Positions 1 through 32,000 of a stretch of 32,000 nucleotides of DNA are shown in pieces. Below the pieces are notes generated by a model. The model did not search any database, was not told the origin of the DNA, and saw only the letters and a list, made by a program, of their open reading frames with translations. The first letter of the stretch is position 1. Each line of letters opens with the position of its first letter. A program made the translations under genes and the position numbers. This DNA is from Candidatus Iainarchaeum sp. (GTDB taxonomy: Archaea; Iainarchaeota; Iainarchaeia; Iainarchaeales; JAZDEL01), in NCBI GenBank assembly GCA_043808785.1, contig JAZDEL010000003.1, forward strand, positions 1 through 32,000, given 5' to 3'.

Positions 1-44
1 ATTCCTTTTTTTGAAGCCATAAAAAATCACAGCCGAACCATCCG

Positions 45-84
45 CAAACCCGTGCGTTTGTTTTTGTTTTTTCTTTTCGCCTTT
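45..84 (+). repeat. copy of CAAACCCG... palindromic/T-rich element plus TTTTTGTTTTTTCTTTTCGCCTTT block
   Basis: CAAACCCGTG (45..54) is identical to 5461..5470. CAAAC and GTTTG can form a stem. The T-rich block 61..84 is repeated at 1825..1849. Confidence 0.5.
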
Positions 85-94
85 CCTTCCCCCC

Positions 95-1678
95 TTACCT
101 GATGAATTTCGCCTCGCTTATTTTCCCCGTCTTCAGTTCAATCCTTGCCGCAATTCCCGGCGTCGGAATATGCCCCTGCGCAAGCTGGAAGTCCGTCTGC
201 CCCTGCCAGCAGCCGGAATTTATTATCGTGCAGCCCCTGTACAAATCATAGCCGTAATGGTGCATATCCCCGCCTATGTACATGTCCGGCTCATCCCTTA
301 TCAGCATGAAATCCTTTTTCTCGGGAACATAAGGCTGCCTCATGCCGTACGTTGTCATCAAATCCCTGCGTATCAGCAGTTCGCGCATAGCCTTTTGCGG
401 CTCCTTCATGCTGAGGAAATTCACCATGGTTATCAAATCGTGCAGCGAAGCCCCGTGGTAAACCATGCATTTCAGCCCCTCAATCTCAACCCAGCCCGGG
501 CTCCCTATCAAATGAACATTCTTCATTTCCGCAAGCTTTCCCGCGTACTCCTTCGGCACCGCCGGCTGGGGGTCAGCGCGCCTCACAGCATCGTGCTGCC
601 CCGGGCACATGAATATTTCTATATGCTCGGGTATCTGCGCGATCAGGCCTGAAAGTTTCTCGTACTGCATGTACACGTCCTTAATCGCAAGCTCGTCATA
701 CTGGTTGGGGTATATCCCCACCCCGTCAACATTATCCCCCGCAATGAAAAGGTATTTTATTTTCCCCACGGCTTCCGCCTCTGCAGCGCTGTCCACATTG
801 CCGTTAATCCATGCGAGGAATTTCCCGTACTCCTTTTCAAGGAACAGCTTGCTCCCCACATGCATGTCGGAAATTACCGCCGCACTCAAATCCCTCTCCG
901 ACCTCCTTGCCTGCCTCTGCGGCAAATCAGGCCAGGTAATTTCCTTTATTATCGCCATGCCGTCGCTTATTTTCCTGCCCTTTATCGCGACAACATCGTC
1001 CATCAGCACGTGTTCCGAAATCTCAAACATCTTTTTGTCGTCCTTGAGCGCGATTGCAATAAGTTCGTCCTCCAAATCCTCCAATAGCAGAGTGAGGTTG
1101 CCGTTCTTGCTGACCCACTTTTTTCTCACCATGCCGACAACGCACGCCTCGGCATTCCTCGGCAGGCCTTTCAATGAGGATATTTCCTTTGCGCTCACCC
1201 CCGGGCGCTTCTTCAGCAGGGTGGAAAGGAACTCGAACTTATCCCTGAAAAATTCGAGGAAAGCCTTTGCCCCGCTCTGCCCCGCGCTCTGTCCCGTTAC
1301 ATCGTACTCCTTCATTATCCGCATTTCCGCGTCGAGTTCAGCAGCAGCAGCCCTGAAAGTGGGGCGCTTCACAATCACCTCCTCCTTTATGGAAGAAACC
1401 TTCGCCCTGCCCTCGGCAAGTTTGCCCTCGACCGCCCCCGCCCCTATCATGAACGTCCCTGTGGAGGAAAGCGCGCCTATAATCTCCCTGAAATTGTGCG
1501 CCTTTGAAAGGAGTGCAACAGCCTTCGGCTCAATCATCGCGCCCTTCTGCGCGGCATAATTGACAACATCCTGCTCGGTGGCGCCAGCTGCGGCACGCCC
1601 AGTGCCTGCCTGCGTTGCGCCTTCCCCCGCGCCGCCCTTTTCAGAAACAGCCTGCTTCGCTTCCTGCCCTTCCGCCAT
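95..1678 (-). CDS. polD1: DNA polymerase II (PolD) small subunit DP1
   Basis: ORF 95..1693. Calcineurin-like phosphoesterase motifs ISDMHVGS, IAGDNVDG, CPGQHD and GGDMHH match the architecture of archaeal DP1. I prefer the ATG at 1678 (MAEGQ...) over the TTG at 1693. The N-terminal ~40 aa are Gly/Ala/Glu-rich low complexity. Confidence 0.9.
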   Translation of the reverse strand: MAEGQEAKQAVSEKGGAGEGATQAGTGRAAAGATEQDVVNYAAQKGAMIEPKAVALLSKAHNFREIIGALSSTGTFMIGAGAVEGKLAEGRAKVSSIKEEVIVKRPTFRAAAAELDAEMRIMKEYDVTGQSAGQSGAKAFLEFFRDKFEFLSTLLKKRPGVSAKEISSLKGLPRNAEACVVGMVRKKWVSKNGNLTLLLEDLEDELIAIALKDDKKMFEISEHVLMDDVVAIKGRKISDGMAIIKEITWPDLPQRQARRSERDLSAAVISDMHVGSKLFLEKEYGKFLAWINGNVDSAAEAEAVGKIKYLFIAGDNVDGVGIYPNQYDELAIKDVYMQYEKLSGLIAQIPEHIEIFMCPGQHDAVRRADPQPAVPKEYAGKLAEMKNVHLIGSPGWVEIEGLKCMVYHGASLHDLITMVNFLSMKEPQKAMRELLIRRDLMTTYGMRQPYVPEKKDFMLIRDEPDMYIGGDMHHYGYDLYRGCTIINSGCWQGQTDFQLAQGHIPTPGIAARIELKTGKISEAKFIR

Positions 1679-1748
1679 GCAACCATCACGCAAAAACCGC
1701 GGCGGTTAAACTGCTTGCGGAGGTTTCGGGATTTTCAGGTTCCGCAGG

Positions 1749-1786
1749 CGAACCCCGCGAACCGCGGGACGAACCCGCGGCGAACC
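1749..1786. repeat. four phased CGAACC hexamers
   Basis: CGAACC starts at 1749, 1758, 1770 and 1781 (spacings 9, 12 and 11 nt), 60-110 nt upstream of the polD small-subunit start. Confidence 0.6.
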
Positions 1787-1824
1787 GACGGCGTCGTGTT
1801 TATTTTTTCCTTTTTGTTTCTTTT

Positions 1825-1849
1825 TTTTTGTTTTTTATTTTTCGCCTTT
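1825..1849 (+). repeat. second copy of the T-rich TTTTTGTTTTTT-N-TTTT(T)CGCCTTT block
   Basis: Matches 61..84 with one substitution and one 1-nt indel. Both copies end 7-10 nt before the stop codon of a minus-strand gene. Confidence 0.55.
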
Positions 1850-1856
1850 GTTCCGC

Positions 1857-2129
1857 CTACTTGTTCCTCTCCCTTATGGACTCAAGCTCGGAAATTATCG
1901 TCCATATTTCCGTGCGCGTGTGCGACGGCATGTTGATGTCGTTGCTTATGTCGTCCAGTATGTAAAGTGCCGACGTTACCCCCACACTTACCTCTGCGCT
2001 CGAGCCTATCTTTTCCCTGGCTTCGTTTACAGCAGCGCGGATGTTTTTCGGCACGCTCGTGTCCTCTATTACCGCGTCCATCAGGCCGAAAACATATTCC
2101 CTTGCGTCGTCATTACCTTTTTTGTCCAT
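1857..2129 (-). CDS. UPF0147 family small archaeal protein
   Basis: DTSVPKNIRAAV...LDDISNDINMPSHTRTEIWTIISELESI matches my recollection of the conserved UPF0147 pattern (TSVPRNIRR...LDEISNDPNMP..RT.IW). The ATG at 2129 is preceded by GGAGGTG with a 6-nt spacer, so the upstream 15 codons of the ORF-track call are dropped. Confidence 0.8.
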   Translation of the reverse strand: MDKKGNDDAREYVFGLMDAVIEDTSVPKNIRAAVNEAREKIGSSAEVSVGVTSALYILDDISNDINMPSHTRTEIWTIISELESIRERNK

Positions 2130-2428
2130 GGTGCGCACCTCCGCATGGGTAAGGGAAACGCTCGCGCAAGGCAAAGATGCGCCCTGTGCCGCAGGAAACG
2201 GCGCCTAAGAACCGAGCCGTTGCTTACTTCCCCAAACCCCTTCCGCTGCAAAAAACAGCCATTTTCCAGAACCTCCGTAAGTAGTTCAACTTACTTATGC
2301 GGTTACTTGGTTATTTTATGGGGGGAACCATTTTAATGGTTATGGATGGGGGGTGGGGGTTAAGTGGGTTGCGGGGCTTGCAGGCTAAGCCGTTTTGCAG
2401 TACCGCCCCCCGTGCAAGGCGAACCATT

Positions 2429-2436
2429 TTTATATA
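2429..2436 (+). promoter_or_regulatory. TATA box candidate (TTTATATA) upstream of secF
   Basis: Canonical archaeal TATA octamer ~50 nt upstream of the secF start, followed by GGTGA at 2465..2469. Confidence 0.45.
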
Positions 2437-2484
2437 TTCTCCCGCCTTAATTAGTCATAAGATTGGTGAGTTCTTCGTGAGCCT

Positions 2485-3570
2485 TTGGGGGGCATTTTTA
2501 CGGACCTTGAGAACACCCTTTACGGAAAGCACTACAAACTGTACATTCCGCTCCTTGTGGTTTTGCTTGGCGTGTGCCTGTTTGTTGCGTTCGTTTTCCC
2601 GGGCGTGAAACAGGGCATCGACCTTCGCGGCGGAACCATGCTTATTGTGCGCATGGACACGCCCATAGATGCTGACAGCCTTGAAACCCTGCTTAAGGAT
2701 AAATTCCCGCTCACTGATGTAAGGGTAACCTCCACATCGGCACCGGGGGGGGTTTCGGGTGCCGTTATAGAGTTCACCGATAACACCGAACTTGCTATTG
2801 CGGAAGCCGCGCTTGCGGAGGCGAAAGCCCTGCTCGCTAAGGATAAGCAGGCTGCAGGGGAAAAAGCGAAGGAGGCGATCGCCGCAACTGCAAACTACGC
2901 CCCTCAGCCCCCGACTGCAGGCCTGCCCCCCGAAGATTTGGTCGAACTTGCGGGCATAATTGTGCCGAAAGCGGAGGAAGCATTCGACCTGCAACTGCAG
3001 GATTTTGTGAAAGCGGAATTTTCCCTCGGTGAGGAGGCCGCCTTCCAGAAGCGCGAGGTAGGGCCGATACTCGGAAAAACATTTTACGAGAGCGCCATAA
3101 CTGTCGGAATAATAGGCTTCATACTCATAACCCTCGTGGTTTTCGCCTTCTTCCGCGAGTTCATACCCGCTGTTGCGATAATTTTCGCCGCAGTTTTCGA
3201 CATGGCTGCAGCGCTCGCTGGAATGGCGGTGTTCAATATCTCCCTCTCCCTTTCCACAATTCCCGCGCTGCTGATGCTTATAGGTTACTCGGTTGACACG
3301 GACATCCTGCTCACAACAAGGCTCCTGAAAAGGGTGGAGGGCACGCCAAAAGGGCGCGCAATATCCGCGATGAAAACAGGCCTTACAATGACCGCAACCG
3401 CGCTTGCAGCGCTTGTTGTGATGCTTTTCTTCTCCTACATCTGGCAGATAATGGTTATGTTCGAGATTTCAGCGGTCATACTCTTCGGCTTGCTCGGGGA
3501 CATAATCGTAACCTGGTCAATGAACGCCGCAGTACTGCTCTGGTATGTTGAAAGGAAGGGGGGCAAATAA
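2485..3570 (+). CDS. secF: protein-export membrane protein SecF
   Basis: N-terminal TM helix then GIDLRGGT. The C-terminal six-TM block contains GYSVDTDILLTTR, typical of archaeal SecF. TTG at 2485 is the only start in frame after the stop at 2467, so the start is uncertain. An Ala/Glu/Lys-rich insertion lies in the extracytoplasmic domain. Confidence 0.85.
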   Translation: MGGIFTDLENTLYGKHYKLYIPLLVVLLGVCLFVAFVFPGVKQGIDLRGGTMLIVRMDTPIDADSLETLLKDKFPLTDVRVTSTSAPGGVSGAVIEFTDNTELAIAEAALAEAKALLAKDKQAAGEKAKEAIAATANYAPQPPTAGLPPEDLVELAGIIVPKAEEAFDLQLQDFVKAEFSLGEEAAFQKREVGPILGKTFYESAITVGIIGFILITLVVFAFFREFIPAVAIIFAAVFDMAAALAGMAVFNISLSLSTIPALLMLIGYSVDTDILLTTRLLKRVEGTPKGRAISAMKTGLTMTATALAALVVMLFFSYIWQIMVMFEISAVILFGLLGDIIVTWSMNAAVLLWYVERKGGK

Positions 3571-3608
3571 TGCCCGCTGGTTTTTGTGCAGGAGGGGCAA
3601 ATAATGCC
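3560..3608 (+). repeat. 15-nt direct repeat GGGGCAAATAATGCC (3560..3574 and 3594..3608)
   Basis: The first copy contains the secF stop in a TAATG junction. The second supplies the SD and ATG of the 39-codon sORF. Confidence 0.7.
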
Positions 3609-3723
3609 TGAGGATCTGTTCGGGCGCAGGTTCGGGCGCAGGGGGAACAGAGCGGTTTTTTCCGCCGCCCCGCACTGCCAGAAGATGCCCAGGTGGTTTA
3701 TGGAATGCAGGGGGGCGAACTGA
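3604..3723 (+). CDS. possible 39-aa small ORF in the secF-secD spacer
   Basis: ATG at 3604 preceded by AGGAGGGG (3590..3597) with a 6-nt spacer. Product is MPEDLFGRRFGRRGNRAVFSAAPHCQKMPRWFMECRGAN. It is Arg/Gly-rich and lies in repeat DNA, so it may be a chance ORF. Confidence 0.2.
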   Translation: MPEDLFGRRFGRRGNRAVFSAAPHCQKMPRWFMECRGAN

Positions 3724-3805
3724 ATGCGCGAACCCGCAGGGAACGGATGGTTCTGCCAACCCGCAGAACCCGCGGTTTGTTTTGCGTGTGCGGGGGGCTG
3801 GTGAA

Positions 3806-5422
3806 ATGCGCGAACTCCTGAAGAACTGGAAAGTCATGCTTGTTTTCGTGCTGCTTTTCATATCCGCGCTGCTGATAAGCATAAACGGCCTGAAAATGGG
3901 CGTTGACTTCAGCGGGGGCACGCTTTTCCAGATACACCTCGCAGGCACTGTCGAGGACCCCTCGCAATTGGCAACCGTGCGTTCAATTGTCGAGCAGAGG
4001 ATGGACAGTTTCGGATTAAGGGACACAACAGTAACCACCTGGGGCAAGGAATTCGTTATTGCCCAGATTGCGGAAACCGACCCCGAGGCAATAGCGAACC
4101 TCGAAACCCTGCTGCGCACGCAGGGAAAGTTCGAGGCAACGATAGACGGGAACGTTCTGTTCGAGGGCTCGGACATTTTGCAGATTGTGAAGGACCCGGG
4201 AAAGGGATACGGCTTCATTGAGGAAGAGGGGGGCATACGCTGGAACCTGCCTTTCGTGCTCAAGCAGAGCGCAGCGCGCAACTTCTCGCACATGGTTTTC
4301 CACAGGTGCACGGCAACAGGGATTGATTCAAAAGGCGCCAGCCAGTACGACTGCGACCTCACGTATTTCTTCATTGACAGGCCACGCGAATCCCTGCTCA
4401 TAATTCCCGGGAAGGTTTATGCCGCGGACACCGAACTTTTGCTTAACGGCAGCCAGCAGGAGGACATAAGCCAGGGCACGCAGATAGAGGAACTCCTGCT
4501 GAACGCGGCAATGCCTTACTTTGTTGTGGATGAGAACTTATCCGAGGAGCAAACAGCGCAGATTTCCGCGCTTGTTCAGTCGCACCGCACAGCGCTCCTG
4601 CCGCCCGCAACACCGCAGGGCGTGAAGGACAAGCTTGCAGCGCTCGGGTTTAAGTTAAAGGAAATATCCGCTCCCGAATCCGTGCCCTGGACATGGCTTG
4701 CAACAGGCGCCCAGCAAACAATCGCCCTTACTTCGGGCATCACAGGCTGGGACCCTTACATTGCCACGGTTGATGAGCAGAAAATATTTTCCGAACTTTT
4801 CATAACAGGCGCTGCATCGGACATTGAAACAGCAAAAACCCATTTGCAATCCCTTACAATCCTGCTCGAAACAGGTTCCCTGCCAGTGGCAATAGACAAC
4901 ATTTCAAAGGAAACCATTTCCCCCCTGCTCGGGAAGGAGTTCCTGAATAACGTCATGGTAATGGGCGTTGCGGCGCTCATAGTGGTTTCACTTATCATTT
5001 TCCTGCGCTACAAAAAACTCACGCTAACAATCCCGATAGTGATAACCAGCATAAGCGAGGCAGTGCTTACCTTGGGTGTTGCTGCGCTTATCGGCTTTAA
5101 TCTCGACCTTGCGGCAGTGGCAGGAATAATCGCGGCAATCGGCACGGGAGTGAACGACCAGATAATAATAACTGATGAACTCATGCAGAGCAGGGAGGCA
5201 ACAAGCGGCTCCCTGCTCAACCGCGTAAAGCGCGCTTTCTTCATTGTGATGGCCGCGGCTTCCACGGTTATAGCAACAATGCTGCCCATAATAATCTTCG
5301 GCTTCGGTTTCGGCAAGCTTGTCGGGTTCGCGGTTACAACCATAATCTGCGTGCTCGTGGGCGTGCTGATAACGCGCCCCGCGTACGGCGAAGTGGCAAG
5401 GTATTTGCTTTCGAAGTACTGA
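3806..5422 (+). CDS. secD: protein-export membrane protein SecD
   Basis: N-terminal TM helix, GVDFSGGT, a large extracytoplasmic domain, and a C-terminal TM bundle with AIGTGVNDQIIITDE. The ATG at 3806 is preceded by GGTGAA. The ORF-track TTG at 3782 is less likely. Confidence 0.9.
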   Translation: MRELLKNWKVMLVFVLLFISALLISINGLKMGVDFSGGTLFQIHLAGTVEDPSQLATVRSIVEQRMDSFGLRDTTVTTWGKEFVIAQIAETDPEAIANLETLLRTQGKFEATIDGNVLFEGSDILQIVKDPGKGYGFIEEEGGIRWNLPFVLKQSAARNFSHMVFHRCTATGIDSKGASQYDCDLTYFFIDRPRESLLIIPGKVYAADTELLLNGSQQEDISQGTQIEELLLNAAMPYFVVDENLSEEQTAQISALVQSHRTALLPPATPQGVKDKLAALGFKLKEISAPESVPWTWLATGAQQTIALTSGITGWDPYIATVDEQKIFSELFITGAASDIETAKTHLQSLTILLETGSLPVAIDNISKETISPLLGKEFLNNVMVMGVAALIVVSLIIFLRYKKLTLTIPIVITSISEAVLTLGVAALIGFNLDLAAVAGIIAAIGTGVNDQIIITDELMQSREATSGSLLNRVKRAFFIVMAAASTVIATMLPIIIFGFGFGKLVGFAVTTIICVLVGVLITRPAYGEVARYLLSKY

Positions 5423-5460
5423 GTGCGCGGCAAAAAACAGCTAACCGCGTTTTCGTGCGG

Positions 5461-5502
5461 CAAACCCGTGAACCGTGTTTTCGTTGGTTTTTTGGGTTTT
5501 GG
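5461..5502 (+). repeat. copy of the CAAACCCG...TTTCGTTGGTTTTTTGGGTTTTGG element
   Basis: Lies in the convergent spacer after secD. Its 3' half matches 12841..12863 at about 22 of 25 positions by hand alignment. Confidence 0.55.
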
Positions 5503-5511
5503 CAGAGGCAC

Positions 5512-5772
5512 TTACTTGAACGATTTGTACCATCTTTCATATTCCTTGTGGGTTTTGAAGCAGTGCAATATATAGCAGGCGTCCTCATCCATGTTGTAAA
5601 CGATTCTCGCCTGCCTTGTGACCTCTTCAACATTGAATGGCAGCCCGAAACGCAGGTGCCTTTTCGGCGGCATTGAGGCGATTTTTTCCGCGTGCTTTGT
5701 GAAGATTTTCCTTAGGCCTTGGTCCGCGGAATCCAGCTCTTTCTCGGCTTTTTCGGAGAAGGTTATTTCCAT
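5512..5772 (-). CDS. RelE/ParE-superfamily type II toxin (copy 1)
   Basis: 86 aa lying 4 nt downstream of a small RHH gene. Core RIVYNMDEDACYILHCFKTHKEYERWY resembles the RelE/ParE beta-sheet region. Paralogous to 11423..11695. Confidence 0.7.
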   Translation of the reverse strand: MEITFSEKAEKELDSADQGLRKIFTKHAEKIASMPPKRHLRFGLPFNVEEVTRQARIVYNMDEDACYILHCFKTHKEYERWYKSFK

Positions 5773-5776
5773 CCGT

Positions 5777-6013
5777 TCACAGCCTGTATTTTTTCTTTAT
5801 CTTGGCGAGGCTCTTGACCTTTATTTTTCCTTCCCTTATTTCGCGCATCTCGAGTTCGATGCCCCTGTTCACGAGCCTGACCTCCTCCTCATCCAGCTGC
5901 CGCTCGTAGTTGAGCAGTGCCTGCCTGATGACCTCCGTCTGGTTGCCTGCATAGCCCTTTTCAATAGCCTTATTCACTATCGCTTCATAAGGAATTCCGA
6001 GGTTCACATTCAT
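5777..6013 (-). CDS. ribbon-helix-helix (CopG/Arc-like) antitoxin (copy 1)
   Basis: 78 aa. N-terminal beta-strand plus helix pattern MNVNLGIPYEAIVNKAIEKGYAGNQTEVIRQALLNY. GGTGA SD lies 4 nt before the ATG and a TTTATATA box is upstream. Confidence 0.7.
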   Translation of the reverse strand: MNVNLGIPYEAIVNKAIEKGYAGNQTEVIRQALLNYERQLDEEEVRLVNRGIELEMREIREGKIKVKSLAKIKKKYRL

Positions 6014-6044
6014 AGAATCACCTGTATATTATATGCGCATTTAA

Positions 6045-6052
6045 CTATATAA
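6045..6052. promoter_or_regulatory. TATA box candidate in the divergent region between antitoxin 1 and the membrane protein gene
   Basis: TATATAAA on the plus strand, TTTATATA on the minus strand. It lies 32 nt upstream of the antitoxin ATG (6013). Confidence 0.5.
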
Positions 6053-6058
6053 ATATTA

Positions 6059-6083
6059 CGCATTCAGCATATCATTGAATGCG
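6059..6083. promoter_or_regulatory. perfect 8-bp inverted repeat CGCATTCA-N9-TGAATGCG (operator candidate)
   Basis: Read directly from the sequence. It overlaps one of two ATGCGCAT palindromes (6032..6039 and 6079..6086) that flank the TATA box. Confidence 0.4.
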
Positions 6084-6124
6084 CATGGTTTTTGGGGTCT
6101 GCCGCACCCAGCCAAACAGCAAGC

Positions 6125-6814
6125 ATGGAAAAATCCAAAGTCCTGTCAAAAAGCACACTCATTAAGTTTTTCATTCTCCTTGTGCTGTCGCCGTTTTTGT
6201 TCATCGCGTTTTCTTGGGCTGCTATTTTCAGTTACAATGCCATGGAGCCGTTTATGCCCTGCTGCAAGGCAGCCATTCCGGCCCAGATAGCCATGTTTAT
6301 GCCCGCTCTCCTGCTCACACTTGTGATTTCTTTTATAATCGCAGCCGCCTCTTTCCGTTTGAGGAAGGAGAAACTTTTCAGGAAACCCTTGCTAAACAGG
6401 GCCGCAGCGGCATTCGCGTTATGCATCGTGCTGTCGCTTGCCACCGTGCTGATTCTGAGTCTCCCGGTAAGCATACTTGTTGGTGCGGGCTGCACAGGGT
6501 TCTCGCAGCTGCCGATTAAGTCGCAGTACCTTAGCGGCACAGCTGTCGGATCCATATACACAATAATCTTCACAAACATGACCGGGCAAAACCTCACAAA
6601 CGCATCGGTAACCGCAAGCTGCTGCCTTAATGGCACCGCTTCAATAGGGGACGTCCCTGCCAATGCAGGAAGGACTGCCGTTTTCACGCTTGATGCAGAT
6701 GACACATTCGCCCCAAACAAAGAGAACTTGGTGCGCCTCATACTCACCTATACTGATGCCGAGGGCACAGAAAGAACTGCAAACGCAAGCTGCAAGCCTT
6801 TTTCGCCTAACTAA
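6125..6814 (+). CDS. hypothetical multi-pass membrane protein with sequon-rich C-terminal domain
   Basis: Four predicted hydrophobic helices, then a ~90-aa domain with five N-X-S/T sequons (NMT, NLT, NAS, NGT, NAS) and several Cys. Start could be ATG 6125 or TTG 6092. Confidence 0.55.
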   Translation: MEKSKVLSKSTLIKFFILLVLSPFLFIAFSWAAIFSYNAMEPFMPCCKAAIPAQIAMFMPALLLTLVISFIIAAASFRLRKEKLFRKPLLNRAAAAFALCIVLSLATVLILSLPVSILVGAGCTGFSQLPIKSQYLSGTAVGSIYTIIFTNMTGQNLTNASVTASCCLNGTASIGDVPANAGRTAVFTLDADDTFAPNKENLVRLILTYTDAEGTERTANASCKPFSPN

Positions 6815-6828
6815 ATCTCGGTCCGCGC

Positions 6829-7344
6829 TCAGAGCAGTTCCCTCAGTTCCTTCGTCCCCGCAATTTTCACGGTCAGGAAATGCCACAGCGCAAGCACGAT
6901 TCCCGCCACGGCAAACCAGCTCGCAACGTGCACCGCTTCCGCCGCTCCCGCGCCCCAAATCACCGCGGCAAGAACCACGAGGTAAAGCCTCAGCAGGTTA
7001 AGCGGGAAAAGCACGGCAAACCCCGCGAGGAATATTTTGATTTTTTTCGCTGGTTCCGGCTTCCTCAGCGCGAAAACAATTGACGCGAGCACGACAACGC
7101 TGGCAAGCCCAGTGCAGGATTCGCTTATCCGCAGTTCCCCCCCTCCCGCGAAAATAATGTTTCCCGAATGCCGCAGCCCGAGCAGTCCCGCCTCGAAACC
7201 CGCAAGGGAATTGTTGAGAATGGAAAGGTCCGAGAAAACCAGCAGGGTTTCCAGCACGGCAAAAATAAGCAGGAACTTAACCACAAAAAAAACCGCGCGG
7301 TTCGTTGGTTTGTTTGCACCTGTTTTTTTTGCGGGTTTCACCAC
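6829..7344 (-). CDS. exosortase/archaeosortase (EpsH) family protein, short form
   Basis: 171-aa polytopic protein with the family's Cys/Arg/His signature: ISESCTG, PLNLLR, and a later His (AEAVHVASW). The GTG start overlaps the carS stop (GTGGTGA). Subfamily not assignable by eye. Confidence 0.7.
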   Translation of the reverse strand: MVKPAKKTGANKPTNRAVFFVVKFLLIFAVLETLLVFSDLSILNNSLAGFEAGLLGLRHSGNIIFAGGGELRISESCTGLASVVVLASIVFALRKPEPAKKIKIFLAGFAVLFPLNLLRLYLVVLAAVIWGAGAAEAVHVASWFAVAGIVLALWHFLTVKIAGTKELRELL

Positions 7345-7859
7345 GGCACCTTCTTCAGTTTGAACTTGTACGCCATGAAGTTCGTAAACCTGTGTATTAT
7401 GAGCGTGGCAACCGCGATTATTATTACCTCGTAAAACGATGGCATGTAAACCATGCTGCCGAACAGCATTCCCCCGAAAACGAAATCCAGCTGGTCCACA
7501 ACGAAAACCTGCTCCCCCTGCGCTATGCCGCTCCTCCTCTTGAAAAAGCTCGCTGCAATATCGCCGAAAATCGCCCCCGCGGAAAGCAGGAACCCGAGAA
7601 GGAGGTAATCTCCTGAAACAAGCGCGGCAAGTTCCGGCGCCGCAATGAGGATTATCGCCGAAACGCCTGTGCCCACGGCAATCCCCATGAGCGTTCCCTT
7701 GAATGTCTTCCCGCTCCCCAGGATGGGCTTGCCATCGATGAATTTCCTTCCCAAATCCAGCGGCGTCTTCCCCCCGGGCAGCATTGCGGATGAATTCGCA
7801 AAATAGAGCGGCGCTATGTAAAGCAGCAGTTTAACGATAAAAAGGGTTGTTTCGTCCAA
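7338..7859 (-). CDS. carS: CDP-archaeol synthase (DUF46/CarS)
   Basis: YIAPLYFANSSAM, GKTFKGTLMG, FGDIAASFFKRR and VVDQLDF match the CarS family signature. TTG start at 7859 (no upstream ATG in frame). Confidence 0.85.
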   Translation of the reverse strand: MDETTLFIVKLLLYIAPLYFANSSAMLPGGKTPLDLGRKFIDGKPILGSGKTFKGTLMGIAVGTGVSAIILIAAPELAALVSGDYLLLGFLLSAGAIFGDIAASFFKRRSGIAQGEQVFVVDQLDFVFGGMLFGSMVYMPSFYEVIIIAVATLIIHRFTNFMAYKFKLKKVPW

Positions 7860-7936
7860 AGCCCCACCATTCCCTTAAAAGTGTTTCCACAGGCAATATC
7901 CATATCTCCCCAAAAAATTAAAATAGGCGGTTGTTT

Positions 7937-8908
7937 ATGCCGGTTCCAAGGAAACAGTGCCTGAGGGAAAACCAGCGTGTGCCGGATTTGCGCGGCGCCC
8001 GGGTTAAGCCCGCATGGAAGAACCCGCTGGTTCTTGCGCTTGCCGCAATTTTCGCCGTGGCTGCGGTATTTTTCCTTCTTGTTTTTGCGATTTCACTGCT
8101 CTCCGGCTCGGCCTTTTACGGCAGCGTTGCGGTTATCCCGATAATCGGCGAAATTTCCTCGGATGAAAGCTCGCTCGGCTCGGGTGCGGTTCCTCCGGAA
8201 ATAATCGGACTCATAGATGAGGCGGACAGCGACCCCTCTGTTTCCGCAATAGTTTTCACCATAAACAGCCCCGGGGGCGGGCTTGTTGCAACAAAACAGA
8301 TTGTCGGCAGGATCCGCGAGATTGAGAAGCCCACTGTTTCATACATCGGCGAGGTAGGGGCGAGCGGGGGGTATTACATTGCAGCTTCCACTGATTACAT
8401 CTTCGCGGATGCAGACTCACTCACGGGCAGCATAGGCGCATACTCGATGGTTCCGAATGTTGAAGGCTTGATGGAAAAACTTGGGGTAAAAATGAAGGTA
8501 ATAAAGGAGGGCGAATACAAAACAATGGGCAGCCCTTTCGAGGAAATGAGCGCGGAAGAGGAGCGCATTATCCAGGGAATTATGCACGAGGCATTCGTTA
8601 ATTTCAAGGCGGACATCCTGAAATTCAGGGAAGGAAAACTCAATGCGCTCGGCCTTAATGCCGTTGCCGACGGCAGGGTCCTTTCAGGAAGGCAGGCGTA
8701 TGCGCGCAAACTCATTGACGCGCTCGGCACTGAAAAGGACGCACTGAACAAGGCTGCTGAATTTGCAGGCCTTTCCCCGAACCCGCAGGTTAAGCGCTAT
8801 TCCTCGCGCGGGTTCAGCATTGCGGACTTATTCTTTTCAGCGGGCAGTTCATTTGCCTCCGGCTTCAAATCACAGCTCGCTTCGGAGAGCCCGACGATAA
8901 AGACATAG
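7937..8908 (+). CDS. sppA: signal peptide peptidase SppA (S49, 36K type)
   Basis: N-terminal TM anchor, FTINSPGGG, GASGGYYIA and LTGSIGAY motifs. Start is uncertain (ATG 7937 or a downstream GTG/TTG). Confidence 0.85.
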   Translation: MPVPRKQCLRENQRVPDLRGARVKPAWKNPLVLALAAIFAVAAVFFLLVFAISLLSGSAFYGSVAVIPIIGEISSDESSLGSGAVPPEIIGLIDEADSDPSVSAIVFTINSPGGGLVATKQIVGRIREIEKPTVSYIGEVGASGGYYIAASTDYIFADADSLTGSIGAYSMVPNVEGLMEKLGVKMKVIKEGEYKTMGSPFEEMSAEEERIIQGIMHEAFVNFKADILKFREGKLNALGLNAVADGRVLSGRQAYARKLIDALGTEKDALNKAAEFAGLSPNPQVKRYSSRGFSIADLFFSAGSSFASGFKSQLASESPTIKT

Positions 8909-8949
8909 GGTGTGATTGCGGACAGCCCGGCGATAAGGGCATGATTGCG
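8888..8949 (+). repeat. imperfect tandem duplication spanning the sppA stop codon
   Basis: AGCCCGACGATAAAGACAT...GATTGCG (8888..8920) against AGCCCGGCGATAAGGGCAT-GATTGCG (8924..8949). The 19-nt core matches at 16 of 19 positions. Confidence 0.6.
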
Positions 8950-8993
8950 CTGTTTTCGGAAGCGCTCCGACCACCGAACCGCAACCTTGCAGC

Positions 8994-9740
8994 CTAAAGC
9001 AGCGCCGAACCCAGCATGAAAGCAGCCACAGCCCCGCAGGAGCTCGCGATGAAATTAACCCACGCGTTCGTGAGCATGCCTTTCCTTTCTAAAACAGCAC
9101 CCAGCACGCTGTCAATAAAGGAGCCCAAAAACCCCGAAAAAAGGATTATGGGGAAAACAAGCTGGTTTCTGGCAAGGGTAAAATTCGCAGCCATCAGCGC
9201 GGGATTCTCGGCAAGAATCAAATACGCACAGCCGATTATTGCGGCCCCTGAAAATGCCGCTGCAAACCCAAGCACAGTAACCCCGCCGTCCGCCCCCACC
9301 TTTACCTTTTCAAGCGTGGTTATAAGCCTCGGCTTCGACCTCGAGAGCATGCCTATTTCCGATGATGCAGTATCCGCAAGCGCGGATGAAACAGCGCCGA
9401 AAAACGCAATCGGGCTGCCGAGAACAAGTGAAATCGCCGCAGCGCCGCCGTTCCCGAGTATGTTGGAATAAGTGCGTGCCTCGTGCTTCTCCCCTATCTT
9501 CGCGCGCGCATACTTTGTGCAGAACTCCGCAACCGCGAAGAAAACAAGCATCACAACAAAACTGCCCATTCCGCCGAGCAGGTAAATAGCGGCGCCAAGC
9601 GCGCACGCGGCAACAATCCCGTCAATGCTGAGCGACTTCTTCCTATGCGATATGTACGAAAAAAAAGCAAGCAGAAGCACCACAAACGCGGTTTCAATAA
9701 CCGCGCCGTTGCCAAAACCCGCAGCAAAAAAAGCATCCAT
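8994..9740 (-). CDS. DUF92/TIGR00297 (TMEM19-like) integral membrane protein
   Basis: Polytopic protein with NILGNGG and SSALADTASSEIG motifs characteristic of DUF92. ATG at 9740 lies 8 nt after the rps3ae stop; an alternative GTG at 9749 overlaps that stop. Confidence 0.75.
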   Translation of the reverse strand: MDAFFAAGFGNGAVIETAFVVLLLAFFSYISHRKKSLSIDGIVAACALGAAIYLLGGMGSFVVMLVFFAVAEFCTKYARAKIGEKHEARTYSNILGNGGAAAISLVLGSPIAFFGAVSSALADTASSEIGMLSRSKPRLITTLEKVKVGADGGVTVLGFAAAFSGAAIIGCAYLILAENPALMAANFTLARNQLVFPIILFSGFLGSFIDSVLGAVLERKGMLTNAWVNFIASSCGAVAAFMLGSALL

Positions 9741-9748
9741 CACTTTCA

Positions 9749-10339
9749 CTAGCCCCTGATTATCCTGGACTTCACGACTTCAACCCTCTTTATAGGCACA
9801 ATCTTCCTTGCCTCGTTTGAAACAGTCCCCGCAATATTGCCGAACACAAGCGCATCTAGCGCCTTCTCTGGCTCCATCCCCTTTACAAATGCACCCATCT
9901 GTTCCTCCACAACCTTCCTTATCGCCGCCTCCTTTTCGCGCGCGCTCTTCCTCATTGTCAGGCAAACAGTCTTTACCCTGATGTGCCCTTTGCTGAGCGG
10001 GATATCCTGCACTACCTCTATCTTGCTTGTGCGCCTCCTTGTGAACCTGCGCATATAGCCCCCGCCTATGTCGTGCCCTTCCGCTTCCGTGTATGCCTTG
10101 TTGCCCTTCACATCGTTAATCCTGAAAAGAAGTTTCACGTGCGCCCTGCTTGCCTGGTTCGCAAGCTCCCTGCCGCTCACGCCTATAACCCTGCCAAGCA
10201 GGTGTTCCGGCTTTGTCGCAATTGTCTCCCCTATGGGCTTCCTTTCGAAGTGCGCTGGCGAGTATATCTCATACCACACCTTCTTCTTCCACTTGTCCAC
10301 GGAGCGCTTTGCCGCCCTTTCCTTTCCCTTTTCAGCCAT
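9749..10339 (-). CDS. rps3ae: 30S ribosomal protein S3Ae (eS1)
   Basis: KKKVWYEIYSPAHFERKPIGETIA...LLGRVIGVSGRELAN is typical of the S3Ae N-terminus. Length is 196 aa. Confidence 0.92.
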   Translation of the reverse strand: MAEKGKERAAKRSVDKWKKKVWYEIYSPAHFERKPIGETIATKPEHLLGRVIGVSGRELANQASRAHVKLLFRINDVKGNKAYTEAEGHDIGGGYMRRFTRRRTSKIEVVQDIPLSKGHIRVKTVCLTMRKSAREKEAAIRKVVEEQMGAFVKGMEPEKALDALVFGNIAGTVSNEARKIVPIKRVEVVKSRIIRG

Positions 10340-10411
10340 GGTTTCACTTTCCCCCGCGCCTTAATTTTCAATTTCCTTTTTCGTTTTTTTTCATTTTCCT
10401 TTCCAAAATTT

Positions 10412-10525
10412 TCATTCTCCCTTCCCGATTATCTCATTTATTTCCGCGAGGATTTGCTTCGGCTCTTTGTCCCCCGAAGCCTTGCCCATCCTCTTCACGA
10501 AATCATACCCCAGTTCGTACTTCAT
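10412..10525 (-). CDS. possible 37-aa small protein between rps15 and rps3ae
   Basis: My own translation: MKYELGYDFVKRMGKASGDKEPKQILAEINEIIGKGE. The ATG at 10525 is preceded by CGGTGAAAAA (GGTGA SD). Not in the ORF track because it is under 60 aa. Confidence 0.3.
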   Translation of the reverse strand: MKYELGYDFVKRMGKASGDKEPKQILAEINEIIGKGE

Positions 10526-10535
10526 TTTTTCACCG

Positions 10536-11246
10536 CTACTTCACAAGCAGTGCCGCTGTTTCCGGCGTGTACCTCCACGCAACGGGCAGCTTGCCCTTCC
10601 TGTGGTAATAATTCACAAGCCTCCTTATCTTGCTCACCGTCAATTGGTATCCGCGCTTTGCTGTGAAATCCTTCTTGTTCGCCTTCATGTGCCTCTGCAG
10701 GGTTACGCTCCTCCTTATGAGGTTTAGCAGGTCCCTTGGCACCTCAGGCAAAAGGTTGTGCTTCCCTAGCACATCCTCGACAGTTACCCCGGCGACCTTT
10801 TTCAGTTTCGGTATCCCGTACTGGTCGCGCAGCATCATTCCTATCTGCGATGCTGTGTGCCCTGTGTTCGCCATGTTCACAATAGCCTGCTCAAGTTCTG
10901 CAGGCTTATAATCAACCCAGTCAAGCACCTGCTTCCCCGCAGGGCGCTTCCTCTCCTGCTTATCGGCCCAGTCGAAATCCCTGTCAGCGCCCTTCCTTTT
11001 CTTCGCGGGCTTTTTTTCCGTGCTCTCTTCCAAGGGTTCCGAAGATGCCTCGACGTCATGCTTTTTTTCGGCTGCTTTGTGTTCCTCTTTCTCCGCCTTA
11101 TGCCCCGCCTTCTCAGCCTTCTTTGAGGCGGCTTTCTTGGGGGTCTTTTCCGCCTTCTTTGCAGCGCCTTCGGCAGCCTTATGGCTGGCTTTCCCATGCG
11201 CCTTTTCCTCGGCAGCCTCTTCCTTCTCGAGAGCCTTTTTCGCCAT
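10536..11246 (-). CDS. rps15: 30S ribosomal protein S15 (uS15/S13e) with ~95-aa Lys/Ala/Glu-rich N-terminal extension
   Basis: The C-terminal ~140 aa (DWVDYKPAELEQAIVNMANTGHTASQIGMMLRDQYGIPKLK...RRLVNYYHRKGKLPVAWRY) match archaeal S15. ATG at 11246 is preceded by GGAAGGTG with a 5-nt spacer. Confidence 0.88.
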   Translation of the reverse strand: MAKKALEKEEAAEEKAHGKASHKAAEGAAKKAEKTPKKAASKKAEKAGHKAEKEEHKAAEKKHDVEASSEPLEESTEKKPAKKRKGADRDFDWADKQERKRPAGKQVLDWVDYKPAELEQAIVNMANTGHTASQIGMMLRDQYGIPKLKKVAGVTVEDVLGKHNLLPEVPRDLLNLIRRSVTLQRHMKANKKDFTAKRGYQLTVSKIRRLVNYYHRKGKLPVAWRYTPETAALLVK

Positions 11247-11327
11247 TTTAACACCTTCCCGCCCTGACGGAACGGGAGAGCCAAAACCAAAAATCAGTTC
11301 TGGTTAGAATAATTGGCGCCTGAAAGG

Positions 11328-11335
11328 TTTATAAA
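11328..11335 (-). promoter_or_regulatory. TATA box candidate (TTTATAAA) upstream of rps15
   Basis: The octamer lies 82 nt upstream of the rps15 ATG. It is the only strong AT box in the 11247..11422 spacer. Confidence 0.35.
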
Positions 11336-11377
11336 GCTTGGTTCGGGGGGTTTTGCGGGGCTCTGGCAACCCCCCAC

Positions 11378-11403
11378 AAACCCGCTCTTTCGCGGGTTTT
11401 TTT
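11378..11403. terminator. hairpin AAACCCGC-TCTTTC-GCGGGTTT followed by a T-run
   Basis: 8-bp perfect stem, 6-nt loop and T7 tail on the plus strand. It lies downstream of toxin 2. A second stem (GGGGGGTT 11345..11352 with AACCCCCC 11368..11375) sits just upstream. Confidence 0.5.
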
Positions 11404-11422
11404 GGCTGTTTTGAAAAGCCGT

Positions 11423-11695
11423 TCAGAAGTACGCCTTGTACCACTTTTCATACTCCTTATGGTTCCCGACAAAGTAGAACTTTACTTCTTCATGTTCGCC
11501 GAACACGCGGTAAATTATCCTGTGCCGGCCGATTTCATCGACAAAAAACCTTGCTCTCAGCCCCGGGTGCCCTTTCTTCGGGAACCCGAGAATTTTTTTT
11601 ATTTTCTTCGCGGCCCGTTCCTTTGTTGCGTTGTCAAGGCAGTTGAAATATTTCTGCCAATCCTCGTCGTAAGTTGCCCTGTAAATAGCAATCAC
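11423..11695 (-). CDS. RelE/ParE-superfamily type II toxin (copy 2)
   Basis: 90 aa. GRHRIIYRVFGEHEEVKFYFVGNHKEYEKWYK. GTG start overlaps the antitoxin TGA (GTGA). Confidence 0.72.
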   Translation of the reverse strand: MIAIYRATYDEDWQKYFNCLDNATKERAAKKIKKILGFPKKGHPGLRARFFVDEIGRHRIIYRVFGEHEEVKFYFVGNHKEYEKWYKAYF

Positions 11696-11934
11696 TTCAG
11701 GTACTTTGCATAGCTGCCGAGGGCTTCGTCCGAGTTAAGGAGCCTCCTTTTTCCGGCCTTTGTTTCCGCATCTATCCTGTCGAGCTTCCTGTTTACCATT
11801 TCAACCTCATCCAGATGGTGCTGCCCGAAATCGACAATCGCAAGCCTTACCGCTTCCGACTGTGAATTTGCATAGCCCTGCTTGACAAGGGTTTCAACTA
11901 TTTCCTTGGTTCTGCCTCTCAGAATCACGTTCAT
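11692..11934 (-). CDS. ribbon-helix-helix antitoxin (copy 2)
   Basis: 80 aa. MNVILRGRTKEIVETLVKQGYANSQSEAVRLAIVDF parallels copy 1. An ATTTAAAT box lies ~38 nt upstream. Confidence 0.7.
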   Translation of the reverse strand: MNVILRGRTKEIVETLVKQGYANSQSEAVRLAIVDFGQHHLDEVEMVNRKLDRIDAETKAGKRRLLNSDEALGSYAKYLK

Positions 11935-11968
11935 TAAAAACCACCTGTAAACATTGTGCCTTGGATGA

Positions 11969-11976
11969 TTTAAATA
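11969..11976 (-). promoter_or_regulatory. TATA box candidate upstream of antitoxin 2
   Basis: TATTTAAA on the minus strand, ~35 nt upstream of the ATG at 11934. Confidence 0.45.
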
Positions 11977-12073
11977 TGTATTGTTTATGATTCAATATGG
12001 TGCATGTTAGCCATTCGCGTAGCCCCCTAATAAAACCGCAACCGTTAAAAGCGGCGGAACCCTAATATCTGCG

Positions 12074-12598
12074 GTGCTTTGGGTGAATAAAATCATTAAA
12101 TTGGTTTTTGTTGCAGTGCTGTTGCTGATTGCGGTTGTGGTTTTGCTTAGCATCTTGAGCTGTTGTGCCATGCCAGTTACAGAGGTGCCCGGTAAGCAAG
12201 CTACAGGCGCCCTAAAGGATTGCGTAAACAATCTTAAACAGCCGCATAAAACCCGGCTTGTCACTTGGAATGCCGGAAGCGCCCTTTCTTCAAGAAGCAT
12301 TGCGGAAAGTCTCGCTAACTTAATTTCAGAAGACCAATTATGCATCCTGCGTGGCGATTTCGCGCCTGACTCAAGGTTTGATTCAAAGGGCAAGGAAGGG
12401 GAGTTTCTGGAATACGTTGGCGCGGCACCAATTGAAACAAAACTGCTCGTTTTGTGCGACTATTTCGAGACACTTCAGGAAACCGCAGACGAGTATGGCT
12501 ATGCATGGGCAAGCCAAATCGGCGAATGCAAGTGCGTGCATGGGTCGTCAGATGGCGTAAACGATAGGTGCTGCATAGTCGCGATTGTGCATAGTTAG
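12074..12598 (+). CDS. hypothetical exported/anchored Cys-rich protein
   Basis: N-terminal hydrophobic helix followed by SILSCCAMP, which is only loosely lipobox-like. Nine Cys in total. GTG start at 12074 or 12083. More AT-rich than flanking genes by hand count. Confidence 0.5.
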   Translation: MLWVNKIIKLVFVAVLLLIAVVVLLSILSCCAMPVTEVPGKQATGALKDCVNNLKQPHKTRLVTWNAGSALSSRSIAESLANLISEDQLCILRGDFAPDSRFDSKGKEGEFLEYVGAAPIETKLLVLCDYFETLQETADEYGYAWASQIGECKCVHGSSDGVNDRCCIVAIVHS

Positions 12599-12613
12599 CG
12601 CCGACAGGTGCGC

Positions 12614-13261
12614 TCAGTGATACCTCACCCTCCCCTCAACAGCCTCAACCTTCCTTTCAATCTCCCTGCCTTTCGGGTTCCCGCGCGCGTAGCCCTGCAT
12701 TATCGCCTCCCATCCCTTCGGCATCAGTTCCCAGTGCGTGGCGGAAAAGGTTTTCTTGAACACAAGCAGGTCAACCGCAAAATCCTCGGTGCGCGAGCTC
12801 ATGAAGCCGAGGCCGAAATCAACAAAAACCAAACCCGCTTTCGCGGTTTTTTTGGGTTTTTGGTTAGGCACAATGATGTTGCTTGTTGTGAGGTCGCCGT
12901 GAACCAAACCCCCGCGGTGCAGTTTTGCAACATTCCTGCCAACCTCGCTGCAGAACCCGAAGACGTTTTTTTTATTTTTACCTTTCTTCCGCATCACATC
13001 CCGCAGCTTCTCCCCATCCACAAACTCCATCACAATCTCTGTCCCAGCGCGGTCAACATTGTAAATCAGCGGCGCCCTCACCCCGCACTCCTTTGCCCTG
13101 TGCAGGAGCAGGCACTCCTCTTTAGTGCGAAGCCTGCGTATGCGCGCGTCAAGCGCGCTGTTCCTGTATTTTTTTGGAACCCTGCGCTTCACAAGCGCAG
13201 GCCTGCCGAGATAATCCGTGCGCCAGAGTTCCGCTTCCGCGCCCTTTGCGATAAGTCTCAT
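12614..13261 (-). CDS. bud32: Bud32/PRPK-type atypical protein kinase (KEOPS subunit)
   Basis: Small RIO-like kinase: GAEAELW, VKRRVPKKYR, HGDLTTSNIIV, VDFGLG and C-terminal EGRVRY. Not fused to kae1. Confidence 0.85.
   Translation of the reverse strand: MRLIAKGAEAELWRTDYLGRPALVKRRVPKKYRNSALDARIRRLRTKEECLLLHRAKECGVRAPLIYNVDRAGTEIVMEFVDGEKLRDVMRKKGKNKKNVFGFCSEVGRNVAKLHRGGLVHGDLTTSNIIVPNQKPKKTAKAGLVFVDFGLGFMSSRTEDFAVDLLVFKKTFSATHWELMPKGWEAIMQGYARGNPKGREIERKVEAVEGRVRYH
12830..12863 (+). repeat. copy of the palindromic element inside the bud32 coding sequence
   Basis: CAAACCCGCTTTCGCGGTTTTTTTGGGTTTTTGG. On the minus strand it is translated as NQKPKKTAKAGLV. Confidence 0.6.
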
Positions 13262-13324
13262 CCCCTCACCACGCCCAAACCAACCGCGCGCCGGGTTTGC
13301 CGCGGGTTCCGCACCTTTGCCCCC

Positions 13325-13885
13325 CTAACCCGCACAATACGAATTTAATTTTTCGATAAAAATCTCCGCCCCGTCCCTCGCCCCTTCCGCGGAGCCGAAA
13401 TATTCCCCCCCTTCCTCGATGCCAAGCTTTGCCGCCTGCGCAGGATAATCGCGCAAAAGGATATTCAGGTTCTCAAGCACCAACTCGGCCTTTGATTTCA
13501 CAGTTGAGAACATCTCCTTCTCCTGAGCGATTTTCCCCCCCGCGGAGCAGTCGGGGTTTGCGAAATCCGTTTTCTTCATGAGTGCCGCAGCTTCCGAAAT
13601 GTCCTGCTCAATATCCGCGAAAATCATCCTCGAATCCGTGAGCAGTTTCAGCGCCTTGTCGTCCGCGCCGTCCCCGAGCCCCGCCCCGAAATCCTTCAAA
13701 GCGGTGCGGTATTCGGAAATGCCCTTCGCATCCGCGGGAACCATTGCCCCGCCCTGCACGAACTTCGAGTTCATCGTGCCGAATTCAGCCGCTTTCCCCC
13801 CGAGGCCGCCCTGCGTGAACACATAAACAGCGCCCGCCGCTGCAAGAACCAGCAGCACAAGTAAAACCTTCTTCTTCAAGCCCAT
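13325..13885 (-). CDS. hypothetical protein with N-terminal membrane anchor
   Basis: MGLKKKVLLVLLVLAAAGAVYVF anchor, then a helical soluble domain. No recognisable motifs. Confidence 0.5.
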   Translation of the reverse strand: MGLKKKVLLVLLVLAAAGAVYVFTQGGLGGKAAEFGTMNSKFVQGGAMVPADAKGISEYRTALKDFGAGLGDGADDKALKLLTDSRMIFADIEQDISEAAALMKKTDFANPDCSAGGKIAQEKEMFSTVKSKAELVLENLNILLRDYPAQAAKLGIEEGGEYFGSAEGARDGAEIFIEKLNSYCAG

Positions 13886-13957
13886 TGCAAAACCCGCAGA
13901 TACAAATATGCGCAGTCTTATTTAATCGTTTTGATTGCCGTAAAACGTCCGTGCGCC

Positions 13958-16522
13958 TTAGAACTCAGCCCTTATCCCGACCCTGCTCTCCTGTTTCTCG
14001 TCCAGTTTAACCTCGAGCGCGAGAATGTTCATTGTTTTGCGTATCTCCTCCGCTGCCTGCGGGTTATCGAGAATTGCCTTTGTTTTCTTGTCCTTCGCGG
14101 TTACGGAAACTTTCTTCACTTCCGAATTAAGCGCAATGTTCCTCCGCGATTTCTCCTTTCTCGCCTCGCCTATAACCGCTGCCATCACTTTTCCAGTTTC
14201 CTCCGCCTCCGCGTTAATCCACTTTTCATCAACTGCAGGCCACTCCTCAAGGTGCACGCTTTTCATCTTCCCTTTGAAAATTTCCCTGTAAATTTCCTCC
14301 GTGATGTGCGGCATGAATGGAGCGAGCATTTTCACCGTGTCCGTGAAAGTTGTGCAGAGCACGTACTGCGCCGCCTTCTGGGAAGGGTTTTTTGCATCGT
14401 ACACGCGCCACTTCGCCTCCTCAATGTAGAAATCCGCAAATTCGAGCCAGAAGAAATTCCTTATTGCATGCATTGCCCTGCTGAATTCATACTTCTCAAG
14501 CGCGCTTGTTGCGTCGCGCTTCACGGAATTCAGCCTGCTCATAATCCACAAATCCGAGGGCATGAATTTCAGCGAAGATGTTTTTGTTTTCTTCGCGTCG
14601 AACCCCGCCACATCCGCAACCTTATTCACAAACCCCGCCGCGTTGTATATTTTCGTCATGAACTTCTGCCCCGCCACCATCTCCTTCTCCTGGAAAGGGA
14701 TGTCCTCCCCAAGCGTGCCTGCGCAGGACCAGTACCTCAAAACATCGGTGCTGTATTTGTTAATCATCTCCACAGGCTCGATAACATTCCCCGTGCTCTT
14801 GCCCATCTTCCTCCCTTTAGGGTCCAATGCATGCCCGCATATCATTATGTCTTTCCAAGGCACCTTTCCCTCGTGCATGTGTGCCTTCACGATGGTGTAA
14901 AACGCCCAGAGGTTTATGATGTCGTGCGCCTGCGGCCTCAGGCCCATGGGGAACAATTTCCTGAACCTTTTTTCATTATCCTTCCATGCGCAGGCAATTT
15001 CGGGCGTGAGGGAGGAGGTGAACCACGTGTCGAACACATCTTTTTCAGGCTCGAACTCCGCGCTTCCGCACTTGCACTTCCCCTTCGGCTTCTGCGCAAG
15101 CGGGTCCACAGGCAATTGTTCGGCATCAGCAAGCATTACCGCACCGCACTTTTTGCAGTACCAAACAGGAATCGGCACGCCGAAAAACCTCTGCCTTGAA
15201 ATGCACCAGTCCCATTTCAAACCCTTAACCCAGTGGTTGTACCTCACGCGCATGTGCCCGGGGTGCCACTTAACCTGCTCCGCGCGCGCAAGCAGTTCAT
15301 CCTTCAAATCAAGCAATTTGACAAACCACTGCCTGCTTGTGAGGATTTCAACAGGCGTCTTGCACCTCTCGTGCACGTTCAGCACGTTCCGTATTTTTTC
15401 GGTTTTTGCCAGGTGGCCTGCCTTTTGCAGCTCATCGACAATTTTCTTCCTTGCCTCGCTTACCCTCAGCCCTTTGAAAACCCCCGCCTTCCCGTTGAAA
15501 ACACCGTCCCTTCCCATTATTTCAATCACAGGGATATTGAACGCCATTATCCATTCCACGTCATCCAAATCCCCGAAAGTGCAGTGGTACACAGCGCCAG
15601 TGCCGAAATCCATAGCAACCTTGGGGTTTGCCCAAACCTTCACAGCGCGGTTCATGAAAGGAATCTCGACCTCTTTCCCCACAAGGTTCTTGTACCGCTT
15701 ATCCTCGGGGTGCACGTGTATTGCAACGCACGCAGGCATCAGCTCGGGGCGGGTTGTTGCAATTGTAACCTTTTCCTTTCCGCCCTTCACGTTAAAGGTT
15801 ATGTAGAAGAAATCCGCCTCCTGCTCCTTATCCTCGAGTTCCGCCTGCGCAATCGCGGTTTCGCAGCGCGGGCACCACATTGTGGGAGCTTCGCGCCTGT
15901 ACGCGCGCCCCTTTCCGTAAATATCCAGGAAAGAAAGCTGTGCAGCCCTGCGTGCCTTATCATCAATCGTCCTGTACACCTGCTTCCAGTCGCATGCAAG
16001 CCCGAGGGTGTAGAAATCAGAGCGCATGCCCTCTTCTACCTTCTTCGTCTCATCAAGGCAGACCTTTATGAACGCATCCCTGCCTATATCCTTCGCCCTC
16101 ACATTCCTGTTCTTCTCAACAAGCCTCTCCGTTGCTAAGCCGTTATCATCCAAGCCGAAAGGGTAAAACACATTGAAGCCGCGCATCTTCTTGTATCGCG
16201 CGATAACATCCGCCTGCGTGTAAGAGAACGCATGCCCGAGGTGCATCTTTCCCGAAACAGTTGGGGGCGGGGTATCTATTGCATAAGCCTGCCCCTGCGC
16301 CTCATCCCTGTAATTGTAAATCCCCTGCTTTTCCCAGTATGCGCGCCACTTTTTCTCCATTTCCTGCAGGTTCAGCCTGCTGCCTCCCTTTTGCCCCCCC
16401 TGTTCCGCCTGCCCCTTTCCCGCGCCTTTTTGCCCGGCGCTTCCGCTTGGCTGTGCAGCCTTTGAACCGCCCGCGTTCCCCGAACTATTCGCGCTTTTGG
16501 TTTTATTTTTTTCCGCAGCCAT
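13958..16522 (-). CDS. valS: valyl-tRNA synthetase (class I) with Gly/Gln/Lys-rich N-terminal tail
   Basis: TPPPTVSGKMHLGHAFSYT (HIGH), DWCISRQRFFGVPIPVWYC and KMGKSTGN (KMSKS). The core size of ~800 aa fits ValRS better than IleRS or LeuRS. Start is ATG 16522 or ATG 16546. Confidence 0.85.
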   Translation of the reverse strand: MAAEKNKTKSANSSGNAGGSKAAQPSGSAGQKGAGKGQAEQGGQKGGSRLNLQEMEKKWRAYWEKQGIYNYRDEAQGQAYAIDTPPPTVSGKMHLGHAFSYTQADVIARYKKMRGFNVFYPFGLDDNGLATERLVEKNRNVRAKDIGRDAFIKVCLDETKKVEEGMRSDFYTLGLACDWKQVYRTIDDKARRAAQLSFLDIYGKGRAYRREAPTMWCPRCETAIAQAELEDKEQEADFFYITFNVKGGKEKVTIATTRPELMPACVAIHVHPEDKRYKNLVGKEVEIPFMNRAVKVWANPKVAMDFGTGAVYHCTFGDLDDVEWIMAFNIPVIEIMGRDGVFNGKAGVFKGLRVSEARKKIVDELQKAGHLAKTEKIRNVLNVHERCKTPVEILTSRQWFVKLLDLKDELLARAEQVKWHPGHMRVRYNHWVKGLKWDWCISRQRFFGVPIPVWYCKKCGAVMLADAEQLPVDPLAQKPKGKCKCGSAEFEPEKDVFDTWFTSSLTPEIACAWKDNEKRFRKLFPMGLRPQAHDIINLWAFYTIVKAHMHEGKVPWKDIMICGHALDPKGRKMGKSTGNVIEPVEMINKYSTDVLRYWSCAGTLGEDIPFQEKEMVAGQKFMTKIYNAAGFVNKVADVAGFDAKKTKTSSLKFMPSDLWIMSRLNSVKRDATSALEKYEFSRAMHAIRNFFWLEFADFYIEEAKWRVYDAKNPSQKAAQYVLCTTFTDTVKMLAPFMPHITEEIYREIFKGKMKSVHLEEWPAVDEKWINAEAEETGKVMAAVIGEARKEKSRRNIALNSEVKKVSVTAKDKKTKAILDNPQAAEEIRKTMNILALEVKLDEKQESRVGIRAEF

Positions 16523-16611
16523 CCTAACCACTCGTAATGCCCGCATTAGCCCGTTTAACCAATTTTAATAGAAAAAGGTTCTTAATAGTGCTGTTGTTTG
16601 GCGTTATCCGC

Positions 16612-17163
16612 CTATTTCCGAACCCTGTAAACCCCGCCGTGCCCCGGAATTATGAAGTCTGCGGAAGAAAGGACGCGCTTCCTGCTTTCCGCGAGTTTCC
16701 GCGCATCATTAGCGTACTCATCCCTCTGCGGAAAATCCTCCTTCCAGAAAACATCCCCGCAAACAGCAACAACCCCGCGCGCGGTTTTCACGAGAAGGGT
16801 TATGCCGTCGTCGCTGTGCCCGGGGGTGTTTATTATTTCGATTCCGCTGCTGAATTTGCGTTTCCAATCCTTAACCGTATCCTTGTCCCAAACCCCCCAA
16901 AAGTCCAGCACTTTGGCATTTTGAAAAAGCCCGAGGTTCCTGTAATGGTCGGTGTGCGCGTGCGTTATGCAAACCCAGCCAACGTCGCGCACGGTCAGTT
17001 TTTCTTTTTTCAGTTTTTTCAAAAGAACCCGCGGGTTCCTCAAAGTGCCCGGGTCCACAACCATAATAACCTTGCCGTCGCGCACGAGCGTTACGGTTGA
17101 ACACGTGCGCCCTCCAGTGTCCGAGGAAACATAGCCTCTAATCAGGATTTTTACTTCCGCCAT
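16612..17163 (-). CDS. MBL-fold metallo-hydrolase
   Basis: ITHAHTDHY (HxHxDH), TPGHS, CGD and IPGHG motifs. ATG at 17163 preferred over the upstream ATG at 17181. Confidence 0.75.
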   Translation of the reverse strand: MAEVKILIRGYVSSDTGGRTCSTVTLVRDGKVIMVVDPGTLRNPRVLLKKLKKEKLTVRDVGWVCITHAHTDHYRNLGLFQNAKVLDFWGVWDKDTVKDWKRKFSSGIEIINTPGHSDDGITLLVKTARGVVAVCGDVFWKEDFPQRDEYANDARKLAESRKRVLSSADFIIPGHGGVYRVRK

Positions 17164-17197
17164 GTTTGCCACATTTTTCATTGCGTAGCGCGCGTTA

Positions 17198-17542
17198 TTA
17201 TTGCTTGTGCGATTCCATGCATCTCAGGACTGATTTTGCGATGGCATTTATCTCATCATTAGAAAGGGGCAGTTCTGCCTCGAACTCCGTGCCCTTGCGC
17301 GCCTCCTGCCCAAACCACCTGACAAAAGTGCGCACAATGTTTTCGCTTTCCTTCGCAGTGGTTTCCTTCATGCTCCCCGGCTTTTTCATTGATTTTAAAC
17401 ATGCTTCGGCAATGGTGTTGTAAAACTCCATCCTTTCAGGAGTTTTCTCCAGGGTGCCATGGAGTGCGGGATATATTTTCTTGAAGAGTTCGTGCCTCCT
17501 CTTTGCTTCAGTAGGGGACAATATCGCCCTTATCTTCGGCAT
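17198..17542 (-). CDS. hypothetical protein (114 aa) downstream of dnaJ
   Basis: The ORF starts 21 nt after the dnaJ stop. Predicted helical with no recognisable motif. Visibly more AT-rich than dnaJ. Confidence 0.45.
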   Translation of the reverse strand: MPKIRAILSPTEAKRRHELFKKIYPALHGTLEKTPERMEFYNTIAEACLKSMKKPGSMKETTAKESENIVRTFVRWFGQEARKGTEFEAELPLSNDEINAIAKSVLRCMESHKQ

Positions 17543-17563
17543 ATGCCAGATAATGGGTTGAAC

Positions 17564-18742
17564 TCATTTAAAATGCTTCCTCACCCTTTCGAAGAAGCCC
17601 TCCCTCCCCGCCTTCACAGAATCGCCAGAGGCAAGCTCCTCGAACAGCTCGCGCTGCCTCTTGCCCAAATGCTCCGGCGTCTTCAAAATAACCTTTACAT
17701 ATTCGTCCCCTTTCCCTATCCCCCCGAGCTCCTCAATCCCCTGCCCCTTTAATTTGAAAACAGTCCCTGTCTGCGTTCCCGCCGGAATTTTCACATTCGC
17801 CTTCCCGCGGATGGTAGGGACGTCAACAGTTGTTCCCAGTGCGGCCTCGGCGAAACTCAATGGCATCTCAGCGAAAATATCCGCCCCGTCCCTTTTGAAA
17901 ATTTCGTGAGGCTCCACAAAAATAATCACAAAAAGGTCGCCCACGCTTCCTCCAGCCTCCCCGAAATGACCCTCGCCCTTCAGCCTGAGATGGTTTCCCG
18001 TGTTCACGCCCGCGGGAATCTTTATTTTTATCCTGCGCCTGTTTCCGACAGCGCCCGAACCCGCGCACTTCGGGCATTTTTCCTTTGCCGTTTCCCCCCT
18101 TCCCCCGCACTTCCTGCACGTGCCCTGCGTTGCGAAAATTCCAAATGCGGTGCGCTGCTCATGCCTCTCAATGCCCGAACCGTGGCAAACAGGGCACCTT
18201 TCGACCTTTCCGCCCTTTGCCCCCGTGCCATTGCACGCCCCGCAAACTTCAGCGCGCTCTATTTCAACTTCCTTCACTGTGCCAAAAGCCGCCTCCAAAA
18301 AAGAAACCGAAAGCCTTGCAACAATATCCTGCCCTTTCGATGGGCCGCGTTTCCTCCCGCGCGCCCCCGCGCCGCGCCCCCCCATTGCGGAGAACAAATC
18401 CTCAAATCCCCTTGCGCCCCCAAAACTAAATCCGCCGAGGTTCTCAAACAGGTCGCCGAAATCGAATTCCATGTGCGAAAAGCCGGCACCCGGGCCGCCA
18501 AAGCCCGAGAAGCCGGAGAAGCGCTCGGCAGCATCCCCGAACCTGTCGTAATTCGCCCGCTTCTGCGGGTCGCCGAGCACGTGGTATGCCTCTAAAATTT
18601 CCTTGAACTTCGCCTCCGCGTTCGCCTCCCTGCTCACGTCGGGGTGGAACTTTTTCGCAAGGTTCTTGTACGCGGACTTTATCTCCGCATCGGTAGCGCT
18701 CTTCCCCACGCCGAGGGCGGCATAGTAGTCCTTCCCAGCCAA
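17564..18742 (-). CDS. dnaJ: molecular chaperone DnaJ (type I)
   Basis: J-domain (DYYAALGV...HPD), Gly/Phe-rich linker and four CxxCxGxG zinc-finger repeats. TTG start. Confidence 0.92.
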   Translation of the reverse strand: MAGKDYYAALGVGKSATDAEIKSAYKNLAKKFHPDVSREANAEAKFKEILEAYHVLGDPQKRANYDRFGDAAERFSGFSGFGGPGAGFSHMEFDFGDLFENLGGFSFGGARGFEDLFSAMGGRGAGARGRKRGPSKGQDIVARLSVSFLEAAFGTVKEVEIERAEVCGACNGTGAKGGKVERCPVCHGSGIERHEQRTAFGIFATQGTCRKCGGRGETAKEKCPKCAGSGAVGNRRRIKIKIPAGVNTGNHLRLKGEGHFGEAGGSVGDLFVIIFVEPHEIFKRDGADIFAEMPLSFAEAALGTTVDVPTIRGKANVKIPAGTQTGTVFKLKGQGIEELGGIGKGDEYVKVILKTPEHLGKRQRELFEELASGDSVKAGREGFFERVRKHFK

Positions 18743-18785
18743 GTTTCCATCCCCTGCAGGATAATCCAGTGCCTTCCGGAACCGC

Positions 18786-18998
18786 CTAGGCGAGCTTCTT
18801 TATCACGTAATCCGAGGCAATAAGGATTGCAAACCCCGCAATGAGCGAAACCATGTAACTCAGCGGCGGGTTTTCAGGGAAGAGGTAAAGGTTCTCCAGC
18901 CCGAACATGCCGCGCCAGAACGAAACCATTGCAATGCCGATTATCACCGCAAAGATAAGTTGGTGCTGGACCTGCAGTTTTGCAAAATACCTGAGCAT
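18786..18998 (-). CDS. small two-TM membrane protein between dnaK and dnaJ
   Basis: 70 aa with two hydrophobic helices. ATG preceded by GGGGGATAAGC. No recognisable family. Confidence 0.45.
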   Translation of the reverse strand: MLRYFAKLQVQHQLIFAVIIGIAMVSFWRGMFGLENLYLFPENPPLSYMVSLIAGFAILIASDYVIKKLA

Positions 18999-19090
18999 GC
19001 TTATCCCCCATATAACGGAAGGTAGGCTTTTTATTGCTTGCCCCGCACGCGTAGCTTTCCGTACCCCGGCCCGCGCAATTCGCGGCGCCC

Positions 19091-20992
19091 TTATTTGCCT
19101 TCATCCTCGACAGTGTAGTCCGCGTCTACAACCTTTCCTTTCTTTTTCCCTTTTTTGGTTTTGGGCGCTTCATCATCCGGCCCCCCGAAGCCATCGGCAT
19201 CTCCGCCCGCGCCCTGCTGCCCCTTTGCAGCATCCTGCGCCGCGCGCCGGTAGAGTTCCGTCGAGGCTTCCTGCACCGCTGCATTGACTTCCTCAAGTTT
19301 CTGCTTCACCTTTGCCGCGTCCTTCTTCTCCGGCTTGAGCAGTTCCTTGAGTTCGCTTATGCCCGCCTTTATCTTCTCCTCCTTTCCCTTCTCGAACTTG
19401 CCCTCGTTTTCCTTGAGCATTTTCTCCGTGCCGTAGACCATGGCATCGGCCTGATTTATTGTTTCAACCTCTTCGCGCCTTTTCCGGTCTTCCGATGCGT
19501 GCGCCTCCGCTTCCTTCTTCATGCGCTCTATCTCCGCATCGTTTAGTTTCTGCGAGGCGACAATCTTTATGCTCTGCTCCCTGCCCGTCCCCAGATCCTT
19601 TGCGTTCACGTTCACAATTCCGTTTGCATCGATGTCGAACGTTACCTCTATCTGCGGCACGCCCCTCGGTGCGGGAGGAATCCCGACCAACTGGAACCTT
19701 CCAAGGGTTTTATTCCCCGCAACCATCGCCCTCTCCCCCTGCAGTACATGTATATCAACCGCGGGCTGGTTGTCCGAGGCTGTCGAGAACACCTGGGATT
19801 TCTTTGTCGGAATGGTTGTATTGCGTTCAATAAGTTTCGTGAAAACCCCGCCCAAGGTTTCAATGCCGAGCGAGAGCGGAGTGACATCAAGCAAAAGAAC
19901 ATCCTTCACTTCCCCCGCAAGCACGCCTCCCTGTATTGCCGCTCCCATTGCAACGCACTCCATCGGGTCGACGCCCCTCTCTACCTGCGTCCCGACAACC
20001 TTCTCCACAAACTTCTGCACAACAGGCATCCTTGTAGGGCCGCCTACCATTATTATCTTGTCAACATTCCCCGACTTCATCTTCGCGTCAGAGAGCGCCT
20101 GCGTTATCGGCTTCTCGCACTTCTTTATTATCGGCATCACGAGTTCCTCTAATTTCGCGCGGTTGATTTTCATGACCAAATGCTTGGGTCCCGAGGAATC
20201 CGCGGTTACGTAAGGCAGGTTAATCTCAGTTTCAAGGGTTGTGCTGAGTTCAATTTTCGCCTTCTCCGCCGCCTCCCTCAGCCTCTGCATCGCCATCTTG
20301 TCCTTGTTCAGGTCCGCGCCATCGGTGCGCTTGAATTCATTCACAATGTAATCCACAAGCACCGCGTCCATATCTGTTCCGCCCAATTGCGTGTCCCCGC
20401 TCGTGGATTTGACCTCAAACACCCCTTCCCCGAATTCCATTATTGTCACATCAAGGGTTCCGCCTCCGAAGTCGAAAACAAGTATCCTGTGGTCCTTGCC
20501 TTTCTTGTCAAGGCCATATGCAAGCGAAGCAGCGGTCGGCTCGTTAATTATCCTCACCACATCCAGCCCCGCGATTTTCCCCGCGTCCTTTGTTGCCTGC
20601 CTCTGGTTGTCATCAAAATACGCGGGCACGGTGATTACCGCCTTCTCCACTCTCTCCCCTAAAAATTCCTCCGCATCCTTCTTTATCTTTTGCAGGAGGA
20701 ACGCGCTTATCTGCTGCGGCGTGTACTCCTTCCCGTGAACCTTGTACTTGTGGTTGGTTCCCATCTTGCGCTTTGCCGCGGTGATTGTGCCCTCGTGGTT
20801 GCTAACGGCCTGCCTGCGCGCAGGCTCCCCCACAAGCATCTGCCCGTCCTTTGTAAACGCAACAACGCTGGGGAACGCCTTTCCGTAAAGCGTCGCCCCC
20901 TCCGCGCTTGGTATTATTTTCGGCTTTCCCGCTTCCAGAAAAGCCGCCGCACTGTTCGAGGTGCCTAAATCTATCCCTATGATTTTCGCCAT
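19091..20992 (-). CDS. dnaK: molecular chaperone DnaK (Hsp70)
   Basis: [15 protein letters not shown]..., DLGGGTFD-like [10 protein letters not shown] and the full substrate-binding domain. The ATG at 20992 lies 9 nt after GGAGG. The 49-codon Arg/Lys-rich upstream extension in the ORF track is rejected. Confidence 0.95.
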
Positions 20993-21006
20993 TTTCATCA
21001 TCCTCC

Positions 21007-21036
21007 GTTCAAAAATAAATGCCCCAGTTAAGGGGC
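21007..21036 (-). terminator. hairpin GCCCC-TTAACT-GGGGC followed by ATTTATTTTT, just upstream of dnaK
   Basis: The stem is at 21021..21036 and includes the first base of the sORF TAG stop. The T-rich tract is at 21011..21020 on the minus strand. That tract could instead be the dnaK TATA box. Confidence 0.35.
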
Positions 21037-21116
21037 TATTCCTCCTCGCAGCCGCAGCATTCGCTGCAGCAGTTACTCCCCTTTTTCTCCGCTTTTTTCG
21101 CCTTTGCCTTCGCCAT
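21036..21116 (-). CDS. possible 26-aa Cys-rich small ORF between grpE and dnaK
   Basis: My own translation: [26 protein letters not shown]. The ATG at 21116 is preceded by GGAGGT with a 7-nt spacer. The TAG stop sits in a GCCCC/GGGGC hairpin. Confidence 0.3.
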
Positions 21117-21281
21117 TTCACGACCTCCTTTTTTCCCAATGCCTGTCATGAAGCGTAATAAACCCCGCATCCCTGCTGTTCGGGATGCGCTGCCTCTTTC
21201 TTCTGCCCTTTTTTTTCTTCTCCGGATGTTTCAGGAACCATAACACGCATCGCCCCTTTTGCCCGCCTTGCCATCGCGCAT

Positions 21282-21875
21282 TCACTCCCTCTTATTCACC
21301 TTTACCTTCGCGTGCCTCAGCACCTTTCCGTTAATCAAATAACCCTTCTGTATTTCCTCAATCACGATTGCGTCACCATTTTCCTTTTCGCACGCATGCG
21401 CTATGCAATCATGCAGCGCGGGGTCGAACTTCTTCCCGAGCGCGTGCATCTCCTCTGTCCCGAACCCCTTCAGCACCCTCATGAACTGGTTCCTTATTGG
21501 TTCAATCGCCTTTTTTTCCTCCGCCCCCGAATTTTTCATTGCACTATCCATCGTGTCCGCGAGCGGCAAAAACCTCGCAACCGTTGCAGCATTGCCGTAA
21601 CCTATAATATTCACCATCTCCCTCTCCGCGCGCTTTTTGTAATTCTCGAACTCCGCCTGCAGCCTCTGGAGGGTTTCCACAAGTTCCTTTTTCTCGCGTT
21701 CCAGATGCGCGGCTTTTTCCCCACGCCCGTTTTTTTCGGCATCCTGCGGCTTTGCGGCTTTCGGAGGTGACGCATTTTTTTCAGCCGGCTTTGCGGACTT
21801 GCCGGCTTCCGCAGCTTTGCCCGCTGCCTTTTCCTCCACATCCTTCGCCTTCTCAGCCAAAAAACCACTGTCCAA
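21282..21875 (-). CDS. grpE: nucleotide exchange factor GrpE with Lys/Ala-rich N-terminal tail
   Basis: LQRLQAEFENYKKRAEREM... plus the C-terminal beta domain (GYLINGKVLRHAKVKV). The start is uncertain: TTG 21875 is the first candidate after an in-frame TGA. Confidence 0.88.
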   Translation of the reverse strand: MDSGFLAEKAKDVEEKAAGKAAEAGKSAKPAEKNASPPKAAKPQDAEKNGRGEKAAHLEREKKELVETLQRLQAEFENYKKRAEREMVNIIGYGNAATVARFLPLADTMDSAMKNSGAEEKKAIEPIRNQFMRVLKGFGTEEMHALGKKFDPALHDCIAHACEKENGDAIVIEEIQKGYLINGKVLRHAKVKVNKRE

Positions 21876-21912
21876 ATAATTTAATCATTTACATACCTCT
21901 TTGAACAACGTA

Positions 21913-21920
21913 TTTATAAA
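21913..21920. promoter_or_regulatory. palindromic TTTATAAA box between grpE and the wHTH regulator
   Basis: 23 nt upstream of the regulator ATG (21943) and 38 nt upstream of the grpE TTG (21875). It could serve both directions. Confidence 0.5.
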
Positions 21921-21942
21921 CCTTTCCAGCCAATTTTTTGCT

Positions 21943-22452
21943 ATGGCAGTGCATAAGAAAGGCGATAAAGCCCAGCATACGGGTGCGGTTGCCGTTTCCC
22001 GTGTTTCGGGCCAGGCGCCCCAGCACCAGGGAATAAGGCACACATCTTTCAAAATTGTTGTCCGCAGGGTCGAGCGGCCTTTTTCAGGGCGCGCAACTGA
22101 CGACCTTGACTGGATTTGCCAGTCTCTCGGGTTTTTCGAGCCGATTGACAAGGACAAAACCGCGAGCGCGGTTTTCAAGGAAATAGTGCAGAGCACGGAC
22201 AAGGGGGAAGCGCTTACTTCAACAGCCCTCGCACAGCGCGTAAAGATGAGCCGCGGTTCCGTTATCAACCATCTCAACAACCTTCTCCGTGCAGGCCTCA
22301 TAATAAGGCACGGGCGCTTCTATTCCGCGCGCTCCCCCTCCATGTTCCGCACAATCGAGGAAATAGAGGACGATATTGACAGGGTTTTCGAGCGCATGAA
22401 ACAGCGCGCGCGCAACATAGACAGGCAGTTCGGGATTGTGGTTAGGGAATAG
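21943..22452 (+). CDS. winged helix-turn-helix transcriptional regulator, divergent from grpE
   Basis: LTSTALAQRVKMSRGSVINHLNNLLRAGLIIRHGRFY is a typical wHTH recognition helix plus wing. ATG 21943 lies 23 nt after a TTTATAAA box, which suggests a leaderless mRNA. Confidence 0.65.
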   Translation: MAVHKKGDKAQHTGAVAVSRVSGQAPQHQGIRHTSFKIVVRRVERPFSGRATDDLDWICQSLGFFEPIDKDKTASAVFKEIVQSTDKGEALTSTALAQRVKMSRGSVINHLNNLLRAGLIIRHGRFYSARSPSMFRTIEEIEDDIDRVFERMKQRARNIDRQFGIVVRE

Positions 22453-22526
22453 GCTGTGCAACCGCCCGCAAATTCCTGCGGCTTCTAAGGGTGCCGACTG
22501 CCGCCAAAAACCCGCCCAAGCAACAT

Positions 22527-22534
22527 TTTTATAC
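22527..22534 (+). promoter_or_regulatory. TATA-like box upstream of the 77-aa membrane protein gene
   Basis: TTTTATAC lies 23 nt before ATG 22557. Confidence 0.4.
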
Positions 22535-22556
22535 TACCTAGTGCATATTGCTTTTC

Positions 22557-22790
22557 ATGCAAGCGTTCTACCAGTTATTTGCAAAGGCATCCTTCTTTTT
22601 CGCGCTCGGGGTTGTGCTGGCATCGCTCTTCATATGGTGCCTTCTGCAGGGCGGCCTTGCCCAATTTTCAGGCGACAGCACGCTTGCTTTCACATATTAC
22701 TTTATCGGCTGCCTCTCCGGAATTGCGGCATTTGCATTGTACCTGCAGGCAAAAACACTTTTCTATTACGCAAAGATATCTAATATTTAG
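22557..22790 (+). CDS. small hypothetical membrane protein (77 aa)
   Basis: Two or three hydrophobic helices. A TATA-like box at 22527..22534 lies 23 nt upstream of the ATG. Confidence 0.4.
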   Translation: MQAFYQLFAKASFFFALGVVLASLFIWCLLQGGLAQFSGDSTLAFTYYFIGCLSGIAAFALYLQAKTLFYYAKISNI

Positions 22791-22888
22791 GGGCATAAAT
22801 ATGGAAGCATTTTAGCCAATTTTTTCTTTCTTGCTTCCGAGTTTATGTGCCTGCGCAGCTGCTGTTGGCAGCGCGCAAAGCAAAACCC

Positions 22889-22896
22889 TTTTATAG
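22889..22896 (+). promoter_or_regulatory. TATA-like box upstream of 22918 gene
   Basis: TTTTATAG lies 22 nt before ATG 22918. Confidence 0.4.
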
Positions 22897-22917
22897 CCCA
22901 ATTGCGTAGTAATTTGC

Positions 22918-23379
22918 ATGGTTTCGGTCAAGGGCGCAGGGCGCGTGCTGGGTGAAAAAGCGCGCGAAAAGGCCGCGGGTGCGCGCAAAAAACTCCGCTC
23001 CGCAAAGGAGCGCCTCGGTGATGTTAAGGACAACTGGCGCATGAGCGGCAGGAAGGCTGTTGCGGATTACGCAAAGGAAAAGGTAAGCGAGGCACGCGCC
23101 GACAGGCGCTATGCCTCGATTTACGTTATTGAAATTGCGCTGATTGCGGTCATAGTTTTCTCAATCGCCGTTTTCATAGATGACGGGGCACAGCTGAACC
23201 TCTTCAGTTTCATGCCGCAGCAGGCAGGCGCCTGCACAGCGCTGAGCGGTTCCGCATCGGCAGGCTCCCCTGCCTGCGCATTCCTGCCCCCTCCTTATTC
23301 ATACATTGTGTTCATCCTCGTGCTTGTTGTTGTTTTCCTCTTGTACAGGTACACTGAAGAATTCAGGAAATCAGAGTGA
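22918..23379 (+). CDS. hypothetical two-TM membrane protein with basic N-terminal cytoplasmic domain
   Basis: Lys/Arg/Ala-rich ~65-aa N-terminus, a TM helix, a Cys-containing loop and a second TM helix. A TATA-like box lies 22 nt upstream of the ATG. Confidence 0.5.
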   Translation: MVSVKGAGRVLGEKAREKAAGARKKLRSAKERLGDVKDNWRMSGRKAVADYAKEKVSEARADRRYASIYVIEIALIAVIVFSIAVFIDDGAQLNLFSFMPQQAGACTALSGSASAGSPACAFLPPPYSYIVFILVLVVVFLLYRYTEEFRKSE

Positions 23380-23389
23380 GGGTTCTGCA

Positions 23390-24772
23390 ATGCGCCCCGC
23401 AGGCCAGCCAGTGAAGGAAGCGCACGGCCTGAAGCGCTCCGTAACCTTCCTTGAGGCGACGATTTACGGCATCGGCGTAATCTTCGGCGCGGGCATATAT
23501 GCACTCATAGGCGAGGCAGCCGGAATTGCGGGCAACGCAATATGGCTTTCATTCGTTCTTGCGGCGTTCATTGCCGCGCTCACGGCGCTCAGTTATGCGG
23601 AACTCTCCTCCATCTTCCCGAAATCCGCGGCAGAATACGTTTACACGAAAAACGCCTTCCGCTCGAAGCGGTTTGCATTCCTCATAGGCTGGATAATGCT
23701 TGTGACAGGCATAACCGCGGTTTCAACCGTAGCCCTGGGCTTCGGCGGCTATTTCGCATCCCTCTCAGGCATGCCAGTGCTTCCCGTGGCGCTGGGGGTT
23801 ATTGCCGCGCTTTCTTTCCTTAATTTCTGGGGCATAAAGGAATCCGCGCGCGCGAACATAATTTTCACGCTCATCGAATCCGCGGGCCTCGTGCTAGTGA
23901 TTTTCATCGCGCTCCCGTACCTCGGCTCTGTGGATTATTTCGCGCTCCCCGCGGGGGCCGCCCCCGCAGTGCCCGGCATCCTCCAGTCCCTCTCCCCAGT
24001 TGCGCTTGCGGCATCGCTGATTTTCTTCGCATACCTCGGCTTCGAGGACATCGTTAACATTTCCGAGGAAGTAAAGGATGCAAGGAAGAACATTCCAATG
24101 GCGCTGCTCACTGCGCTCGCAATCTCGACCGTTGTTTACATCCTTGTCGCAATAAGCGTCGTGAGCGTTGTGCCTTATTCCGAACTCGCCGCCTCAAATG
24201 CGCCCCTGGCGCTCGTTGCGGAAAAGGCGCTCGGCTCCTCCGCAGGCTTCGCGCTGGCAATAATAGCCCTCTTCGCCACAGCGAACACCGTGCTTGTGAT
24301 GCTGATTGCGGCATCGCGCAGGATTTACGGCATGGCAATGGAAAAGTCCCTGCCGCGGGCTTTTGCAAGCGTGCACGCGCTGCGCCGAACCCCGCACATC
24401 GCGGTGCTCGCATCATTCATAATCGCATCCCTGTTCGCAATAATCGCCTACTTTGTCCAGACAGCCTCGACCTCCGCGATTGAAACAATAGCGCTGATGA
24501 CAAACATGGGGCTTTTCATACTGTTCATTTCGGTTAACGCAAGCGTAATCGCCCTGCGCAGAACGGTTCCCGACAGCGAGCGCGGGTTCAAGGTGCCGCT
24601 GAACGTGGGCAACGTGCCGCTGCCCGCTCTCTGCGGCATACTCATATGCCTCGCATTCCTAACGCAATTCTCCGCACCCGTAAACGTGCTGGGCATTGAA
24701 ATGCCGGTTTTTATCCCCACGCTGGCGGTGTTCGCATTGGGCGTGCCTGTTTACCGGGTGCTGAACAGGTAA
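23390..24772 (+). CDS. APC-superfamily amino acid permease
   Basis: About 12 TM helices. N-terminal LKRSVTFLEATIYGIGVIFGAGIYALIGEAAG is typical of APC transporters. ATG 23390 is preceded by GAGGG. Confidence 0.85.
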   Translation: MRPAGQPVKEAHGLKRSVTFLEATIYGIGVIFGAGIYALIGEAAGIAGNAIWLSFVLAAFIAALTALSYAELSSIFPKSAAEYVYTKNAFRSKRFAFLIGWIMLVTGITAVSTVALGFGGYFASLSGMPVLPVALGVIAALSFLNFWGIKESARANIIFTLIESAGLVLVIFIALPYLGSVDYFALPAGAAPAVPGILQSLSPVALAASLIFFAYLGFEDIVNISEEVKDARKNIPMALLTALAISTVVYILVAISVVSVVPYSELAASNAPLALVAEKALGSSAGFALAIIALFATANTVLVMLIAASRRIYGMAMEKSLPRAFASVHALRRTPHIAVLASFIIASLFAIIAYFVQTASTSAIETIALMTNMGLFILFISVNASVIALRRTVPDSERGFKVPLNVGNVPLPALCGILICLAFLTQFSAPVNVLGIEMPVFIPTLAVFALGVPVYRVLNR

Positions 24773-24808
24773 ACGCCGTTGAATTCCGTTCCTGCGCCTG
24801 CGAAACCA

Positions 24809-24816
24809 TTATAAAT
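24809..24816 (+). promoter_or_regulatory. TATA-like box upstream of 24845 gene
   Basis: TTATAAAT lies 28 nt before ATG 24845. Confidence 0.4.
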
Positions 24817-24844
24817 ATCCCCGCACATTATTCCCTCGGTCTTC

Positions 24845-25420
24845 ATGGTGCTTAACCTCTGGATACCGCTGCTTGCGCTTGCAATTGCCGTTTTCGCAAT
24901 CGTAACCACGAAATGCAAAGAACTTCTCAAGCCCGCGGTTATTATGGGGCTTGCCCTTGTTGTGATTGATTTCATCGGCGAATACCTCGGCTCAGCCATG
25001 GGCCTTTGGCAGGTTAACCCCGAAACCTCACTCCTCATGCTCGGTCCCGCACCTGTGGAAGTGCTGCTCATTGCATTCTTCGCCGGCGCAACCTATTATT
25101 ACATTCTCGCCCCGAAAACAGATTTCAAGCGCATGGTTTTTACCGCGCTGATGATTTCAACAGCGGGAATGGCCCTGGAAAACGAACTTGTTGCGGCAGG
25201 GCACATAATTTACAACCCTGCAGCAGGCACAGGCACTATCGAGGACATTTTCGCCAATCTCCTTGCAACAGGCACCTCATACCCCCGGCCATGGAACCCG
25301 GTTTACGCATTCATCTCTTACTTTGCGGTCTTCACTGCGCTCTTCTTCATGAAGGGCTTTATCCATAATACATTCGCTGGAAAAGCGGCACTGAAGTGCA
25401 GGTGCTTTGAGGGCGATTAG
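24845..25420 (+). CDS. hypothetical polytopic membrane protein
   Basis: 191 aa with 5-6 hydrophobic segments. A TTATAAAT box lies 28 nt upstream. No recognisable motif. Confidence 0.5.
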   Translation: MVLNLWIPLLALAIAVFAIVTTKCKELLKPAVIMGLALVVIDFIGEYLGSAMGLWQVNPETSLLMLGPAPVEVLLIAFFAGATYYYILAPKTDFKRMVFTALMISTAGMALENELVAAGHIIYNPAAGTGTIEDIFANLLATGTSYPRPWNPVYAFISYFAVFTALFFMKGFIHNTFAGKAALKCRCFEGD

Positions 25421-25465
25421 CGGTTAATTTCTTAAGTCTTCATCACTTCTCAGGAGGGATTGGAT

Positions 25466-26572
25466 TTGAATATAGGCGTTCTCAGGGAGATAAAGGACAG
25501 GGAAAACAGGGTTGCATTAACCCCCGAAGGGGCAAAGAAACTGGCTGAAGCAGGGCACAAGGTTTTCTTCGAGCGCAAGTGCGGCGCTGGCTCCGGCATA
25601 CACGACCACGAGTACGAGGCTGCAGGGGCGCAGAAAATAAGCACACCCAAGGAAGTGGTGAAGAAGTCGGACATTATTGTCAAGGTGAAGGAGCCCATAA
25701 ACGACGAACCCGCATATTTCGACGAAAGCAAAATACTGTTCACATACCTGCATTACGCATCCTCGCGCGAACTCACGGAGGCGATGCTGAAGAGCGGCGC
25801 GGCAACAATCGCCTATGAAACCATCGAGGGCAAGGACGGCAGGCTGCCCCTGCTTGTTCCCATGAGCGAGGTTTCAGGGAGAATGTCGGCATACATAGGC
25901 GCATATTACCTCATGAAGCACAAGGGCGGCAAGGGCGTGCTTATGAGCGGAGTAACTGGCGTGGCTCCCGCAAAGGTCGTAATCCTCGGCGGAGGCACAG
26001 CTGGCAGCAACGCCGCAATGGTTGCCTGCGGCACCGGTGCGGATGTAACCATATTTGAAATCAACCCGAAACGCATAGAGGAACTGAAAAAGGAACTGCC
26101 GAAGGCAAAGGTTGTGCAGTCCTCGCAGGGCGCGGTTTCCGAGGCGATAAAGGGCGCGGATGTTTTGATAGGCGCGGTTCTCGTGCCAGGTGCAAAGGCC
26201 CCGAAAGTCGTTAGCACGGAAATGGTGCACTCCATGCAGAAGGGCTCGGTTATTGTTGATATCGCAATAGACCAGGGCGGGTGCATCGCAACTTCCCGCC
26301 CAACTTCGCACTCGGGCCCGATTTTCGAGGTTGCTGGCATCACGCACTACTGCGTGACAAACATGCCCGGCGCGTTCCCGCGCACCTCGACATATGCGCT
26401 CACGAACGTAACACTGCCTTACTTAATGAAACTCGCCGACAAGGGGCTTGCGGCATTGAAAGATGACCCCGGCTTAATGCTCGGCCTGAACACATATAAA
26501 GGAAAGGTCACATTCAAGGGCGTTGCGGAAGCGTTCGGGATGCAGTACACGGACCCGAAGACGATGGTGTGA
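25466..26572 (+). CDS. ald: L-alanine dehydrogenase (AlaDH/PNT family, bacterial type)
   Basis: IGVLREIKDRENRVALTP, Rossmann VVILGGGTAGSNAA and VDIAIDQGGC. TTG 25466 lies 8 nt after GGAGG and gives MNIGVL...; the alternative TTG is at 25460. Confidence 0.9.
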   Translation: MNIGVLREIKDRENRVALTPEGAKKLAEAGHKVFFERKCGAGSGIHDHEYEAAGAQKISTPKEVVKKSDIIVKVKEPINDEPAYFDESKILFTYLHYASSRELTEAMLKSGAATIAYETIEGKDGRLPLLVPMSEVSGRMSAYIGAYYLMKHKGGKGVLMSGVTGVAPAKVVILGGGTAGSNAAMVACGTGADVTIFEINPKRIEELKKELPKAKVVQSSQGAVSEAIKGADVLIGAVLVPGAKAPKVVSTEMVHSMQKGSVIVDIAIDQGGCIATSRPTSHSGPIFEVAGITHYCVTNMPGAFPRTSTYALTNVTLPYLMKLADKGLAALKDDPGLMLGLNTYKGKVTFKGVAEAFGMQYTDPKTMV

Positions 26573-26592
26573 CACCCTGCGGGACGCATAGC

Positions 26593-27528
26593 TTAATCGC
26601 GCAGTTTTTTCTTGTGCATAATATACTCGTGCGTCTCCGTCCCTATGCCATTTTTCCTGTACGCCAGCGACTGCTTTGGAATAACTTCCGGCCATTTGTG
26701 CACCTCTACCCACCCGCGTTTGGGCAAATATCTTGCAGTAGTATCGGTACGGAGCATCGCGCCCAGTTCCCCAATGCCAGTCCGCCTTGCAGCGCTCTCG
26801 ACAGCGTCTAATAGAACAAATGACAGTTTATTGTGCCTGTAATTGTAGGTTTTAGTTTTTGATTCTTCAAGCCGTTTGTCGATTCTTGCGAGAGTTTCCT
26901 TGTCCATCCATAGCCAGTCAGTCAAATCGTCAAAGCGCTGGCTGCCCCTCTTTTCCCCCGCCATCTTTTTTCTTATCTTTTTGATTTCTTCAATTTCACC
27001 CGGCTCTGCGGAATTTTTTAGGGTTTTCCGGTCCTGCGGGCTCAGGGATGTGTTCTTCCGCCTTACTCTTTCGGATATCGCGAGTGATGAAACATTTGGC
27101 CTTATCAGTTCCGGACGGAATGAAACCAAGCCAATAGTTGTTTCCTGGCCGTTCCATATTGTATTCAGCGAATATCCGCCGTAGGGGTTTTGCGCACCCC
27201 CCGTTTTTCTCAAAACAAGAACCCTTTCTTTCCTCACGGGGTCTTTAAGCACGAACAGTGCGTTCCCGTCTTCGGTTATTCGGGGTGTCTCAAAAATGTG
27301 CCCCGCGTGCTCTATCCTGAGAACCCTGTTGTTTGATTTGACCGCCCCTGCAGGGAGCAGCAGATGATTCCACTTCCCGCTTTTCGGAATTTCAAAGCCG
27401 CTTTCATAAGGCTTGAAATTCTGCAGATGTTTTTGCGTAATTCTTTTCGCGTTCGGAAACAGAACCGCATGCCCGAGCAATTTAATTGGTTTCCTTGGCC
27501 CTAGCAATTTAACATTGCGTTTTTCCAT
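26593..27528 (-). CDS. uncharacterised protein, paralog A of tandem pair
   Basis: 311 aa from ATG 27528. About half of the N-terminal ~110 residues are identical to 27565..28476. Central Lys/Glu/Arg-rich segment, then a C-terminal Y.YR..KLS...aA...G....T..Y...GWV pattern. AT-rich. Confidence 0.6.
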   Translation of the reverse strand: MEKRNVKLLGPRKPIKLLGHAVLFPNAKRITQKHLQNFKPYESGFEIPKSGKWNHLLLPAGAVKSNNRVLRIEHAGHIFETPRITEDGNALFVLKDPVRKERVLVLRKTGGAQNPYGGYSLNTIWNGQETTIGLVSFRPELIRPNVSSLAISERVRRKNTSLSPQDRKTLKNSAEPGEIEEIKKIRKKMAGEKRGSQRFDDLTDWLWMDKETLARIDKRLEESKTKTYNYRHNKLSFVLLDAVESAARRTGIGELGAMLRTDTTARYLPKRGWVEVHKWPEVIPKQSLAYRKNGIGTETHEYIMHKKKLRD

Positions 27529-27564
27529 AGCAATCAACCCCGATTCGTACTCATGCCTTCGCAG

Positions 27565-28476
27565 CTAGCCACCCTCAGCCTGCAGGTTCAGCCTGTAAAT
27601 CCTGTAGTTCCCGCTGAACTTTTTAGTGGGCACCCAGCCATACCTGTCAAAATACTTTTCCGTTGTGCTCGGGGTTAGCGCGCCTTCCAAAAACCTCAGC
27701 CCCGCCTTTTTTGCGGCATTCACGCTCAGGTCGTAGATTGCCCCGGAAAGCTTTTTGCTCCTGTAATCGTATCTCTTTATTTTTGCATCCTTGTCTCTGT
27801 ATGCCCAATCATAGTATTTCCATTCCATTATGTCTATTTTACCCGGACCGAGGTTATGCTTCGTCCATTCTTTTTTGAATAATTCTTCATTAGGCTCAAA
27901 CCCTACAATTTTTTCCCGTTTCCTGTGCTCCTCCAGGGCGTTTTCCAAGGCTAACTTCCTGTGCTTTGGGTTATTCCGCCTCTTTGACAACTCGATTGCC
28001 TCGCCCGCAGTAATCGAACTCGGCTTCCTCCTCACATCGCCGTAAATTTCAAGGTGCTTAATCCAGCCGCAGTTTTGCTCCGTAGGGTGCCGAACCATAT
28101 ACATCCCGCCTATGTACTGTTCATGCCCGTTCCAGAGCGAGGTCAGCAGGTACCTGCCGAACGGATCATTTGTTTCGCCCGACTTCCTCAGGAGCACAAC
28201 CCGCCCCTTCCTTACCGGATCCTTCAATGCAAGCAGCACCGACCCGTAATTCGTTTTCAGCGGAGTTTCAAGAATCCGCCCTTCATGTTCAATCCTGAGT
28301 GCTGTGCGGCTTGCCTTCACAGCGCCCGAAGGAAGTCGCAGGTTCTGCAGTTCCTTTTTTTCCGGAATATTGAAATCGCTTCCATATGGCCGAAACTTTT
28401 GCAGGTGCTTTTGCGTAGTTTCTTTAGCTTTCGGGAACCGCACCATTCTTCCGATTTTTTCAACATTCACCGCCAC
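27565..28476 (-). CDS. uncharacterised protein, paralog B of tandem pair
   Basis: 303 aa. The GTG start at 28476 overlaps the kae1 stop (GTGGCGGTGA). Same conserved blocks as paralog A. Confidence 0.6.
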   Translation of the reverse strand: MAVNVEKIGRMVRFPKAKETTQKHLQKFRPYGSDFNIPEKKELQNLRLPSGAVKASRTALRIEHEGRILETPLKTNYGSVLLALKDPVRKGRVVLLRKSGETNDPFGRYLLTSLWNGHEQYIGGMYMVRHPTEQNCGWIKHLEIYGDVRRKPSSITAGEAIELSKRRNNPKHRKLALENALEEHRKREKIVGFEPNEELFKKEWTKHNLGPGKIDIMEWKYYDWAYRDKDAKIKRYDYRSKKLSGAIYDLSVNAAKKAGLRFLEGALTPSTTEKYFDRYGWVPTKKFSGNYRIYRLNLQAEGG

Positions 28477-29447
28477 TTCACCTCAACATCATCAGTCCTG
28501 AACCTCTGGTTCACGTGCGTGTCAGCAATGCGCTGCCTTCTTCCCGCTGCGTGCTCCAGCAAACCCTGCCACGCAATCATCGCGCCGTTATCCACCGCCA
28601 AATCCCGCGGCGTGGCGTAAAACTTCGCGCCCTGCCCCGCGCACATTTCGGAAAGCATTTCCTGCAATGCCTTGCTCGCCCCAACCCCGCCAGTTAGCAG
28701 AAGCTCCTTCTTGCCTGCATGAACCATCGCCCTTTCGCTCACCTCGGTGAGCATCGCAAATGCGGTGTGGAGTAAGGAATAAGCCAGCCGCTCCTTCTGC
28801 TCCCTGCCAACCTTACTCTCCGCTGCAGTGAGCAGCCCTGAAAAATTAAGGTCCATCCCTTTCACCGAGTAAGGCAGCTCCAGCAATTCCCTCCCCCCCT
28901 CGAAATACATCTTATCCAGCACAGGCCCCGCCGGAAACCCCAAACCAAGCGAACGCCCGAATGTGTCGAGCATATTCCCTATTCCCATATCGAGTGTTTC
29001 CCCGAAAACCCTGTACCTGCCCCCCTCATATGCGATAACCTGCGTGTTCGCGCCCGAGGCATAAACAACAAGCGGGTCCTTTGCACCGGTTTTCTTTTTT
29101 CCGATTTCGATGTGTGCAATGCAGTGGTTCACGCCGAGGATGGGTTTGTTATGTAGCAAAGAAAGTATTCGTGCGGAAGTTGCCCCTACTCTCAGGCAGG
29201 GCCCCAACCCCGGCCCCTGCGCAAATGAAAACAAATCAACATCACAGATTTCAATCCCGCCTTTCTCGAGCGCGCGTGAAATTACGCCCGCGGCATTTTC
29301 AAGGTGAGCATCCGCGGCATCCGCGGGCTTTATCCCCCCTTCATTTGTTGTGAACGCGCATTTCTCGTTCGCAAGAACGTTGCAGTGTTCATCCACAATT
29401 CCCGCGGAAAATGTGTGGGCAGTGCTCTCGATGCCGAGGCAAATCAT
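28467..29447 (-). CDS. kae1: tRNA N6-adenosine threonylcarbamoyltransferase Kae1
   Basis: ICLGIESTAHTFSAGIV, GVNHCIAHIEIG and the ASKHA fold throughout. The second ATG (29447) is better spaced from GGGGTG than the first (29453). Confidence 0.92.
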   Translation of the reverse strand: MICLGIESTAHTFSAGIVDEHCNVLANEKCAFTTNEGGIKPADAADAHLENAAGVISRALEKGGIEICDVDLFSFAQGPGLGPCLRVGATSARILSLLHNKPILGVNHCIAHIEIGKKKTGAKDPLVVYASGANTQVIAYEGGRYRVFGETLDMGIGNMLDTFGRSLGLGFPAGPVLDKMYFEGGRELLELPYSVKGMDLNFSGLLTAAESKVGREQKERLAYSLLHTAFAMLTEVSERAMVHAGKKELLLTGGVGASKALQEMLSEMCAGQGAKFYATPRDLAVDNGAMIAWQGLLEHAAGRRQRIADTHVNQRFRTDDVEVKWR

Positions 29448-29509
29448 TCCCATGCACCCCGCGCACGAAACGCGCAGCCTTTGCAGACCATTTCCCCGCC
29501 CCTTAAATG

Positions 29510-29525
29510 CCGCCGAGCGCGGCGG
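29510..29525 (-). other. GC hairpin CCGCCG-NNNN-CGGCGG immediately after the tsaC stop
   Basis: 6-bp perfect stem with a 4-nt loop, abutting the TAA at 29526..29528. It is followed by ATTTAAGG, a possible kae1 promoter element. Confidence 0.35.
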
Positions 29526-30152
29526 TTATTTTTTCCCTTCCCCCAGAACCCGCATTATCTCCGCCAGCGTAACCTCGCCCTGCCTGAGGATTTTCCTGTT
29601 CTTCACGTCGAAAATAGTTGTTGTCGGGCGCTCGGGAAGGTCGCCCGCGTCAAGTATGACATCCGCAATCCCGTTGAAAACCTCTATTGCATGCTCCCCG
29701 CTGTAGCACGGGTCGTAACCATAGAGGTTCGCACTAGTGGTTATTATCGGCTCGCCAAGCCCCGCACAGAGCGCGTTCGCAATTTTGTTGTTCGCAATCC
29801 TGAACCCTATGCCGTTGTTGCTGACCCATTCTGGAACCGTTTCCTTCCTCTTGACAACAATGCTCAATCTGCCGTGGTTAAAACGCTTCACAAGCCTGTC
29901 GGCATCCTCGTCCAGTACCGCATATTTCCCCGCCATTTCCCTGCCGGAAACATGCATAAGGAACGGCTTCCCGTTGCGCCTTGATTTGATGTCCTTTATT
30001 TTCTCGACAGCATCCCTTTCCTTTATGCTCGCGCCTATGCCGTAACTTGTTTCAGTGGGGTAAATAATTACCTTCCCCGCCTTAAGTTCCTTAACCGCAA
30101 GGCTTACCGCCTTCGCCCCCCCGATATCCTCAATCCTCAATATGATGGTCAT
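29526..30152 (-). CDS. tsaC: L-threonylcarbamoyladenylate synthase, YrdC-domain-only form (Sua5/TsaC family)
   Basis: VIIYPTETSYGIGA, KPFLMHV and ITTSANLYG motifs. At ~208 aa it lacks the C-terminal Sua5 domain. Start is ATG 30152, or GTG 30161 overlapping the upstream stop. Confidence 0.85.
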   Translation of the reverse strand: MTIILRIEDIGGAKAVSLAVKELKAGKVIIYPTETSYGIGASIKERDAVEKIKDIKSRRNGKPFLMHVSGREMAGKYAVLDEDADRLVKRFNHGRLSIVVKRKETVPEWVSNNGIGFRIANNKIANALCAGLGEPIITTSANLYGYDPCYSGEHAIEVFNGIADVILDAGDLPERPTTTIFDVKNRKILRQGEVTLAEIMRVLGEGKK

Positions 30153-30157
30153 TTTTA

Positions 30158-30697
30158 TCACATAAGCCAGCCAATTGCCATGAAATTATACGCCATGTGG
30201 GCAAAAATACCCGGGATGATGTTCTTGTTCGCCCTGTACGCGTGCGCAAGCAAGGCACCAAGCACAAACGCACCCAAAATCTCGGCAATTGAGCCGTAAC
30301 CAAAGTGCGCAAGGGCAAAAAACGCGGAAGAAACCCAGATTCCGGTTTTCTTTGCCAGAAAACCCCTGAAAAACACCTCCTCGCTAAAAACCCTGACTAT
30401 AATCAGGTACCCAAATATATAAATGGGTTGGTTTTTCAGGAAGCCGAGCTTTTCCTGCACAAGGTTAAGGTCGTTCATTCCCGCGATGGTTAACAGCGTT
30501 GATAGCGCGGCGGAAACAAGAAAAAGCGCGCAGAAAAGCCACGCGGCATTTTTAATTTCGGTTTTCGGTTCGCGGAAAAACAGCCCGAGTCCGGAAAGAA
30601 GCTTCCCCCCGCCCTTAACCTTATCGATAAGCGCCAGGTAAATTAACGGCGCGGCAATAATGAGCCCGTCAAAAAAAACCTGCTCTAGCAAGGTCAA
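30158..30697 (-). CDS. CPBP (CAAX/Abi) family intramembrane glutamic endopeptidase
   Basis: SEEVFFRGFL (EExxxR), FFALAHF (FxxxH) and HMAYN (HxxxN) motifs in a polytopic protein. TTG start is uncertain. Confidence 0.8.
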   Translation of the reverse strand: MTLLEQVFFDGLIIAAPLIYLALIDKVKGGGKLLSGLGLFFREPKTEIKNAAWLFCALFLVSAALSTLLTIAGMNDLNLVQEKLGFLKNQPIYIFGYLIIVRVFSEEVFFRGFLAKKTGIWVSSAFFALAHFGYGSIAEILGAFVLGALLAHAYRANKNIIPGIFAHMAYNFMAIGWLM

Positions 30698-30810
30698 TCA
30701 TCGCCAGCCATGGTTCGGCAAGGGTGCAATGCGCGCAAACGCACTTTGCGCCCAAGCCACATTGGCGCACCCTGTGTGGCAATCATCCGCGCCTTTGCGC
30801 GCAAGCGCAG

Positions 30811-31026
30811 TCATGCCTTCGGCTTCCACTCCGTGAAGCCGCATCTCCCGCAGCTGTCCCTGTCCTTGTGCGAAGCAAGGAACACGCCCGAGCCGCACTT
30901 CGGGCACTGCTTCCTGCTCCTGCCTATTGCTCCCCCGTCCATAGTGTAGCACGAGCCCTTCCCCGTTTTTTTCTCCTTCGCTTTCGCCTTTCCCCCGCCA
31001 GCCTTTCCTTTTGCGTCATCCGCCAT
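30811..31026 (-). CDS. rps27ae: 30S ribosomal protein S27ae (eS31) with Lys/Gly/Ala-rich N-terminal tail
   Basis: CPKCGSGVFLASHKDRDSCGRCGF zinc ribbon. Position after rps24e is the conserved archaeal order. Confidence 0.85.
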   Translation of the reverse strand: MADDAKGKAGGGKAKAKEKKTGKGSCYTMDGGAIGRSRKQCPKCGSGVFLASHKDRDSCGRCGFTEWKPKA

Positions 31027-31056
31027 TTACACCACTCCCTGTTTTTGAAATTAATT

Positions 31057-31509
31057 TTATTTCGCTTCCGCTTTCTCCGCAGGCTTTTCCGCACCCGCCT
31101 TTGCAGCCTCTGCTTCGGCCTTTCCCCCGCCAGCGTGCCCAGGCTCGGCAGCCTTTGCCTTGCCTTCCTGCCCGTCATTCTTTGTTGCAGCCGGCGCTGC
31201 CGCTTTCTTCCCCCCTTTCTTCTGCCTGCCCCTGAGCCCGAGGGTGCGGTTTATTACGAACTTTTCCTCAACCGCCTCCATACTCTCCCTGGATGGGTAA
31301 ACAGTTGCCCCGCCCGTAACCCTGTGCTCGCCGAACCTCTCGGTAATGCTCCCCAACGCAATGCTTTCCTCCTTCGCATTGCACAGCGCGGCAAGTTTTG
31401 CCCTTATCTCCTTCCTGCCGGGCGTCTTCACACAGTCCGAAACCTCGAACATGAGTTCCTCCCTGCCTATGAGCGGGTTCTTCACCCTGCCTGTTATTTC
31501 CAGTTTCAT
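31057..31509 (-). CDS. rps24e: 30S ribosomal protein S24e (eS24) with ~50-aa Lys/Ala/Gly/Glu-rich C-terminal tail
   Basis: The N-terminal ~100 aa (NPLIGREELMFEV...TPGRKEIRAKLA...FGEHRVTGGATVY) match S24e. GGGGTG SD is present. Confidence 0.88.
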   Translation of the reverse strand: MKLEITGRVKNPLIGREELMFEVSDCVKTPGRKEIRAKLAALCNAKEESIALGSITERFGEHRVTGGATVYPSRESMEAVEEKFVINRTLGLRGRQKKGGKKAAAPAATKNDGQEGKAKAAEPGHAGGGKAEAEAAKAGAEKPAEKAEAK

Positions 31510-31636
31510 TTTTCACACCCCTTGTTTTGGTTTTAATTTTTCGCCGCACAGCGCCGCGCGCACGGCACCGCAGTTGCGGCAGCCGCTTCGGCCGCCGCAG
31601 CAATCCCTGCCTTTGCCTGCGCGCTTTTGCCCTCCC

Positions 31637-31831
31637 TTACCTGCTCAGGCGCAGCGCGTGCATCCCTATCGTATTTATCCCCATCTTCTGCGCAATCTCG
31701 CTTTTCTCGGGGTCGATTATTACAACATAGCCGCGCCAGAAGGTTGTGAAAGAGGTGCTTCCGCACACCGGGCACTTTTCCCCTGTTTCAATTACCTTCC
31801 TGCACTGCCTGCATGCCTTTCCTTTCTGCAT
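31637..31831 (-). CDS. spt4: transcription elongation factor Spt4 (RpoE'')
   Basis: KACRQCRKV...CPVCGS zinc ribbon followed by WRGYVVIIDPEKSEIAQKMG. GGAGG lies 8 nt upstream. The conserved spt4-rps24e-rps27ae order is present. Confidence 0.87.
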   Translation of the reverse strand: MQKGKACRQCRKVIETGEKCPVCGSTSFTTFWRGYVVIIDPEKSEIAQKMGINTIGMHALRLSR

Positions 31832-32000
31832 AATTTATTCCTCCGTTTTAGGTTGCCGCGCCGCCTGCCTTATTTGCCGTGCGCACTTCCTTCTCGGTTT
31901 GCCGCGCAGTTATTGCGCGGGCGTTTCATTCCTTGCCCTTCGCCCCATTGCCTGCTTAGGCGGGAGCCTCCTTCCTCGCTGACTGCTTCCTGCTGTCAGC

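What the first reader, a model, noticed from the sequence alone, without database searches (positions are those of the whole stretch)
26593..28476. Tandem pair of AT-rich, uncharacterised paralogs translationally coupled to the sua5/tsaC-kae1 (t6A) genes
**Seen in the sequence**
- Two adjacent minus-strand genes (311 and 303 aa) follow kae1.
- The GTG start of the first overlaps the kae1 TGA (GTGGCGGTGA). The second starts 36 nt after the first ends.
- They are clear paralogs. My hand alignment gives about 60 identities over about 112 N-terminal positions. Shared blocks are FP.AK..TQKHLQ.F.PY, LP.GAVK, LRIEH.G.I.ETP, LKDPVRK.RV..LRK.G and WNG.
- A poorly conserved Lys/Glu/Arg-rich central segment follows.
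- A shared C-terminal pattern comes last: Y.YR..KLS....D...aA...G......T...Y...GWV.
- Hand GC counts on 100-nt samples give about 36-40% here against about 62% in kae1.

**Interpretation**
- I cannot place them in any family from memory.
- The C-terminal pattern is reminiscent of the last alpha/beta elements of GNAT or Fem-type acyltransferases. The Q/RxxGxG/A acetyl-CoA loop is absent.
- The composition suggests acquired DNA that is nevertheless wired into a core tRNA-modification operon.
- No Pcc1 or Cgi121 gene is visible nearby and bud32 sits 15 kb away.
- Candidate roles, all inferred: a lineage-specific KEOPS or t6A accessory factor, or an aminoacyl/acyl transferase acting on tRNA.
Basis: partly seen in the sequence, partly recalled or inferred. 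Interest (0 to 1): 0.78.

Follow-up and report, generated by a model that had tools for sequence, protein, structure and literature searches.

The report
Tandem divergent GNAT-fold genes after kae1

Summary
The gene pair is real. Par1 (27565-28470/76, minus strand) and Par2 (26593-27528) are 37% identical (E 2e-51). Par1's start overlaps the kae1 stop and Par2 starts 36 nt after Par1 ends. The composition claim is overstated: GC is 48-50% against 55% in kae1, not 36-40% against 62%.

An exhaustive HMMER search of 1.84 billion proteins found about two dozen related clusters. All are very basic (pI 9.4-10.7). Every named source is a DPANN archaeon (Diapherotrites, Micrarchaeota). No Pfam, NCBIfam or PHROG model reaches threshold.

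An AlphaFold model built on 23 family sequences (pLDDT 81) matches only GNAT acyltransferases in PDB and BFVD. The C-terminal block aligns to GNAT motif A, α3, β5 and α4. The window copies carry R-x-x-K-L-S where GNATs have Q/R-x-x-G-x-G/A.

None of 28 homologous loci encodes Kae1, TsaC or Bud32 nearby. Contexts vary: HMG-CoA reductase in Micrarchaeota, EF-2/EF-1α, arginase and others.

Verdict: these are a lineage-specific tandem duplication of a divergent, DPANN-restricted GNAT-fold family packed into the tsaC-kae1 operon. They are probably acyl-CoA-dependent acyltransferases with an unknown substrate. A KEOPS/t6A accessory role is not supported. Interest is modest.

The parts
27565..28476 (-). 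Par1, the upstream paralog. It is 303 aa from GTG 28476; the probable true start is GTG 28470 (301 aa, the NCBI model). It is a GNAT-fold protein with pI 9.9.
   Evidence: ORF. Identical to NCBI protein V1676_02925 of a Ca. Diapherotrites MAG. AF2 model has pLDDT 81. Foldseek returns GNATs only.
26593..27528 (-). Par2, the downstream paralog. It is 311 aa from ATG 27528 (the mechanical ORF extends to TTG 27537). pI is 10.2. It is the less diverged copy.
   Evidence: ORF. 37% identical to Par1, E 2e-51. Equals representative P0002. Sister to Par1 in the NJ tree, on a shorter branch.
28467..28484 (-). Junction of kae1 and Par1. The kae1 TGA (28467-28469) overlaps the Par1 start (GTGA). An SD-like GAGGTGA lies at 28478-28484.
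   Evidence: Sequence read directly.
27529..27564 (-). 36-nt spacer between Par1 and Par2. It holds an SD-like GGGGT (27537-27541) and no A/T-rich box.
   Evidence: Sequence read directly.
28183..28227 (-). Family signature L-K-D-P-V-R-K-x-R-V-x-x-L-R-K (Par1 residues 84-98) in the N-terminal β-rich half. P87 and R97 are invariant and D86 nearly invariant across 23 family sequences.
   Evidence: Alignment A2.
27793..28029 (-). Variable helical K/E/R-rich insertion (Par1 residues about 150-228). It is predicted as four helices. Homologs P0003 and P0009 nearly lack it.
   Evidence: Alignments A1 and A2. Model secondary structure and lower pLDDT.
27745..27771 (-). Par1 Y236-D-Y-R-S-K-K-L-S244: short β4 plus a degenerate GNAT motif A. 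R239-x-x-K242-L-S244 aligns to RimI Q76-x-x-G79-L-G81.
   Evidence: hhalign of A2 against the RimI alignment. PDB profile hits to the motif A region of GNATs.
26821..26847 (-). Par2 Y-N-Y-R-H-N-K-L-S, the same degenerate motif A position.
   Evidence: Weak NCBIfam AAC(2')-Ic and ArsN2 GNAT hits at Par2 residues 232-284.
28467..29453 (-). kae1 (328 aa, stand-alone, not fused to bud32). This is the upstream operon neighbour.
   Evidence: Pfam TsaD, E 1.1e-72.
29526..30161 (-). tsaC-type Sua5/YrdC gene (211 aa, YrdC domain only). It lies upstream of kae1.
   Evidence: Pfam Sua5_yciO_yrdC, E 2.6e-44.

Best explanation
Par1 and Par2 are real protein-coding genes. They arose by a tandem duplication specific to this lineage.

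They belong to a small, strongly basic protein family seen so far only in DPANN archaea. The family is a highly divergent branch of the GNAT (acyl-CoA N-acyltransferase) superfamily. Its anatomy has three parts:
- an N-terminal β-rich half with the family signature LKDPxRKxxLxxLRK;
- a helical insertion of very variable length;
- a C-terminal half that corresponds to GNAT β4, motif A, α3, β5, α4, β6 and β7.

The pair lies at the tail of a co-directional cluster: Spt4, S24e, S27ae, a CPBP protease, tsaC, kae1, Par1, Par2. Start/stop overlap and short spacers suggest co-transcription and coupled translation. This is inferred, not shown.

Most likely mechanism (inferred): the proteins bind an acyl-CoA through the β4-α3 loop and transfer the acyl group to an amine on a macromolecular, probably polyanionic, substrate. 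Candidates are a ribosomal or translation-factor protein, or RNA. The two copies may work as a hetero-oligomer.

The adjacency to kae1 reflects operon packing in a compact genome, not a conserved functional link to t6A synthesis.
For: - Paralogy is clear: E 2e-51.
- The family is small. An exhaustive HMMER search of 1.84 billion representatives found 25 clusters at E<=1e-3. Two of them, P0018 and P0024, are long proteins with many short matches to the K/E-rich centre and are probably spurious.
- Named sources are Ca. Diapherotrites and Ca. Micrarchaeota three times. The other contigs carry archaeal histone, r-protein and aIF6 genes.
- The AF2 model from the 23-sequence alignment has pLDDT 81 and pTM 0.73.
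- All 50 top PDB hits are GNATs. The best is 2r7h_A (E 5.2e-4, probability 1.0). TM-scores normalised to the target are 0.44-0.56 for most full-length matches.
- Most named top BFVD hits are also GNAT acetyltransferases, with target TM-scores up to 0.72.
- Even the poor 2-sequence model (pLDDT 48) retrieved only GNATs.
- Sequence level: 10 of 23 members give weak Acetyltransf_1 hits on profile positions 66-116 (best E 2e-4). Four hit Acetyltransf_7 and three hit Acetyltransf_10.
- The family profile hits the motif A regions of PDB GNATs.
- hhalign to RimI aligns Par1 237-288 with RimI 74-127, E 1.6e-3.
- Both window copies keep every invariant or nearly invariant family residue: D86, P87, R97, G117, E119, Y238, R239, L243, A255, G259, T271, G280, W281.
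- All members have pI 9.4-10.7.
- No Kae1, TsaC or Bud32 homolog occurs in any of the 28 homologous loci. Contexts differ.
Against: - The GNAT assignment rests on a predicted structure, with modest Foldseek E-values (5e-4 at best) and sub-threshold sequence hits. hhalign probability is only 16%.
- The N-terminal half has no sequence match to anything.
- The window copies have Lys and Ser where the motif A glycines normally sit, so CoA binding is not assured.
- Nothing here bears on the substrate. A basic pI is common in this genome.
- Translation-related neighbours are expected by chance in reduced genomes.
- Several homologous loci are short (1-3 kb), so missing kae1 there is weak evidence.
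Confidence: 0.6

Rival explanations
1. The pair is a lineage-specific KEOPS/t6A accessory factor. It might replace Pcc1, Cgi121 or Pcc2, or it might acetylate Kae1 or tRNA, in the way RimI is linked to TsaB and TsaD in bacteria.
For: - Par1's start overlaps the kae1 stop, and the operon is co-directional with tsaC.
- No Pcc1 or Cgi121 hit was found among the window ORFs. The Bud32-like kinase is 15 kb away.
- Pcc2 was detected in only one DPANN lineage (PMC9889334).
- There is a bacterial precedent. The GNAT gene rimI sits in tsaE-tsaB-rimI-tsaD operons with 4-bp overlaps, and RimI acetylates TsaD in vitro (PMC5335608).
- The proteins are basic, as expected of RNA binders.
Against: - None of the 28 homologous loci has kae1, tsaC or bud32 within the flanks held.
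- Homologs sit after HMG-CoA reductase, inside the EF-2/EF-1α operon, after arginase, after GTP cyclohydrolase I, and elsewhere.
- There is no fold or sequence similarity to any KEOPS or Tsa subunit.
- Overlapping starts and stops with unrelated upstream genes also occur for homologs: L013 with HMGR and L009 with arginase.
Confidence: 0.07
2. These are GNAT-fold pseudo-enzymes. The fold is kept but acyl-CoA chemistry is lost, at least in the window copies. The proteins then act as basic binding or scaffold proteins, for example on RNA or ribosomes.
For: - Motif A is degenerate in both copies (RSKKLS and RHNKLS).
- Most members have Phe at the position of the common catalytic Tyr in α4.
- Basicity is strong and conserved.
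- The N-terminal half is atypical, with one weak PUA (TruB_C) hit in P0006.
Against: - About half of the family has a canonical R-x-x-G-L-G/A loop. The last position is always small (G, A, S or C).
- CoA pyrophosphate is bound by backbone amides in GNATs, so side-chain changes are tolerated (established knowledge).
- An almost invariant acidic residue (E119) on a core strand is a plausible general base.
Confidence: 0.2
3. The proteins are aminoacyl-tRNA-dependent transferases of the Fem, MprF or Leu/Phe-transferase type. These use the GNAT fold without CoA.
For: - GNAT fold, basic pI, and a helical insertion reminiscent of the FemA coiled-coil arm (the FemA comparison is from memory).
- Some neighbours are lipid genes: CarS, HMGR and MVK.
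Against: - There is only one GNAT core in 240-310 aa.
- No Fem, MprF or L/F-transferase structure is among the top 50 PDB hits.
- A motif A-like pyrophosphate loop is conserved in the family.
- The helical insertion is dispensable in several members.
Confidence: 0.05
4. The pair is recently acquired foreign or mobile DNA inserted behind kae1.
For: GC is slightly lower (48-50% against a 53% window mean). Par2's GC3 of 0.53 is the lowest in the window. The family is patchily distributed and its position varies between genomes.
Against: - The deviation is within the window's own range. It is explained largely by K/E/R-rich coding.
- There are no repeats, integrase or tRNA nearby.
- There are no phage, plasmid or PHROG similarities.
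- The paralogs are only 37% identical, so the duplication is old.
- The relatives are all DPANN archaea.
Confidence: 0.05

Closest known systems
GNAT (Gcn5-related N-acetyltransferase) superfamily, single-domain members such as RimI, Naa30/Naa50, Ard1 and PAT
   Same: - The predicted fold matches only GNATs.
- The C-terminal 60-70 residues align to motif A, α3, β5 and α4.
- Family consensus in the loop is R-x-x-(G/K/R)-L-(G/A/S/C), and the C-terminal GW matches the GF of motif B.
   Different: - No curated GNAT model reaches its domain threshold.
- The N-terminal half is a sequence orphan with its own signature (LKDPxRKxxLxxLRK).
- A helical insertion of 0 to about 90 residues precedes the motif A strand.
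- The window copies lack both glycines of motif A.
- All members are very basic, and all come from DPANN archaea.
Bacterial rimI in the tsaE-tsaB-rimI-tsaD gene cluster
   Same: A GNAT-fold gene is packed with overlapping start and stop codons next to the Kae1/TsaD-family t6A gene (PMC5335608; window).
   Different: - The bacterial linkage is conserved across genera. Here it is seen in one genome only.
- Similarity to RimI is limited to the generic GNAT C-terminal half.
- This is a different domain of life with different t6A partner proteins.
KEOPS small subunits (Pcc1, Pcc2, Cgi121, Gon7)
   Same: Only the genomic position next to kae1.
   Different: Size, fold and sequence are unrelated. There is no conserved synteny.

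Membership tests
GNAT superfamily (acyl-CoA N-acyltransferase fold) | Mixed α/β GNAT fold (β1-α1-α2-β2-β3-β4-α3-β5-α4-β6-β7) | tested here: met
   The AF2 model (pLDDT 81, pTM 0.73) retrieves only GNATs among the top 50 PDB hits, and mostly GNAT acetyltransferases among the named top BFVD hits. Probability is about 1.0 and target TM-scores run from 0.44 to 0.72 for full-length matches. Caveats: the structure is predicted, E-values are 5e-4 at best, and the α1-α2 equivalent and strand mapping of the N-terminal half are unresolved.
GNAT superfamily (acyl-CoA N-acyltransferase fold) | Motif A pyrophosphate-binding loop Q/R-x-x-G-x-G/A between β4 and α3 | tested here: inconclusive
   At the aligned position, Par1 has R-S-K-K-L-S and Par2 has R-H-N-K-L-S. 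Ten of the 21 other aligned members have R-x-x-G-L-(G/A/S/C), and the last position is always small. The family largely meets the feature. The window copies meet it only partly.
GNAT superfamily (acyl-CoA N-acyltransferase fold) | Match to a curated GNAT sequence model (Pfam Acetyltransf_1/7/10, NCBIfam) at its threshold | tested here: not met
   Par1 has no hit. Par2 has only NCBIfam AAC(2')-Ic and ArsN2 at E 0.04-0.07. Homologs give sub-threshold hits, best E 2e-4.
GNAT superfamily (acyl-CoA N-acyltransferase fold) | Acyl-CoA binding and acyl transfer | not testable with these tools
   This needs biochemistry.
KEOPS / t6A machinery accessory subunit | Homology to Pcc1, Pcc2, Cgi121, Gon7, Bud32, TsaB or TsaE | tested here: not met
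   No Pfam or NCBIfam hits. Structural hits are GNATs only.
KEOPS / t6A machinery accessory subunit | Conserved gene neighbourhood with kae1 or sua5 across genomes | tested here: not met
   phmmer with the window's Kae1, TsaC and Bud32 found nothing in six-frame ORFs of the 28 loci that carry family members.
KEOPS / t6A machinery accessory subunit | Physical association with Kae1/Bud32, or an effect on t6A formation | not testable with these tools
   This needs pull-down or in vitro reconstitution.
RimI-type ribosomal-protein / N-terminal acetyltransferase | Full-length sequence relationship to RimI, Ard1 or Naa catalytic subunits | tested here: inconclusive
   hhalign to a RimI alignment (5isv, 2cnm, 9mto) covers only 52 columns, the generic motif A to β6 region. 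E is 1.6e-3 and probability 16%. Naa30 and Naa50 structures are among the fold hits, but so are many other GNAT classes.
Fem / Leu-Phe-transferase (aminoacyl-tRNA-dependent GNAT-fold transferases) | Two tandem GNAT-like domains (Fem, MprF), or the L/F-transferase two-domain architecture | tested here: not met
   A single GNAT core lies in 240-310 aa. No such structure is in the top 50 PDB hits.

The most novel reading that the evidence does not exclude
The family could be a DPANN-specific class of acyltransferases that act on the translation apparatus (RNA, ribosomal proteins or factors). Its GNAT core would be remodelled by an extra basic β-module and a variable helical arm. In this Diapherotrites lineage the duplicated pair would work with TsaC/Kae1. 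It could acetylate Kae1 as mycobacterial RimI does TsaD, or it could stand in for KEOPS accessory subunits that were not found in this window.
Probability: 0.08. Interest if true: 0.7.

Novelty: new variant of a known kind. Interest (0 to 1): 0.3.

Why it matters
DPANN archaea have tiny genomes and many orphan genes. Placing an orphan family in a known enzyme superfamily turns "hypothetical" genes into a testable hypothesis: acyl-CoA-dependent modification of a macromolecule.

If the family proved to be a substitute N-terminal, ribosomal or RNA acetyltransferase of reduced archaea, it would add a piece to how these organisms maintain translation.

For t6A/KEOPS biology the result is mainly negative. 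The adjacency to kae1 should not be read as evidence for a new KEOPS subunit.

Tried and rejected
- Pfam, NCBIfam and PHROG scans of both paralogs gave nothing at threshold.
- phmmer of Par1 against PDB sequences gave noise only.
- The word-indexed 5.8-billion-protein search returned only the query itself. With the family profile it returned only one more member.
- The search for related loci with the two-paralog alignment found no relatives in genome or metagenome contigs.
- The larger alignments were too degenerate for that tool. I replaced it with a hand-made degenerate DNA pattern for TTG[KR]F[LM]P[KR][YH]GW, which worked.
- The look-up of encoding contigs for the NCBI protein itself found no record.
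- The first AF2 model, from 2 sequences, was poor (pLDDT 48).
- The N-terminal-half profile against PDB sequences gave no hit. The weak PUA/TruB_C hit in one homolog therefore stays unexplained.
- Phage and plasmid tblastn found no match.
- Rfam and tRNA scans of the window found nothing.
- I rejected the Bud32, Cgi121 and Pcc1 readings for Par1/Par2, because there was no kinase or KEOPS-subunit hit and the fold is GNAT.
- I rejected a toxin-antitoxin GNAT reading, because there is no small partner gene and the proteins are twice the size.
Full report
**What is in the sequence**

The window is archaeal. Par1's product is 100% identical to an NCBI hypothetical protein of a Candidatus Diapherotrites (DPANN) MAG.

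On the minus strand, one co-directional cluster runs as follows:
- Spt4 (31637-31831)
- S24e (31057-31509)
- S27ae (30811-31026)
- an Rce1/CPBP-like membrane protease (30158-30697)
- a short tsaC-type Sua5/YrdC gene (29526-30161)
- stand-alone kae1 (28467-29453)
- Par1 (27565-28476)
- Par2 (26593-27537)

Par2 ends 20 nt from the convergent alanine dehydrogenase gene.

- The kae1 TGA is overlapped by the Par1 start. A GAGGTGA motif 7 nt upstream favours GTG 28470, which is the NCBI start, and this gives a GTGA overlap.
- Par2's ATG (27528) lies 36 nt after Par1's TAG, with GGGGT 8 nt upstream.
- The spacers contain no A/T-rich box. Co-transcription and coupled translation are therefore plausible, but they are inferred.

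**Paralogy**

BLASTP gives 37% identity over 294 columns, E 2e-51. There are 62 identities between Par1 residues 9 and 123, plus the C-terminal Y.YR..KLS...AA...G...T..Y...GWV pattern.

**Composition**

| Gene or region | GC | GC3 |
|---|---|---|
| Par1 | 49.6% | 0.60 |
| Par2 | 47.7% | 0.53 |
| kae1 | 55.4% | 0.63 |
| tsaC | 51.3% | 0.64 |
| whole window | 53.1% | – |
| most other window genes | – | 0.59-0.68 |

Other 500-nt windows drop to 46-48%. The pair is mildly AT-shifted. Much of this follows from 20% Lys+Arg and 12% Asp+Glu content. It is not a compositional island.

**How rare the family is**

No Pfam, NCBIfam or PHROG model is hit at threshold. An exhaustive HMMER search with the two-paralog profile against 1.84 billion representative proteins returned only 25 clusters at E<=1e-3. 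Two of them are long proteins that match the K/E-rich centre many times and are probably spurious.

The real members are 240-300 aa long. They fall into two subgroups. Subgroup A holds Par1 and Par2 as sisters, with Par1 on the longer branch. Subgroup B holds the rest.

A degenerate DNA pattern for the C-terminal motif found four species-representative genomes. Three are Ca. Micrarchaeota and one is an "uncultured archaeon". It also found eight metagenome loci that carry members. Other contigs carry archaeal histones, r-proteins, aIF6 and the CCA-adding enzyme. As far as can be seen, the family is restricted to DPANN archaea. All members are strongly basic, with pI 9.4-10.7.

**Fold**

- With only the two paralogs, AlphaFold gave pLDDT 48.
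- With the 23-sequence family alignment it gave pLDDT 81 and pTM 0.73.
- Foldseek against the PDB returned GNAT acyltransferases in all 50 top positions. The best was 2r7h_A (E 5.2e-4, probability 1.0). TM-scores normalised to the target were 0.44-0.56 for most full-length matches, over about 200 columns.
- BFVD gave mostly phage and giant-virus GNAT acetyltransferases among its named top hits, with target TM-scores up to 0.72.

Sequence evidence agrees for the C-terminal half.
- Ten of 23 members give weak Acetyltransf_1 hits on profile positions about 66-116. Four hit Acetyltransf_7 and three hit Acetyltransf_10.
- The family profile picks motif A regions of PDB GNATs.
- hhalign against a RimI alignment aligns Par1 237-288 with RimI 74-127, E 1.6e-3. 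The RimI sequences were verified against 5isv, 2cnm and 9mto.
- In that register RimI's Q76-R-Q-G79-L-G81 corresponds to Par1's R239-S-K-K242-L-S244 and Par2's R-H-N-K-L-S.
- Across the family the loop reads (R/Q)-x-x-(G/K/R)-L-(G/A/S/C). About half of the members have Gly at position 4.

The loop is present in the family and degenerate in the window copies.

**What is atypical**

- The N-terminal half (residues about 50-145) is predicted as eight β-strands. It carries the family's strongest signature, L-[KR]-D-P-x-[RH]-K-x-x-L-x-x-[LV]-R-K, and a near-invariant G-x-E.
- This half has no sequence match to any solved structure. One homolog gives a lone sub-threshold TruB_C/PUA hit there, which I could not follow up.
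- Between this half and the motif A strand lies a helical K/E/R-rich insertion. It ranges from almost nothing (P0003, P0009) to about 90 residues.
- I could not inspect coordinates. How the N-terminal strands map onto GNAT β1-β4, and whether α1-α2 exist, remains open.

**Genomic context elsewhere**

I obtained 28 loci that carry family members, about 17 of them distinct, with flanks of up to 10 kb. phmmer with the window's Kae1, TsaC and Bud32 found no homolog in any of them. The contexts differ:
- between acetolactate synthase and an amino-acid kinase/aaRS block (P0004);
- divergent from the S12-S7-EF-2-EF-1α-S10 operon and convergent with CarS (P0005);
- upstream of a β-CASP RNase, PGI and a tRNA U5-methyltransferase (P0006);
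- upstream of a methyltransferase (P0007);
- overlapping the end of an arginase-family gene (P0009);
- inside the str operon between EF-2 and EF-1α (P0012);
- after GTP cyclohydrolase I (P0016);
- in several Micrarchaeota loci, directly after HMG-CoA reductase and convergent with mevalonate kinase.

Tight packing behind unrelated housekeeping genes is this family's habit and does not mark a link to kae1.

One precedent is worth recording. In Mycobacterium, Bacillus, Clostridium and Corynebacterium the GNAT gene rimI sits inside tsaE-tsaB-rimI-tsaD clusters with 4-bp overlaps. Mycobacterial RimI acetylates TsaD in vitro (PMC5335608). The window arrangement looks like that one. Without conservation across genomes it stays an analogy.

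**Most likely mechanism**

Shown:
- The genes are real, duplicated and conserved. Both copies retain all family-invariant residues.
- The predicted fold is GNAT, with a motif A-like loop.

Inferred:
- The proteins bind acyl-CoA and transfer the acyl group to an amine.
- The conserved high positive charge and the frequent translation-related neighbours suggest a polyanionic or translation-apparatus substrate.
- The tandem pair may form a hetero-oligomer.

I give about 0.8 to the GNAT-fold assignment. I give about 0.45 to catalytic acyl-CoA transferase activity in the window copies. I give about 0.07 to a functional tie to t6A synthesis.

The other readings are a pseudo-enzyme, an aminoacyl-tRNA-dependent transferase and foreign DNA. 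They are listed under the rival explanations with their evidence. No phage, plasmid or PHROG similarity exists.

**Novelty and interest**

It turns a set of hypothetical proteins into a testable enzyme hypothesis. Interest: 0.3.

Noticed in passing
L011 5229-6036 and 6772-7488; L026 660-1479 and 2245-2958: Ca. Micrarchaeota also carry two family copies close together, separated by a 228-aa membrane or secreted protein. The first copy is split into two overlapping frames at the same place in two independent assemblies. The split is therefore a real frameshift or pseudogene, or a recoding site, and not a sequencing error.
   Followed up: partly
L011, L013, L014, L022, L026, L027: In subgroup B (Micrarchaeota-like contigs) the family gene sits directly after HMG-CoA reductase, with stop/start overlap in L013. 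It is convergent with mevalonate kinase. The arrangement persists although the family proteins are only about 38-47% identical. This is a possible link to CoA-thioester or isoprenoid metabolism and remains unexplained.
   Followed up: partly
L018 4269-5114: A family member (P0012) is inserted co-directionally inside the otherwise highly conserved archaeal str operon, between the EF-2 and EF-1α genes. P0005 lies divergently next to the same operon (L004).
   Followed up: no
P0006 residues 36-77 (equivalent to window Par1 residues about 55-98, 28183-28314): There is a lone sub-threshold Pfam hit to TruB_C (a PUA domain), E 2.3e-4, in the N-terminal β-rich half of one homolog. It could hint at an RNA-binding β-module. 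The family's N-terminal profile finds nothing in PDB sequences.
   Followed up: partly
window 12614-13261 (-) and 13325-13885 (-): A small RIO/Bud32-like kinase (215 aa) lies 15 kb from the stand-alone kae1. The 186-aa ORF immediately upstream has no family hit. No Pcc1 or Cgi121 hit was found among the window ORFs scanned.
   Followed up: partly
window 29526-30161 (-) and 30158-30697 (-): The Sua5-family gene is the short TsaC type: 211 aa with the YrdC domain only and no SUA5 domain. Its start overlaps by 4 nt the stop of an Rce1/CPBP-like membrane protease gene, which itself follows S27ae.
   Followed up: no
window 17564-21875 (-): A complete bacterial-type GrpE-DnaK-DnaJ chaperone cluster is present in this DPANN archaeon. 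A metallo-β-lactamase-fold gene and a class I aaRS lie downstream of it.
   Followed up: no
window 6829-7859 (-), 9749-11246 (-); L004 8837-12270: The window and the P0005 contig share a local gene set (CarS, S3Ae, S15). The family gene sits next to CarS there, but about 19 kb from CarS here. This shows the family gene has moved between related genomes. An exosortase/archaeosortase-like ORF (6829-7344) abuts CarS in the window.
   Followed up: no
representative-search hits P0018 (777 aa) and P0024 (3574 aa): These two long proteins match the profile in 10-16 short stretches that fall in the K/E-rich central segment. They are probably low-complexity or coiled-coil false positives and not family members.
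   Followed up: no
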